Positions 1 through 64,000 of a stretch of 64,000 nucleotides of DNA are shown here, one piece after another. The position numbers and the translations under genes are program-made. This DNA is from Oceanispirochaeta sp. (lineage in GTDB: Bacteria > Spirochaetota > Spirochaetia > DSM-2461): NCBI GenBank assembly GCA_963663385.2, contig CAXXXD010000001.1, positions 512,001 to 576,000 on the forward strand. The letters are read 5' to 3'. Below the pieces are notes generated by a model, which worked only from the letters and a program-made list of their open reading frames with translations, was not told the DNA's origin and did not search any database. How positions within the stretch are numbered: position 1 is the stretch's first letter; each line of letters opens with the position of its first letter.

Positions 1-1396
1 GATTTGTCAGAATCATCGCAGATGATTCAACTGTGGTTTCCAGATAGCTATTGAATTCCTCTTCTGTGAGATTGTCCTCCTGAAGCATTTTCTGAATCCT
101 TCTGGTTCTATCATCCAGATAGGAGGCGGCTGTTACGGATATACCAAGAGGGGTGTTGATTTCATGGGCAACACCCGCTACCAGGCGGCCCAGGGCGGCC
201 ATTTTTTCGGATTGTATCAACTGCTGCTGAGTTCCTTCCAGATTTACAAGGAATTCTTCCATTTTTCCGGAGCGTTCCTCCACCTGTTTTTCCAGTTCCA
301 GGTTTATTCTCTTCAGTTCCTTTTCTGCTGCCTTCAGCTTTGTAATATCCCGCCCTTCGGGCAGAATATAGAGTATTGCGCCTTTTTCATCCAGAATGGG
401 AGTTATAGAGAAATCTACCTGAACCAGAGCTCCATCTGCATTGTTGTGAAAAGTGTTAAAGCGGACCGTTTCGCCTCTGTTGGCCTTCTGGATGGCTGTT
501 TTCACCTTTTCCATCTCTTCCGTTGATTGAGACCACCAGGGCGTCTCCCAGAACTTCTTTCCAATTACATCCCTTTCGTTTTTTCCAATAAGGTCAAGAG
601 ATTTGCTGTTTGCCTGAAGAACTGTTCCAGAGGGGTCCAGAATGCCCATAAACTGGAATGTATTATTGAAAATTCCTCTGAAGAGGAATTTCGTCTTCTT
701 TTCTTCAGACTGAATGGAGAATCTTTCTTCCTCCAGTTTCAGTGTTTTTACAGAAGTGAAACCAAGAAGAAGAATCATTATGAAAAGGATAATAGCCGTT
801 ATGTAGAGTATTTTATCTTTTATCTCTTCATTGGCGATCTCGAATTCATCCAGATAGATTCCTGTTCCAATTATCCAATCCCATGGTTCGAAAAGAGCAA
901 CATAGGAAATCTTTTCAAAGGATTCGCCAGTGAGCTCTCTCTTCTGCCACATATACCGGACAAACCCCTGTCCATCTGTCTTTGCAATGGTAGTCATTTC
1001 ATTGAAAAGGCGTTTCCCTGAAGGGTCTTCGTATTCTCCGACATACATACCATTGAGATTCTTCTGGTAGGGGTGATAAATCATATCCGGCCTTGTTGTC
1101 GTAATCCAGAAATATTCGTCATGGTTTTCTCCATATCGAATATTGCCAATTACCTCTATTGCCATTCCTTTGGCTTCTTCTCTTGTATATTCACCGGATT
1201 GAACCTGTTTTTCATAGTTTTCAAGAATAGAGAGTGCCGACTGGACCATTTGCTTAACATGGCTCTTCTGTTTTTCCAGCATTACAGACTGCATTGTCGG
1301 AAGGAAAATTTTAAAAAAAATCAGGAACAGGAGCAGAATGCTGATTAAAATCGGGAGGAAGAAATGGATAAACCAGGTGGTTCTATGATCTCTCAT
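1..1396 (-). CDS. Membrane sensor histidine kinase (partial; 3' end runs off the window)
   Basis: Manual minus-strand translation from ATG 1396 is in frame with [29 protein letters not shown] (HisKA H-box). The N-terminus is hydrophobic. It is absent from the ORF track because no stop lies in the window. Confidence 0.85.
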
Positions 1397-1448
1397 AATA
1401 TACAATTTTCCAACATGAAATCTTCCCGGTCAATCAGGAAATTATAAA

Positions 1449-2102
1449 TCAGGCGATATCCTGTCTGGAGAACTCTCCGGCATGCAGAAAAAGGGTTGCG
1501 ATTGTTTCTTTATGATCCGTATCGATTTTTAATGCATCAGAATCGAATCCCAGGCCCTGCAGGAGCTGAATAATCATCACCAGTCCCAATCCGGCTCCCT
1601 CGGTTGAATCCTCAACAATCTTATAGGCATCGGGAATGGTCTTATGATCCTTCATGGTTTCGAACTTCCTGTTGATCCGGACTTTTTCCTCTTCTGTCAG
1701 TAGGGCGTTATTACGGACCCGGATCCGCAGTTTTTCATCCTGAAGATGGAAATCTATTTTTATATAGAGCCCGGCTTTCTTCTGAATGGACTGGAACTTC
1801 TCAATTTCCTCAAAGGTATCGGCACGGAATGTTTCAAGGCCGACCTTGTACTCTTCCGGATTGTTGATATTCAGTCCCTTCTCCATAAAGTAGATCCTTT
1901 TGGCATTGGCCCTGTTGGCATTTCCCGCCAGTTCATGGAGGCAGTAGGAAACCTGGTTTACAAGGTAGGGCCTTTCAATCTCATCCAGGTAGAGTTTCAG
2001 GATGTTGTCGATATAATTTCTTTCCCTCGAAAGGTATGATACCGTTTTGATGGTGAGGGTCTTGGATTCATGAATCGCATATTCGACCAGATTGAAATTC
2101 AT
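1449..2102 (-). CDS. Stand-alone HATPase_c-like protein (anti-sigma/SiaB-like kinase fold)
   Basis: N-box-like LHELAGNANRAN and G-box EGAGLGL; no HisKA domain. Confidence 0.55.
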   Translation of the reverse strand: MNFNLVEYAIHESKTLTIKTVSYLSRERNYIDNILKLYLDEIERPYLVNQVSYCLHELAGNANRANAKRIYFMEKGLNINNPEEYKVGLETFRADTFEEIEKFQSIQKKAGLYIKIDFHLQDEKLRIRVRNNALLTEEEKVRINRKFETMKDHKTIPDAYKIVEDSTEGAGLGLVMIIQLLQGLGFDSDALKIDTDHKETIATLFLHAGEFSRQDIA

Positions 2103-2259
2103 TTTTTTGAAGATTCCTGTTAAATGGGATTTTTTTATAGTATCATCTATACCCGGAATTTCAATTGTTTTTTTTCGGGATTAATGTTTTTTAATGGAGT
2201 TAGCTTCCTATTCGGTTGTTACCGGATCAGGAGTATTTTGGATGCAGAGGAGTTCAGGG

Positions 2260-2613
2260 ATGACACTGAATGAGGTAAAGGAATATTGCCTGTCCAAACC
2301 GGGAGTCAGACCGGATTTTCCTTTCGATGAGGAAACACTTGTTTTAAAATCGGGAAGCAAAATGTTCGCTCTGGTGAATATCAACAGGACTCCGGTCAAG
2401 GTGAATTTGAAGTGTGATCCTCTTTTGTCCCAGGATTTGAGGCAGCAGTATGAAGAGGTTGAACCGGGGTACCATATGAATAAAACCCACTGGAATACTG
2501 TCCGGGTGGACGGGGCTCTTGAGGATACACTGGTCAAACAGTTGATTGATATGTCTTATGAGTTGGTGGTGAAGTCGCTGCCGAGGAAGGAGAAAGCCGG
2601 TTTATCAATATAG
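2260..2613 (+). CDS. MmcQ/YjbR family DNA-binding protein
   Basis: DFPFDEETLVLK..KMFAL, NLKCDP and PGYHMNKTHWNTV motifs; start moved to ATG 2260. Confidence 0.9.
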   Translation: MTLNEVKEYCLSKPGVRPDFPFDEETLVLKSGSKMFALVNINRTPVKVNLKCDPLLSQDLRQQYEEVEPGYHMNKTHWNTVRVDGALEDTLVKQLIDMSYELVVKSLPRKEKAGLSI

Positions 2614-2793
2614 AGTTTCCGGCTATCAGTCTTTTGCAAATTAACACAAGTATATTGGTCCAGCAGAACAGCCCTGTCATTCCGCAATGTCGATGATAAC
2701 AAGTCAACTGTCCCCCGGTTTCAGAATTGATCAATAAGACTTTGATGCCTCATATGAAACCAGGGGGAGTTGTCCCATTCTGAAAAAACGAAT

Positions 2794-5700
2794 CTAGATA
2801 AATTCCATTTTCAATGTTTTAATCTCAAATCTGTCAAACCTCAGGGATAGTGTATTTTCCTGACAGGAAAGAGGTTGTCCCGCTCTTTCAAGCATATTCG
2901 TCTCTTCAGCCTTATGAATCGGTCTATTGAACGTTATGGCAGCCAGCTGCTCCATACCTTCCGCTTCGTAAAGCCTGAAAATGAAGCTTTTATTATCCTC
3001 GGATTTTTTAATGCTTTCAACAATTACGGCAGGGTTATCCACCTCCGCCAGAGAAAACCCCTGTTCCGGAATTTCGTTCGATGATGTTTCTGTTACCGTC
3101 AGGGGCTGATTCAGATCATAGGCCGGCCGGATGACCGTCTCCGCGGAGAAGCCGTCGCAGAAGGGCAGAATAGAATAGCAGAATGTATGCTGCCCCATAT
3201 CGGATTCGGGATCCGGAGCTTTGGATGATTTCAGCAGAGTCAGGTTAAGAGAATTCTCAGAGATATCATGGCCGTATTTGCAGTCATTCAGCAGAGCCGC
3301 CCCGTAATTGCCCTCTTCAAGACAGACCCACTTATGGGCGCAGACTTCAAATTGCGCCCGATCTGATGGCAGGTTCTCATGGGTATTCCGTGTTACGTAA
3401 CCGTACTGGATTTCACATTTCGCGGTTTGGGAATGGATGTTGAGAGGAAAGGATACTTTCAGCAATTTATGACTCTCTTTCCATTCAACCCGTGTCTCGA
3501 AATCTATCCTTCTATGATGGCTGTAGAGAATCATGTCCTGAAGTAGTTCCGAATTCTGCCCTATCTCAAATCGGCTTCGGATTTTTATTAAACAGGGCCC
3601 TGTCGAAACCACACTCCATTCGAGAAGCCGCTCTTCTTTGCTCATCTTCAGCCGATAATCCTCATCTATGTCCCATGCATCCCAGTAGACGGGAACATCT
3701 TCGGCGGATAGCAACGTATTAAGGGCTTGCCCGGGAGAGACAAACTCCTTCTCCCCGGCTTTATCCTTCAAACTGATAATTCTCCCCAGCCGGTCAAGTT
3801 TGATATGGTAGTAAGGAGTTTCCAGATCGCGGTTGTCAAGGTGAAAAGGGATTTCTGCAGGTTTAGGGAGAGGGTTTATCGAATAGGCAATCCCCCCGAG
3901 AGACGGGGCTTTCGGAAATCCGCATAACAGAACGTCCCTGTCAAAAGAGATATCCCGTTGCAAAGGATAAACATTCTCACCATCGGACAAAGCCAAAGGT
4001 TCTGAATGATTTTCCAGTTCCGGAAGAGCGATTCTGGAGTTCCTGGACCAGGAGAGAGTATTATAGACCTCAATAGAACTTACTTTGACTTCGGAGGATT
4101 CCAGTTCCCTGTAACAGTTCAAAATCCGGGCTTCAAGACGGTTAAGGTCCTGTTCCAGTCCCCAGTACTCCTCTTCCGCTTCAAGATTGACTTTCCGAAT
4201 TGAAGAACCGGGTATGATATCGTGGAATTGGTTTGTCAACAGGATTTTCCAGGCATCTTCCAGAGGCTTGAATGGATAGTTAAAGGTTTCTTTCGCGTTT
4301 TTTTCAAGGAGTTTCATCACCGCAAGGGCTTCAAGTTCCCGGAGTTTGAATTCCAGTCTCCTGTTATACCTTTTCAATCTGCTCTGGTTCGTATAAGTTC
4401 CCCGATGGAGTTCAAGGTACAGTTCCCCCTGCCAGTGAGGCAGTTCGTCAGGAGTCGTAAAAATCTCTTTAAGCCCATCACTGACCTTTGACCAACTCAC
4501 CCGGGGGCATCCCTCCAGATTCGCCATTCTTCGTGCCATTTCGAGGTCGGAACGGTGAGTCCCGCCGCCTCCGTCTCCTTCTCCTACAGACATGAGAACA
4601 CTATCCTGAATCTCTTTATGCTGAACGGCTTTCCAGGTTTTATCCAGGCGTTCCGGCTCCATAATGCCATTATAGCTGATATGCAGATAGGTGGTTTTTA
4701 TTCCTGTTCCATTTATTCCCTTCCAGAGAAATGTGTCATAGGGAAACCGGGTTGTATCATTCCAGTTTATTTTACTGGTTACAAAATACTCAATTTCACA
4801 TTTTTTTAAAATCTGCGGTAACGCGGCGGAATAACCGAAAACATCGGGAAGCCATAGAGTGTCTCCCTCATAGTTCAATAATTTTCGACTGGCCTTCTTG
4901 CCAACTAAAAACTGACGAACCAGCGCCTCTCCGCCGGGGATATTGCAATCGGCCTCTACCCACATTCCTCCATTTGGTTCCCACTGTCCTTTTGCATAGG
5001 CTTTTTGAATCTTCCTGAAGATGGTCGGATACTCATTGGCAATCAATTCAAGTTGACAGGGTTGGGATTGAAGAAAAACGAATTCCGGAAACTCTTCCAT
5101 ATAACGGCACATGTTTGAAAATGTTCTGGCAGCTTTCCGAATGGTTTCGGATTTAGGCCAGAGCCAGGCATGATCGAGATGGGCATGGCCTACAGCATGA
5201 ACCCTTGGGCTTGTCGAACCGTTAATACAGGATAAGAGCGGTTGAATTCCCGAGGAAGCCTCTCTGATTTGAGAAAAAAACTCATCATCACCGGCTGTAA
5301 AGTGAATTTTCATAAGGTTTTTATAAAGCTGCGACAGGATCCTGTTTCGGCGCAGAGAATCGTCCTCAAGAGTTAATGCCAGGTTGAATAACGTACGGAC
5401 GTCATAATAAAGCCTATAGACCTCTTCATTTTTTATACAAATTCGCGAATCAGAAAATGTATTGGGATATTCGGGGACGGAATCCTTGATGGCAAGGAAA
5501 ACACGGTCTTTTTCAAATGGATGGCATCCGGGGAATTTATGCCCCCCATAGGCCTCGATATGAATTATATACTCCCGTCCCGACTGACCGCATCCGGAAA
5601 GACGAATCTTGTTATGATGAGTATTCAGGGCTCCAACGGGCTCCCGATTGATAAAAACCAGACAATCCGAATGAGGACGCGCTTCAAAAAAGACCTGCGC

Positions 5701-5934
5701 CCCTTCCGCCTCCGGAGGAAGTTGCAGGGATGTCTCGAACCAGAATGAGGACCATTCCTGTCCGTATCGATAGGGCAGTTCAATGGATTTCCACTCCAGA
5801 TCCTCAGGGACTGTCCGGTACTCCCTATCCGTTTCGGCAACACTAAAGAACGGATACCCGATCGTTTGATATTTTCTATCATCAAGAAATTCCAGATATT
5901 TCCTGATTCTACTTTCAACTTTTCGTAAAAGCAT
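2794..5934 (-). CDS. GH38 alpha-mannosidase
   Basis: GHAHLDHAWLWP, WLPDVFGYS (nucleophile Asp), GELYLELHRGTYT and NQFHDIIPGSSI motifs. Confidence 0.95.
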   Translation of the reverse strand: MLLRKVESRIRKYLEFLDDRKYQTIGYPFFSVAETDREYRTVPEDLEWKSIELPYRYGQEWSSFWFETSLQLPPEAEGAQVFFEARPHSDCLVFINREPVGALNTHHNKIRLSGCGQSGREYIIHIEAYGGHKFPGCHPFEKDRVFLAIKDSVPEYPNTFSDSRICIKNEEVYRLYYDVRTLFNLALTLEDDSLRRNRILSQLYKNLMKIHFTAGDDEFFSQIREASSGIQPLLSCINGSTSPRVHAVGHAHLDHAWLWPKSETIRKAARTFSNMCRYMEEFPEFVFLQSQPCQLELIANEYPTIFRKIQKAYAKGQWEPNGGMWVEADCNIPGGEALVRQFLVGKKASRKLLNYEGDTLWLPDVFGYSAALPQILKKCEIEYFVTSKINWNDTTRFPYDTFLWKGINGTGIKTTYLHISYNGIMEPERLDKTWKAVQHKEIQDSVLMSVGEGDGGGGTHRSDLEMARRMANLEGCPRVSWSKVSDGLKEIFTTPDELPHWQGELYLELHRGTYTNQSRLKRYNRRLEFKLRELEALAVMKLLEKNAKETFNYPFKPLEDAWKILLTNQFHDIIPGSSIRKVNLEAEEEYWGLEQDLNRLEARILNCYRELESSEVKVSSIEVYNTLSWSRNSRIALPELENHSEPLALSDGENVYPLQRDISFDRDVLLCGFPKAPSLGGIAYSINPLPKPAEIPFHLDNRDLETPYYHIKLDRLGRIISLKDKAGEKEFVSPGQALNTLLSAEDVPVYWDAWDIDEDYRLKMSKEERLLEWSVVSTGPCLIKIRSRFEIGQNSELLQDMILYSHHRRIDFETRVEWKESHKLLKVSFPLNIHSQTAKCEIQYGYVTRNTHENLPSDRAQFEVCAHKWVCLEEGNYGAALLNDCKYGHDISENSLNLTLLKSSKAPDPESDMGQHTFCYSILPFCDGFSAETVIRPAYDLNQPLTVTETSSNEIPEQGFSLAEVDNPAVIVESIKKSEDNKSFIFRLYEAEGMEQLAAITFNRPIHKAEETNMLERAGQPLSCQENTLSLRFDRFEIKTLKMEFI

Positions 5935-5969
5935 AACTTACCTCTTCCGGCACAATCTGCCTATTCGTA

Positions 5970-5983
5970 CCTGTACGTACAGG
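5970..5983. promoter_or_regulatory. AraR-type operator palindrome CCTGTACGTACAGG
   Basis: Perfect 14-bp palindrome with a TGTACGTACA core, just downstream of the -10 box of the mannosidase promoter and next to a GntR-LacI regulator gene. Confidence 0.75.
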
Positions 5984-5985
5984 AT

Positions 5986-6014
5986 ATGATAGCTAAAAGC
6001 CTCATCCTTGTCAA
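5986..6014 (-). promoter_or_regulatory. Sigma70 promoter of the GH38 gene
   Basis: Minus strand reads TTGACA-17 nt-TATCAT. Confidence 0.7.
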
Positions 6015-6036
6015 GAAATTCCGGGAGCTGTTAGCC

Positions 6037-7161
6037 TTATAAACTTTTTCTACGAACCGATTCGCGAATAACCATCTCCACCGGGACTTTGATGGTCTTG
6101 CTTTCCGAAGGACCCAGTTTTATACGATTCAGTATCAGGCGGGCTGCCTCGATTCCAATACGGAAGGCATCCTGCTTCACAGTTGTCAGAGGAATGTAAT
6201 AGGATGCTCCGATTTCCCTGTTATCGAATCCGAATACTGATAATTTCTCAGGTATGGCAATTCCCTCAGCTCTGGCAATTTCCATCACAACCAGAGCCAT
6301 TACATCATTCATGGCTATAACGGCTTTCTGTTCGGGACCGGAACTCAGGAATTCGGCAATAGCACGGTATTCATCAGAATTGCCTGGAAGGGGGAAATCA
6401 CCGAAAGAAAGCTCACGATTCTTTTCTCCCACAAGAATCGGATCATGGGGAGAATAGCCGTAATCCTGCATAGCCTGTTTGTATCCTCTGAATCTCTCAA
6501 AGATTGATGTTATTGATAAAATGGGTCTGCCGAGGAAATAGATATCTCTAAAGTCCTGTTTGATAAGAAATTCAACGGCATTATAGGAACCGGAAAAATT
6601 ATCGCTTAGTACAGCATCAAAATCCATACCGGGAATCATCCTGTCAAGTAAGACAATCGGGATTCCACCTTTTTGAATATTCATCAGGAATTCCGGATCA
6701 TAAATATCCTGAATGGCAGGCCATAGTAGAATTCCTTTGACTCCAAGATCCCTGAATTGCTCAATAAGTTTCTGCTCTTCCAGAACATCCTGACGGGAGT
6801 TTCCAAATACAATATTGAACCCGCTTTCTCGAGCCTCGTTCTCCACGCCGAGGAGGATTTGCTGTTGATAGGAACGTTCAAAGGTTGAGGCAATAATACC
6901 GAGGAGGTTGGAATCTTTTGCATTTCTGGCTTGAACAAAACTACCCTTACCGACGATTTTTTCTATGAGCCCCTCATTCATGGCGGCCTGAAGGGCCTGT
7001 CTGACTGTGCTCCTGCTGACCCCCAACTCTTCCTGGAATTGATTTTCCGAAGGCAGTCTATACCCTTCAATCCATCGATTTGTTTTTATAAGCCTTTCAA
7101 TCTGCTCAAACAACTGAGTATGTTTCGGAATTTTACTATTGTGATCTATCTTGATATCCAT
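6037..7161 (-). CDS. GntR-HTH/LacI-sensor (AraR-like) transcriptional regulator
   Basis: LPSENQFQEELGVSRSTVRQAL GntR HTH, plus a LacI-type C-terminus (SVFGFDN, PLTTVKQ, IRESV). Confidence 0.9.
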   Translation of the reverse strand: MDIKIDHNSKIPKHTQLFEQIERLIKTNRWIEGYRLPSENQFQEELGVSRSTVRQALQAAMNEGLIEKIVGKGSFVQARNAKDSNLLGIIASTFERSYQQQILLGVENEARESGFNIVFGNSRQDVLEEQKLIEQFRDLGVKGILLWPAIQDIYDPEFLMNIQKGGIPIVLLDRMIPGMDFDAVLSDNFSGSYNAVEFLIKQDFRDIYFLGRPILSITSIFERFRGYKQAMQDYGYSPHDPILVGEKNRELSFGDFPLPGNSDEYRAIAEFLSSGPEQKAVIAMNDVMALVVMEIARAEGIAIPEKLSVFGFDNREIGASYYIPLTTVKQDAFRIGIEAARLILNRIKLGPSESKTIKVPVEMVIRESVRRKSL

Positions 7162-7433
7162 ATTCTACCTATACCTACTACTACCTACAAGAGAGTAAAA
7201 TTGTAACTAGAAAGCCTGCAATACGCAAGTAATGTTCTGTTCCTTATCCCAGATAGCTGACCGGTATGTTTTTTGAGCCGGTGGTTGAATCTCTATCAAT
7301 TTGCTAACCAGCAGACAGGTTTTCCGGCTTTACATATTAACCATACAACTTCCGTCTGTTTGAATGCCGATTTGTATTGCAAGATTCTTTATCGGTGCTA
7401 GACTGGGACAAAACAAACAAATTGGAGGATTTT

Positions 7434-8399
7434 ATGAAGAAAGTTGTTTTGTCTATGCTGATCGGAATGTTCCTGAGCATGGGAGTCTACGCAAACGGAC
7501 AGAGCGAGAGCACGGATGTTGAAGCATGGCCCGAAGGTCCCGTTACCATCGTATGCCCCTGGGCGGTCGGAGGAGTTGCCGACATGGTCAACAGAAAAGC
7601 CGCAAGCTTCGGACCTGATTATCTGGGTGTTCCCGTACTGGCGACCAACGAACTGGGAGCCGGAGGAAATGTCGCTTTGACCAACTATCTGAAGAATCAG
7701 CCCAATTCAGATACCCTGATCTTCGGAGCAGAAGGAGCTTTCTCCATCGCCCCCAACATCGACGGTTCCGATGCTCTGCACTTCAGCTATGACGATTATG
7801 AACCTATTATCAACTTGTACTCATCTATCTTTGTTATGACGGCCGATGCCAAACTGGGTATCACAGATCTTGAATCTCTGAAAGCATACGGACAGAACAG
7901 GAAGGTAAAAGTAGCAGTAAACGGTATGGCCGGATCTGAAGCCTTCCTTGCCAAAGCACTGTTCGCTGAGCTGGGACTGGATCTGGAGCTTGTCAGCTAC
8001 AACGGTGCCAACCTGGCCCTGGATGCCGCTGCCAAGGGAGAAACAGCCTTTGCCATATCTCATCAGTCCCAGGCCAAGGGAAGCGTTGAGGGAGGAATCC
8101 TCAATCCCGTAGTTATGTTTGATGAAACCGGTGTAAACAACGAAGTTTTCCATAACGTTAAGGGAGTGGGAGAGTACGGTTACTCCGGATATTTCAGAAA
8201 CAGATGTTTTATCCTGGCACGTAAAGGAACCGATCCCCAGGTTATCTCCAAGGTAAAGAATGCCTACCTGGCTATTCTCAACGAGCCTGAAATGGTGGAT
8301 TTCTACAACTCACTGATGATAGAAGTGGATCCTCTGAACACCGAGAAGATCAACAAGCACATCAGCGATGTAACTGCCATCGTTAAGAACAATCAGTAA
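7434..8399 (+). CDS. tctC: Tripartite tricarboxylate transporter substrate-binding protein (Bug/TctC)
   Basis: Signal peptide; WPEGPVTIVCPWAVGGVAD and NELGAGG motifs; GGAGG RBS before ATG 7434. Confidence 0.85.
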   Translation: MKKVVLSMLIGMFLSMGVYANGQSESTDVEAWPEGPVTIVCPWAVGGVADMVNRKAASFGPDYLGVPVLATNELGAGGNVALTNYLKNQPNSDTLIFGAEGAFSIAPNIDGSDALHFSYDDYEPIINLYSSIFVMTADAKLGITDLESLKAYGQNRKVKVAVNGMAGSEAFLAKALFAELGLDLELVSYNGANLALDAAAKGETAFAISHQSQAKGSVEGGILNPVVMFDETGVNNEVFHNVKGVGEYGYSGYFRNRCFILARKGTDPQVISKVKNAYLAILNEPEMVDFYNSLMIEVDPLNTEKINKHISDVTAIVKNNQ

Positions 8400-8463
8400 T
8401 GTCTTGAGGTTCCGGGGCACCCCGCTTCCGGGACTGATTATCAGACTTAAAGGTAAATGTTTT

Positions 8464-9012
8464 ATGGATAAAAAAAAGTATAGCGCAGCGGCCCGGCTTG
8501 AGGATCTGCTCGATGTTATAGAAACAAAACTGGACTGCTGGGGAGATGCCCTGAAGAAGAAAAGACTCCGCCTCTATCCCGGTATAGCTGGTTCTATTCT
8601 GTTTTTGGCCCTATCGCTTCTTATCCTTCTGCTTATGCCGTCACAGGTTAAAATCAGGGAGGATCAGAACATTACGGCCCGGACTTTCCCCTCCATGATG
8701 GCTTCTATCATGCTGGGCGGCACGCTATTGAATCTGACTAAGGATGGTCTGAAACTGCTTCGGAAAGAAAATCTTCCCTCAATCGAACTGCAGCTGCATA
8801 CGGAACTTAAAGCCCTGATTCTTCTTGTAATGCTGATCATCTACGCCCTTCTGATACCCCTTATCGGTTTCAGTGCCGCTTCGGTAGTCTACGGGATTCT
8901 TATGTTGTTCTACTTCCGTATAAGAAACTGGAGATACTACCTTCTGGTTACGGCCCTTGCCTTGACCATAGGATTTCTATTCAAGAACCTGCTCCATGTC
9001 CGACTGCCCTAG
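8464..9012 (+). CDS. tctB: TTT small membrane subunit TctB
   Basis: About four TM segments, ARTFP motif, C-terminal LLHVRLP; lies between tctC and tctA. Confidence 0.8.
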   Translation: MDKKKYSAAARLEDLLDVIETKLDCWGDALKKKRLRLYPGIAGSILFLALSLLILLLMPSQVKIREDQNITARTFPSMMASIMLGGTLLNLTKDGLKLLRKENLPSIELQLHTELKALILLVMLIIYALLIPLIGFSAASVVYGILMLFYFRIRNWRYYLLVTALALTIGFLFKNLLHVRLP

Positions 9013-9036
9013 TGACTTTCCAATAAGGATTATGAA

Positions 9037-10536
9037 ATGAATTTGTTAATTGAAGGTTTTCAGCAGCTTTTTCAGTTGTCTAACTTTATAGCCATGAATA
9101 TTGGACTTCTTCTGGGTATGATTTTCGGAGCCATTCCAGGGCTGACAGTCATACTCTGTATCGTACTTTTTCTTCCCTTCACCTACTCCATGGGAGCCAT
9201 TCAGTCTTTTATGTTTCTTCTGGGGATGTACTGTGCCGGAAGCTACGGCGGTTCCATTTCTGCCATACTGATAAAAACGCCGGGAACACCCCACGCCACA
9301 GCCACCATGTTGGACGGATACCCCCTCTCCCAGAGAGGCCAGACTCACAAGGCCCTGAATCTGGCTCTTCAGGCCTCCACCTTCGGAGGGTGTGTCAGTG
9401 CATTGGTTCTTCTCTTCCTGGCTCCCCAGGTCAGTCTTTTCGCCCAGAAGATGGGAACCCCCGAGTATTTCCTGGTCTGCGCCTTTGGTCTTACCATCAT
9501 TGCCGGCGTATCGGGAAAGACCCTGACCAACGGTATCATAGCCGGAGCCCTGGGCCTTTTTGTGGCAACCATCGGACTTGATCCCATGACCAGCAACACC
9601 CGATTTATCTTTGATAACATCAACCTCTACTCCGGATTTGATCTTGTTATCTGCCTGATCGGTCTCTTTGCCCTGAGCGAAGTTCTGAACAAGAGCAAAA
9701 AAATAAAAAAGGTAAAGGAAGTGAATCTCCATAAAGAGGAGAAAGAGCTGAACGCCATCACAAAGGCGGATTATAAAAAAATGGCCCGTCCGGCCATACT
9801 CTCCTCCCTGATTGGCGTACTCATCGGTATCGTTCCCGGAACAGGTGCTTCTATGGCCTCCTTTGTCAGCTACGACCGGGCTAAAAGAATGAGCAAGACA
9901 CCCGAAGAGTTCGGAAATGGTTCCATCGAGGGCATTGCAGCCACCGAAACAGCCAATAATGCGGTAACGGGGGCCACCCTGATTCCCCTTTTGACCCTGG
10001 GGATCCCCGGCGACGCCTCGGTCGCCATTATGCTGGGAGCCTTGATGATCAACGGTCTGACTCCGGGGCCCAAGCTCTTCGCCGATCATGGGGTGACCAT
10101 GTACGCCATCATGCTGGGGCTGATCTTCGTTAATATCTTTATGTTTCTGCAGGGTAAGTTTCTGACCCGGCTCTTCGCAAGAATTATAAAGATACCCATT
10201 GCCGTACTGACACCGGTTATCGTTATTTTCTGCTTTGCTGGAGCCTACTCGGTCAAGTCTTCCCTGTTCGATATCCAGGTGGCTATCGTCTTCGCCGTCC
10301 TGGCCTATATTCTGAATAAGCTGCAAATGCCGGTTATCCCGGTACTCCTGGGGCTGGTTCTGGGGCCCATCACCGAAGAGAACTTCCGGCGGGCCCTGGT
10401 CCTTTCGGACGGAAGCTGGAAGATTTTCGCCTCCTCTCCTATCAGCATAGTCCTGCTGGCGGTTATCGCCCTCTCCCTGTTTGTCATTATCAAGGGAAAG
10501 ATCAGTGAGGAGACAGCAGAGCCGGAAGTCCCTTGA
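9037..10536 (+). CDS. tctA: TTT large permease TctA
   Basis: GSYGGSISAILIKTPGTP and ETANNA...LIPLLTLGIPG signatures. Confidence 0.95.
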   Translation: MNLLIEGFQQLFQLSNFIAMNIGLLLGMIFGAIPGLTVILCIVLFLPFTYSMGAIQSFMFLLGMYCAGSYGGSISAILIKTPGTPHATATMLDGYPLSQRGQTHKALNLALQASTFGGCVSALVLLFLAPQVSLFAQKMGTPEYFLVCAFGLTIIAGVSGKTLTNGIIAGALGLFVATIGLDPMTSNTRFIFDNINLYSGFDLVICLIGLFALSEVLNKSKKIKKVKEVNLHKEEKELNAITKADYKKMARPAILSSLIGVLIGIVPGTGASMASFVSYDRAKRMSKTPEEFGNGSIEGIAATETANNAVTGATLIPLLTLGIPGDASVAIMLGALMINGLTPGPKLFADHGVTMYAIMLGLIFVNIFMFLQGKFLTRLFARIIKIPIAVLTPVIVIFCFAGAYSVKSSLFDIQVAIVFAVLAYILNKLQMPVIPVLLGLVLGPITEENFRRALVLSDGSWKIFASSPISIVLLAVIALSLFVIIKGKISEETAEPEVP

Positions 10537-10587
10537 AGTTTGCAGCATCACATAAAGATATAAACTATATAGATAAGGATCAACAAA

Positions 10588-11979
10588 ATGCATAAGCCTA
10601 ACATAATATTTTACTTCTCCGATCAGCAGAGAGCCGATACCTGCGGCTGCTATGGTCAGGAGCTGGAAATCACCCCCAATCTGGACCGCTTTGCCGACGA
10701 GGGGATACGATTCGAACATGCCTTTACAGCCCAGCCTGTCTGCGGCCCCTGCCGCGCTCTTTTTCAAACGGGGCTTTATCCCACCTCTACAGGCTGTTTC
10801 CGGAATAATGTGGCCCTTCCTCTCGATGCGAAAACTCTGGGTCACTATTTTACCGATGCCGGCTATGAGACCGCCTATGTGGGTAAATGGCATCTTGCTT
10901 CAGACGGAGATCTGGAATCAAAGCCAACGGTAGATTATCACCACTCCGCCATCCCTCCCGAACGGCGGGGCGGATACACCGGTTACTGGCGTGTGTCGGA
11001 TGTCCTGGAATTCACCTCCAACGGATACGGAGGCTACCTCTTTGATGAGAATATGGAACGTCACGAGTTTTCGGGCTATAGAGTGGACTGCATCACCAGC
11101 TACGCCCTGGATTTTCTGAAAGGAAGAGCAAAGGACAAACCCTTCTTTCTGACAGTATCCCATATTGAGCCTCATCACCAGAATGATGCCGGACACTACC
11201 AGGGTCCTGAAGGTTCTAAGGAAAAGTTCAAAAACTATAAAGCGCCCGGAGATCTTCAGGGTCTGGAGGGAGATTATCAGGAAGAATACCCTGACTACCT
11301 GGGAGCCTGTGAAAGTGTGGACCGGAATTTCGGACGCATGATTAAATACCTGAAGGACGAAGGGATCTATGAGGACACGGTGATCATCTTCAGTTCCGAT
11401 CATGGTTCCCACTTTCGCACCCGCAACCAGGATGAGCATCTGTCCGGCTATGATGACTATAAACGGACCGGCCACGACTCGGCTCTCCGGGTTCCTCTGG
11501 TCATCAGAGGCGGAGCTTTTAAGGGCGGAAAGGTCGTTCGGGATCTGGTCAGTACGGCGGGCATACCCAAAACTCTTCTCTCCATAGCAGGGATACCGGA
11601 AGACGATAACAGGCCCATGGTGGGAGAAGATCTTCAGGAAGTAGCCGAAGGTCGTATCCCTGACAGGAAGAACGAAGTCTTCGCACAGATCTCAGAAAGC
11701 CGGGTGGGAAGGGTAATCCGAACCCCCGAATACACTTACGGTGTCTATGCCCCCGGAAAACATGGCGGAAAGGAGCAGAAGAGCGATGAATATGCCGATG
11801 ACTACCTCTATAATCTGAAGGCTGATCCGCACCAGAAGAAGAACCTTGCTGCGGATCCGGACTACCGGGAGGCAAAGGCAGAACTGAGAGAACGCCTTTT
11901 AAACTGGATCGCAGAGACCGAATACGGCGGAGACAGAACGCAGGTCAGAATCATAGATGATATTTCCGTCAGGAGCTGA
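10588..11979 (+). CDS. Cys-type (formylglycine) sulfatase
   Basis: PNIIFYFSDQQR, VCGPCRALFQTG (CxPxR), YVGKWHL and SDHG motifs; no signal peptide. Confidence 0.9.
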   Translation: MHKPNIIFYFSDQQRADTCGCYGQELEITPNLDRFADEGIRFEHAFTAQPVCGPCRALFQTGLYPTSTGCFRNNVALPLDAKTLGHYFTDAGYETAYVGKWHLASDGDLESKPTVDYHHSAIPPERRGGYTGYWRVSDVLEFTSNGYGGYLFDENMERHEFSGYRVDCITSYALDFLKGRAKDKPFFLTVSHIEPHHQNDAGHYQGPEGSKEKFKNYKAPGDLQGLEGDYQEEYPDYLGACESVDRNFGRMIKYLKDEGIYEDTVIIFSSDHGSHFRTRNQDEHLSGYDDYKRTGHDSALRVPLVIRGGAFKGGKVVRDLVSTAGIPKTLLSIAGIPEDDNRPMVGEDLQEVAEGRIPDRKNEVFAQISESRVGRVIRTPEYTYGVYAPGKHGGKEQKSDEYADDYLYNLKADPHQKKNLAADPDYREAKAELRERLLNWIAETEYGGDRTQVRIIDDISVRS

Positions 11980-11991
11980 CGTTGATTCCGG

Positions 11992-12021
11992 CCCCATATT
12001 ACCCGGCCTGGTTATATGGGG
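11992..12021 (+). terminator. Hairpin after the sulfatase gene
   Basis: CCCCATAT...ATATGGGG inverted repeat; no clear U-tract. Confidence 0.35.
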
Positions 12022-12117
12022 GCGGAGTTGAAGCTCCCCGAAGCAGGACCAAAGGCGCAAATGATCGGATTTGACATATGCTCCATTCCCCTGTAGCTTT
12101 GTAGTAAGGATCAGAAC

Positions 12118-13257
12118 TTGGCTGAAGTTGATGAATTGAAAGAGTTTCTCCCCCCACAGAAAAAATACCTCAAAGTTTACGAGTATCTGCTGGTCTATAT
12201 TGATCAGAATAAATTCTCAGAGAACAACAAGCTTCCCTCAGAGAATTTTCTCTGCCGAAAATTTTCAGTCAGCAGAGAGACCGTCCGCAATGCCGTAAGG
12301 CTCCTGAATGAGGAAGGACGGATTTCCTCGGTCAGGGGAAGCGGAAGCTATTTTGACAGGAACTTCGCCCTCAAGAAAAAGATGCAACATGACATAAGCA
12401 AAACACGCATAGGTTTTATAACACAGGGGCATGACTACAACACAAGTTCCAATCTGGCCAGGGGGATAAAGCATGCTTTGAATAAAGAGACAGTGGATTT
12501 GAAGATCTTTATGACAGATAACAAACTGAGCAACGAAAGGCTTTGCCTTGAATCCTGCTCCACCGGTTTCGACGGCCTGATCATAGACGGGGTAAAGGCC
12601 AGTATAATGAATCCCAACCTCGACTGTTATCAGAAGATAGACCGTCACGAAACCCGTCTTCTATTCTTCAATAACTACTATATGGGAACCTCCTATCCCC
12701 GGGTCATCATAGATGATGCTCTCTGTGCGGATGAACTTGTTCGCAGACTGACTGAAAAGGGTCATCGGCATATTGCCGGGATTTTCATGTACGATAACTA
12801 TCAGGGGCAGGAAAAGTATAACGGATTTATGAGATCCCTTTTAAAATACGGTGCGGTATTCAAGGATGAATATGTAAAGTGGTGTATTTCCGATGAAAGT
12901 TACGGAAAAAAGGCCTTTCCCCGCAGCCTCTGGAAGTTCATACATAATCTTCCCAAGGTTACAGCCGTGGTGTGCTGTAACTATATGATTCTCAAAATGA
13001 TTCAGGAGGTTTTCAGGGAAAGGAGTATTCGGGTACCGGAGGACTACTCGATTGTCTGTTTTGACTACTCAAGCACGGACTGGCAGAAAAGCCGGATCAC
13101 TGCTTCTGTCCATCCGGGCTTCGATATGGGGGTAAAAGTGGGACAGACTATTCTGCAAATGGTAGAGGACCCCGATTTCAGGAAGAGGGATTACTCCTAT
13201 ACGTTTCAACCGCGGATTCATGAAGGGTGTTCCATTATAGATATTGGTAAATATTAA
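12118..13257 (+). CDS. GntR-HTH/LacI-sensor transcriptional regulator
   Basis: KLPSENFLCRKFSVSRETVRNA HTH; VPEDYSIVCFD LacI-type domain; upstream TTGACA-17-TAGCTT at 12071-12099. Confidence 0.9.
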   Translation: MAEVDELKEFLPPQKKYLKVYEYLLVYIDQNKFSENNKLPSENFLCRKFSVSRETVRNAVRLLNEEGRISSVRGSGSYFDRNFALKKKMQHDISKTRIGFITQGHDYNTSSNLARGIKHALNKETVDLKIFMTDNKLSNERLCLESCSTGFDGLIIDGVKASIMNPNLDCYQKIDRHETRLLFFNNYYMGTSYPRVIIDDALCADELVRRLTEKGHRHIAGIFMYDNYQGQEKYNGFMRSLLKYGAVFKDEYVKWCISDESYGKKAFPRSLWKFIHNLPKVTAVVCCNYMILKMIQEVFRERSIRVPEDYSIVCFDYSSTDWQKSRITASVHPGFDMGVKVGQTILQMVEDPDFRKRDYSYTFQPRIHEGCSIIDIGKY

Positions 13258-13349
13258 AACAATTAGTATTCTAATAAAATACATGAGTATAAAATCTTTA
13301 CTTCCTTTTGCCTGGCCAATATGATAGAAATTATCAACCATGTTAGCTA

Positions 13350-13377
13350 TTGACATTTGTTTTGTGCACGATATAAT
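13350..13377 (+). promoter_or_regulatory. Consensus sigma70 promoter of rpsU
   Basis: TTGACA-16 nt-TATAAT, followed by an AAGGAG RBS. Confidence 0.75.
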
Positions 13378-13405
13378 TTCTACATTGTAAAGTAAGGAGT
13401 ATTTT

Positions 13406-13615
13406 TTGGCACATATAGAAATTTATGATGATGAACCTCTTGAAAAAGCACTTAAAAGGTTTAAGAGAAAAGTTGAAAAAGAAGGTATCATTAGGGAATT
13501 TAAAAAAAGACAGTATTATCAGAAACCCTCAGCCAAACGCCATGAACAGGAGAAGTCAAGGCAAAGGAAAGAGTTAAAAAAGCTTAGAAAGCTTGACCGG
13601 CGTAAGTTGTATTAA
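13406..13615 (+). CDS. rpsU: 30S ribosomal protein S21
   Basis: EPLEKALKRFKRKVEKEGIIREFKKRQYYQKPS; TTG start. Confidence 0.97.
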   Translation: MAHIEIYDDEPLEKALKRFKRKVEKEGIIREFKKRQYYQKPSAKRHEQEKSRQRKELKKLRKLDRRKLY

Positions 13616-13826
13616 GAATAATATTGGTTAAGTATCTCATCTTTTGCCAGTTTGGGGCTGTCTTGTGAGCTGTTGGGTAGACAGCCCTAATGTGTGTCAT
13701 TATTTCTTGTTGACATCAATTCCAGGTGTTTTTCTCCATTTCACCTGCTTATTCTGAAACAAACTGTCAACAGCGGTGAAAAAGTTCCTCATTTCAACGG
13801 TTTAAAAGTTCCGCTTCTGGGTAAAA

Positions 13827-14591
13827 TTAAACAGGATCAACGATCCCTATTTTCAACCGGTCTTTCATCCGGTATGAATCCCCTTTAAGACTCAGGACAT
13901 GTGCATGGTGAAGGAGCCTGTCTATAGTCGCTGTCGCAATGGCTTCATCATCCAGAATCTCAGCCCAACGACCGAAAGACTTGTTTGTGGTGATGATCAT
14001 ACTGCCTTGTTCATAGCGGGTGTTTACAATCTGAAAAAACAAGTTGGCCTGTTCTTTCGTCAGGTTCTCGTAGCCAACTTCATCGATAAGGATGAGATGA
14101 GGCTTTCTAAGCCAGGTAAGCCGTCGCTTCAACCGCCCCTGCTCCCGGGCATGGGTCAGATTCTCCATCAGATCGATGCAGCTTGTATACCATACAGTAT
14201 AACCATTCTGACAGGCTTTATGAGCCAGAGCTAGCATCAAATGGGTTTTACCCAATCCACTTGGCCCCATCAGTACTAGATTTTCCTTTCTTTCAATGAA
14301 AGCCAGACTAGAAAACTCTGCCAGTTGAGCAGCGGTCAATCCTCCCTTCAACCAGGATAGGTCGAAGTCCTCTAATAGCTTGATCGATGGCATTCCAGAG
14401 AGCTTCAGACGGCTTTTTGCAGCTCTCTCCTTACGGGGAACGTACTCCAGTTCCAATAGGTCTGCAATTGACTGAGAGAGAGTGTTTTCTGTGTGAGATT
14501 GAGCTTCAAGGAAGCTCTCCAACCCCGCCGCCATAAACTCCAGCCCTAAGTCGTTCATCCTGATCTCTATGGTCTCCTGCAGTACATTCAT
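13827..14591 (-). CDS. istB: IS21 helper ATPase IstB
   Basis: Walker A GPSGLGKT, LILIDEVGY and IDRLLHH motifs; ATGA overlap with istA. Confidence 0.95.
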   Translation of the reverse strand: MNVLQETIEIRMNDLGLEFMAAGLESFLEAQSHTENTLSQSIADLLELEYVPRKERAAKSRLKLSGMPSIKLLEDFDLSWLKGGLTAAQLAEFSSLAFIERKENLVLMGPSGLGKTHLMLALAHKACQNGYTVWYTSCIDLMENLTHAREQGRLKRRLTWLRKPHLILIDEVGYENLTKEQANLFFQIVNTRYEQGSMIITTNKSFGRWAEILDDEAIATATIDRLLHHAHVLSLKGDSYRMKDRLKIGIVDPV

Positions 14592-15871
14592 GCTGTTACC
14601 CCCATAAGCTTGTCGTAGCTTTCAGGATGGCGTGTATCAACCTCTGTATGCATCAATGATGACCTGGGAGTATTCTTTATTTCCGGGACACTGGCAACGA
14701 CATTCCTTTTTGTCATGCGATTCTCTTTCTTCCAGCGTTTAACCAGTGAGTCGGTATCAATCTTTCGGATAGATTCTAATTTCGCACCTTTTGTCAGAAG
14801 CTTGAAGGTTCTAACAGGGGCCCCATCAATGAAGATAGCGGCAGTTCTTGCCAGCGTATCTACTTTCAGTGTCGCAACTTGTCCTATGAAGTCCGCGGGA
14901 ATGCTGTACTTGTTTGATTCAAAACGAATAAACCCTTCTCTGGAGACAAGCAGTTCTTTAACCAGCCTTACATCTGGAGCTGCCTCAGGGTTCCAAGGGT
15001 TCATAAACTGCCTTTCGTACTCAAATCTCTCTTTTCGAGTCTGTTTAAATTGGCTCATCTGCTGTTCCACTACTGTTTTGATCCATTTGGAGACAGTCAG
15101 GTTTAAATCGTTTATTGAGCGGCTCTTCATTGCTTCTTCACGGATCAAGAAGTTGTGGCCCAGGTAACCGATAAAACGCTCTACCTTTCCCTTAGTTTGC
15201 GGTCTACGAACTTGGCAGCGAAGAGGAGTGAAACCACAGGCTGAAGCAAAGGCCAGGAGCTTTGAGTTCACGTGCCAGACACCGCCGTTGTTGTACCAGG
15301 CTGTTCTCATGTTGTCGTAAAGAATTTCCTTCGGAACAGCACCGAAGAACCGGAATGCCATCAGATGGGCTTGGAGCAATGTCGGCGAGGTCATATCCAA
15401 GGAGAAAAGGACAAACGGGATCCTACTATATCCCAGCAGCATGACAAATGCATATACTTTCTGAAGTTTGCCATCAATCTCCATTTTTCCGCATTCTTTC
15501 CAGTCAACTTGGGCCTGTCTTCCCGGCTCTGTTTCAAAGCGGATTACTGCTTTCTCAATCAGTTTCTTCCTGTACTTCCGGGCATAGTCACGTAGGATTG
15601 TCATTTTTCCAGAATAACCGGAGTTTTGTAGTCTCTCATGAAGATAAACGAGGTTGAAGTATGGATCATTTTCCAAGGTATCTTCTATTATGGGGTAGAA
15701 TGGTTTAAGGATGCTTTCCCGGGATTTCCTGGGACGGGTTCTGAAGTCCGGATTCAGGTATTTCCTTACCATCCGGTCGCTGACACCAAGATACTCAGCG
15801 ATATACTTTTGAGTATGGCCTTCGTTGGCCATGATGCGTGCTACATGCATGCGATCTTCCTTTTGACACAT
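14588..15871 (-). CDS. istA: IS21 transposase IstA
   Basis: N-terminal HTH; RFETEPGRQAQVDW, ILYDNM and PQTKGKVER motifs (DDE). Confidence 0.95.
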   Translation of the reverse strand: MCQKEDRMHVARIMANEGHTQKYIAEYLGVSDRMVRKYLNPDFRTRPRKSRESILKPFYPIIEDTLENDPYFNLVYLHERLQNSGYSGKMTILRDYARKYRKKLIEKAVIRFETEPGRQAQVDWKECGKMEIDGKLQKVYAFVMLLGYSRIPFVLFSLDMTSPTLLQAHLMAFRFFGAVPKEILYDNMRTAWYNNGGVWHVNSKLLAFASACGFTPLRCQVRRPQTKGKVERFIGYLGHNFLIREEAMKSRSINDLNLTVSKWIKTVVEQQMSQFKQTRKERFEYERQFMNPWNPEAAPDVRLVKELLVSREGFIRFESNKYSIPADFIGQVATLKVDTLARTAAIFIDGAPVRTFKLLTKGAKLESIRKIDTDSLVKRWKKENRMTKRNVVASVPEIKNTPRSSLMHTEVDTRHPESYDKLMGVTA

Positions 15872-16169
15872 AGGGGCAGGTTCCTTTTGTAGTAGGTGTG
15901 GTAATCTCTACTTTAGGATATTTGCCCCTTTTTATGTCAGTAAAAGCGGAACTTTTTCGCCGCTGAATGTAGGAACTCTAGCACCGTTGCTCACACAAAC
16001 CTGTTTGAAGCGAAAATATACCTTTCGGGCTATCGGGTTTTTCTGTATCCGGGACTATCAGTGGATAGTTAAGAGGATGTGTATTTAAGGACATAAAATT
16101 CTTGAAAGATAACAAATCAAGTGTTATATTCTTCAATATGCGAAAAAATATTCGTGAAAAGAGCTTCTT

Positions 16170-16475
16170 GTGAAAGAGGAGAAATGGACATTCTTTACAA
16201 ACTACTCACATATTCTGTTCTATGTTTACACTCATCCTGAGCTTCCCATGAGGGAGATAGCCTTGAAGGTGGGGATAACGGAGAGAGCCGTACAGAATAT
16301 TATCAGGGATTTAATCCAGGCCGGTATTCTGTCCATTGAAAAAGTGGGAAGAAACAACCGGTACAACGTGAACAAGGATATCCCGTTACGCCACCCGATA
16401 GAATCTCACAGAAGTATTTCAGATTTGCTTGAATTCATAAATAACAGGAAAGGAGGGGCAGATGGCTCATCTTAA
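16170..16475 (+). CDS. Small winged-helix transcriptional regulator
   Basis: WTFFTNYSHIL and MREIALKVGITERAVQNII HTH. Confidence 0.85.
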   Translation: MKEEKWTFFTNYSHILFYVYTHPELPMREIALKVGITERAVQNIIRDLIQAGILSIEKVGRNNRYNVNKDIPLRHPIESHRSISDLLEFINNRKGGADGSS

Positions 16476-18300
16476 GAGAGAAATCAGTGCCTTTGGTGTT
16501 TTCAGTATAGCAGGAGGAGCCATGATCAGCTCCGGGATTTTTATCCTGCCCGGATTGGCTTATTCCATGGTGGGGCCGGGACTGTTTATCTCCTATCTTA
16601 TCGCCGGGTTTCTGGGATTAATCGGTATATTGAGCATGATTGAACTGGCTACAGCTATGCCCAAGGCCGGAGGGGATTATTACTATATCAATAAATCCTT
16701 CGGTCCCATGCTGGGGTCAGTATCAGGCTTTCTGGGATGGTTCGCCCTATCGCTGAAGAGCGCTTTCGCTATCTTCGGTATAACGGAAATCCTGTACCTG
16801 TCAACAGGTTTTCCGCCTCTGTTAAGCGGGGTTATCCTCTGTATCCTGTTTGTTGTTCTTAACATTATAGGTGCGAAAGAAGCCGCCGTATTTCAGATAG
16901 GCATGGTTCTTATGCTGCTGGGGTTGATGATCTTATACATTATAACGGGTCTTCCTCACCTGAACAGAGCGTATTTCGATCTGTCTCAGGGGGGCGATTT
17001 TAATACCCTTTTTATAACATCAGGTTTTATCTTCATTTCCTTTGGAGGATTGCTGAAGGTTGCCAATATTTCAGAAGAGGTGAAAAATCCTAAAAGGAAT
17101 CTCCCCCTGGGTATGATAAGCGCTATTATAGTTGTGACGGTTCTCTATGTTCTCATGATTATCGTTATGACTGGAACGCTGTCTCCCGAACTGTTTAAAA
17201 CCAGTACGACACCTGTAGCGGACTCGGCCAGGATTACTTTGGGGAACCCCGGTTACCTGATTATCCTGGCGGCGTCCACTCTGGCTTTTTTTTCCACAGC
17301 CAATGCGGGAATTATGGCGGCTTCGCGCTATCCCCTGGCCTTGAGCGCAGACAAACTCATACCGCCTTTTATGGGACGCATCAGTTCCCGGACGAAAACC
17401 CCGGTGCCGGCTATCATTATTACAGGAATATTGATTTTTATCGCTCTGCGGCTTCCTCTTGAGAGTCTGGTTAAAGCAGCCTCCACCGTTATTCTAAGTT
17501 CCTATGTGTTAACGAATCTGTCAGTGATTATCTTCAGAGAGAGCAAACTGACTAATTACTCTCCCAGCTACAAAGCCCCTTTATATCCCTGGCTTCAGAT
17601 TTTTTCCGTTTTACTTTTTTCTTTTTTCATAGTTGATATGGGGCTTTCTGCCGTTGAAATCAGTATGTCTCTCTTACTGATCGGTTTCGGCTCTTATGTT
17701 TTCTACGGTAGACATCGTGCCGATAAAGAGTCGGCTTTGATCCACCTCATGAGGCGGATTGCGGATGATCAGCTGGTAAAGGAAAGTTTCGAAGACGACT
17801 TCAGGGAGATTATTATCGACAGGGATAATATCGAACAGGATAATTTTGATCATCTGCTGAAAAAAGCGAAGATTATTGATCTTGAGGGTCATTATGACTA
17901 TCCAACCATGCTTAAGATTGTAGTGAAGGATATAGCCGATGAAGCGGGGATGCCGAAAGAGGAGCTGATAAAGAGGTTTGAGGAAAAACAGAAACGGGAC
18001 AATACGGCGCTGACCCCCTTTCTGGCCGTACCGCATATCATTATTGACGGAAAGGAAAAAATGTTTATGACCGTCGTAAGGGCGAAGGAAGGTGTATGCT
18101 TTACAAAAGAGGAAGACTCGGTAAAGGCTATTTTCCTTATGGGCGGTTCCTCAGATGTCAGAATGCTTCATCTGAAGACGATTGCAGCTATTGCGTCTCT
18201 GGTCATTCAGCCGGATTTTGAAAAGAAATGGCTTGAGATAAAGAATCAGGTGAAGCTGAAAAACCTCCTCCTGATTAACGAAAGGAGAAGGTATTATTGA
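16462..18300 (+). CDS. APC-family amino-acid permease fused to a C-terminal PTS EIIA-like domain
   Basis: GAMISSGIF, ELATAMPKAGG and SEEVKNPKRNLP (APC); C-terminal LAVPHII and HLKTIAAIA (EIIA). Confidence 0.85.
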   Translation: MAHLKREISAFGVFSIAGGAMISSGIFILPGLAYSMVGPGLFISYLIAGFLGLIGILSMIELATAMPKAGGDYYYINKSFGPMLGSVSGFLGWFALSLKSAFAIFGITEILYLSTGFPPLLSGVILCILFVVLNIIGAKEAAVFQIGMVLMLLGLMILYIITGLPHLNRAYFDLSQGGDFNTLFITSGFIFISFGGLLKVANISEEVKNPKRNLPLGMISAIIVVTVLYVLMIIVMTGTLSPELFKTSTTPVADSARITLGNPGYLIILAASTLAFFSTANAGIMAASRYPLALSADKLIPPFMGRISSRTKTPVPAIIITGILIFIALRLPLESLVKAASTVILSSYVLTNLSVIIFRESKLTNYSPSYKAPLYPWLQIFSVLLFSFFIVDMGLSAVEISMSLLLIGFGSYVFYGRHRADKESALIHLMRRIADDQLVKESFEDDFREIIIDRDNIEQDNFDHLLKKAKIIDLEGHYDYPTMLKIVVKDIADEAGMPKEELIKRFEEKQKRDNTALTPFLAVPHIIIDGKEKMFMTVVRAKEGVCFTKEEDSVKAIFLMGGSSDVRMLHLKTIAAIASLVIQPDFEKKWLEIKNQVKLKNLLLINERRRYY

Positions 18301-18347
18301 TGATATTCTACTTGAATGGGATATAGGTTATCAGACAGAGGATAAAA

Positions 18348-18392
18348 AATCGGAACTCAGATTTTTCATTATGAATCATAGGAGTTCCGATT
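18348..18392. terminator. Hairpin between convergent genes
   Basis: 11-bp inverted repeat AATCGGAACTC...GAGTTCCGATT. Confidence 0.45.
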
Positions 18393-18415
18393 GGAGGTGG
18401 ACGTATGAACTTTTA

Positions 18416-19273
18416 TTACTGAGTAGATAATTCAGTATTTGTCCCGTTCTGAACTTTCGGGATATGACTGCTTATATTCGTCAGGGCATGCCCATTCTCC
18501 AGTAATGCTGTGGTGATATCCGGATTTGCTGCTTCCAGTCTCCCGACAGCTTTTTTAGCATCAAAAATATAATCCTTTTCTCCGCAAACATATGTCAGAG
18601 GGACTTTGAGGTTTTTCAGTTCCCTGTCAGTAAAAAGGGCCGGATTGTCCATCCGGTACCTGAAATGCCTGGTTAAAAGGACCTGGAATTGAACGACTTC
18701 TTCCGGAACCGGAGCTCCGTCAAACATAATAGACAATAATTTTCTTATTCCCTTTTCCCCCTGTATGGAATAGAAGATGGTTTTTATCAGGAATGATATT
18801 TTCGGCTTTACAATCCCGGTTGGAGCCAGAGCGATGACGCCGGCTGTTTTTTCCGGATAAGTCAGTGCATAGCGGATGACCGCCCACCCCCCAAGGGACA
18901 ACCCTCCCAGTAAAGGTTTATCCAGAGCCAGTCTATTAATGACTTCATCGAGCCATAGACTGAAAGTATCGCCTTTTGTATCAAATCTTACAGCTTCGCT
19001 TTTTCCCGGTTCTCCCGGAATATCTAAACTGTATACCCTGTAGCTCTGACTGAGTTTTTCCATATCTCCCATCCACGCCAGTGAATTGGATCCTGAACCA
19101 TGCAGCAACAGAAGGGGGGGATTTTTTTCCTCTCCTGCCGAAACAATGAATGTAGTGCCGTATTTTGTTTCTATGAAGAAATGCTCAACCAGGGGGAATT
19201 GCTCCAGCATGTTATTGTAAAACCGGAGAATGCAGTCTTTTCCCTTTTCTGTTCTGAAAATCTCTTTGTTCAT
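18416..19273 (-). CDS. Alpha/beta hydrolase
   Basis: LLLHGSG, GLSLGG nucleophile elbow, GEKD and NGH. Confidence 0.9.
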   Translation of the reverse strand: MNKEIFRTEKGKDCILRFYNNMLEQFPLVEHFFIETKYGTTFIVSAGEEKNPPLLLLHGSGSNSLAWMGDMEKLSQSYRVYSLDIPGEPGKSEAVRFDTKGDTFSLWLDEVINRLALDKPLLGGLSLGGWAVIRYALTYPEKTAGVIALAPTGIVKPKISFLIKTIFYSIQGEKGIRKLLSIMFDGAPVPEEVVQFQVLLTRHFRYRMDNPALFTDRELKNLKVPLTYVCGEKDYIFDAKKAVGRLEAANPDITTALLENGHALTNISSHIPKVQNGTNTELSTQ

Positions 19274-19332
19274 ATTTCTCTCCTATAAAAAGTCAATCAT
19301 AAGCCTATTAACAAGCTTACAATTGAACCGGA

Positions 19333-20445
19333 TTACCCAGTTTTTACGGCATTGAATGCAGCCGCCTGCATCTTCAAGTACTTATCATCCGGAACCATCT
19401 TCAACGGATCAAAGGGTTCACGGGTTTTCAATATGGAGTACACTACCGTACTCATCTTTCTTGCAGAGGCGATAATACTCGTGCCGCTGCCCTTGTTCTT
19501 CTTCATCGCTCTGTACTTCGTCATGATACGGTAATTGCCAGTCGTTTTCCGAGTTCTAACCATTCCCATAACACACTGAACAAATGCCGTTCTCAGTTCT
19601 ACAGCCCCTCTCTTTGTTATATGCCCATGATGAATCGTCTCATTGGAGTTCTGCACCCATGGTACAAGACCGGCATAAGCCGAATACTTCTTGGCACTGG
19701 CGTACCGCTTGATATCATCCGTATAGGCCCTAATAGTCGATGCCGTTATCAATCCGACTCCCGGGATCGTCTGCAATAACTGTACATCCTCATCTTCCTT
19801 TACAAGTTCCAGCAGGACTTTCTCTAACTGCTTGACCTGGTTCGAAACCTGATCTATCGTAGAAAGCAGCGGTTCTATCGCTTTGGCAGCGCTTCCGAAA
19901 CTCCTATGGTCCACGAGACCGATGAGGATGCGCTGCCTTTCTTTTTTACTCTGCAGCGCAGCTCTTTTTGTTTCAATTCCATACCCTAGAAGCAGTCCGT
20001 GAACCTGATTCTTCAAAGATACGACTGATTTAACAAGGATAGTTCTGGATTTAAGAACTCTACGGATATCCTCACTCTCCTGAGAACAAAGCTGTGATTC
20101 GGGAAGCATATCTTTTTCCAAGAACTCTGCTAGAGTTCTGGCATCATGCTTATCCGTCTTTTTCACTGATTCATTTACAACTTTGAATTTCAGTGTATTC
20201 ACAACCACCACCTCAATCCCTGCTAGCAATAGCTTGTTACGGAAGAACCGGGCATTTCCTGTTGATTCCACTGCAGCCCTAACATCAAGGCCCTCTTCTG
20301 TATAGGACACTGCTTTCTCAAGAAATGCTCTGTAACCGTCCTCAGAGGTCGGATACATTCCTGATTCACAAATGCTTCTATCATCACTCAGGAAACAGAC
20401 TGTTAACTGGGATTTGTGCAGATCCACTCCGATACTCATCTTCAT
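19333..20445 (-). CDS. IS110-family DEDD recombinase/transposase
   Basis: IGVDLHK, AVEST and KTDKHDA (DEDD); LQTIPGVG and YAGLVPWVQNS (Tnp domain Ser). AGGAG RBS supports a start at 20445 rather than 20547. Confidence 0.95.
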   Translation of the reverse strand: MKMSIGVDLHKSQLTVCFLSDDRSICESGMYPTSEDGYRAFLEKAVSYTEEGLDVRAAVESTGNARFFRNKLLLAGIEVVVVNTLKFKVVNESVKKTDKHDARTLAEFLEKDMLPESQLCSQESEDIRRVLKSRTILVKSVVSLKNQVHGLLLGYGIETKRAALQSKKERQRILIGLVDHRSFGSAAKAIEPLLSTIDQVSNQVKQLEKVLLELVKEDEDVQLLQTIPGVGLITASTIRAYTDDIKRYASAKKYSAYAGLVPWVQNSNETIHHGHITKRGAVELRTAFVQCVMGMVRTRKTTGNYRIMTKYRAMKKNKGSGTSIIASARKMSTVVYSILKTREPFDPLKMVPDDKYLKMQAAAFNAVKTG

Positions 20446-20459
20446 ACCTTCGCTCCTAT

Positions 20460-20635
20460 TGCCTAAAACAGCGCCTGTACGGTGAATTGATTCCATTCTC
20501 CTATCCGGTCTCGAAGACCATTGAATGTTTCGGTCACGGCTCTTCATTCTCCTGTACGGTCTCGGAGACCAGTAAAAATGGCGAACAGTAACCTGGCTGT
20601 TCTAAACGATGTTTAGAACATTGTATCAATCCACA
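20460..20635 (-). ncRNA. Candidate IS110 bridge RNA (boundaries approximate)
   Basis: About 210-nt non-coding end upstream of the recombinase: a 10-bp hairpin (20598-20620), then two GGTCT(C/T)CGAGACC hairpin modules carrying target-matching and donor-matching segments. Confidence 0.7.
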
Positions 20636-20699
20636 AGCCTATGAAGACTTTTTATCATTCCTCCTGTTAATGCCGAATAATTCTGGTAGGGGGCATTTC

Positions 20700-21155
20700 C
20701 TATTCATTGGAATTGTCCTGCTTCAATAGCTGATCAATTATCAGCAGCAATCTGCTTACCAGCTGGGGAGATCCGTGAAATATAATTTTCCCCTTCAGCT
20801 CTTCTTCAAAATACATAAAATCAAATCTGCCTTGACCGTCTTCCGGGAGTTTAGAGTTCATTACTGCATTTATAGTATTGGAAATTCTCATAGCCTGATC
20901 CTTTCCTCCAATAAAACAATCAATAACCGCTGTTGTAAGAGGGGACTCCCTGATTTCAGAACTCTCCGGTGTATATTGTGGTGATTCCCTGATCTCTTCA
21001 CCTGTATACACGCTTAAATCGTGTCCGCTTATCCTGTAACTTCTACCGACTTTTGTTGCCGTTAATTTGCCCTCCCGTATAAAACGCTGGACTGTTTTTT
21101 CATGAAGTTGCAGCAGTTCTGCTGCCTGTGCAACTGTATACCAGACTTCTTTCAT
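20700..21155 (-). CDS. Excisionase-like HTH (HTH_17) regulator
   Basis: YTVAQAAELLQLHEKTVQRFIREGKLTATKVGRSYRI; upstream minus-strand TTGACA-17-TAATGT. Confidence 0.85.
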   Translation of the reverse strand: MKEVWYTVAQAAELLQLHEKTVQRFIREGKLTATKVGRSYRISGHDLSVYTGEEIRESPQYTPESSEIRESPLTTAVIDCFIGGKDQAMRISNTINAVMNSKLPEDGQGRFDFMYFEEELKGKIIFHGSPQLVSRLLLIIDQLLKQDNSNE

Positions 21156-21355
21156 TCCTTAAAACTCCTTAATGAGTTGCGATAAGTAACATTAGGATGC
21201 ATTAGCCTTCTTGTCAAGAAGTTTTGGGGAATCTTTTGGGGGAAATGAAAAATAATACCTGTTGTTTGTATCAAATCATTTGATCGGGTTTATTGATCAT
21301 CTGAGGGGTTAGGCAAACAACGGATCTGAGGTATTTCTTATGTGAGGAATTCGGA

Positions 21356-22021
21356 CTATCGTATCAGATGCCGGGTATATCCGGCATCAATAAGCAGCTT
21401 ATAGGCATTAAATACCCTGTCCGGAACATCCTGGACGGTCTGAAAACCAAGGGACGGGTATTCAATTATCCTCTGTAAATCTCCTGTCATTAAATGGATC
21501 AGTTCATCCCGGCTTATTTCATCATTCGGATACTCATCGAAGCTCAGGGGAGGGGATGTAACAATCAGCTCCTTCTCCGGCCAGTGTATTTTAATGGTGG
21601 CATAGGCCCGACGTTCCATATAGGGTTTCTGAACGGCCAGTATTCTGTGATGGGGAATTCCCCTCTCTTTCAGGATCTTTTCGGAAAGCAGAACATTCTC
21701 TCCTGTATTCTGAGCGTGGCATTCAAGGATCATCTTCTTCCGGGGAACTCCTGCGGCTGCGGCCCTGTCCGCAAACATCTCCGCTTCACTTTTCCTCCAG
21801 CCTGTCTCCAGTAAATCTCCGTGATGGGCCTCTCCCCCGGAAAACAGTATCCGGGGAGCCAGCCCGTTCAGGAACAGGGAGGCCCCATAATCCGCGACTC
21901 TCAGGTCATGGCTGCACAGTACAAAAATCAGGTCGGCATTTTCTATCGTATGATTTATATGGTGGTAATCCCAGAGAGTCCAGGCGGCTGCTTCAATTTT
22001 CATATCTTGTCTTTCTTTCAT
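21356..22021 (-). CDS. YdcF/DUF218 family protein
   Basis: ILFSGG, SEAEMF, AQNTGENV and VQKPYMERRAYAT motifs. Confidence 0.85.
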   Translation of the reverse strand: MKERQDMKIEAAAWTLWDYHHINHTIENADLIFVLCSHDLRVADYGASLFLNGLAPRILFSGGEAHHGDLLETGWRKSEAEMFADRAAAAGVPRKKMILECHAQNTGENVLLSEKILKERGIPHHRILAVQKPYMERRAYATIKIHWPEKELIVTSPPLSFDEYPNDEISRDELIHLMTGDLQRIIEYPSLGFQTVQDVPDRVFNAYKLLIDAGYTRHLIR

Positions 22022-22283
22022 AGGTAAATCTTATTGTAAAATCGTTTTTTTTGCATCATTTCGGTTTGACTATCCATTGGATTTGTCATCAGGCCTTATA
22101 TATTCTGAAGAAGATAGGAATCATTCCAATGGTGTTTTTTCTAATCTTGTCTGCCGGCGGCAGGATGCCAGGTTCAGGGAATCCATATTGTGGTATCTTT
22201 CAATAATTTTCGATACATCTGTCTGTTGTTCTTCTCAGGTCGGAATAAATGTTTTAAGCGGAATCAGTTTTGCATTTTACCGG

Positions 22284-22600
22284 TTAATATCGACAGTCGG
22301 TCCAGAAGGCTGTTCCAATAATGTTTATGCAGATCACAGGCTGAAGAAGGATAAAGTAGCGCAAGCCTTTGACGGCTGTGGGGATAGTTGGCGTGGATGA
22401 ATGGATAAACATGGAGATAAAGAAAACAGGGAAGCTCTGCAGGACAATAAATACGATCATAGCAAAGCTTATGGATACCCTCGTTTCCATCACCAGGGAG
22501 TACTATTCTCATGTAGTTTTCGGTCAGACCCAGTACCTCGCTGTTGGCTCCAAAAAGGGTAAGAATACTAACTATAAGCAAGCAGGATAGTGATAAATCT
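22284..22600 (-). pseudogene. Degraded MATE efflux transporter fragments
   Basis: ILTLFGANSEVLGLTENYMRIV is joined out of frame to SFPVFFISMF..PTAVKGLRYFILL; these resemble two distant MATE segments. Confidence 0.45.
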
Positions 22601-22809
22601 TACCAATATCAAGAGATTTGAAATCTAACTAATAATAACATCAGATTTATCCAATTGAACATTGTATTTCAGTTGAAAATGACTTGAGGAAGTATATATG
22701 ACTGTTTTAATAATAAACAAATATTCCATATTATTCCTGGTTTTTTTATATACGGAGAGTTTTTTCCCCGGTAATCTGCCTACAGAAAGAAGTTACAATT
22801 TTATCCTTT

Positions 22810-22970
22810 CAATAGGATCCGTATGGATATTTTAATAAGTGATGTAAGGGAAACAGGTTGGAATCCTGTACAGCAGCCACTGCCGTAATTGCTTACGATG
22901 ATACGTTATAACATTGGGAAACCGAGAAGTCGTGTCGGAGAAAAAAGCATAAGTCGGAAGACCTATCACG
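22810..22970 (+). ncRNA. Cobalamin riboswitch
   Basis: AAGGGAA-CAGGTTGGAATCCTG-ACAG..CCACTGCCGTAA, B12-box-like CATTGGGAAACCGAGAAG and 3' AAGTCGGAAGACCT; lies upstream of transport and cbiK genes. Confidence 0.88.
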
Positions 22971-23020
22971 TTTTGGTAATTTTTCGGGCAGTGGAAAATT
23001 TATTACCAAATCAAAAGAGT

Positions 23021-23045
23021 AATGCCCGAGAGGGCATTTTTTTTT
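23021..23045 (+). terminator. Riboswitch-controlled intrinsic terminator
   Basis: AATGCCC-GAGA-GGGCATT followed by a long T tract. Confidence 0.85.
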
Positions 23046-23112
23046 AGTGCATATCATCAATATGGCTTAATTCCGCCATATCGGTTGAAAAATGTTTTAT
23101 AAGGAGTTTTAA

Positions 23113-24624
23113 ATGAGAAAACTGACATTAATTCTATTATGTCTGTTTGTTTCAGGCGGTATGCTTATTGCCGGAGGACAGAAAGATGTCCCCGTAGCGG
23201 ATACGGAGATAATTGCAGGGACTTATGAGGGCCTCAGCCATGGTTTTCACGGAGACCTTCCCGTAAGTGTTGACGTTGACAGTACGGGAAAAATTGTATC
23301 TGTTTCGGTTGGAAAAAACAGCGAAACAAAAAACATTGGAACTTTGGCCATAGACAGGATCCCCGGGCAAATTGTTGAAAATCAGTCCTTTGATGTTGAC
23401 TCCATCTCCGGGGCGACAGTAACAACCAAAGCCATTCTTGCGGCAACGGCGCAGGCTGTTGAGCAGGCCGGGATGAATCCAGCAGATCTGGGGTATGTGG
23501 CCCCTAAAGCACCTGCATTTGAAATGGTCAGATTTGATGCCGCTGCACTCCCTGTAAAGTCAGAAAAAACCGGGACGGTTACTGTTACCGATGCCAGAGG
23601 GCGGGAAGTTACCATCGAAACCCCCATTTCCTCCTATGGAATAAGTACTATGGATGTCATCGACTTTATTATCCCTTTTATGGGAGAAGAGGCATTTAAA
23701 ATGCTTGTAGCTGCCGGTCAGGACGGAGGGGGTGGTATTCAGCGCTATGCCCGTCTGTATTCACCCATAGTAGGAAATTACAACGAACATGTGGGACAGA
23801 TCTCCGAGCATAACGCCCCCTTTGATCTCGAGATGATACTGGCAACCGATCCGGATGTAATATTTATCAATGCCGCCATGGGCGCCCACGGGCATGCCAT
23901 GGATATTGAAGATCAGCTGGATGCGGCCGGAATCCCTTTTGTCTGTATCAGTATTCCCGGTAAGGATGTCAGCACAGCCTCTCAAAAGGCAATCGGTCTG
24001 ATTGCAAAGGTTTTTCAGAAAGAAGAGGAAGCACAGGACGTTATCGGTTTTATTGATGATCAGTTTGCCGTCATCAATGAGAAAGATCTCCAGAACCGGG
24101 ACGATAAACCTCTGGTTTACTATGAAAAGGGGGGGCATGAAGAGATTTTCGGCAGAACAAGTACCAGCGCTCCCGGCGGGTGGGGGCATCTTGTGACCTA
24201 TTCCGGAGGGTTCAATATTGCCGATCCCCTGCTGTTTGATACCATAGCCTGTAAAGCAACGGGAAATACACTTGATCCTGAATATGTTCTTGAAACCAAT
24301 CCGGATTATGTTGTGATGTCCGCGGCAGGAGATGCCTGGATGACAAACTTTTCTGATGACCCCACTCCTGATATCAGTTTCGACATTGTTAAACGTATCG
24401 GATGGAATGAGCTTAAGGCGGTACAGAATGATCAGGTGTATGACCTGTCTCATGCCATGTGGCGTTCTGTTTACAGTTTCAATGCCTGTCAGTTTATGGC
24501 CAAAAAATTCTATCCGGATCTGTTTACGGATCTTGATCCCGACGCTGTCATGGATGAGTTCTTTGAACGGTTTATGCTTACCGACAGCAGTATTACGCGA
24601 TGGACTTTCAGTATTGACGAATGA
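23113..24624 (+). CDS. ABC substrate-binding protein (BtuF/FecB-type) with an N-terminal FMN-binding domain
   Basis: Signal peptide; residues ~35-120 FMN_bind-like with DVDSISGATVTT; then TVTDARGREVTI, EMILATDPDV and WNELKAVQNDQVY (class III binding protein). Confidence 0.8.
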   Translation: MRKLTLILLCLFVSGGMLIAGGQKDVPVADTEIIAGTYEGLSHGFHGDLPVSVDVDSTGKIVSVSVGKNSETKNIGTLAIDRIPGQIVENQSFDVDSISGATVTTKAILAATAQAVEQAGMNPADLGYVAPKAPAFEMVRFDAAALPVKSEKTGTVTVTDARGREVTIETPISSYGISTMDVIDFIIPFMGEEAFKMLVAAGQDGGGGIQRYARLYSPIVGNYNEHVGQISEHNAPFDLEMILATDPDVIFINAAMGAHGHAMDIEDQLDAAGIPFVCISIPGKDVSTASQKAIGLIAKVFQKEEEAQDVIGFIDDQFAVINEKDLQNRDDKPLVYYEKGGHEEIFGRTSTSAPGGWGHLVTYSGGFNIADPLLFDTIACKATGNTLDPEYVLETNPDYVVMSAAGDAWMTNFSDDPTPDISFDIVKRIGWNELKAVQNDQVYDLSHAMWRSVYSFNACQFMAKKFYPDLFTDLDPDAVMDEFFERFMLTDSSITRWTFSIDE

Positions 24625-25655
24625 ATGAAAATCGACTGATTTATAGTAAAATGATCAGCAGAAGGATCACTATGATAGTGGTCCTTCTTGTTGCAGTCTT
24701 CCTGCTTTTTCTGGTGAATATTTCCATAGGTTCATCCCGAATCCCGATGATGGAAATTTTACAGATTCTGTTTACCGGAGAAGGATCAGGTCATAAAGAT
24801 ATGATTGTTATTAATGTACGGCTTCCCATGGCGTTGATGACCATTGCCGTGGGGATCTGTCTGGGAATCGGAGGGTGTGAAATACAGACCATACTGCGCA
24901 ATCCTATAGCCAGTCCCTATACACTGGGTATTACCAATGCTGCAACATTTGGAGCAGCCCTCGGACTGATAAACAATACAACGCTGCCCTGGATTCCGGA
25001 AAAACTGATGGTAACCGGGAATGCCTTCCTTTGTGCCGTTTTCGCCTCTGTCTGCATTTTTGCATTTTCCAGAAAGCGGGGAGCCAACAAGAATGCCATT
25101 ATCCTTTTTGGAATGGCCATGAATTTTATGTTCAGCGCCCTGACAATGATTATGCAGTATATTGCGGATGATGAAGACCTGAAGAGTCTTGTCTTCTGGA
25201 GTATGGGAAGTATGCTGAAATCAACATGGGGTAAATTCTGGGTTGTTTTTGCTGTTCTTATTTTCAGTATCATTATTCTTGTTAAAAACAGCTGGAAGCT
25301 GACCGCCATGACCCTTGATGATACAAAGGCAAAGAGTCTTGGCGTAGATACGAATGTTCTGCGGCGAATGGTAATACTGATCTGCTCCCTGATTACAGCT
25401 GTTGCGGTTAGCTTTGTGGGAACTATAGGGTTTGTGGGAATCATAGCGCCCCATATAGCCAGGCAGCTTGCGGGAGAAGATCAGCGTTTTTTCATGCCCC
25501 TGGCGGCACTTATCGGTGCACTTGTTCTGTCTGTGTCTTTCGCTGTGAGTAAAGTGATTATTCGGGGAGTTATCTTTCCGATCGGACTTGTAACGGCGGT
25601 AATAGGTATTCCTGTCTTTATGTTTATAGTGTTTAAAAAGGCAAGGTCATTCTGA
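24621..25655 (+). CDS. FecCD/BtuC-family ABC permease
   Basis: VRLP, ILRNPIASPYTLG and GTIGFVGIIAPHIAR motifs. Confidence 0.93.
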   Translation: MNENRLIYSKMISRRITMIVVLLVAVFLLFLVNISIGSSRIPMMEILQILFTGEGSGHKDMIVINVRLPMALMTIAVGICLGIGGCEIQTILRNPIASPYTLGITNAATFGAALGLINNTTLPWIPEKLMVTGNAFLCAVFASVCIFAFSRKRGANKNAIILFGMAMNFMFSALTMIMQYIADDEDLKSLVFWSMGSMLKSTWGKFWVVFAVLIFSIIILVKNSWKLTAMTLDDTKAKSLGVDTNVLRRMVILICSLITAVAVSFVGTIGFVGIIAPHIARQLAGEDQRFFMPLAALIGALVLSVSFAVSKVIIRGVIFPIGLVTAVIGIPVFMFIVFKKARSF

Positions 25656-26503
25656 TGATTAAGGTCGAAAAGCTTACATTTTCCTATACAGGTATAAAGA
25701 GTTCCCAGCCCGTATTCAATAATCTCAGTTTCAGTTTCAAAAGCGGGTTTAATACCATTCTCGGACCAAACGGAGCGGGGAAATCCACCCTTCTGATGTC
25801 TCTGTTCGGCTTGTTGAATTACGAAGGAGAGATCTTTTACGGCAAGCGGAATCTTTCGGAAATGGGATCGGAAGAGAGGATCAGACAGATGTCCTATCTT
25901 CCGCAGATGGATATCGATACGTCCATGCTTTCGGTTCTGGAGATGGTTCTTCTGGGTCGTCTGCCCGAGCTGAAAAGAAAAATCTCAGACAGAGATCTGG
26001 ATATTGTTATGCGTATTATGAGACAGCTGAATATAGACTCTCTTGCTCAAAGAACATTCAGTGAGCTCAGCGGGGGACAGCAGAAGCTGGTCTTTATTGC
26101 CCAGACTCTTGTACGGGAACCAGGACTGATTCTTCTGGACGAGCCGATTAATTCACTTGACCTGCAAAAGCAGCTGGAACTCTGCCACCTGTTAAAACAG
26201 ATTGTAAGAAATGATTCTGTGGATATTATAACTGTATTGCATGATATTAATCTTGCTTCCAGATACTCGGATCACATTGTTATAATTGACAGAAACGGAG
26301 AGTATTACAACAGCGGGACTCCCGGAGAAACAATAACGGAAACAATGCTGCGGGATGTTTACGGGGTCATTGCATCGGTAAATTATGATGAGCATCAGAT
26401 CCCGATTGTGTCGCCCCTCCGGTCTGTCCGTATTGATGAGGAGGAAGTCCGGAAAAAAGAGATGGCCCGTGTTCCCGTGTTATTTTCAGGCCGTTCAATT
26501 TAA
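25655..26503 (+). CDS. ABC ATPase (iron-chelate/cobalamin type)
   Basis: GPNGAGKST, LSGGQ, LLDEP and LHDINLA motifs. Confidence 0.93.
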   Translation: MIKVEKLTFSYTGIKSSQPVFNNLSFSFKSGFNTILGPNGAGKSTLLMSLFGLLNYEGEIFYGKRNLSEMGSEERIRQMSYLPQMDIDTSMLSVLEMVLLGRLPELKRKISDRDLDIVMRIMRQLNIDSLAQRTFSELSGGQQKLVFIAQTLVREPGLILLDEPINSLDLQKQLELCHLLKQIVRNDSVDIITVLHDINLASRYSDHIVIIDRNGEYYNSGTPGETITETMLRDVYGVIASVNYDEHQIPIVSPLRSVRIDEEEVRKKEMARVPVLFSGRSI

Positions 26504-26538
26504 CAGATAAATCAGAAAATATTCAGGAGATAAATAAC

Positions 26539-27318
26539 ATGATTAAGAAAGGAATACTGCTGGCCGCTTTCGGAACTACCTACAATGCGACGGAAGAGAA
26601 GTGTATTACCCCTATGATAAGACTTACGGAAAAAATGTTTCCGGACTATAAGGTTTCAATTGCCTACACCTCGACCATTGTTATTAAAAAACTGGTCCAA
26701 AGGAACCGGAATATCTCCCTTCCTCTGGAGGAAGCGGAGAAAATGCTGGCTGCCGGTATTAAAGAACTTATTGTCCAGCCTCTGCATTTTATGAAAGGCC
26801 ATGAGTTTGATAAAAAGATTGTAGAACCACTTGAATCAGTCAGAACCCGATTTGAGAAATTTTCCATTGGGAATCCCCTGCTTTCGGAAGAGCAGGATTT
26901 TTTGGAGACAGCAGAAGTCATCAGGAAACTTTCCCTGTCTGTGAACAATGAAAAGATACTTCTTATGGGGCATGGAACGGATCACCCGGAAGACCGGGTA
27001 TACGGTTTGATGCAGGAGTCTCTGTACCGGAAAAAGGTTAATGCGGAAATTGCCACGGTGGAGGGGGGAATCACCTTTGAAGATGCTCTTGAACGAATAA
27101 AAAAAACCGGAACAGAAAAGGTGCACCTTTTTCCCTTTATGCTGGTTGCTGGTGATCATGCCAGTAATGATATGGCGGGAGATGACGATGACAGCTGGAG
27201 GAACAGACTTCTTCAGGAAGGTATTCAAGGGGTTCCCCATCTTCAGGGTCTGGGTGAGTCCGAACAAATCCGTGAGATGTTTATCTGCCATATCAAGGCT
27301 TGTATGAAACAGCAGTAG
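26539..27318 (+). CDS. cbiK: Sirohydrochlorin cobaltochelatase
   Basis: LLAAFGTT, AYTS, MGHGT and MLVAGDHASNDM motifs. Confidence 0.92.
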   Translation: MIKKGILLAAFGTTYNATEEKCITPMIRLTEKMFPDYKVSIAYTSTIVIKKLVQRNRNISLPLEEAEKMLAAGIKELIVQPLHFMKGHEFDKKIVEPLESVRTRFEKFSIGNPLLSEEQDFLETAEVIRKLSLSVNNEKILLMGHGTDHPEDRVYGLMQESLYRKKVNAEIATVEGGITFEDALERIKKTGTEKVHLFPFMLVAGDHASNDMAGDDDDSWRNRLLQEGIQGVPHLQGLGESEQIREMFICHIKACMKQQ

Positions 27319-27329
27319 GGAGATGTAAT

Positions 27330-27743
27330 ATGGAAATAGTGTTCAAACCAATTGGCTTTATCCGGTCCCCTTATAAAGACAGGGCGGAAATCCCCAAACA
27401 GGGCGCACATACCGAAACGGAGGGAGAAGTGATTCTGCAGGATGAGCTTATCCGGGGATTGAAGGATCTCGACTCTTTTGAACATATTGTCATTCTCTTT
27501 AATTTTCATGGATCAGAAGGGTATGAACTGCTTCAGCACCGCAGGGGGGACAGAACAACAGAACCGGTAGGAGTCTTTGCGACCCGTTCTCCCTTCAGGC
27601 CTAATGGCATCGGAATGTCCATTGTTAAAGTTGTGGATATTGCTGAAAACAGAATCCGCTTTAAAGGTGTGGATATGCTGGATGGCACCCCTGTTCTGGA
27701 TATCAAGCCGTATATAGAGGGGCTTAATCCGGGCAATGAATAG
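27330..27743 (+). CDS. tsaA: TsaA/TrmO-like SAM-binding protein (short form)
   Basis: PIGFIRSPY, GVFATRSPFRPNGIGMS and DGTPVLDIKPY motifs. Confidence 0.85.
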   Translation: MEIVFKPIGFIRSPYKDRAEIPKQGAHTETEGEVILQDELIRGLKDLDSFEHIVILFNFHGSEGYELLQHRRGDRTTEPVGVFATRSPFRPNGIGMSIVKVVDIAENRIRFKGVDMLDGTPVLDIKPYIEGLNPGNE

Positions 27744-27977
27744 GGCGGGACTTGTTATAGCTGCCGTGTTATAATACAGCTGTGATTCTGCAACCCCCGG
27801 GGTGTAACGTAACCCGGATTATTATCCTTATTCCTTTTCTCCTGATTCTGAGTCTCCAACTGACTGCCCAGAGCGGCACAGATCATTCAGTATGGGTCTT
27901 AGTATTTCCCCCTATTACGATCAGTGATGTGTATCTGAAAAAAATGGGAACCTTGAAGGGTGAGAGGATTCCAGATC

Positions 27978-28445
27978 TTAACTGACAAATTCGGCCCCAA
28001 AGGCCTTAAAGCGATCTTCATCGGCCCGGGACAGGGACTTTCCCTTCGTTACGCTTGCAGGTGTTCCTGCCCTGCCTATAGGGCCATCCTTGTAATTATC
28101 GCATCCTTTGCTGCTCAAAAGTCTTCTGATATGATCCAGGGTGTTTTTTCCACCCGCAAAAGCATGAACGGCAAATCCTCCACATTTCTTATGCTTGAGA
28201 CATTCTTCGGGCAGTTCCTGAAGCACATTGACAATAGGCTTGGCCGCTGCGTCCTTGGCAATGACACCGGCCCAGCAGGGACTTCCAACAATAAAAGCAT
28301 CGCAGTCTTCAATCATAGAGTCTTTGAAATCTTCTGTGGTAACGACTGTAACTTCCGCTCCTGAGGATTTCAGTCCTTCGGCCATGGAAGTCACTGCTTC
28401 GAGGGTATGTCCTGTTTTTGAATAATAGAGTACGAGTACTTTCAT
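27978..28445 (-). CDS. Flavodoxin-family protein
   Basis: VLYYSKTGHT FMN loop; IVGSPCW. Confidence 0.85.
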   Translation of the reverse strand: MKVLVLYYSKTGHTLEAVTSMAEGLKSSGAEVTVVTTEDFKDSMIEDCDAFIVGSPCWAGVIAKDAAAKPIVNVLQELPEECLKHKKCGGFAVHAFAGGKNTLDHIRRLLSSKGCDNYKDGPIGRAGTPASVTKGKSLSRADEDRFKAFGAEFVS

Positions 28446-28519
28446 AATTTTATTCCTTTTCTGTATATAATTGTGTATGATTTAATAGAAACATAGTAAG
28501 TTATAAGTGTTTTGAATTT

Positions 28520-29626
28520 CTAACTTTTAAGTAAAACCCGTTCCGCCAGCACCGCAGCTCCCACCAGATTGGGGTTCATATTCTTTTCATCCAGTATGGA
28601 GGGCCGGAGGTAACTCATAATCCCCATCTTTCCCAGCAGCCGCTGGCAGGAGGGACCAAAGTAGGGTAGGGCATAACTCGGCTTTCCTCCCAGAAAAATC
28701 GGGATGCCTTCAGGGATGTCGTCCCTGGCCGCGGCTTTCAGCATATGCTTTGTCGCCTCCGCCAGGATCTTTCCATAGAGCCTGTCAGTTAAAATAGCCG
28801 ACTCTACACGCATGTTGGAAAGCTTGCTGATATGCTGCCCTGCTACAGAGGGGTCGTTGATCTGCTTTACCTCATGTATATCCAGAAAGCGTTCGTAGAA
28901 GGTATCATCCCCTACGATCGCCCGGAAAAGACGGCAGCGGCCGGGTCCGGACAGAATGACCTCCGCCCTCAGGGTGTCCGGGTTGCCTCCCGGTCCCAGA
29001 ATAACCGATTCCGGAAGGTCGGGATCGTCCTTCAGGTACTCTTCAAACAGATCGTAGGAGGCTCCCACTTCCAGAAACAGCAGGCGCAGCCGGTGCTTCT
29101 GCAGGGGAATGGCATAGCCCGGTTCATTGGTGTAATGCAGGCTGGAATCCCGGCCGTCCCAGTCATGGGCGGGGAAACGGACCTCTCCCTCCCGGCTGAT
29201 CCAGGCGCCGCCCCATCCGCCGCCGAAAACCCAGAAGAGGAGCTCCGTCTTCAGGATGCTCCACTCTGCCAGAGCGCCCGTATTGGCATCGTTATCGATG
29301 GCCGCGGGAACCTGGAACGCTTCCTCTAGAGCCTTGCGTATATTATGCCCGTTATACCGGGCGCAGTTGGCAAAGAGCTGAAAACCGCCGTCGGAACTGA
29401 GTATCCCCGCAGAGGAGATCCCTATGGAAAGCACTTTGCCGTGCGGAGGCAGGGCCTTCCGGATGGTATCTGCCATATGAGAACTGAAGTCCTCGAAATC
29501 CAGAGAGTACTCCTCAATGCCCAGCAGCTCTTCAGATACCTTCTCCTGGTTTTTATTGAAACAGGCAATTTTGGCGCCCCGTCCGGCTCCTATATCCACC
29601 GCAGCATAGTAGTGATCATGACTCAT
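28520..29626 (-). CDS. ROK-family protein (sugar-kinase-like)
   Basis: AVDIGAG, IGISSAG, IDNDANTGALAE and GGGWGGA motifs. Confidence 0.75.
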   Translation of the reverse strand: MSHDHYYAAVDIGAGRGAKIACFNKNQEKVSEELLGIEEYSLDFEDFSSHMADTIRKALPPHGKVLSIGISSAGILSSDGGFQLFANCARYNGHNIRKALEEAFQVPAAIDNDANTGALAEWSILKTELLFWVFGGGWGGAWISREGEVRFPAHDWDGRDSSLHYTNEPGYAIPLQKHRLRLLFLEVGASYDLFEEYLKDDPDLPESVILGPGGNPDTLRAEVILSGPGRCRLFRAIVGDDTFYERFLDIHEVKQINDPSVAGQHISKLSNMRVESAILTDRLYGKILAEATKHMLKAAARDDIPEGIPIFLGGKPSYALPYFGPSCQRLLGKMGIMSYLRPSILDEKNMNPNLVGAAVLAERVLLKS

Positions 29627-29659
29627 GGCAGTCTCCTTCCTGTAAGTATATCATGCTGA

Positions 29660-30376
29660 TTAGAATTGTATTTCCCTGAGTACCCTGTCCAGTTCGTCTG
29701 CCAGAAGAGCGGCTCCGTTTCTATTCAAATGAACCCCGTCTGTTGTAAGGTGCAGCCCCCTGGACTCGGATACTTCCTCCGGAGCTGCTGCAGCCATATC
29801 AGCGGGAGAACTGAAAAGCCAGTCCGATCCGGGCTGCAGGGGAAGAAGCGCCGCTTCTGTGGCCTTTCCCATATCGGCCAGGTGGATGTGCAATTCATCT
29901 CCTCCCGAGTTCTGCAAACTCCGGATCTCCCGGTTCAGATGGTGTCGTTGTCTGTTCAGAGGATGAGTCAGATTTTCTGTAAGGTTTGGAATTGTCATCA
30001 GAATCAGATGTTTTATTCCGGCTTCCCTAATCAGATTCAGAATCTCCTCGAGACAGGCTCGGAATTCCTGCCTGTTTTCTACCGGGATACTCCCATGCCG
30101 GGCCAGTTTGCGGAAAAAGGGTCCCCACTCCTTTTGGTGGTGTCTGGTCATATAGGGGATCAGCAGATCATTCCCGCCTCCGTCAAGGATCAGAATATCC
30201 GGAGTAGACTGTGATTCCAGATAGCTTTTCAGATTACGGAGGATTCCCTTCAGGGGTGCTCCGTCCTGCCCATGGTTGATCAGTTTGAACCTTTGGATTT
30301 CCCGGGAGTATTCCAGAAAGGATTCTCCAATATTTCCGGCAATCAGGCTGTCCCCCAGGGCCAGTACTTTTTTCAT
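29660..30376 (-). CDS. SGNH/GDSL hydrolase
   Basis: LGDSL, GGND and DGVHLN motifs. Confidence 0.9.
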   Translation of the reverse strand: MKKVLALGDSLIAGNIGESFLEYSREIQRFKLINHGQDGAPLKGILRNLKSYLESQSTPDILILDGGGNDLLIPYMTRHHQKEWGPFFRKLARHGSIPVENRQEFRACLEEILNLIREAGIKHLILMTIPNLTENLTHPLNRQRHHLNREIRSLQNSGGDELHIHLADMGKATEAALLPLQPGSDWLFSSPADMAAAAPEEVSESRGLHLTTDGVHLNRNGAALLADELDRVLREIQF

Positions 30377-33300
30377 CTAACTTACTCCTCCCTCTTTCCA
30401 GCTGCAGTGGATCCGGCTGCCTTTCTCGGGCTGACGGCTGATTCCAAGCCATACATCCAGGTCCTGTCTCATCTCTTCCACATGGGATATAAGGCCTATG
30501 ATGCGGCCTTCCCGGCTGATCTGCCTGAGGGTCTCCATAACGGTCTCCAGGGTGTCCTTATCAAGGGTTCCAAAGCCTTCATCCAGAAAGAAGAAGTGAT
30601 CTTTTCCCTTCCCGGTCTGTTCTGCCAGAGCCAGGGCCAGAGAGAGGGCCGCCTGAAAAGTCTGTCCCCCCGAGAGGGTTTTGACAAACCGGGTTTTCCC
30701 CTCATTCAGATAGTCTCTTACCAGTATGACATTCTCTTCAAATACCAGTTCAAGGGTTCTTCCGCTGAGGGGGAAGAACCTTTCGTTGGCCCGGTGACAA
30801 ATTTCCTGAAGATAGATGGCGGCAATATACTCTGTAAATTTCTTCCCTTTAAACAAGCCGGTCAGCTCCTTGAGGTTCTCTTCCCGGATCAGTGTTTTCT
30901 TCAGGGCCTCTCCGGACCTGGCTTTTTCTTTCAGCCCAGAATTCAGATCCTCTCTCTGTTTTTCCATGGCTCCGCGGGAGGCTGTCAGCCTGTTTCTTTC
31001 AGCTTCTGCTTCTCCGATCAGGTTCCTGAGGGATAGAAGTTCCTCTTCCTTAAAAGGGCGGTCAGCCAGAAGAATCTCCAGCTGATTCAGACGATTCTCC
31101 AGGATAGTGCGTTCCTTTGTAAAATGCTCAATGGCTTTCTCTTCCTGTTCTATATTCAGATTCATGGTAAGGATCTGTTCAGCTTTCTGCAGCTCTTTCA
31201 ATCCGCTTTTCTCCAGGGCTTTCCGGATGGATTCAGTCTGTTCGGCTCCTCTCCGATTCAGATCTTCCAGCAAAGCCTCTATGGTATTCAGTTCATTCTC
31301 CGTTTTCCCAAGGGCTTTTTCCCTGATATCTTTCAGTTCAAGGGCCCGGGGATACTCCCGTTCGAGCCGGTTCAGATGATCCCGGAGTCGCTGCTGCTCC
31401 ATTCCGGCATTTTCGGGAAGGATTGTTTTATGCTCTTTGGATAACTGTTCCCGCCAGGTTGCTTCTGCTGCGCTCAGCTTTCCCAGCTCCAGATTGATCT
31501 CCTGTTCTCTTTTTTTGACAGATTCAGATGCTTCATGAAAATCTTTTAATTTCCCGTCAAGAATCTTGAGCTTCTGATAGTCCTCCCTGAGGTTTGCCTG
31601 AAGGGATTGGGCTTTTCTCTTATAGCGTTGAAATTCTTCCGGTTCATCAGCCTTATGGCCCTCCCAGAGAAAGGCGTTCAACTGCCCATTCAGGCGCTCT
31701 TCCATTTCTGCCAGCTGCTTTTCACAGTCAGGGAGCTTCCGGTTTATCCTGTCTCTGCCGTCGGTATAGCGGTTCCATATTTTCTGCAGGGCGGATAGTT
31801 TCTGTTCTATTTCAAGGAGCTCCCGGTCTGATGAGGCAAGAGCCTCCTCCTGTTTATCGAACGCTCCCGCGGAAAGCGGCTGGGGATGATCCAGAGACCC
31901 GCAGACAGGGCAGGCTTGTCCCTCTTTCAGTTCTCCTGACAGGGCAATCAGTCTCTTTTCAGTTTGCAGGCGAACCTCTTTTTCGTTCTGTTCCTGCTTC
32001 CGTATATTCAGATCTGCCGTTTTCTTTTCAATAAGATCCAGGAAGAGTTTCTCCATGCTCTCCGTATCGGGAGAGTGAGTCCCGGGTTTCAATTCAGATC
32101 TGAGGGATTCGGACAGCTCCAGTTTCTCTTTCTGAAATTCTTTCACCTCATTTTTATGAATATCCCTGTTTTTCTGAAGTCGTTCATTTGTTATGAACCA
32201 CTCTTCCATCTGATGAAGTTCCTCCCAGTCCGGAAGATCTTTCTCCTTTTCATCTATCTCTGATTGAATTTTCTCCCTCTGGCTGCCTAGTTCCTTTTCC
32301 TGCTGACGACAGGTCAACAGTTCATTCTCCAGAGAGGATTTCTCTTCTTTTATTGTTTCAGTCTTTGTCTGAATCCGGTAGATTTCACAGGCTGCATTAT
32401 AAGATCTGAGGAGCGTATTGAGTTTCTCTTTCTTCTCCCAGGAGGATTTGAGATTTTCCCAGGCCGGTTTGTTTTCACTCTCCTCTTTCAGGAGGGCAGC
32501 CTGTTTTAAAAGAAGCTGCTGTTTATGTTTCTCTTTTAATGAAACATCTTCTTCCAGAGACTTTTTCTGCTGAAGAAGCAGATGAAATCCGGCATGAATC
32601 TCCTTGTAGAGGTTCAGTCTTTCCTGCCGCTCTTTAAATTCCGGAATCCGCAGCTGAAGGGAATTCTGTTTCCGAAGCAGCTGTTTCCGCTCCAGATAGA
32701 GTGCTGAACTCTCTTCCAGAACCTTGAATTCCTCTTTCTGCTGAATGAGTCGTGTTTCCAGAGTCTTCAGCTCGTTCCTGAGAATCTGCAGTTCCTGATC
32801 CAGCCGGGTCAGATCCTCTGTACGGAATTTTTCCAGCTCTTCCATCCGTCCCTGCTGAAAGGCTCTGTCGGAACGTACCTTGGAAAGAAGGGAGGCGCTT
32901 TTTCCGTATAGATTGAATTTTTCAAGATTAAAGAGGGATTCGATCATCCCCGTTCTCTGGGAAGGGGTTAACTGGATAAACTCCTGGAACTTTCCCTGGG
33001 GAATAATAACCGTACGGCGAAAATGTTCGTAGGAAAGCCCCAGCAGGGATTCGGCTGTTACGCCTCCGCGGATATTCTGATCTTCCAGGGGAATCCATTC
33101 TTCCCCGTTCCGGCGGTATCCCTGCCGTTCCGGTGTGGATATCACGTCAAAGTTCTTTTTCTGTCTTTTTGCGGATACCGTAAAGCGGTAAAGGGATTTT
33201 TCATGGGAAAACTCAAAGTCGATAAACATCCTGTCCGACTGGAGGTTCATCATATTGTATCCCCGCTGTTCCGTCTGACTCAGCCGCTCGATCTGCCCGT

Positions 33301-33457
33301 ACAGGGCATAGGTCATGGATTCCAGAATGGCGGATTTTCCCGATCCCACAGGCCCGAAGATACCGAAGATCCCTCCTCCTGTGAGAGACTGAAAATCGAT
33401 AGTCTGTTTTTCCCGGTAGGAGTATACCCCCTCGAGGCTCAGTTTCCGGGGGATCAT
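30377..33457 (-). CDS. sbcC: SbcC SMC-like ATPase
   Basis: GPVGSGKS, long coiled coil, CPVCGS zinc hook, LSGGQ and FFLDEGFGTLD. Confidence 0.93.
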   Translation of the reverse strand: MIPRKLSLEGVYSYREKQTIDFQSLTGGGIFGIFGPVGSGKSAILESMTYALYGQIERLSQTEQRGYNMMNLQSDRMFIDFEFSHEKSLYRFTVSAKRQKKNFDVISTPERQGYRRNGEEWIPLEDQNIRGGVTAESLLGLSYEHFRRTVIIPQGKFQEFIQLTPSQRTGMIESLFNLEKFNLYGKSASLLSKVRSDRAFQQGRMEELEKFRTEDLTRLDQELQILRNELKTLETRLIQQKEEFKVLEESSALYLERKQLLRKQNSLQLRIPEFKERQERLNLYKEIHAGFHLLLQQKKSLEEDVSLKEKHKQQLLLKQAALLKEESENKPAWENLKSSWEKKEKLNTLLRSYNAACEIYRIQTKTETIKEEKSSLENELLTCRQQEKELGSQREKIQSEIDEKEKDLPDWEELHQMEEWFITNERLQKNRDIHKNEVKEFQKEKLELSESLRSELKPGTHSPDTESMEKLFLDLIEKKTADLNIRKQEQNEKEVRLQTEKRLIALSGELKEGQACPVCGSLDHPQPLSAGAFDKQEEALASSDRELLEIEQKLSALQKIWNRYTDGRDRINRKLPDCEKQLAEMEERLNGQLNAFLWEGHKADEPEEFQRYKRKAQSLQANLREDYQKLKILDGKLKDFHEASESVKKREQEINLELGKLSAAEATWREQLSKEHKTILPENAGMEQQRLRDHLNRLEREYPRALELKDIREKALGKTENELNTIEALLEDLNRRGAEQTESIRKALEKSGLKELQKAEQILTMNLNIEQEEKAIEHFTKERTILENRLNQLEILLADRPFKEEELLSLRNLIGEAEAERNRLTASRGAMEKQREDLNSGLKEKARSGEALKKTLIREENLKELTGLFKGKKFTEYIAAIYLQEICHRANERFFPLSGRTLELVFEENVILVRDYLNEGKTRFVKTLSGGQTFQAALSLALALAEQTGKGKDHFFFLDEGFGTLDKDTLETVMETLRQISREGRIIGLISHVEEMRQDLDVWLGISRQPEKGSRIHCSWKEGGVS

Positions 33458-34680
33458 GATGGTTCCTCCCCGGCCAGTATTTCATCAAAAAGGGCCATCA
33501 GTTCTTCGCTCGGTTCCAGATTCTGTCTGCAGTGACGGTAGTACTCTCTAAACAGCTCCTTTACCGGTTTGGACAGGATGGCTGCGCTTCTCTCCGTTGG
33601 AAAGGCATCTTCTTTTTCCAGAACGGGTATTACAGACAGGATCCGGGGATGAGAGTGGAGGAGCTTCTGCTTTTCCGAACCTGAAATATAGTCTCCGGTT
33701 TTCATAATCAGCTCTATGTAGCCTTCAGGATGATCCTTCAGCCACTCAACCGCTTCTTCGGTGCTCCGGAAGGTCTCTCGGTAGAGGGGCCAGGGGCTTT
33801 TCAGCTGATGGAAACGGAAAGAGGCTTTTTTCCCCGGTCTGATCTCTGTCAGAACAACGCATTTCTTCCCTTTCAGTTCGTTCATACTGTATACGGCAGG
33901 ACTTCCCGAATAGACCGTCGGAATTTTCCCGGACAGGGGAAAACCCCTGTGCAGGTGTCCCAAGGCGGCATACTGGCAGTTTTCCGGAAGGTCTTCCGTA
34001 TAGATCCTCTCCAGTCCCCCCGGATGGAGGATGGACTTTTCTCCCTCCGGCTCCTCTTCCTGCAGCAGTTCTCCTCTGCAGCCCATATAAAGATGGGCGG
34101 CCAGGAGGTTTACCGTGACAGGTGTATAATACTTTTCCGCCAGATCCTTCCACTGATCCCTTATCACCTGTCGAAGGGACTCTTCCCTGTCTTCCGTACC
34201 AAGAAATCGCCTCAGTCTTACCTCGTTGGCGTAGGGCGTGCAGATAACCCGGGCCGATTCCCCCGAAGCCAGACCGTCCAGGCAGATGATTCCGGGGGCG
34301 GGAAACCGGACTGTCAGTCCGCCGGAGAAGCCGATATCTCCGGGACGGCTTTCGGGGTAACCCATAAAAAATATCCCGCACTCCCGGGCCAGTGGGTCCG
34401 GGGCTTCTATATGATCCGGCGCATCATGGTTTCCCGCCAGAGCTATCACAGGGGTCGGACCGTCTCCGGCCAGGCGTTTCAGGGTTTTATAGAGGAGCTC
34501 AATGGCTTCATGAGGCGGATTCCATGTGTCATACAGATCTCCCGACAGGATAATCAGGTCCGGTTTCTCACTCTCTTTCAGGGCTATAATCTCCTGAAGG
34601 ATCTCCTCCTGCTCCTTCAGACGGGAGAAGGGTCCGAGTTTTTTGCCGAGATGCCAGTCTGAGCTGTGGAGTATTTTCAT
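33454..34680 (-). CDS. sbcD: SbcD nuclease
   Basis: SDWHLG, GDLYD, GNHD and ALGHLH metallophosphoesterase motifs. Confidence 0.93.
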   Translation of the reverse strand: MKILHSSDWHLGKKLGPFSRLKEQEEILQEIIALKESEKPDLIILSGDLYDTWNPPHEAIELLYKTLKRLAGDGPTPVIALAGNHDAPDHIEAPDPLARECGIFFMGYPESRPGDIGFSGGLTVRFPAPGIICLDGLASGESARVICTPYANEVRLRRFLGTEDREESLRQVIRDQWKDLAEKYYTPVTVNLLAAHLYMGCRGELLQEEEPEGEKSILHPGGLERIYTEDLPENCQYAALGHLHRGFPLSGKIPTVYSGSPAVYSMNELKGKKCVVLTEIRPGKKASFRFHQLKSPWPLYRETFRSTEEAVEWLKDHPEGYIELIMKTGDYISGSEKQKLLHSHPRILSVIPVLEKEDAFPTERSAAILSKPVKELFREYYRHCRQNLEPSEELMALFDEILAGEEPS

Positions 34681-34681
34681 C

Positions 34682-35356
34682 TTATGTCAATGTAAGGGTA
34701 TTCGCCTGATCCATCAACTGCCCGGCAATTTCATACATATTGGAAACCGTACCGATTTTTTTCTCTCCGCTGAGTTTCAGATAGTCCAGGCAGGTTCCGC
34801 AAACCAGAATACGGCAACCATCCTTCTCCAGTGTTTCCAGATCTTTTAAACTTTCCGAACCGGAGCAGGCCAGAGAGACTCCCCCATTCATAAAAATAAG
34901 ACATTCCGGTTTGCTGTCCAGCTGAGTCAGGGTATAGATAAACCCTTTCATCAGCAGTTTTCCCAATTCCCCGTTTCCCCGGCCGATTTCCGGAGCTCCG
35001 ATCATAATGGTTTTGGGAGCCTCCCCCATCCCCTCCAGAGGAGGGGTGCAACTTTCCAATCGCATCTCCCCTTTGGGGAGATTGAGAGGGGTCTCTCTGC
35101 GGGTTCCATCGGAACTGCTTTCGAAATTACCCGGTTCCGCTGTAATGATCCATGAGCTGTTTTCTTCCGGATTATCCTGCCATTGTATATTTTCGACTCC
35201 GGCTTTATTCAGAAAACGGCAGACATTTTCCCGGGCGGCGCTGTTATTAACCAGAATCTCCAGTATCTGGAAATTTTCCTTTTCAAGGGCTTCCTTTGTT
35301 TTTAGAAGAGGGCGGGGGCAGGGGAGATTACGGGCATCCACTGTAAATTTTTTCAT
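34682..35356 (-). CDS. yedF: Selenium metabolism protein YedF (TusA + DsrE-like domains)
   Basis: VDARNLPCPRP, LIFMNGGV, VCGTCLDY and VSNMYEI motifs. Confidence 0.88.
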   Translation of the reverse strand: MKKFTVDARNLPCPRPLLKTKEALEKENFQILEILVNNSAARENVCRFLNKAGVENIQWQDNPEENSSWIITAEPGNFESSSDGTRRETPLNLPKGEMRLESCTPPLEGMGEAPKTIMIGAPEIGRGNGELGKLLMKGFIYTLTQLDSKPECLIFMNGGVSLACSGSESLKDLETLEKDGCRILVCGTCLDYLKLSGEKKIGTVSNMYEIAGQLMDQANTLTLT

Positions 35357-35597
35357 AAAGAGTACTCCTGTTTTCAGATTTTACTATAAGATAGCATTCG
35401 GCATAGGGAAACAGTTCTCCCCTGGCGATCTGTTCGATCTGTTCTTCATCCATAGTCAGTTCCAGACTGAAACCGCACTCAGCAAAAATCTCTGTGGGGG
35501 TCGGGATCAGTCGACTGGATACGGGCTCTTTCTTCATCTTCTTCTCGGCGGATAGGGCCTGATGGGTGGTCTGAAAGGTAAATAGAAAATTATGCAT
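35328..35597 (-). CDS. DUF3343 protein
   Basis: FTFQTTHQALSAEK..LIPTPTEIFAECG; usual neighbour of selD/yedF. Confidence 0.75.
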   Translation of the reverse strand: MHNFLFTFQTTHQALSAEKKMKKEPVSSRLIPTPTEIFAECGFSLELTMDEEQIEQIARGELFPYAECYLIVKSENRSTLYEKIYSGCP

Positions 35598-36630
35598 CGG
35601 CAATAATCCTTCCGCTTCCGGCTTCCACTCGTCCTATTACCGCGGGATTCTGTCCGGCTGCTTCAAGTTCGGCCCGTACAACCTCGGCGTCTTCTTCCGG
35701 GAGGGCGGCCAGCAGACCGCCTGATGTCTGGGGATCAAAGAGCAGATCCACCAGTTCGGGATCGAGCTTCTCCCCGTCTTTCAGCCAGGGAAAGCGGAAC
35801 TCTCTGTTTGTAAATGTACCCTCCGGTACCAAACCCATCCCGATATACTCTTTCACCCCCGGCAGAAGAGGCAGTCTTTGCGTCTCAATCCGGAAGTCGA
35901 CATTTCCCTCCTGGACCATCTCTGCCGCGTGGCCGACCAGCCCGAAACCGGTTATATCTGTCATAGCTGAAACCCGGTGTTTCATAAGCAGTTCCGATGC
36001 TTTTCTGTTAAGGGTTGTCATGGATTTTTCTGCTGCCCGGACCGCTTCGGCAGAAGCCAGCTCCGCTTTCAGGGCTGTGTTGACAGTGCCGGTTCCCAGT
36101 GGCTTGGTCAGGAGCAGTACATCCCCCACGCGGGGTGTGTTGTTTCGGACCGCCTGATCAGGATGTATAATCCCGTTAACGGAAAAGCCGAATTTCAACT
36201 CCTCATCCTTAACGCTGTGTCCTCCCAGAAGAGCGGTTTCCGCTTCTGCCAGGATGTCCAGCCCTCCCTGCATGATTTGCCGGAGCCAGGAAATATCCAG
36301 TTCCTGCTCCGGGAAACAGACGACGCTGACGGCCGTAATGGGGGTTCCTCCCATAGCGTAGATATCCGACAGGGCATTGGCTGCCGCTATTTTGCCAAAC
36401 AGATAGGGGTCGTCCGAGATAGGCGGGAAAAAGTCAATTGTCTGTACCAGAGCTATTTGATCATTCAATCTGTAGACACCTGCATCCTCACTCCCGTGAA
36501 AATCAGAAATCACATTGGGATAATGGGGCTGGCTCATCTGGCAAAGGGCTTTATCCAGCAGAGCAGGCCCCAGTTTGGCTCCGCAGCCGGAAAAACGGGA
36601 ATAGCGGGTTAGTTTAACAGATTCATTCAT
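35590..36630 (-). CDS. selD: Selenide, water dikinase (Cys form)
   Basis: GCGAKL, QTIDFFPP, AANALSDIYAMGG, TDITGFGL and DPQTSGGLL motifs. Confidence 0.96.
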   Translation of the reverse strand: MNESVKLTRYSRFSGCGAKLGPALLDKALCQMSQPHYPNVISDFHGSEDAGVYRLNDQIALVQTIDFFPPISDDPYLFGKIAAANALSDIYAMGGTPITAVSVVCFPEQELDISWLRQIMQGGLDILAEAETALLGGHSVKDEELKFGFSVNGIIHPDQAVRNNTPRVGDVLLLTKPLGTGTVNTALKAELASAEAVRAAEKSMTTLNRKASELLMKHRVSAMTDITGFGLVGHAAEMVQEGNVDFRIETQRLPLLPGVKEYIGMGLVPEGTFTNREFRFPWLKDGEKLDPELVDLLFDPQTSGGLLAALPEEDAEVVRAELEAAGQNPAVIGRVEAGSGRIIADA

Positions 36631-37778
36631 AGACTCTCCTTCAGAAGTTCAATTACCTTGCTGATTTCATGGTTGGTGTTAAAAGGTCCTGATGAAAAGC
36701 GTATGGTACCGCCTCCGTCAAAACTCCTCAGGGTCTGATGAGCCCCCGGAGCGCATTGCAGGCCTGCCCGGACAGCTATATCGTTCTCGTTAAGAATCCC
36801 TGTTAAATCGGACAGGCTCCTGTTCAGGGGATACAGGGAGAGGACTTTTGTGTAGGACAACTGTTCTGTGTTCTGTGGGTGTCCGATTATCTTCAGCTTC
36901 CCCTCCTCTTCCAGCATACGGACTTTATTCAGGAAAAGGGTGAAGGTTTCGTCAGGACCTTCTTCGGTATCCCTGTTTATCAGATAGGCCATACTATGAA
37001 GCCAGCCGGCCAGACCCGGGATATTGGGCGTTCCGCTTTCGAACTTGTCCGGAAGAAAATCCGGCTGGAATTCTTCGTTGGACCGGCTTCCCGTTCCCCC
37101 CCTTTTCAGAGGAGTCAGGGTTTCCGGATCTCTTATATACAAGCCCCCCGTACCGGCTGGAGCCAGAAGTCCCTTATGCCCAGAGAAACAGAAGTAATCG
37201 GCCCCCCATGCCTGGGGATAGAGAGGTGTCTCTCCTGCCGCCTGTGCGGCATCGATACAGATCGGCGTGTTGTAACGGGCGGCAATCCGGCACATCTCCT
37301 CAACGGGAAAAACAATCCCGTTTACATTGGATGCGGCGGTAGTCACAATCAGGCGGGGTTTCTGTTCCCGGATCATCTTTTCGTAGATTTTCAGATCGGG
37401 GAAACCTGTTTCCGGACTGCAGGGAAACTGGTAGAGCGCCAGGTCGTTTCTCTGCTCCAGGTAGCGGAGCGGGCGCATAACCGCGTTATGTTCCATCCGG
37501 GATGTAATAACTCTGTCTCCCCGGTTCAACAGACCGGAGAATACCGTATTCAGGGATTCTGTCGTTCCGTTTGTGAAGACAATACCGGAACTGTCCTCTA
37601 TGCGAAAATACTCTGCCAGACTTTCCCGTAAATCGAAAAGCAGGCGATCCGAGGCTATTCCCGCCTTATGGGAGCTGCGGCCGGGATTCCCTATGGGGTG
37701 GAGGATGGCCATGCTGACGGCATCGGCTGTTCCCGGTGCTTTGGGCCAGGATGTGGCGGCATTGTCCAGGTATATCAC
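36627..37778 (-). CDS. Class V aminotransferase (cysteine desulfurase/selenocysteine lyase-like)
   Basis: IYLDNAATSWPK, DAAQAAG, SGHKGL (PLP Lys) and VRAGLQCAP motifs. Confidence 0.88.
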   Translation of the reverse strand: MIYLDNAATSWPKAPGTADAVSMAILHPIGNPGRSSHKAGIASDRLLFDLRESLAEYFRIEDSSGIVFTNGTTESLNTVFSGLLNRGDRVITSRMEHNAVMRPLRYLEQRNDLALYQFPCSPETGFPDLKIYEKMIREQKPRLIVTTAASNVNGIVFPVEEMCRIAARYNTPICIDAAQAAGETPLYPQAWGADYFCFSGHKGLLAPAGTGGLYIRDPETLTPLKRGGTGSRSNEEFQPDFLPDKFESGTPNIPGLAGWLHSMAYLINRDTEEGPDETFTLFLNKVRMLEEEGKLKIIGHPQNTEQLSYTKVLSLYPLNRSLSDLTGILNENDIAVRAGLQCAPGAHQTLRSFDGGGTIRFSSGPFNTNHEISKVIELLKESL

Positions 37779-37794
37779 GTTTCTGCTTCCTGTC

Positions 37795-39414
37795 TCACTT
37801 TGACAGGAGCGAAGGGTTCAGGATCAGGATGGCTTCCAGAACGCCCCCTGCAATAGCCCGGGCTTTATCCGAAATAATTCTGCAGTAGGAATCGTCCCCT
37901 CTGGGGTCTACATCAGCAATCTTGAATCCTGTCGTAACGGGCGTTCCATCAGCAATCATCCCCCGGACAACTCCGTCCAGAGGACTGTAGACAGCCGTCT
38001 CTCCCGACCGGGCAATAAGATCGCCTTTTCTGACAAGACTGCCGATATCCTTAACAACTTCCATAATCCCGTCCGATGGAGCCCGCACAACCCTTTCCGC
38101 TGTAAATCCGGCTATATTGCCGGGAACTCCCGTGTTTGCTTCCGCCTGCCCTTCCCGTATAATTTTACCAAGGTTATGGCCCCGGTTTGTTTCAATAACC
38201 GCATGAACATCCGTCCCTGCCGTAAAGCCCGGCCCCAGACCGATTACGACAGGAGCCATATCCATTCGGGTCCCTCCGCAATTACTTTTGGCTATTATGG
38301 CATCTACAACAATTTCCGGTTTGAGTCGCTTAATCCATTCCCCGTCGGGATCCGGCAGAACAGGGATATTCCCTTTCTCCCATGCCGTATGGATATCTTC
38401 TTCACTCAGAGCTTTTACCGCTTTTATATCTTCTACCGTATACTCTCCTTCAACCAGGGACTGGGCAAAGGCAACGGTCCGGCGGATAACGGTCGGTTTT
38501 TCCATATCAAGAGCCGCGACCCGGAAGCCGCAGCGGTGCAGTTTGCTGATGGTTCCTGTAGCCAGGTCTCCTGCTCCCCGTATAATAGCCAGAGGTGCCG
38601 TCCTGTTTTGATTACTGAGAGAAAGTGATTTCCCGGAGGTCCTGCTCTGCTGCTGCATAATTTCAGCCAGAATACTGAGGGAAATTTCCTCCGGAGTTTC
38701 TGTTCCTATGTCCAGACCGACAGGAGCATAGACCCTGTCCAGATCCTTATGAGTGAATCCCGCCTCAATCATTTTTTCAAAAAAGAGTTTAACCTTTTTT
38801 TTACTGCCCAGGAGTCCAATATACTCTGTGGAAGTTCCCAGGGCTTCCCTGAGCGCGCTGACATCGTGTTCGTGAGTAGCAATAAGCAGAGCTGTCTTAT
38901 TGCTGATCCATTCTCTTTCAATGCCGGTTTTAAGCAGGCTCTCGGCACTGGTTCCCGTGATACGATCCAGGGCTCCCGGAAAGCGCTCTGCTGAAACCAT
39001 CTCCGGTCTGGTATCGGCTACCACATAGGGGTAACCGAGGTAGTCCGCCAGCCGGGATACAGCCAGGTTCACATGTCCGCCGCCGGTCAGGAAGAGGGAG
39101 GGCTTGGGCAGGAAAACCTCAATAAAAAACTCCATATCCCCGCCGCATACCATACCGATGCTCTTTTCGGATTTTCCGCTGTCCAGTTTATAGGAAACAG
39201 AACGGGATTCCCCCTCTTTCAGGCATTCCACAGCTGAGCGGATCAGCATCTCTTCCGCTTTTCCACCGCCGATGGTACCGAAGCTTGTACGGTCCGGAAG
39301 GACAATCATTCTGCCCTGACTGCGGGGGGCAGAGCCCTTTGAAGATGTTATGGTAACCAGGGCAAACGCCTTATTGCTGTTTTCAAGGGCAGCGGCTTTT
39401 TCAAAGAGGGACAT
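37795..39414 (-). CDS. yqeB: XdhC-YqeB fusion, selenium-dependent molybdenum hydroxylase system protein
   Basis: N-terminal XdhC part (GSAPR, GTIGGG, GMVCGG, VGLDIGTETPEEI); C-terminal RGAGDLATG, IRRTVAF, VIETNRGHNLG and ISDKARAIAGGVLEA. ACAGGAG RBS before ATG 39414. Confidence 0.9.
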   Translation of the reverse strand: MSLFEKAAALENSNKAFALVTITSSKGSAPRSQGRMIVLPDRTSFGTIGGGKAEEMLIRSAVECLKEGESRSVSYKLDSGKSEKSIGMVCGGDMEFFIEVFLPKPSLFLTGGGHVNLAVSRLADYLGYPYVVADTRPEMVSAERFPGALDRITGTSAESLLKTGIEREWISNKTALLIATHEHDVSALREALGTSTEYIGLLGSKKKVKLFFEKMIEAGFTHKDLDRVYAPVGLDIGTETPEEISLSILAEIMQQQSRTSGKSLSLSNQNRTAPLAIIRGAGDLATGTISKLHRCGFRVAALDMEKPTVIRRTVAFAQSLVEGEYTVEDIKAVKALSEEDIHTAWEKGNIPVLPDPDGEWIKRLKPEIVVDAIIAKSNCGGTRMDMAPVVIGLGPGFTAGTDVHAVIETNRGHNLGKIIREGQAEANTGVPGNIAGFTAERVVRAPSDGIMEVVKDIGSLVRKGDLIARSGETAVYSPLDGVVRGMIADGTPVTTGFKIADVDPRGDDSYCRIISDKARAIAGGVLEAILILNPSLLSK

Positions 39415-40192
39415 GGCAACTCCTGTATTCACTGTGTTTTTCTATATAAGGATTTGTATAATCCGATAGTTTCGTTATCAGTACCGTATCAATTCCCGAT
39501 TTCCGGTTTTGAACACTGCGGCAGAGATCCATTACCCGGGAAAGGAGGTCCGGATCATCCTTCAGGCAGTCGGATTTGTTCAGGACAAGTACCCGGCGGG
39601 ATCCGGAGGGTGTTCCCTTGAAGAGCCCTTCGGGATGCCGGATTATTCTGACGAGATGGTCCGTCGAAACCGGGTCGCCTTCGTTCAGATCTATCCTCTC
39701 CCGTACCAGGGGAAAGCGGTGAATGGTTTGGGAGGATGCCCTCTGTCCCAGTATATCGAGCCCTATGACACCGATGGTTACGGATGTTTTCCGTGGTATC
39801 TGAGGCTCATGGTCAGCCGGCATTTTAAGGGCCCTTTCCGATGCGCCATCCGCCTCAATCAGGGTCAGAGGCCATCTTTCCCCCTGCCATTGGTCCAGTT
39901 CTCCGGGGAGGAACCCGCGAATCTTCTCTTTTACACCCGAAACCATAGATACGGCTATCAGGCAGGGGGAGTGTACGGTAAGAGATGGCCAGTCTGACTG
40001 CGGCATTATCTGTATGGATCTGAAAGGGTGTTTCCCAATCCGGGGGTGACGCATCATTGTTGTAGTTGTAGAAAGGGTTTTTCCCAGGCGGCGTTCCTCC
40101 GCCAGGGCATAAAGAAGAGATGTTTTTCCTCCGGCTCCTACAATACTGCAAATATCACCGCTCTGTAACTGCAGTTCTTCTGTCAGGGACAT
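39401..40192 (-). CDS. yqeC: Selenium cofactor protein YqeC
   Basis: SIVGAGGKTSL, STTTTMM, LIEADGAS..LKMPADHEP and HPEGLFKG motifs. Confidence 0.9.
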   Translation of the reverse strand: MSLTEELQLQSGDICSIVGAGGKTSLLYALAEERRLGKTLSTTTTMMRHPRIGKHPFRSIQIMPQSDWPSLTVHSPCLIAVSMVSGVKEKIRGFLPGELDQWQGERWPLTLIEADGASERALKMPADHEPQIPRKTSVTIGVIGLDILGQRASSQTIHRFPLVRERIDLNEGDPVSTDHLVRIIRHPEGLFKGTPSGSRRVLVLNKSDCLKDDPDLLSRVMDLCRSVQNRKSGIDTVLITKLSDYTNPYIEKHSEYRSCHVPL

Positions 40193-40269
40193 AGCAGTAT
40201 TCTAAATCCATTGGTAATCCGGGGCAATCCCCATTCAAACCTGTCGGACCAATTTATTATTGGGTCGTT

Positions 40270-40824
40270 TTATGGTGAGTAGGGGATCGTAAGATCGAAA
40301 AGGAAGAGCGATGGAATTTCCTCCGGAAATTCCCGGCTTAAGCGGGAGAGACGGAGGTAGTACAGCTTTTCCTTTTCAAGTTCATCTTTCCGTTCCTGTC
40401 TTACCATCTCTGTATCAACATCTTCTCCTTTTCCGCAGCCCGGGCAATCCGGGTGAGGAGGGACGAAGCCGAATGAATCTTCTCCGCTCTCCAGATCCAG
40501 TTCTCGGGTTATAGGAGCCAGATAGCAAACCAGCGGCTTATGATCAGGGTGAAGGGAACAGCGGCCCCGAAGGCCGTCCTCCTCGTTGAAATCGTTTATC
40601 AGGAAAGGACAGAAGGAAAAGGGATAGGTTTTAAAGAGAATCCTGGGCAGGGTGATGCCGTTCTGCCCCTGATCCCAGGTTATCAGTTTTCTTTCTAATA
40701 GTTCTTCCGTATGGGAGAGTTTGAGATAACGTCCCATCTTGTAGAGATCATAGGGGTTCAGAAAAACTTTCATGCTGCCGCTGCAGCACTCCCCGCAGAG
40801 GGTGCAGGTAAACTTATTGTCCAT
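40270..40824 (-). CDS. YkgJ-family cysteine cluster protein
   Basis: FTCTLCGECC, CPFL, CSLHPDHKPLVCYLAP and CPGCG motifs. Confidence 0.85.
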   Translation of the reverse strand: MDNKFTCTLCGECCSGSMKVFLNPYDLYKMGRYLKLSHTEELLERKLITWDQGQNGITLPRILFKTYPFSFCPFLINDFNEEDGLRGRCSLHPDHKPLVCYLAPITRELDLESGEDSFGFVPPHPDCPGCGKGEDVDTEMVRQERKDELEKEKLYYLRLSRLSREFPEEIPSLFLFDLTIPYSP

Positions 40825-40828
40825 ATTT

Positions 40829-41614
40829 TCAGGGCCTCGGACAGATTGCCAGGCTGTAAAAATTGCCTTTGCTGTCAATCCAGCGTGAGAGAATATAGGC
40901 CTGTTGTATGGAGCCGGCAGCCTTTTCTACAACGCTTGACTGACCGGTGGATCCATAATTACTCTGCCAGTCGCTCTGGGTGGCATTAAACTGCCCCTTT
41001 CTCTGTTCCAGCAGGGTTGCCAGGGCGTTCTTGTCCGCCTGCTGCAGGGTCCGTTCAAGAAAACGCTTTTTTCCGGTAAATCCGACGGCTGTCTGATACC
41101 CCGGTATTTCTATGGACTGGCTGATCCAGTCCGGTTCAGAGTGTTGACCCGCCGGTTTATAAGAGAGTTTAAACAGCCTATCTGAAGATACTGAGAAAAG
41201 AGCTGCTGTACCTTCTTCGGTTTCTATTTCCTTTACAAGTTCCAGGTTCTCCGCCAGTCTTTCGGCCAGGTCATCATTAAAAGCAATACCGCTTGCTTCT
41301 GTTACGATTGTTCCTCTGGTATTTTCACTGGTCTTGCTGTAGGTCGCGCCGTTTATCTGATGAAACCGGGAGTACTGCCGGGCTGCTTCCATTCGGCAGC
41401 TTTCAATCTCCCTGTCCCTGTACTGTTCCCTTGTAACGGCTGTAAAAAAGAAAAGCTTCCCCTCCGAAGGTGAAAGATCAAACATAAGGGAGGAGATTTC
41501 TTCCATCTGTTCCTCTGCAGAAGAGGGGGATACAGGCTCTTTCTTCGCTGTAGTCTGGCAGGAGACAGACAACAGCAATATAAAAACCGCACCAAGGCAA
41601 AAAGGGTATTTCAT
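40829..41614 (-). CDS. Lipoprotein (LPP20-like), function unknown
   Basis: Lipobox LSVSC; PDWI and YQTAVG segments. Confidence 0.6.
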   Translation of the reverse strand: MKYPFCLGAVFILLLSVSCQTTAKKEPVSPSSAEEQMEEISSLMFDLSPSEGKLFFFTAVTREQYRDREIESCRMEAARQYSRFHQINGATYSKTSENTRGTIVTEASGIAFNDDLAERLAENLELVKEIETEEGTAALFSVSSDRLFKLSYKPAGQHSEPDWISQSIEIPGYQTAVGFTGKKRFLERTLQQADKNALATLLEQRKGQFNATQSDWQSNYGSTGQSSVVEKAAGSIQQAYILSRWIDSKGNFYSLAICPRP

Positions 41615-41674
41615 AAAATAACACTCCTATGCAGTGAGTATTATGAAATTTTCTGGAATTTGCAACTATTCAGC

Positions 41675-42805
41675 CTATTCCGGACCGTAGGAGTGGTAGA
41701 GTTTATCCAGAGGGTTCTTCTCCAGAATTTCAGAGTAATCGTCCAGCCAGTAGGCATTGGAATTCCGTTTCAGAATCAGGAAACTGCCGCTATCCGCGTC
41801 ATCGGCTGCCCTGTGATACTTCATGTAGATCTTCTCTTCATCAATTCCGACAACTTCAATCTTTCCCGTCATATGGGACATGACAAAGCGGGCTCTTTTG
41901 CCCAGACCGGAAACCCTGGTTCTTGCCAGCTCGAATATTTCATAACCCCTTTCGATAGGAACGGCATAGTCCGAATTCCCTGATGCCGGGCGGCACTGAA
42001 AAATATAGTAGGGGGGGACTCCCTGAAAAGAGAGCTCTCTGAACAGGTCACCCAGGGCTTCCTCAGAATCGTTGACCCCCTTGATAATAGGTGTCTGATT
42101 AGCCAGTTCCGCGCCGGTCTGTCTCAGGAGACGGATGGCATCCTTTGCCTGGGGAGTCAGTTCCCTTATATGATTGAAGTGGGTCATAATATAAATCTGC
42201 TTCCCCTTTTCCACAATTTCTCTGAGGAGAGATAAAAGCTCTCTGTCTTCCAGGATCCTGAAAGGATCAAATGCGGGAATTTTTGATCCAATCCTGATTA
42301 TACGTACATGTTTAATCGGGAGGAGTGCTTCCAGGTAAACCCTCAGCTTATGGGTGCTGAGAACAAGGGGGTCTCCGCCGGTCAGCAGGACATTTGTAAT
42401 CTCCTTATGGTTCTCAATATACTCCACCGCGCCGTCAATATCTCTGAGAACGGCATCGTTTCCTTTCATAAAGACCCTTTTCCGGAAGCAGTAGCGGCAG
42501 ATCCCTCCGCAGACATTGCTGATCAGCATTAATGCGGTTGAGTTGTATTTGTGTTCCAGGCCGGGAAGGATTGTAAAGTTCTTTTCTTCTGAGGGGTCGA
42601 GTTTTCCCCACTCATTCAGTTCCTTGATTGAGGGAATAATCAATCGGCGGATGGGATCATCCGGATCATCCCAATTAATAAGAGAGTTGTAGTAACTGTT
42701 TGTTCTGAACTGGTAAGTCTCAGATACTTTTTTTATTTCCTCCACAACGGAGGTGGGGGTATTTTCCGGAAGATGATCCGGGTTATTGATGAATTTTATA
42801 TTCAC
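41675..42805 (-). CDS. KamA-family radical SAM aminomutase
   Basis: GLEHKY, CGGICRYCFRKR, VLLTGGDPL, THFNH, NQTP and PYYIFQC motifs; GTG start with AGGAG RBS. Confidence 0.9.
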   Translation of the reverse strand: MNIKFINNPDHLPENTPTSVVEEIKKVSETYQFRTNSYYNSLINWDDPDDPIRRLIIPSIKELNEWGKLDPSEEKNFTILPGLEHKYNSTALMLISNVCGGICRYCFRKRVFMKGNDAVLRDIDGAVEYIENHKEITNVLLTGGDPLVLSTHKLRVYLEALLPIKHVRIIRIGSKIPAFDPFRILEDRELLSLLREIVEKGKQIYIMTHFNHIRELTPQAKDAIRLLRQTGAELANQTPIIKGVNDSEEALGDLFRELSFQGVPPYYIFQCRPASGNSDYAVPIERGYEIFELARTRVSGLGKRARFVMSHMTGKIEVVGIDEEKIYMKYHRAADDADSGSFLILKRNSNAYWLDDYSEILEKNPLDKLYHSYGPE

Positions 42806-42971
42806 GAGAGACTCCTGTGTTTTGAATTGGAAGCTATCCATTATATCACAGAAGTATCCGGTTTCACTGAAAAATCTGCTGTATGCTATCGCAAAAGAGG
42901 GATCAAAAGGGTTATATTTGGTATTCTTAAGTAAGAAGAACGTAATATCAGGGGATGCAGGAGGTCTTCCT

Positions 42972-43178
42972 ATGGAGAAAAACTGGAGATGCCCGAAGTG
43001 CGGCAATACAAGTTATGAAACAGATCAGTTTGCGGCTACAGGCGGCGGCTTTTCCAAGGTTTTTGATGTGCAGAACAAGAAATTTACTACAGTAACGTGC
43101 TCCCGCTGCCGGTTTACCGAATTGTATAAGGCGGAAACCAGCGCTCTGGGAAATATTTTCGATTTTTTTACCAACTGA
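42972..43178 (+). CDS. Small zinc-ribbon protein (DUF2082-like)
   Basis: CPKCG...SKVFDVQNKKF...CSRCRFTELY; GGAGG RBS. Confidence 0.8.
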   Translation: MEKNWRCPKCGNTSYETDQFAATGGGFSKVFDVQNKKFTTVTCSRCRFTELYKAETSALGNIFDFFTN

Positions 43179-43499
43179 TTATTCGGTTTCGGCTGCCGGA
43201 TCTTCTTTCCTGTTGCGGGCGGCGTAATGAAGGAACTCCCGATACTCTTTTTCGGCCATATTTACGGCATCGTTTCTCAGGTCTTCAAAGTTTTCTCTGA
43301 ACCCTCTATCCGCCGAAGGGGATTTTACGGGCATGAACAGGGCTGCCAGGATATAGGCTGCCAGAACATACCAGCCCCGGAACAGGACTGCTGCCAGAAT
43401 AAGGATTATTCTGGTGTATCTGGCAGGAAACCCTGTCGATTCTTCAACCCCTTTACAGACACCGAATACCTGTCCGTCTCTTGATCTGTATACTTTCAT
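43179..43499 (-). CDS. PspC domain protein
   Basis: YRSRDGQVFGVCKGV..RII..AYILAALFMP; start uncertain. Confidence 0.8.
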   Translation of the reverse strand: MKVYRSRDGQVFGVCKGVEESTGFPARYTRIILILAAVLFRGWYVLAAYILAALFMPVKSPSADRGFRENFEDLRNDAVNMAEKEYREFLHYAARNRKEDPAAETE

Positions 43500-43703
43500 G
43501 ATCATCCTCTCTTTTATTATGATATCCATATACATTATTGCAATTTATATGCCATTTGAAATTATCAGGTTTACGGGGGGCTTTACAGGTAATATAGACC
43601 CTTTTCCGGTATAAAATACCTGAGGGGAGGCAAGCAAAAAGGGCATGAATATGTTATTCTCCTGTCATGATTTTAACAGATTCTCTATTATCGGGAAATC
43701 TTT

Positions 43704-44939
43704 ATGGGTAAAGACAAATTTGACTTGATAATAATAGGAGCAGGGCCTGCCGGTTTGTTTGCGGCATTAACAGCGGCCTCCGCCGGTATGCATGTGGCCG
43801 TTCTGGAAAAAAACGCCCAGCCCGGCAAGAAGCTCCTGGTTTCCGGTTCGGGGCAATGTAATGTTACCCATACCGGCGAAGTCCGTGACCTCCCTCTGCT
43901 TTTCGGTAAGGCTAAACGCTTTGTTCAGCCTTCCTTTCTGAACTACAGCAACGAACAGCTGGTCCGTTTTTTTTCGGACAGGGGAGTTCCCCTTGAAGAC
44001 CGGGGGGATGGCAAAATCTTTCCTGTGTCCAGACGCAGCCGGGATATTCTGGAGGCTCTATTGAAGGAGTGCCATCTGCATAAGGTGCGTTTTCTCTATA
44101 AATCCCCAGTATCGGCTGTAAAAAAATCCGGAGAATCTTTTCTTGTGACGGCGGATCGGCAGTATTCCTCGGATCTGCTTCTGATTGCCTGCGGAGGGAA
44201 ATCCTATCCGTCTACAGGTTCCGCAGGAGACGGATATCATCTGGCAGAATCCCTGGGGCATACAATTGTATCACCCGTTCCGGCGTTGACTCCGGTCTTC
44301 CTTCAGGATAATCCTTTTGTCAGTTGTTCGGGTATCTCCTTTTGCTCCACTGTGCAGGTGTTCCGGGAGAAGAAAAAGAAAGGAGAGTTTGAAGGAGACC
44401 TTCTGCTGACCCACAAAGGATTGTCCGGGCCGGTAATTCTGAATAACAGCAGGGATATTTGTCCGGGAGACAGTCTGAAGATCCGGATTATAGACAGGCA
44501 GAACCGGATGGATTTTCAGGAGGAACTGCTGCAAAGTGCAGCTGCATCCGGGAAAAAATCCTTAAGACGTTATCTGAATGCTTCTGGTATACCGGAGCGG
44601 CTTGTTGATGTCCTGCTGAAAAGCTGCGGTATCCGGGAGGACACGGTTCTGTCTCAATTGAGTCGCAAGGGGCGGATGCAACTGCTGGATTGCCTTTACA
44701 GTTTTCCTGTTAAGGTTCAGGGGATGGGCGGATTCAGCATTGCCATGGTGACCGCCGGGGGGGTCTCTCTGGATGAAGTCGCTCCCAAAAGCATGGAGTC
44801 AAAAACTGTGAGAGGTCTTTTTTTTGCAGGAGAGGTCCTGGATGCGGATGGCGATACGGGGGGATACAATCTGCAGTTCGCCTTCTCTTCCGGAAAACTG
44901 GCTGCGGATAATATTGTGAAAAGCTGGAAGAAGAAGTGA
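43704..44939 (+). CDS. HI0933/YhiN-family flavoprotein
   Basis: GAGPAG, GKKLLVSGSGQCNVT, VTAGGV and GGYNLQFAFSSG motifs. Confidence 0.92.
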   Translation: MGKDKFDLIIIGAGPAGLFAALTAASAGMHVAVLEKNAQPGKKLLVSGSGQCNVTHTGEVRDLPLLFGKAKRFVQPSFLNYSNEQLVRFFSDRGVPLEDRGDGKIFPVSRRSRDILEALLKECHLHKVRFLYKSPVSAVKKSGESFLVTADRQYSSDLLLIACGGKSYPSTGSAGDGYHLAESLGHTIVSPVPALTPVFLQDNPFVSCSGISFCSTVQVFREKKKKGEFEGDLLLTHKGLSGPVILNNSRDICPGDSLKIRIIDRQNRMDFQEELLQSAAASGKKSLRRYLNASGIPERLVDVLLKSCGIREDTVLSQLSRKGRMQLLDCLYSFPVKVQGMGGFSIAMVTAGGVSLDEVAPKSMESKTVRGLFFAGEVLDADGDTGGYNLQFAFSSGKLAADNIVKSWKKK

Positions 44940-44958
44940 GAAGGCGTTTACGACTGCA

Positions 44959-44988
44959 CCCCTCCTGAGGAGGGGTTGGGGGAGGTCT
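44959..44988 (-). repeat. REP-like palindromic repeat, copy A
   Basis: Reverse complement AGACCTCCCCCAACCCCTCCTCAGGAGGGG is 28/30 identical to 63299-63328. Confidence 0.75.
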
Positions 44989-46402
44989 ACTCTCTTCCTC
45001 CCAGGAACTGTGACGCCTCGCCTACTTCCAGGAAGTTTGTTACATAGGCATGTTTGGGTGACGAACCCACCATCATGACCAGATCGGTATCTCTGATAAC
45101 ATCTGCATCCAGAAGGGTTTTAATGGATTCGCTTACCATCTCATCAAGGGTTTCCTGACTCTTCAGAATATAGGCATCCACACCGAAGCTCAGGGACAGC
45201 TGACGGACAACCGTCGGATCGGGAGACAGGGCCATTACGGGAATTTTGCCTCTGAAGGCCGAGAGCAGTCTGGCTGACCGGCCGGTATCGGTCTGAATTA
45301 TAATGGCCTGGGTCTTAAGGATCTTTGCTGTGTTGACAGCCGATTTGATCAGCTGAAAACGGACCGGATGCATCTCTACAAGCTTGCTCTCCTTCAGGTT
45401 GGGTTTCATCTGATCTTCCATTTTCCGGGCAATGGCAGCCATGGTCTGAACCGATTCCAGTGGGTAGTCCCCGTAGGCTGTCTCTCCCGAAAGCATGACC
45501 GCATCGGTCCCGTCCATTACCGCATTGGCCACATCGCTGACCTCCGCTCTGGTCGGTCTGGGGTTCTTAATCATACTGTGCAGCATCTGAGTGGCTGTAA
45601 TAACAACTTTCCGTCTCTTCACACACTTGCGGATCATCTTTTTCTGGGCAATGGGTACATCCTCGGCAGGCAGTTCTATTCCAAGGTCCCCTCTGGCAAC
45701 CATTACGCCGTGGCAGTGATCCAGGATTTCATCCAGGTTGTTGATCCCCTCATTGTTTTCAATTTTCGCTATGATTTTAATCGGGCTGTTATATTTGTCC
45801 AGAATCTTCTGAACCGCTATAACATCTTCCTTGTTCCGGACAAAGGAGTGGGCAATAAAATCCAGCCCCTTCTTTGCGGCAAAGTGTATAAACTCTTCAT
45901 CTTTCTCTGTCAGAGGCGGGAGGGGTATGGGAATCCGGGGAACGTTGACACTTTTCTTATTGGCAATTTTCCCGTCGTTATTAACAATGCAGCGCAGTGA
46001 ATCATCCTTACGGTCGATGATAACCATGGAGAGTTCTCCGTCGTCAATGAGAACTTCCGTTCCCCTTTTCATTTCTGAACAGAAACGGTTATAGCTGACC
46101 GAAAAATGTTTCCCTTTACAGTCGCTGCCTGGAGGAACAATAAAAACTTCCTCTCCCTCTTTGACCGGGAGGGGTTCTTCAATATTGATCGTTCTGATTT
46201 CAGGTCCTTTCGTATCGATTAAAATGGCGGCTTTTTCGGAGACTTCTCTTATTCTCTCAATTATCAGAGAGGATTCATCCGGTGTCTGATGCGCCGTGTT
46301 CAGACGGAATGTCCCGGCTCCGGCATTGAATAAGTTTCGGATGAATTCGGTATCATTGTGCACTCCGATTGTTGCGACAATTTTGGTTCTCGGTTTTTTC
46401 AA
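44987..46402 (-). CDS. pyk: Pyruvate kinase
   Basis: RTKIVATIG, DTKGPEIR, IIAKIEN, MVARGDLG and DAVMLSGETA motifs; likely TTG start at 46402. Confidence 0.97.
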   Translation of the reverse strand: MKKPRTKIVATIGVHNDTEFIRNLFNAGAGTFRLNTAHQTPDESSLIIERIREVSEKAAILIDTKGPEIRTINIEEPLPVKEGEEVFIVPPGSDCKGKHFSVSYNRFCSEMKRGTEVLIDDGELSMVIIDRKDDSLRCIVNNDGKIANKKSVNVPRIPIPLPPLTEKDEEFIHFAAKKGLDFIAHSFVRNKEDVIAVQKILDKYNSPIKIIAKIENNEGINNLDEILDHCHGVMVARGDLGIELPAEDVPIAQKKMIRKCVKRRKVVITATQMLHSMIKNPRPTRAEVSDVANAVMDGTDAVMLSGETAYGDYPLESVQTMAAIARKMEDQMKPNLKESKLVEMHPVRFQLIKSAVNTAKILKTQAIIIQTDTGRSARLLSAFRGKIPVMALSPDPTVVRQLSLSFGVDAYILKSQETLDEMVSESIKTLLDADVIRDTDLVMMVGSSPKHAYVTNFLEVGEASQFLGGRE

Positions 46403-46634
46403 ACTAATTTCCTTTATCTGCCGTCCCTCTGACGGTAAAATTTTTCCCACAGGATAGATAATTTCTGCAGGAATGGATAGGTAGAAATCCTATATATCCT
46501 AAAATCCATTCTCTTACAGCTTTTAATTATAGGACCCTATCCCGCAGAGTTCCTCAATAATAGTATATTTTCTGATTAAATCATATTTTCAGCTCTTCCG
46601 CTGAAATTGTAAGAGCGCAGACAAGGGTTAAGGG

Positions 46635-47348
46635 CTAGAAAGTACAGCTGTTCAATTCTTTTTTAAGATGCCGCCAGACCGGCAGATGCCGGTCCATCAG
46701 CTTTCTGAAACGAGGCCCGTGATTTCCTTCCAGAAGGTGAACCATCTCGTGTACAACCACATATTCCAGGCAGGAGTCGGATACCATGGCCAGATCCAGA
46801 TTCAGCCAAATCCTTTTTTTTAAGGTGTGGCAGCTTCCCCATCTGGTTTTCATTTTTCTGATATTCCAGAAGGAGGGCGATTCTCCGATTTCTCCGGACC
46901 AGCGGCAGATAAGAGGAGCCGTTCTGGTCTTCAGGTCCTGCCGCATCCACTCCTTCAGCAGGGCTTCTCTTTTTGAGGAATCGTACTCCTTTTGGACGGG
47001 CAGGAAGATTGTATCACCGCTAATATAAACAGATTTACTGTTGCTGCTGGTTTCCAGTTGCAGGGTATAAGTGTTTCCTCTGAACTTTATTTCCTCACCC
47101 GAAACATAAAATCGGGGGATTTCAGGTCTTCGGGTTCTGATCCGTTCCGCATGTTTTCGGATCCACTCCAGTCTGGATAGGACAAAACGCCGGACTTCCT
47201 GTTCGTTCAAATAGTTAGGAGCCGAAATTCTGACCTCTCCCGCAGGGGGCCGGACAGTCAGGCGAAGGTTTTTGATTTCTTTGAATGTTACCTGAATAGG
47301 GAACTCTCCGACTTGCAGGGTGATGATCCTGTTCCGTTTTTTTTTCAT
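46635..47348 (-). CDS. YgjP/DUF45 (M48-like) metal-dependent hydrolase
   Basis: MKTRWGSC and YVVVHEMVHLLEGNH motifs. Confidence 0.9.
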   Translation of the reverse strand: MKKKRNRIITLQVGEFPIQVTFKEIKNLRLTVRPPAGEVRISAPNYLNEQEVRRFVLSRLEWIRKHAERIRTRRPEIPRFYVSGEEIKFRGNTYTLQLETSSNSKSVYISGDTIFLPVQKEYDSSKREALLKEWMRQDLKTRTAPLICRWSGEIGESPSFWNIRKMKTRWGSCHTLKKRIWLNLDLAMVSDSCLEYVVVHEMVHLLEGNHGPRFRKLMDRHLPVWRHLKKELNSCTF

Positions 47349-47362
47349 TTATGCAGATTGTA

Positions 47363-48820
47363 CTAGAGACGGCATTCTCTGTTCAATCTGTCATTTAGCA
47401 TGACTCCCAGCTTTTCAATCGCTTTCCGTGTCCCCTCTTCAACAGGAGATGCTATGCTGATGCGCAGGCAGTTGGTATACCTTCCGTTTACTCCGAAAGC
47501 GGATCCCGGTACGAAGCTGATGCCTTCCTTCAATGCCTGTTCAAACAGGTTGAGACAATCCAGTTCATAAGGAAGCTCAACCCACAGGTATAACCCCCCT
47601 TTCGGTTTGCTGACGGCTGTCCCCCGTGGAAAGTGCTGGATGACAAGCTGTTTTATTTCACGAGTCTGTCTCTCGAGGGCTTTCTGCAGTTTATAAATAT
47701 TCGCTGTATACCGCGGGCTTTGCAGGTACTCTGCAACGGTTGCCTGTATAACCGGGTTTCCTCCCAGAGTCAGGCCCATCTTCAGTTTCCGGCAGACTTC
47801 ATGCTTTTGTCCTCCCGCCAGCCACCCTACCCGGAAACCCGGGGAGAGGGTCTTTGAAAAGGATGAGCAGTAAATAACCTGTCCCGCTGTATCGAAACTT
47901 TTAATCGGCCTTTCTTCGCTGTGATCAAAGGAGCACTGATTATATATATCATCTTCAATAATGGTCATATTGTATTTTTCTGCCAGACCGATTACATCCC
48001 GTCTGTTTTTTTCCGGCATTACAAATCCGAGGGGATTCTGGTATAAGGCTGTCAGGATAACCGCCTTCACCTCCTCTCGTGAAAGGACCGCCTCCAGTTG
48101 GTTCAGATCCATTCCCTCTTCCGGTGAGGTTGGCATGGGTATAATCCTGCGTTTTAACTGATTCAGGATCTGTATGATACCCATGAAAACGGGGCTTTCT
48201 GCAACAATAATATCTCCCGGAGAGGAGCAGCTCTGTACAGCCAGAGAGAGGGCTTCCGTACAGCCGTTGGTAATCAGGATATCGTCGGAGCTGACAGCAA
48301 TCCCCCTCTGGAGCATGATTTTTCCGATTTCCCGCCTGAGTACCGGCAGGCCGGACTCCCCGGCATATTCTCCCAGCAGATTGTTTTCCTCTTTTAATAT
48401 CCGGAAAAGATACTGCTTCAGATTTTTCAGGGGCAGAAGGCTTTCATGAGGCAGTCCGGCTCCCAGGGGGACAATTGTTCTGTCGTTTCCTGCTTCGATT
48501 ATCCGTCCGATCATACTCAGAGGCCTGGCTTCTTCCGATGTGAGCAGATGTTTCTCCCTGTAGGGAGCGGGGCTGGGACTTGAGCCCGGAAGAGAGGCAA
48601 AGTAACCGGATTTCTCTACAGCAACGGTCATCCCGTTTCTCTCCAGCAGTTCATATGCCTGTATAACAACAGAAATAGCACAGTCGTACCGTCGGCTCAT
48701 CTTTCTGAGAGATGGAAGTTTTTCCCCGGGGAGTATTGTCCCTTCCTTGATTCCCGCGGCAATATGCCCGGCAATTTCTTCATAACGGTGGATTGTTTTT
48801 GCCATAGAGTCCATAAACAC
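47363..48820 (-). CDS. MocR/GabR-type PLP-dependent regulator
   Basis: GntR HTH GEKLPSLR plus aminotransferase domain (IIEDDIY, SFSKTLSPGFRVGW); exact start uncertain. Confidence 0.92.
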   Translation of the reverse strand: MFMDSMAKTIHRYEEIAGHIAAGIKEGTILPGEKLPSLRKMSRRYDCAISVVIQAYELLERNGMTVAVEKSGYFASLPGSSPSPAPYREKHLLTSEEARPLSMIGRIIEAGNDRTIVPLGAGLPHESLLPLKNLKQYLFRILKEENNLLGEYAGESGLPVLRREIGKIMLQRGIAVSSDDILITNGCTEALSLAVQSCSSPGDIIVAESPVFMGIIQILNQLKRRIIPMPTSPEEGMDLNQLEAVLSREEVKAVILTALYQNPLGFVMPEKNRRDVIGLAEKYNMTIIEDDIYNQCSFDHSEERPIKSFDTAGQVIYCSSFSKTLSPGFRVGWLAGGQKHEVCRKLKMGLTLGGNPVIQATVAEYLQSPRYTANIYKLQKALERQTREIKQLVIQHFPRGTAVSKPKGGLYLWVELPYELDCLNLFEQALKEGISFVPGSAFGVNGRYTNCLRISIASPVEEGTRKAIEKLGVMLNDRLNRECRL

Positions 48821-48922
48821 AGAATAAAACTGTTATGGTTGAAAAGTCAAGAAACTGTATCTGTTGTGGTTAGGGTGCCTTTTGTTAGGATGGAAGCAGA
48901 TTTAAACAATTGGAGGAATCCA

Positions 48923-49519
48923 GTGAATAGTATTTTAATACCTGTTCTCCTTTTTGCCGTGACAATGACCATTACTCCGGGACCCAATAATATGCTTCTG
49001 ACCGCTTCGGGTGCCCGATTCGGGTATAAAAAGACTCTACCTTTTCTGGTGGGTATCGTATTGGGTCTTCAAACGCAGCTGCTCCTGTGTGCTCTTGGCC
49101 TGGGGGTGCTTTTCCGTTCCTATCCCCAGGTCCAGATCTTTTTGAAATGGGCAGGCAGCGGCTATATTCTGTATCTCGGGTATAAAATAGCCTTTTCGGA
49201 AGGAAGCGGTTCAAAGAGCAATACCCAAAGTAAACCCATGACACTCCTGCAGGGCGCCCTGTTTCAGTATCTCAATCCTAAAGCGTATATTATGTCTCTT
49301 ACGGCTATGTCCGTTTACCCCTTGCAGGGGGAGAAGTATATCCTTTCATCCGTTTTTATACTGTTTTGTTTTCTGATGATTACTCCGTTCTGTATCTCCC
49401 TCTGGGCCGGTTTCGGGACAATTTTGAGGAAGGTCCTGAAAAGCGGACGGCAGGGGCGTCTGGTGAATCTGTCACTGGGTCTGATAACAGCGGCCTCGGT
49501 CGTATTCATTCTGATTTAA
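48923..49519 (+). CDS. LysE-family exporter
   Basis: TITPGPNN and FQYLNPKA motifs; GTG start after GGAGG; divergent from the MocR gene. Confidence 0.9.
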   Translation: MNSILIPVLLFAVTMTITPGPNNMLLTASGARFGYKKTLPFLVGIVLGLQTQLLLCALGLGVLFRSYPQVQIFLKWAGSGYILYLGYKIAFSEGSGSKSNTQSKPMTLLQGALFQYLNPKAYIMSLTAMSVYPLQGEKYILSSVFILFCFLMITPFCISLWAGFGTILRKVLKSGRQGRLVNLSLGLITAASVVFILI

Positions 49520-49648
49520 ACAGTTCTAATATATTTCAGATTGTTTGATTGACAGGAGTTATATCTTTACCTATCATTTGATTTTCTTTCGGGGGAATTC
49601 TCAATCCCGGAGCCTTCGACAGTAAATATGAAAACATAGGAAGATCAG

Positions 49649-51202
49649 ATGAAAAAACTAATACTACCATGTCTGACACTGATAATCATCTTTGGCCTGA
49701 ACGCCGGCGAGTATATTATTGGTTCAACCAATGACTATTATAGATACCTGGACCTGACAGGAGTTTCCAAGTCTCCTTCTCTGGGCTTTCACAGCTATTC
49801 GGAAAATGAACGCAATCTGCCGGAAAGCGGGCGGCCCTGGTCAGAGCTGAAAGAAAAGGACCCTATTTTAAGTATTAATGATTTCAGTCTGATGGCTGCG
49901 GATACCAGGGTCTTCTCTTCCTGGAACAGTACTTTTGCGCGTACCATGCTGAGCGACGGTGCTCTCTGGCAGGGAAAAGGGTTGAATACTAGTATTGTAA
50001 CCGGGATCGAAATTGAAAATTCATGGTTGCGAGTAGCTTTCTTACCGGAATTTGTCTACTCACAGAACCGGAGTTTCGATATTGTAGAATCTGCTACAAC
50101 TAATGAATACGGCTATTTCTATGGAGGCGTGGATGCTCCCCAGATTATGGGGAAGGAAGCCTCCTGTGATTTTTCCTGGGGACAGAGTGAGATCCGGGCG
50201 GATTACGGTCCCCTGACCCTGGCCCTCTCTGCGGAGAATATGGTGTGGGGCCCGGCTATTTATAATCCCCTTATTATGAGTGCCAATGGAGAAGGCTTTC
50301 TTCATTTGGATTTCGGATTGAGAAAGACAGAAACCCGGATGGGAGATGTGGAAGCCCGGGTGGTATACGGGCGACTGGAGGAGTCGGATTTTTTTAACGA
50401 AGACGACGATGATGATTATACTCTCTTCAGCGGTTATACCCTATCCTGGTCCCCCTTCTGGGCTCCCTATTTTACGATGGGGCTGAACAGGAGCCTTATT
50501 ATCAACTGGGAGCAGATTAATAACTCGGCTCTTTTAAAACTGTACAATCCCTTTATCTCTTCCAATGAATATGCCTTTGATGAAACGGATCAGAGGGTTT
50601 CCTTCTGGCTGGACTGGAAGATCGTTCAGTCGGGAACCGCTTTCTACCTGGAACTTTTCAAGGAAGACCACAACAGGCAATTCACTTCCTTTCTTATGTA
50701 TCCGGAGCATACCCTGGGTTTTACCTTCGGGGGGGAACAGGTTCTTCCGGTGGATAAGAACCGGGGGGTCCAGTTTAATGCGGAAGTTACCTGGCTGCAG
50801 GTAAGCCGTACCTATGACTTGAAAGATCGCAGCGGCGGAACCTATTACATCCACGGGGTTGTCTATCACGGTTATACCAACAGAGGCCAGTGGCTGGGAT
50901 CCCCCACGGGTCCCGGAGCGGATGCGCAGAATGTTTCCCTGTCCTGGTACGATACCTGGGGCATGGTAAAACTGTATGGAAGCAGAACCAATAAAAACAA
51001 GGACTATGTCTATCAGCACGATCTGGTTACCTACAATCAGGATGTAGAGATGACAGGCGGGATCGATTGCCTGTATATTATTAATGATAATTTTACCGTA
51101 GATGGCGGTATCGCCTATACCTACAACTTTAACAGAAACTACGAATACAAGAACAATGCGGATAATTTTTACCTGTCCGCCGGAATGACATACAGATATT
51201 AG
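49649..51202 (+). CDS. Wzi-like (capsule assembly) outer-membrane protein 1
   Basis: Signal peptide; NMVWGPAIYNPLIMS.N and GYTNRGQWLGSPTGPG segments; aromatic C-terminus (YRY). Confidence 0.7.
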   Translation: MKKLILPCLTLIIIFGLNAGEYIIGSTNDYYRYLDLTGVSKSPSLGFHSYSENERNLPESGRPWSELKEKDPILSINDFSLMAADTRVFSSWNSTFARTMLSDGALWQGKGLNTSIVTGIEIENSWLRVAFLPEFVYSQNRSFDIVESATTNEYGYFYGGVDAPQIMGKEASCDFSWGQSEIRADYGPLTLALSAENMVWGPAIYNPLIMSANGEGFLHLDFGLRKTETRMGDVEARVVYGRLEESDFFNEDDDDDYTLFSGYTLSWSPFWAPYFTMGLNRSLIINWEQINNSALLKLYNPFISSNEYAFDETDQRVSFWLDWKIVQSGTAFYLELFKEDHNRQFTSFLMYPEHTLGFTFGGEQVLPVDKNRGVQFNAEVTWLQVSRTYDLKDRSGGTYYIHGVVYHGYTNRGQWLGSPTGPGADAQNVSLSWYDTWGMVKLYGSRTNKNKDYVYQHDLVTYNQDVEMTGGIDCLYIINDNFTVDGGIAYTYNFNRNYEYKNNADNFYLSAGMTYRY

Positions 51203-51211
51203 GAAGAAACA

Positions 51212-52882
51212 ATGAAAAAGAAACTGCTGCAGTTTTGCCTGCTTTTTATGACAATAACAACACTATCGGCACTGGACCAGTTATCCGTGTCTCTTACCGA
51301 TCCGGTCTACCATCTGATAGAGCAGGGACGAATCCGGAAGCTCTTCCCTTCTCCCGCTTATGTAAAGCCCTACTCCTACAATCAGGTAAAGGACCTGCTG
51401 AACAGCATGCTTGTAAGCGGAGGGTTGAACTCTCAGGAGAAAGTCCTGGTAAAAGAGCATCTGCTCAGGCTTGACCCCCGTAAAGATGAACCGCTTCTGA
51501 AGACAGGTCGGCTTGCTCTGTCCGGTAGTGAAAGATCGGAAGTACAGATCGGGGCATCCTTTGCAACCTCTTTTAATGCATCTACCGATGATCCGGATAA
51601 TTACGATCAGAGAAACCTGCTGACATTTATACTGGAGGGCGGGCTGACACAGGACTTTTCATACAGAATGAACGCCGGGGGCCGTTATGATAAACTGAGT
51701 TCAACCGCCTGGGCTCCCTATGAATTCAGCTGTCCCGGAGAAGGGTTTTATATCAGTTATAATGAGGATTCCCCCATTGGTTATTCCAATGGAGAGAACA
51801 GCGATCACTCCTCCAGTTATTATACAACCCCCGAAATGGCGGCCTCTCTTATTGATGATCACATTTTTCTCCGCTGGGGTATGATCGAAAGGGACTGGGG
51901 TATGGGAGAAGGCAATATCCATCTTTCGGATACGGCCCGTTCCTTTGACGCCCTGGAAGGAACTCTGACCCTCTCTCCCATGTTCAATCTGTCCTTTTTA
52001 ACAGGGACCCTGACAGACTGGGAAGAGGATGATGAGTTTCAGAATATGTTTTCAACAAAGAGGATGGAGTTTCACCTCCCCTGGGGGCTTGAGCTTGCCG
52101 TCGCAGAGAGCGTTGTATGGGTAAAGCGGTTTGAAATGGGCTACCTTAACCCATTTATGATTACAACCATTTATCAGAATACACTGGGTAATTACGATAA
52201 TATGTATATGGGGCTGGATTTCGCCTGGAATTTTATGGAGGGGTATCAGGTTTACGGCAGTTATACCGCCGATGAAATGCGAAACTATGAACCTGAAAAG
52301 TGGTTCAGGGAGGTTCGGAATATTTTCGCTCTCCAGGGGGGATTCAGGGGAAGCATCCCTGTTCTGCCCTTTACCTCCGTGAATGTTCAGTACACTCGTC
52401 TGGAGCCTTTTTTCTACACCCATTATCCTCAGAAGTACCCCTCCTACAGTGATGACGATGACGATATCGAAACACGTATGCTGACCTACTACTCCAACAA
52501 GGGGGAGAATCTGGGATATAAACTGGCACCGGACAGTGATGAGCTGCTTCTGAAAGTCACATCCTCAGCCATCAGCAATCTCTTTCTGGAATTTTCCTGG
52601 AGTTATATTACCCATAGTGATCAGTACGGCACTTCCATTACCGATTCCATCGACTACGATCTTTACGAAGAGGGCGGATACGAACAGAAGAACAGGTCGG
52701 AATATCTGATTGAGAAAGTCCACACCCTGGCATTGGACAGCAGGTGGACTCTGGATAATTTCCCCGTAACCCTGACAGGCGGTTATGCTCTGGTTACCGG
52801 TAGAGTCCGGGAGAGTTCATCAGAAGGCTGGGATAACTACTTTAACAATATATTCAGCATAGGCGCTGAGTTCTATTACTAG
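51212..52882 (+). CDS. Wzi-like outer-membrane protein 2
   Basis: Signal peptide; RDWGMGEGNIHLSD, ESVVW, YLNP and NLGYKLAPDSD segments; C-terminal FYY. Confidence 0.6.
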   Translation: MKKKLLQFCLLFMTITTLSALDQLSVSLTDPVYHLIEQGRIRKLFPSPAYVKPYSYNQVKDLLNSMLVSGGLNSQEKVLVKEHLLRLDPRKDEPLLKTGRLALSGSERSEVQIGASFATSFNASTDDPDNYDQRNLLTFILEGGLTQDFSYRMNAGGRYDKLSSTAWAPYEFSCPGEGFYISYNEDSPIGYSNGENSDHSSSYYTTPEMAASLIDDHIFLRWGMIERDWGMGEGNIHLSDTARSFDALEGTLTLSPMFNLSFLTGTLTDWEEDDEFQNMFSTKRMEFHLPWGLELAVAESVVWVKRFEMGYLNPFMITTIYQNTLGNYDNMYMGLDFAWNFMEGYQVYGSYTADEMRNYEPEKWFREVRNIFALQGGFRGSIPVLPFTSVNVQYTRLEPFFYTHYPQKYPSYSDDDDDIETRMLTYYSNKGENLGYKLAPDSDELLLKVTSSAISNLFLEFSWSYITHSDQYGTSITDSIDYDLYEEGGYEQKNRSEYLIEKVHTLALDSRWTLDNFPVTLTGGYALVTGRVRESSSEGWDNYFNNIFSIGAEFYY

Positions 52883-52906
52883 GAAATCAATCAGGGTTAT
52901 AGCGGA

Positions 52907-54292
52907 ATGAAAAAAATAATTAAAGTCGGCCTCTATCTTTTTGTTGCCAGTTTTTCATCAAATCTTTTTGCAGAGCTGGGGATGGAGTTTTCTCCTTTTC
53001 TGACCTTGAACGACATGACGGACAAGTCACAGAAACGCCCTGAACTGACTCAGCTTTATGACTGGTACGAGCAGCCGTCCCTGTTCAAATTGTATCTGGA
53101 TCTGGAAGAGGGCAATCTGCACGCCTACACCCATATGGATCTTCATACGGATCTTATGGCGGATATACATCACCAGACCTGGTCCAATCTTCCCTATATG
53201 GGATCGGATGGATTCTATGCGGATCCTAATATCCCGGATGTCGGTTATGTCGAGTGGGAAAGCGATTCTGCTTTCCTTTCGGGAGGCCGGCGTAAACTGC
53301 ATATCGGACCGGGGGACTACGCTCTCGGTTTGGCGGGCAGTTCTCCCTACTTTGATCATGTTCTTTTTCAGAAGACCTTCCCCGGGGAGAAGTCCCATTG
53401 GCAGTACTCCTTTACTGCAATTACGGCAGACCGGAAGGCAATGGAGAAACTGGCAGATACGGAGTATAAAACCCTTTTTACCCACCGTCTCTCCTGGCAG
53501 ACGGAAAAGCTGATACTGGCGGTTACGGAGTATAACCTGATTTACGAACAGGTTCCGACCATTCAGGATGCGGGGTTTATCGTGTTTTATCACGGTATGT
53601 ATCAGGATTATCAGAATGTAATGGATGAAATCTCTTTCGAATACCTTCCCAGAGAGGATTTCAGGGTTTTCGGATCCCTTGTCAGCGATGACTATCAGAT
53701 GTCCATTGAGTCTGAAGACAGCAAACCCGGTGCCATGGGGGTTACCGGAGGGCTTTCCTGGAAGGTTTTTGATGCGGCTCCTCTGGAGAATCCCTTTCAG
53801 GATAGTACAACCCATATGTGGCAGACGGACCGGCTGGCGGATTTTGCCGGGGGACTTGTTCTTTCTGCCGAGTATATGTGGGCCAGCAAATATCTTTACA
53901 ACAGGGAAGTGGAATCGGGTAAATTCACCAATCCCATGTATTACTCCTGGGAGTATGAGAGAGAAACAGTTAATACATTTTACGGTGCCCTGTACGGTCC
54001 CGATACTATAACAGGAAAACTCACAGCCCAGTGGAACAGCGATCCCTGGAGGGTGAAGGTTTCGGGAGAACTGCTGGCCGCCGGTGCCGAAGGGATCGAT
54101 ATCAACTATGCGCCTCCCTATGAAAACTGGGTAACCATGAAAGACCCTGTTTCCTATACCTTTATGTTTGACGTGGAAGCGGAATGGGCCCTGTCTGAGG
54201 ATGTTCGTCTTTTTGCCGCGTCCGGACTGGATTTCGGTGAAGATGATATCAACTACACTCTGGAGCTGGGTTACAGACGAGTCCTTTTTTAA
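52907..54292 (+). CDS. Wzi-like outer-membrane protein 3
   Basis: Signal peptide; GRRKLHIGPG..LAGSSPYFD, HRL and YGALYGPD segments; C-terminal Phe. Confidence 0.5.
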   Translation: MKKIIKVGLYLFVASFSSNLFAELGMEFSPFLTLNDMTDKSQKRPELTQLYDWYEQPSLFKLYLDLEEGNLHAYTHMDLHTDLMADIHHQTWSNLPYMGSDGFYADPNIPDVGYVEWESDSAFLSGGRRKLHIGPGDYALGLAGSSPYFDHVLFQKTFPGEKSHWQYSFTAITADRKAMEKLADTEYKTLFTHRLSWQTEKLILAVTEYNLIYEQVPTIQDAGFIVFYHGMYQDYQNVMDEISFEYLPREDFRVFGSLVSDDYQMSIESEDSKPGAMGVTGGLSWKVFDAAPLENPFQDSTTHMWQTDRLADFAGGLVLSAEYMWASKYLYNREVESGKFTNPMYYSWEYERETVNTFYGALYGPDTITGKLTAQWNSDPWRVKVSGELLAAGAEGIDINYAPPYENWVTMKDPVSYTFMFDVEAEWALSEDVRLFAASGLDFGEDDINYTLELGYRRVLF

Positions 54293-55755
54293 TTCCGGAC
54301 CGGGAGCCTTTTACGAATTATCTTTGCGATCATGGGTACAAAAACACTTTCTTTTACCAGTATCAGGAAGAGGGCATATACCAAAGCTCCTGCCGCTGAA
54401 GAAATCAATAAAACCGGCAGTGCAGATAGATCTGAGAGAAAAGTCGTTTTCAGGAAATAAACAAATACACTCATAATGAAACTTGCCAGTATATAGATAA
54501 AGATCGGTTTGATCTTTAATTCTACTCTCTTGAGATACTGCCATCCCCAGATTAATTCCACAGCAAAAATGAAAAGTTCTGCTGCAACGGAAGCCGCCGC
54601 TGCACCATTCTGCTGAAACCGGGGTATAAGAAAAGCATTCAGAAGGATATTTAAAAGCAGAGAGGCAAAAATAGTTGATAAAACTATTCGGTCCTTATTC
54701 ATTGAAATAAGAAGCTGTTTTCCTATAAAACTGGACAGGGGAAGGATTACCATTATAGGAAGCAGGACCCGCATGGTCATAACGGCAGAAAGGTACTTTT
54801 CGCCTCCAAATACCATAATAATTTCATAGGACAGCAGGTACAGACCAATCATGGCGGGAAAGGGCAGAAAAAATATAACCTGCAGAGATTTCTGGGCAAT
54901 CGGTTTCAATTTGTCCCACTTTCCCCGGTAAACCAGGTTGGTAAAGCGGGGAATCAGTACGGCTGTAAAGGAAATAAATACAGTTTTGATGATATTAATC
55001 AGTTTATTGGCTGTTACATAAAAACCAACGGACGTATGGCCGCTCATAAAACCCAGCATAATCTTGTCAACATTATGATAGAGTTTGGTGGAGAAATAGA
55101 GAAGAAAGAAGTAGGATGCTTTGGCAAAATGTTCAGAGGGGTTAAGCTCTTTCAATGGGACTTTGACAATCAGTTTCTTTAAATTCCAGTAGTTGAGCAT
55201 CCTTGAAATCATCAGTGTTATTACGGAAACGGAGCCGTATAGAATATAGTCATCCGGAGTTTTAATGAAGGTGAAAATGAGGATAATTCCGACAACTTTG
55301 GCTGTCAGTTTACGGAAGGCCATGAACTTATATTCTTCCATGCCTTTGAAAAACCATTCAAAACCGAAAATCTTTAATATAATTCTGGTTCCCATAATCA
55401 TGTAGAGGACTATTTCACGGTTGAATTCTTCCACATAAAACAGGGAAAGGAGAAATATCGCATACACAGCAACAGTCGCCACTATTTCAATAGAAAGAAG
55501 CTCCCGGAATACGCGGCTTCTTTTTTCCATATCATCCCTGACCTGGGCGATTCGCCGGACCCCGTAGAAGGGAATACCGAGGCTGGCAAAATAGGTGAAA
55601 ACGGTGATGATGGAGGCAGCAAACTGAACTTTTCCAAGGTTGTCTGGCATCAGAACTCGGGTTACATAGGGGAAGGTGATAAAGGGTGCTGCAATATCTA
55701 AAAATTCCTTCATGCTGTTAAAGAACGCATTGGATTTAATGGATCGTTTTTTCAT
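54289..55755 (-). CDS. wzx: Wzx-type polysaccharide flippase
   Basis: PFITFPYVTRVL, DKIMLG, LLNAFLIPRF..GAA; 12-14 TM segments. Confidence 0.9.
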   Translation of the reverse strand: MKKRSIKSNAFFNSMKEFLDIAAPFITFPYVTRVLMPDNLGKVQFAASIITVFTYFASLGIPFYGVRRIAQVRDDMEKRSRVFRELLSIEIVATVAVYAIFLLSLFYVEEFNREIVLYMIMGTRIILKIFGFEWFFKGMEEYKFMAFRKLTAKVVGIILIFTFIKTPDDYILYGSVSVITLMISRMLNYWNLKKLIVKVPLKELNPSEHFAKASYFFLLYFSTKLYHNVDKIMLGFMSGHTSVGFYVTANKLINIIKTVFISFTAVLIPRFTNLVYRGKWDKLKPIAQKSLQVIFFLPFPAMIGLYLLSYEIIMVFGGEKYLSAVMTMRVLLPIMVILPLSSFIGKQLLISMNKDRIVLSTIFASLLLNILLNAFLIPRFQQNGAAAASVAAELFIFAVELIWGWQYLKRVELKIKPIFIYILASFIMSVFVYFLKTTFLSDLSALPVLLISSAAGALVYALFLILVKESVFVPMIAKIIRKRLPVRN

Positions 55756-55823
55756 AGAAATACAAGCTATTTCAGGGGCGATTTATTGTCAATACATTCA
55801 GTCTCATGTATTCTTCAAATATT

Positions 55824-56210
55824 ATGAAACGAGTCATTACATACGGAACCTACGACCTCCTTCACTGGGGACACGTCAATCTGTTGAAACGGGCAAAAGA
55901 ATTGGGAGATTACCTGATCGTTGCCTTGTCTGTGGATGAATTCAACAGAATCAAGCATAAGGAATCCTATCACTCCTATGAAGAGAGAAAGATGGTTCTG
56001 GAATCGATCCGCTATGTGGATCTTGTCATTCCCGAAACCTGCTGGGAGCAGAAAGTCGAGGATGTTAAAAAATATAATGTGGACGTCTTTGTTATAGGAG
56101 AGGACTGGAAGGGGGAGTTTGACTTCCTGAAAGATCACTGTGAAGTTGTTTATCTCCCACGGACAGAAGGAATCTCTTCCTCAAAAATAAAAAATGATCT
56201 TAAAAAATGA
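55824..56210 (+). CDS. tagD: Glycerol-3-phosphate cytidylyltransferase
   Basis: ITYGTYDLLHWGH and YLPRTEGISSS motifs. Confidence 0.95.
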   Translation: MKRVITYGTYDLLHWGHVNLLKRAKELGDYLIVALSVDEFNRIKHKESYHSYEERKMVLESIRYVDLVIPETCWEQKVEDVKKYNVDVFVIGEDWKGEFDFLKDHCEVVYLPRTEGISSSKIKNDLKK

Positions 56211-56225
56211 AAAAGGAACAGCATC

Positions 56226-57425
56226 TTGAAAGGTAACTCCAAACAGTCCGGTTATAACAAGCAGAGGTTCCTGCTGATTCTGAAGGGACTTCTTCCCTCC
56301 TTTCTGACTCTTTTTACAAAGCGGGATAAGAGGCATATTGTCTTCTGTTCCTCCTATACGACCAAATTCCAGTTTAACTCCCGCTATCTCTTTCTATATT
56401 TTCTGGAACATTATCCGGACTGGAAAGTTGAATTCGTTATTAATGACGAAGAGCAGAGGCAGAAACTTATTTCTGAGATAGGACCCTATTTCATTGAAAC
56501 GAACACTGTCAAAGGTAAGATGCATGCCCTCAACGCGGCTGTCTGGGTTCCGGCCACCCTGGAAACGCCCGTTTCGGGTTTTTTCCTTTCTTTCAGGAGA
56601 CTGGTTTATCATGTAGGGCACGGTGTTCCATTCAAGTGTTTCGGTGGAAATGAAAAGGAATTAAGCCTTGTAAAAAGGGTGTATATCAATTTGATCAGAA
56701 CGAACTTTTCAAAGATGGTGGCAAATAATGAGGACTATGTTCCTGTTATGGCTGGATATATAAACAGTTCCCAAAGCAAGATTGTTATAAACGGTCTGCC
56801 CCGGAATGACATGATGTATGTAAAACAGGATATTTCCGTTCTTCGGGAGGTCCTGCCCGAAATGCCCCCCTGTAAAAAAGCTATCCTCTATGCTCCCACC
56901 TGGCGTCCCTATGCGGAGCTGGAACTCTTTCCTTTTGCGGATCTGGATATTGATGAGCTGGACAGGTTTCTGGAAGAAAAAGAGTATGTCATTTTTATGC
57001 GGCCCCATCCATCCTACCCGGGAATCATGCCCGAGGGAATAGAGAAAATTAAACGGATCATTATGCTTGACGCCACTCTTGTTCCCGAGATTATGGAAGT
57101 GGTTACAGCCTTTGATCTGCTTGTGACAGATTATTCCAGTCTTTTTATTGACTGGCTGATTACAGGAAAGCCCATGGCGTTTATTCCCTATGATCTGGAT
57201 CTTTACGATACGAAAATCGGCTTCTCCGTTCCATTTGATCAGCATACACCGGGCCCCCGGATCAGCAGCAGCAAAGAGTTTATGAGGGAGACAGAGAGAC
57301 TTCTCGAAGATGAAACATATTACCGGGATGAACGAAATCGGGAGAATGACTATTTTAATCCGATCAGAACTGATAACTGTCGCAGAAATGCGGAAATGAT
57401 TGAAGAACTGCTGACGGATTATTGA
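56226..57425 (+). CDS. CDP-glycerol glycerophosphotransferase (TagB/TagF family)
   Basis: GHGVPFK, GLPRND, ILYAPTWR, RPHP and LVTDYSS motifs. Confidence 0.92.
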   Translation: MKGNSKQSGYNKQRFLLILKGLLPSFLTLFTKRDKRHIVFCSSYTTKFQFNSRYLFLYFLEHYPDWKVEFVINDEEQRQKLISEIGPYFIETNTVKGKMHALNAAVWVPATLETPVSGFFLSFRRLVYHVGHGVPFKCFGGNEKELSLVKRVYINLIRTNFSKMVANNEDYVPVMAGYINSSQSKIVINGLPRNDMMYVKQDISVLREVLPEMPPCKKAILYAPTWRPYAELELFPFADLDIDELDRFLEEKEYVIFMRPHPSYPGIMPEGIEKIKRIIMLDATLVPEIMEVVTAFDLLVTDYSSLFIDWLITGKPMAFIPYDLDLYDTKIGFSVPFDQHTPGPRISSSKEFMRETERLLEDETYYRDERNRENDYFNPIRTDNCRRNAEMIEELLTDY

Positions 57426-57552
57426 CCCCTCAGCAATGCTCGGGTTTCAGAGGGTGTCCCGCTGAAACCCTCATCCCTTAACCCCCTGGTTATAACCTGC
57501 GGTTGTTGACCGGGATGCAGCCTGCCTCTCCCCGCGGGAGGGGAGGTATATT

Positions 57553-58782
57553 TTAAAGAACCTTCTGAATCTCGTCCCAGATTCTTTTGGAAGAGTTTCC
57601 GTCCACAATATCGTAGAACTTTTTAAGGACTTCGGTCCGTTCTTCCCTGTAGTCGTCCAGGTTATCCACAAGCTGTCTTTTGATCTCGTCGGTCAGTTCT
57701 TTGGTGCTGAAACACTTCCTGCCGGGGGTAACCGTTTCGTAGTCGAACTGGAGGGGCCTCTCCGTATTGACGTAGTGGTCATAATCAAAGGGGAAGAACA
57801 CGACCGGTTTATCCTGAAGGATATAATCCACAAAGATGGAAGAGTAATCCGTGATCATCAGATCGATATGGGCGAATAGGGGATAGACATCGCGGCCTTT
57901 GTGGTATTCGATGATATGATCGGCGCCGCTGATATCATACATATGTTCCTTTCGGGTTTTCTGGTGATATTTAAAAATAAAGATCATCTTGTTTTCACGG
58001 GCGAATTCATTCAGGGCTGCGACATCCAGAGTATCCTTAACCGCATCATATTCCGCCGAAAGGTGTCTGTGAGTGGGCGAATATATGACCAGTTTATACC
58101 CCTCTTTTTTATAGGCGACGGCTTTTTCGTAGGTTTTTACATCGGCCCCGGAAAGGTAAGGGCTCATATCCTCTACAAAAAGGACATCGTTTCGGGGTTG
58201 TCCGTTTATCAGTATCTTTCCGTAGTTAAAGCCGTGGCCCCGGGTTTTTACCTGGAGTTCCGAATTCATGGAGAGGATGTCATAGTAGGGGTGCTGGCCG
58301 ATCATATCGGACAGTTTCCTGATAAAACTGTTCTGCTTCTGTATCCGGGGTTTCAGCATCCCGACCGTCTTCATTCCGCTGCCATGCCATAGCTGGAACT
58401 TGGCGGCTTTATACAGCATCTGGTACCGCAGCTTTCTGGTCCACTCGTTCCCGTCAACAACGACAGCTTTTGTCTGAAGGAGTTTGACGATTGTGGACGG
58501 ATTGTAGAAATACAGTACAGGAAGATTGTTCTTTTTCAGCTCATTCCTGATTTTTCGACTCTCAGTCAGAAAATAGATTTTACAGTCGTCCATTTTCTTG
58601 GAATTGAGATAGAGGTAGAGGTATTTCAGGTTCCCTTCAAAGGTATTTCCGAAACGGGTAATGAAGACAACTGTATCTTTCTTGGGAAGCATTTTAGAGA
58701 GAGGCAGGAAAATCCCGTTTCCGATAGTCAGTTTGATAAATGTACCGATGGCTTTTTTGGTCAACATTATGTATTTGCGCAT
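57553..58782 (-). CDS. CDP-glycerol glycerophosphotransferase (TagB/TagF family)
   Basis: QLWHG, GQPRND, IYSPTHR, MITDYSSIFVDY and DGNSSKRI motifs. Confidence 0.92.
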   Translation of the reverse strand: MRKYIMLTKKAIGTFIKLTIGNGIFLPLSKMLPKKDTVVFITRFGNTFEGNLKYLYLYLNSKKMDDCKIYFLTESRKIRNELKKNNLPVLYFYNPSTIVKLLQTKAVVVDGNEWTRKLRYQMLYKAAKFQLWHGSGMKTVGMLKPRIQKQNSFIRKLSDMIGQHPYYDILSMNSELQVKTRGHGFNYGKILINGQPRNDVLFVEDMSPYLSGADVKTYEKAVAYKKEGYKLVIYSPTHRHLSAEYDAVKDTLDVAALNEFARENKMIFIFKYHQKTRKEHMYDISGADHIIEYHKGRDVYPLFAHIDLMITDYSSIFVDYILQDKPVVFFPFDYDHYVNTERPLQFDYETVTPGRKCFSTKELTDEIKRQLVDNLDDYREERTEVLKKFYDIVDGNSSKRIWDEIQKVL

Positions 58783-58799
58783 TATAAAATCTCCGGGTA

Positions 58800-59567
58800 T
58801 TAAAATTGAGTGTGCTGTACTTTGTCTTTGATCATATTCTGCAAAGCAGTCAGTTCATAATGGATGTCTATTTCAACCCATTCGGAGTTTGCCACTTCGA
58901 TAGGCTTAACTTCAATACCCTTATCGGCCAGATCATTTAAAAAGCTGTGCCAGGTCTTGTTGTACTGAAGGAAATCCTCGGTTCTTGAAATGGCCTCCAG
59001 GGTATTCCTGAAACTCTTTCTGACGGATTCTCCCTTAACAATAGTCAGGCCGGCCGAAATATGATCGGCATTTTCTATATTTTTACCGGCTTTTATGACA
59101 TGATTCTTATCATCAAGCAGTACTTTCACATCATCATCGCCTTTATCGTCGTGGCGGGAACAGAGCAGGAATATTCCCTCCTCGTCTGATTCAAGGATTT
59201 CCTGAAGCCGGTCATAGATCGCCGAGCTGAATATGGTATCCCCGTTCATAAACATGAAATCCGTATCGGCCATTTTATTCAGAACAACCCACAGGGTAAC
59301 AAGAGGTCCGGAAACCCCATAGAAGGGGTTATAGACAACATCCAGGTGATTCTTATGCTCCGAGGATTCGATAAACTCATCTATTTTCCCTACGCAGTGA
59401 CCGCCCCCTATTACAATATCACCCAGAACGGAGCGTTCAAGCAGGCTGTTACACTGGCGGGACAGAAGGGTTGTACCGTCTCCCAGGCTTACCAGTATCT
59501 TCGGTCTGTCCTTGGTCAGAGGAAGTAACCGTTCGCCTTTTCCGGCGGAGAGTATAATAGTTTTCAT
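58800..59567 (-). CDS. LicC-like nucleotidyltransferase (phosphocholine cytidylyltransferase family)
   Basis: IILSAGKGERLLPLTKDRPK, VVYNPFY, NGD and WVEID motifs. Confidence 0.75.
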   Translation of the reverse strand: MKTIILSAGKGERLLPLTKDRPKILVSLGDGTTLLSRQCNSLLERSVLGDIVIGGGHCVGKIDEFIESSEHKNHLDVVYNPFYGVSGPLVTLWVVLNKMADTDFMFMNGDTIFSSAIYDRLQEILESDEEGIFLLCSRHDDKGDDDVKVLLDDKNHVIKAGKNIENADHISAGLTIVKGESVRKSFRNTLEAISRTEDFLQYNKTWHSFLNDLADKGIEVKPIEVANSEWVEIDIHYELTALQNMIKDKVQHTQF

Positions 59568-59568
59568 A

Positions 59569-60375
59569 TTATTCGCTTTCCTTTATTCTTCTTTCGTAAT
59601 CGGCTGTATTGAAGTGGGGATTCCTTTTAAAGGAATTCATTTTAAAGTGGTCTACAGCATAACTGCCGCCGTCGTCCTCGTACCATACCCAGCCCTTATT
59701 CGGTTCACGCCATTTTTCACCATATTTAAGAGCGATATATTTTTCAGGATCTTCGGGCATCATTGTCTTCAGTCCGTATACGTCCCGGCTTTCCAGATTC
59801 AGAAAGTACTTTTCATCCACTCTGAATACGACCCGTCTTGTTTTAAGGGCTTCCCTTAGGTGAAGGAGAAACTGAAAAAACAGCTTGTTCAGCAGGTAAA
59901 CGGGAAAGAGCAGGTATTTCGTTGCCGGTTTTCTTATCAACCTTTTATGAAGGTTGGTGGACTTCTTCATTTTCCTGAGATAGTTCTTGTTCCGCTTGAT
60001 CAGTTTCTCGTCTTTGGACAGAAAAGACCAGAACTCGGAATAAGCATAGCCCTGCTCCCTGTGATAGAGGCGGATATTGACGGGGATACTCTTTTTACTG
60101 CCTATGTAATAGCGCATCTTTGTCACATAGGGAAGGTAGGTAATACGGACCCCTTTGTCCTGAAGGATCTTATGAATTTTCCTTTTGTTGGCGATATAAT
60201 CCTCCTTCCAGATGCCGAGGTCCACGTCATGGTCCCAGGGGAGGAACCGGTTCTCTCTGACAACTCCCAGGAGGGAGCCCTGATCAAGCCAGTAGGGTAC
60301 GGAAATTCCATTTAGAAGCTCTATGACAAATTTATATAAATCCAGGTGTTCATCAGTAATTATTTCTTCTTTCAT
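59569..60375 (-). CDS. licD: LicD-family phosphotransferase
   Basis: YWLDQGSLLGVVRENRFLPWDHDVDLG and YGEKWREP motifs. Confidence 0.85.
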   Translation of the reverse strand: MKEEIITDEHLDLYKFVIELLNGISVPYWLDQGSLLGVVRENRFLPWDHDVDLGIWKEDYIANKRKIHKILQDKGVRITYLPYVTKMRYYIGSKKSIPVNIRLYHREQGYAYSEFWSFLSKDEKLIKRNKNYLRKMKKSTNLHKRLIRKPATKYLLFPVYLLNKLFFQFLLHLREALKTRRVVFRVDEKYFLNLESRDVYGLKTMMPEDPEKYIALKYGEKWREPNKGWVWYEDDGGSYAVDHFKMNSFKRNPHFNTADYERRIKESE

Positions 60376-60547
60376 ATATATAGTCCTGTTTATTGTAATA
60401 AAGTGAGGAAGTTAACCAGATTAAAGATAATATATTATCATAATTCAAGTGAAGCGGAATATCCGGATTTACCTAATATTTCTTATATCGTTCAGGATTG
60501 CGGGAAAACAGTTATATTCCACGAATTAAATTGTTATACTCAATGGC

Positions 60548-61249
60548 ATGATGATTTTTGAGATATGGCGGGAAGCCAAACAGGTGGACAGGCAGATTTC
60601 CTTTCTGCATAAACTGATTTCGGTCTGGTTGAAGAAAACCCAGAAGCCTCTTGAAGGACGGGTACTGAAAAAAACCTTGAAACTGACCGACCGGGTTATA
60701 GATTTTTTTGACAAAAAAAAGGTGGATTACTGGCTGGAAAGCGGAACGCTTCTGGGTGTAATAAGAGAAAACAGACTGCTCCCCTGGGATCATGATGTGG
60801 ACATTACCATCAGGATGGAAGACCTTCCCAAAATCGAGAAAGAGCTGAGGTCCTTCCGCTTTAAATACGGTTACAGGGTAGAGTATGTCAGAAACCGGGC
60901 GGATGCCTTTCCCCTTAAAAAAGGGGATCTCCGCTTGATCAAGGTTCAGAGCCGCAAGTACGGGATTCTCCCCCTGCCGGGACTGGCTCAGCTGGATATT
61001 TTCGTCAAGGTACGGCATCAGGAGAAAATGTACTGGGCCATCCGTAATCGTGCCCTGAAATCCGCCCCGGCTCACTTTACGGATAATCTGGGAGAAGTCG
61101 AGTTTAATAACAGAACCTACAGGGTGCCTTCCGACAGCAGGGGCTATCTGGCCTACCGTTTCGGGGATGACTGGGAAACGCCGAAGAAGGATTATGATAA
61201 TATCCGGGATGACAAGGCGGTGGAGCAGATGCTGGATCCTCTGTATTGA
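60548..61249 (+). CDS. licD: LicD-family phosphotransferase
   Basis: YWLESGTLLGVIRENRLLPWDHDVDI, LDIF and YLAYRFGDDWETP motifs. Confidence 0.85.
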   Translation: MMIFEIWREAKQVDRQISFLHKLISVWLKKTQKPLEGRVLKKTLKLTDRVIDFFDKKKVDYWLESGTLLGVIRENRLLPWDHDVDITIRMEDLPKIEKELRSFRFKYGYRVEYVRNRADAFPLKKGDLRLIKVQSRKYGILPLPGLAQLDIFVKVRHQEKMYWAIRNRALKSAPAHFTDNLGEVEFNNRTYRVPSDSRGYLAYRFGDDWETPKKDYDNIRDDKAVEQMLDPLY

Positions 61250-61519
61250 AGTATTATTCCCCCTTTCCGGATACCCGAGCGAAGTCGAGGGTGGAGGGGG
61301 ATAAACCCGAATGTACGACTGGTGTTAACTGGTTGTTTTCTTCGGGAACGTGGGACTTCTCTCCGGTCATGGGCGTCCTGCCCATTCCCTGCGAGCCGAC
61401 CCCGGTTGCACGGGCGAGCAGTAAACAAAGTTTACGACCAGCCTACAATCCTAACTCCGCATCCTGCGGAGTTGCGCTCCATGTATTCGCGCCGGATTTC
61501 CGTTTCAACTCCCATCACC

Positions 61520-61560
61520 AAAAAAAAGAAGAGACCCGAATAGGATCTCTTCTTTTTTTT
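61520..61560 (-). terminator. Bidirectional-type terminator downstream of tRNA-Leu
   Basis: A-tract, GAAGAGA...TCTCTTC stem, T-tract. Confidence 0.75.
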
Positions 61561-61644
61561 TACCGGCGATGGGACTTGAACCCATACGGCCGTGAAGCCA
61601 GTAGATTTTGAGTCTACCGTGTATACCAATTTCACCACGCCGGC
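61561..61644 (-). tRNA. tRNA-Leu(CAA)
   Basis: GCCGGCG/CGCCGGT acceptor stem, GTAGA-CTCAAAA-TCTAC anticodon arm, long variable arm, GGTTCAAGTCC T arm; CCA not encoded. Confidence 0.97.
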
Positions 61645-61728
61645 AAATACTTCCAGAAAGATAGCCCAATGATTTTGACTTGTCAAGCCGATGATTATTT
61701 TGTAAACCTTTTAGAGGAGGATTAGGCT

Positions 61729-62454
61729 ATGTTTCTTGCAGGTTCTGTGCTGTTCTGGGTGTTTTTTAGCATTACCATGGTGGTTTTGTTTTTTCCGGCT
61801 CTGCTTATCTGGCTGATTACTCTGCCGTTTGACAGGAATAAAAGAATCCTGCATCAGTACTCCTGTTTCTGGGGATCCCTCTACACCTGGTTCAACCCTT
61901 TTCTGAAGGTGACGATTGAAGGGAAGGAGAAACTTGAAAAAGGGCGGTCCTATGTGTACTGCGCCAATCACCAGTCCATGATGGATATAGTCATCCTCTA
62001 CCGCCTGTTTCTGCATTTTAAATGGGTTTCAAAGAAGGAGATTTTCAAGGTTCCCTTCCTGGGATGGAATATGTACCTGAATAACTACCTCTATCTGGAC
62101 CGGTCCAGTCCCTCCAGTCAGATCCGTATGATGAAGGACGGAGAAAAATTCCTGAATACCGGAAGCTCCCTAATGATCTTTCCCGAAGGGACACGGTCCA
62201 TGGACGGGAAAGTGGGGAAATTCCGGGATGGCGCTTTTGTCCTGTCCCGGAAAACCGGAGCCCCGGTTGTTCCTGTGGTAATTAAAGGGTCCCGGGATGT
62301 TTTTTCGGATGGAACCATTTTCTACCGGCGGTTCTACCCCATGACCATTCAGCTGCTGGATCCTGTCCCTTCCGATACAGCAGAAAATCCCAAGGCCCTG
62401 GGGCGGCTGGTTCGCAGCCGAATCTGTGAGGAACTCGGTCAGAGCGGTGAGTAG
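61729..62454 (+). CDS. plsC: 1-acyl-sn-glycerol-3-phosphate acyltransferase family
   Basis: ANHQSMMD and FPEGTRS motifs. Confidence 0.88.
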   Translation: MFLAGSVLFWVFFSITMVVLFFPALLIWLITLPFDRNKRILHQYSCFWGSLYTWFNPFLKVTIEGKEKLEKGRSYVYCANHQSMMDIVILYRLFLHFKWVSKKEIFKVPFLGWNMYLNNYLYLDRSSPSSQIRMMKDGEKFLNTGSSLMIFPEGTRSMDGKVGKFRDGAFVLSRKTGAPVVPVVIKGSRDVFSDGTIFYRRFYPMTIQLLDPVPSDTAENPKALGRLVRSRICEELGQSGE

Positions 62455-63367
62455 AAAAATCCTGCACCTGTTACTGGGGGCAGGCAGTCTTCTGTTTCTC
62501 CTTTCCTGTGCCACCACTTCTCTGGAAATCCCGGGAGATACCCTTCTGTCTCCTCCCCTTGAGAATCCTGACTGGAAGCTTACACCCGTCCCGGGGGTAC
62601 AAATAATAACCTATAACGGGGGCGGTATCCCCGTACAGCTTTATGCCCTGTCTTTTAACCGAAGCCAGGCTGATTTCGATATTATCCTGACAGATCCGGA
62701 TACATCCGGGAAAGGGGAAACCAGAAGCGCCCGGGTCTCCCGTTTTGCTGAGGAGCAGAGCGTACTGGCCGCGATGAACGGGGCTCCCTATGCTCCGGTA
62801 GATATTCTGAACAGGCAGAACAGACCCTGTGATATTGCCGGGATCTATATCTATGAGGGGGAGGAAATCTCCCGGCCAATACCCTCCTATGATGCTCTTT
62901 ATGTACTGGAGGACGGATCTTTCCGGATCGGATCTCAGCAGGATATCCCGGCTGATGTGCAAACCGGAATCGGGGGATTCCATATTGTACTGAAAGACGG
63001 AATTCCCCTTGGAAAAAAGGGAGACCGGCATCCCAGGAGCGTTATCGGCCTGTCCGGCGGGGGAGAAACGCTCTATCTGGCCGTTTTCGACGGACGTCAG
63101 CCCGACTGTGCCGGGATGACCGGTCTGGAACTGGGGCTCTGGATGGCCTGGCTGGGAGCGGCGGATGCCTTGAATATGGATGGAGGAGGATCCTCCTGTC
63201 TTGTTTTCCGGGCGGAAGAAGGCCTTGAAATCTTAAATTCTCCCATTCATAGAGGCAGACCCGGGCTGGAAAGGGCGGTAGCCAGCCATATCGGTATCAG
63301 ACCTCCCCCGTCCCCTCCTCAGGAGGGGGGCAACCTTCCTGCTGCATCTCCCCTTCGGGGAGACTGA
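62447..63367 (+). CDS. Phosphodiester glycosidase (NAGPA/DUF2233) lipoprotein
   Basis: Lipobox LLSC; AAMNG, RHPRSVIG, DGRQ and ALNMDGGGSS motifs. Confidence 0.85.
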   Translation: MSRKILHLLLGAGSLLFLLSCATTSLEIPGDTLLSPPLENPDWKLTPVPGVQIITYNGGGIPVQLYALSFNRSQADFDIILTDPDTSGKGETRSARVSRFAEEQSVLAAMNGAPYAPVDILNRQNRPCDIAGIYIYEGEEISRPIPSYDALYVLEDGSFRIGSQQDIPADVQTGIGGFHIVLKDGIPLGKKGDRHPRSVIGLSGGGETLYLAVFDGRQPDCAGMTGLELGLWMAWLGAADALNMDGGGSSCLVFRAEEGLEILNSPIHRGRPGLERAVASHIGIRPPPSPPQEGGNLPAASPLRGD

Positions 63368-63376
63368 GAGGGGTCT
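63299..63376 (+). repeat. REP-like element (copy B plus an inverted partner)
   Basis: AGACCTCCCCCGTCCCCTCCTCAGGAGGGG followed by the opposed CTCCCCTTCGGGGAG..GAGGGGTCT. Confidence 0.7.
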
Positions 63377-63491
63377 GGAAACTAAGAGGTCGGATGCATG
63401 TCTGAGCCACAAACGAAGTTTGTGACCAGGGGGTGAGAGGTTGTATTGATCCATCCCCGAAGATCCTCGAGCGTAGTCGAGAGGCCGAGGG

Positions 63492-64000
63492 TTAAATCAG
63501 AAAACCCGTATCTTCCTGAGTCTTCAGCCATTCGATAACCCTGGGGCGTTTTATTTTTTTGGTGGTAGTCATCTCCATTGGGTCATCCAGGATCCTCACT
63601 TTGGAAATCCTCTTGTAGGAGAGCAGTTCCCGGTTTACAGATTTTACCGCTTCCAGCAGATCCGCCCTGATTTCATCACTGTTGCTGATACTCTGGGATT
63701 CGAAGTGTTCCTTATTGGGGTAGATCAGGGCTTCTATCCCTTCTCCCCGGGTTGTTTCGTTTGCCAGGTACCCGACAATCAGAATCTGTTCTATCTGCTG
63801 AAACAGCTGAAAGTGGTCTTCAATCTCCTCGGGGAATACATTCTTGCCTCCCTCGGTTACGATAAGAGATTTAGCCCGACCCGTCAGGTAGAGGTAGTTT
63901 GCCCTGTCCAGGTAACCCAGGTCTCCTGTCCGGAGGTAGCCGTCATCCGTAAAAAGCTCGGCCGTAGCTTCTTCATTCTTATAGTAGCCCTTACAGCAGA
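63492..64000 (-). CDS. Long-chain acyl-CoA synthetase (AMP-binding), 3' part
   Basis: Manual translation GYYKN..FTDDGYLRTGDLGYLD..LTGRAKSLIVTEGGKNVFPEEIE; stop at 63492-63494. Confidence 0.9.
   Translation of the reverse strand, partial: CCKGYYKNEEATAELFTDDGYLRTGDLGYLDRANYLYLTGRAKSLIVTEGGKNVFPEEIEDHFQLFQQIEQILIVGYLANETTRGEGIEALIYPNKEHFESQSISNSDEIRADLLEAVKSVNRELLSYKRISKVRILDDPMEMTTTKKIKRPRVIEWLKTQEDTGFLI

Follow-up and report, generated by a model that had tools for sequence, protein, structure and literature searches.

How does a mobile element come to lie exactly between the Shine-Dalgarno sequence of a host gene and its start codon? The question is raised by an IS110-family insertion sequence in the 64,000-nt stretch of Oceanispirochaeta sp. 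DNA analyzed here, hereafter the window. The element is located in the leader between a gene encoding a 151-aa protein with an HTH_17 domain (20700-21155, minus strand) and an alpha/beta-hydrolase gene. That some IS110-family elements insert between a ribosome-binding site and a start codon is an old observation, for which the analysis below offers an explanation at the RNA level. The element, its gene, its two ends and the two halves of its target were delimited as follows.

19280..20660, minus strand: IS110-family insertion sequence, 1,381 bp (ten copies and an empty-site contig)
19333..20445, minus strand: transposase/recombinase gene, 370 aa (MKMSIGVDLHK...)
20646..20660, minus strand: left end of the element
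20656-20660, minus strand: GAATG, predicted donor right half and partner of the loop 2 5' strand
20646-20655, minus strand: subterminal inverted repeat ATAAAAAGTC, 10 bp, perfect, pairing with 19285-19294
20649-20654, minus strand: TG-extended -10-like TAAAAA inside the left subterminal repeat
19280..19332, minus strand: right end of the element
19293-19326, minus strand: terminator-like hairpin, with the T-run of the right-end subterminal repeat behind it
19291-19296, minus strand: -35-like TTGACT in the right end
19285-19294, minus strand: subterminal repeat GACTTTTTAT in the right end
19280-19284, minus strand: right-end AGGAG, rebuilding the Shine-Dalgarno sequence of the gene behind the element
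20661..20667, minus strand: left half of the target, ACAGGAG (host Shine-Dalgarno sequence plus 2 nt), identical to the loop 1 3' strand
19271..19279, minus strand: right half of the target, spacer AGAAAT and ATG of the alpha/beta-hydrolase gene
18416-19273, minus strand: alpha/beta-hydrolase gene (CDS), ORF of 285 codons

The left flank reads ...TTAAC-AGGAG and is followed by GAATGATAAAAAG, while the right end reads ...TTTTTAT-AGGAG and is followed by AGAAAT-ATG of the hydrolase ORF. As the 5-bp sequence AGGAG is present at both junctions, the limits can equally be written 19285-20665. The empty site that the preliminary description had reconstructed from these flanks exists: a contig of the public run X6 joins window position 19279 to 20661, skipping 1,381 bases and leaving five letters that fit either side of the joint. 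In this public assembly the unoccupied site is ...TTAAC-AGGAG-AGAAAT-ATG, and one of the two AGGAG copies is carried by the element. The insertion is of the IS110 type, being site specific, devoid of terminal inverted repeats and without target duplication beyond the shared core. The 370-aa product agrees with the family assignment originally made from the letters of the sequence. It contains the Pfam domains DEDD_Tnp_IS110 (8.7e-21) and Transposase_20 (4.6e-19), and it scores 228 bits, for a cutoff of 140, against the NCBIfam model NF033542, "IS110 family RNA-guided transposase."

The host genome (5.3 Mb in four contigs) harbors ten copies that are 100% identical across their shared part; a single change was found in the left end of one of them. 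All ten are inserted at AGGAG-N6-8-ATG in the same orientation as the following ORF, which ranges from 98 to at least 497 codons. The left flank is ACAGGAG for eight copies, GCAGGAG for one and AAAGGAG for another. In the last two copies, the imperfect left half is accompanied by a perfect AAAA-ATG in the right half. In its right end, the element carries a terminator-like hairpin that could stop read-through into the gene behind it. A hairpin at the same place was seen by eye in relatives.

The non-coding left end is 215 nt long versus 53 nt for the right end. Within it we predicted an RNA fold with a 5' hairpin followed by two loops, composed of the following parts.

20598..20620, minus strand: 5' hairpin (segments A and B), 10 bp (inverted repeat and covariation)
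20532..20593, minus strand: predicted target-binding loop (loop 1) with its closing stem P2 (RNAalifold and pair counts)
20582-20593 and 20532-20542, minus strand: arms of P2
20545-20580, minus strand: module 1, CATTTTTACT / GGTCTCCGAGACC / GTACAGGAGAATG
20571-20580, minus strand: loop 1 5' strand, CATTTTTACT
20558-20570, minus strand: loop 1 hairpin
20545-20557, minus strand: loop 1 3' strand, GTACAGGAGAATG
20494..20527, minus strand: predicted donor-binding loop (loop 2, module 2), CATTCAAT / GGTCTTCGAGACC / GGATAGGAGAATG
20520-20527, minus strand: loop 2 5' strand, CATTCAAT
20507-20519, minus strand: loop 2 hairpin
20494-20506, minus strand: loop 2 3' strand, GGATAGGAGAATG

This fold was derived from an alignment of 22 distinct left ends by RNAalifold and by explicit counts of pairs. 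It comprises 36 pairs, with 89-92% of the cells paired and 16-17 pairs changed on both sides. Pairing falls to 27-47% when the partners are slid by one to three columns, and the covariation score was reached by none of 500 shuffles. P2 is paired in 96.6% of the cells with three pairs changed on both sides, and the local hairpins of modules 1 and 2 have three and two such pairs, respectively. G.U pairs are common on the transposase strand (for instance, UG at columns 97/154 in 11 of the 22 sequences). As these would be A.C on the opposite strand, the RNA is predicted to have the sense of the transposase gene. The hairpin and both modules of the preliminary description were thus recovered at their coordinates on the minus strand, and the folding and covariation analysis of the non-coding end that it had called for bore out the proposed order of 5' hairpin, target loop and donor loop. 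An Rfam search of positions 19000-21200 with E values up to 10 returned three chance-level matches and no bridge-RNA family.

The 5' hairpin has a competitor. Its A-B pairing shows double changes in seven of nine pairs and 71% of paired cells. The alternative helix B-C, between the 3' arm of the hairpin and a segment C (20463-20471) lying just before the ribosome-binding site of the transposase gene, shows double changes in eight of nine pairs and 86% of paired cells. Helix B-C would enclose both modules, and its competition with A-B may act as a switch, the RNA folding either as a bridge RNA or as an mRNA. Two other pairings were discarded. A long-range helix between the two palindromic hairpins is contradicted by their divergence within a single element (AGCCT..AGGCT versus GACCT..AGGTC in locus L027) and by the local covariation of each. 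CATTC/GAATG as a closing stem of loop 2 has no pair changed on both sides and 11 unpaired cells at variable columns. No separate stem closes loop 2. The invariant CA/UG at the foot of loop 1 could simply be a stem.

We gathered relatives whose proteins are 50-79% identical: species genomes, for the most part spirochaete assemblies, supplied 48 loci, metagenomes 80 and a plasmid of Thiospirochaeta perfilievii one. Their right end GGTTGACTTTTTATAGGAG is nearly invariant, and their left end GGAG-G(A/C/T)(A/G)(T/C)G-ATAAAA is nearly constant, the GATAAA being invariant among 22 homologues. Their subterminal inverted repeats measure 7-10 bp by eye. Among 92 parsed left flanks, 89 end in AGGAG and three in TGGAG. 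On the other side, 79 of 106 unique right flanks have, 3-14 nt past AGGAG, a start codon opening an ORF of at least 60 codons or one still open at the end of the locus; 19 lack such an ORF, and eight are cut by contig ends. The spacer between AGGAG and the first ATG, determined for 88 flanks, is 6 nt in 45, 5 nt in 13, 7 nt in 12 and 8 nt in 8. The range of 5-9 nt is odd for a recombinase with a fixed core.

Several of these loci depart from the common organization. The left end has decayed at one locus by a deletion fusing modules 1 and 2 (L047), and four decayed relatives lack the left end or module 1 (L031, L033, L052 and L058). A second left-end start 108-143 nt upstream at two loci (L017 and L018) suggests remnants or tandem insertions. 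The right flank of L107 contains another GGAATGATAAAAA left-end start within a few nucleotides, which looks like a near-tandem pair of elements.

As expected for bridge RNAs or seekRNAs, the conserved fold in the long non-coding end presents a loop that matches the target on both strands and another matching the two halves of the joined element ends. Loop 1 follows the target with both of its strands, the left flank with its 3' strand (NN-AGGAG) and the 4 nt and the ATG of the target gene with its 5' strand (CAT plus 4 nt). For the 90 unique left flanks, the base predicted by the RNA is found at position -7 in 72 and at position -6 in 83. Shuffling gave means of 34.6 and 45.7, respectively, and none of 5,000 shuffles reached the observed values. 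By hand count, the consensus flank agrees with the guide at -7 for 17 and at -6 for 18 of the 22 distinct guide types, and the agreeing types include the rare C, G and T guides at -6. No guide signal was observed at positions -8 and -9 of the same 90 flanks. The match of module 1 to an ACAGGAG target and of module 2 to an ATAGGAG donor, differing by C and T exactly where target and donor differ, was proposed initially and is borne out by the behavior of positions -7 and -6. One group of loci counts against this reading. A relative that is 79% identical has 12 copies in one spirochaete assembly (L011-L022), and most of their left flanks are TTAT-AGGAG, which fits the donor guide ATAGGAG better than the target guide TTT-AGGAG of that relative; at -7, most of these flanks follow the donor guide and not the target guide.

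The 5' strand of loop 1 is 10 nt long and starts with CAT in all 22 aligned sequences; the larger homologue set was parsed with a regular expression requiring CAT and is therefore blind to the constancy of this triplet. The four bases next to CAT vary with the four that precede the target ATG, with 69, 7, 5 and 1 of 3,000 shuffles reaching the observed values at the successive positions. With one flank per guide (42 guides), 101 matches were counted for a shuffle mean of 75.7, and none of 5,000 shuffles reached this number. This signal is modest, as about 45-55% of the positions match. Fixing the register, which amounts to a 6-nt spacer, gives a score close to that of anchoring it on the ATG, and the two models are inseparable in these data since half of the sites have a 6-nt spacer. 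Registers shifted by one base or anchored on the ATG were reached by none of 2,000 shuffles. A register placing the last two nucleotides of the 5' strand on the final AG of AGGAG performed less well (16 of 2,000 shuffles) and was set aside.

In loop 2, ATAGGAG is identical, in every parsed relative, to the 7 nt with which the right end closes. The 5' strand opens with a complement to the 5 nt that begin the element, and both sequences change together: the left end/loop 2 pairs observed are GAATG/CATTC, GTATG/CATAC, GCATG/CATGC, GCACG/CGTGC and GAACG/CGTTC. Accordingly, alignment columns 6-10 pair with columns 167-171 in 99.1% of the cells, with two pairs changed on both sides. The preliminary description had been less sure of the 5' segments than of the 3' ones, given that the CATT segments might instead form stems with a downstream AATG. 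For loop 2, the changes of CATTC go with those of the element's first 5 nt, and no covariation links it to this alternative partner; for loop 1, CAT and the next 4 nt covary with the 4 nt and ATG of the target gene. Altogether, the pattern that it had read from a single element far exceeds chance: the ten host copies share one context, compensatory changes are seen in the hairpins, in P2 and between guides and DNA, and the matches to the left and right flanks each surpass those of all 5,000 shuffles.

The host genome allows occupied and free sites to be compared directly. It contains 1,462 ACAGGAG sequences, of which eight are at left junctions, ten are within the target loops of the copies themselves and 1,444 are free. 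Of the 1,444 free sequences, only 121 have N4-10-ATG behind them together with an ORF of 60 codons or more. Despite the rarity of such sites, every copy inserted at ACAGGAG occupies one of the ACAGGAG-N4-10-ATG-ORF type. The mean number of A residues in the 4 nt before the ATG is 3.1 at the ten occupied sites versus 1.2 at 88 free ACAGGAG ribosome-binding sites (Mann-Whitney, p = 4.5e-6) and 1.3 at 921 free AGGAG ribosome-binding sites. Each site was given a 6-point match score, with one point for A at -7, one for C at -6 and one for each A residue in the 4 nt before the ATG. Both sites with a score of 6 are occupied (none free), as are five of 22 scoring 5 (17 free), three of 81 scoring 4 (78 free) and none of 826 scoring 3 or less. 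Part of the site bias could stem from selection after insertion. The occupancy gradient is nevertheless what a two-part guide, composed of AC-AGGAG and of the UUUU complement with CAU, predicts, which argues against selection alone.

The comparison of the flanks of copies and homologues, suggested at the outset as a check, therefore found the Shine-Dalgarno/start context at ten of ten copies and ACAGGAG exactly at eight. The ideal target first proposed, ACAGGAG-AAAA-ATG, has to be amended. Its succession of Shine-Dalgarno sequence, spacer and start codon holds. Its spacer does not, as 6 nt is the usual length and none of the 88 flanks has 4 nt. With the 6-nt spacer, the ideal site is predicted to be ACAGGAG-NN-AAAA-ATG.

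Might RNA read only part of this site, or none of it? The NN-AGGAG half could be the only one read by RNA, the CAT-containing 5' strands being stem or linker and the association with an A-rich spacer and an ATG reflecting the survival of insertions at true ribosome-binding sites. The invariance of CA/UG at the base of loop 1, the match of only about half of the right-flank positions, the frequency of A-rich spacers before start codons and the variation of spacer length from 5 to 9 nt would all fit. We nonetheless consider this improbable. Shuffles that preserve composition do not reach the covariation of the 5' strand with its own flank (one flank per guide), covariation with DNA is clear for the corresponding strand of loop 2, and selection for functional ribosome-binding sites accounts poorly both for the gap in A content between occupied and free ACAGGAG sites of the same genome and for the perfect AAAA-ATG of the two copies whose left half is imperfect. 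Still less probable, in our judgment, is recognition of AGGAG and of the element ends by the recombinase protein itself, with the modules serving as protein-binding or regulatory RNA or DNA structures devoid of any guide role. AGGAG, ATAGGAG and the end sequences are invariant in the clade, which places most of the guide beyond the reach of covariation. Yet the few positions that vary do covary with DNA (-7 and -6, the 4 nt before the ATG and, in the left end, positions 2 and 4), and related enzymes are RNA guided according to the experiments reported in the accessible passages of Durrant 2024 and Siddiquee 2024.

The modules can also be taken for translation signals, the AGGAGAATG motifs then being real ribosome-binding sites and start codons of an N-terminally extended transposase. 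The window copy does contain ORFs of 404 and 387 aa, both ATGs are in frame, and some database gene calls are 387-397 aa long. Among 21 homologues, however, the triplet is in frame in only three for each module and is ATG in only 17 for module 1 and 10 for module 2, and the indels between modules and gene are not multiples of three. As neither frame nor ATG is conserved in these 21 homologues, we rejected the modules as translation starts, an interpretation that we hold to be extremely improbable. Gene callers extend the transposase to 387-404 aa from ATG-like ends of the guide strands (window 20494-20547); the guide reading explains these false N-terminal extensions, a point of use for annotation.

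We therefore favor two-part guidance by RNA. Judging from the conserved fold and the covariation, the upstream end of this IS110-family element very probably encodes a two-loop bridge RNA on the transposase strand, and the element itself is, with the same high probability, active or recently active. The RNA would be produced from the left end and bound by the recombinase. In a circular form, the joined ends would bring the -35-like TTGACT 17 nt before TAAAAA, with TG one base upstream, and a transcript from this putative junction promoter would fold into the bridge RNA. No circle-junction joint was detected among the contigs of four public runs, and none of the public runs listed for this sequence is an RNA run. 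Loop 2 would hold the joined ends of the element, AUAGGAG matching the right end and CAUUC being the complement of the 5 nt with which the left end begins, while loop 1 would hold a ribosome-binding site and its start codon. Exchange somewhere within the shared AGGAG would leave the element between Shine-Dalgarno sequence and start codon, co-oriented with the gene. The right end would provide the host gene with a new AGGAG, now AT-AGGAG, and the RNA and the transposase gene would lie in the transcribed leader of that gene. As AGGAG is regenerated by insertion, the element could precede a gene without destroying its translation signal.

One close mechanistic precedent is IS621 (Durrant 2024; Hiraizumi 2024). 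IS621 shares with our element a recombinase with DEDD and Tnp domains, an RNA in a long left end upstream of the gene, the succession of 5' hairpin, target loop and donor loop, one guide per DNA strand in each loop, and a -35 in the right end that can be joined in the circle to a -10 in the left end. This last arrangement is described for IS110-family circles in passages of both Durrant 2024 and Siddiquee 2024. The guides total about 26 nt here versus the 28 quoted for IS621. Differences are equally marked. The order of the guides is reversed in both loops relative to the order given for IS621, the subterminal repeats measure 10 bp versus the 2-3 bp indicated in Durrant 2024, the donor loop is not closed by a stem of its own, and the target guides share no 2-nt core, unlike the overlapping pair of IS621. 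Furthermore, only the C-terminal domain of the 370-aa protein aligns to the transposases of IS621 and ISCro4 in the PDB (E about 1e-15).

Conversely, several features recall the IS1111-type seekRNA elements ISEc11, ISPa11 and ISKpn4, as presented in the accessible parts of Siddiquee 2024. In both, the complement of the top strand lies 5' of the match to the bottom strand, subterminal inverted repeats fall within the 7-17 bp of the IS1111 group, and the donor-binding nucleotides are in a multi-loop. In the IS1111 type, the non-coding region and its RNA are downstream of the transposase gene, whereas here they are upstream. Neither Escherichia nor Klebsiella was among the ten leading genera listed in a tblastn search of the protein against plasmids, which suggests no close relation to the plasmid-borne IS1111 members. 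A 2026 preprint reports that many bridge-RNA models deviate from IS621; its accessible passages mention neither guide order nor ribosome-binding sites.

Targeting of the Shine-Dalgarno/start region is in itself not new and has been known for decades for the mycobacterial IS110-family members IS900 and IS901 of Mycobacterium avium, which insert between Shine-Dalgarno sequence and start codon. In the published passages, the IS900 target motif is CATGNNNNNNTCTCCTT, the complement of AAGGAGA-N6-CATG, and the same preference is stated by Plague 2010, citing Doran 1997 and Inglis 2003. Going by this motif, given in the orientation of the element, IS900 is opposite to its target gene, unlike the co-oriented elements of the spirochaete clade; the comparison is with the published motif, and the available passages of the IS900 papers name no guide RNA. 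The nearest named relative is the ISLin1 family of Leptospira, with about 30% protein identity. Inspected by eye at one locus, ISLin1 seems similar in having hairpin-topped loops in a long end upstream of the gene, guides in the same reversed order and a right end that closes with CATAGGAG after TTGACA. Unlike our elements, it is flanked at this locus by a 36-nt tandem repeat and not by a ribosome-binding site.

Among the texts covered by a literature search, none describes a bridge RNA directed to translation starts, although the figures and supplements of the 2024 and 2026 papers may contain such target motifs. What is new is the explicit RNA programme, predicted from sequence, that is common to the whole spirochaete clade, together with a predicted architecture fitting neither published type: the RNA is upstream as in IS621, and the guide order and the 10-bp subterminal repeats are IS1111-like. 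Tentatively, and with more doubt than confidence, this clade, perhaps with its distant relative ISLin1, might be viewed as a third bridge-RNA configuration, a candidate intermediate in the proposed move of the RNA between the two ends, with the target loop locked on the translation-start signal. If this were true, only about six free positions would choose among genes, every insertion would fall within a transcribed 5' leader, and the element would owe its expression to the host promoter and supply the gene with a new ribosome-binding site.

A bridge RNA of this kind would aim at a motif that precedes hundreds of genes, a few variable guide positions picking a subset of them, and would place the RNA and gene of the element in a leader transcribed by the host. 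The combination of reversed guide order and upstream RNA would add to the natural bridge-RNA architectures on which engineering, and studies of how IS110 and IS1111 elements evolved, can draw.

Finally, a third hairpin, GGTCTC-nnn-GACC, lies inside the transposase ORF (19908-19920, minus strand) and resembles those topping the RNA loops. It encodes Gly-Leu-x-Asp. In 22 unique homologue DNAs, its codons are GGT in 22, CTC in 21 and GAC in 22, so that synonymous change is almost absent. ATAGGAG follows the hairpin in the window copy and in only eight of the 22 homologue DNAs. The near constancy of these codons makes the third hairpin a candidate that may act in the mRNA as a recombinase-binding or regulatory structure.
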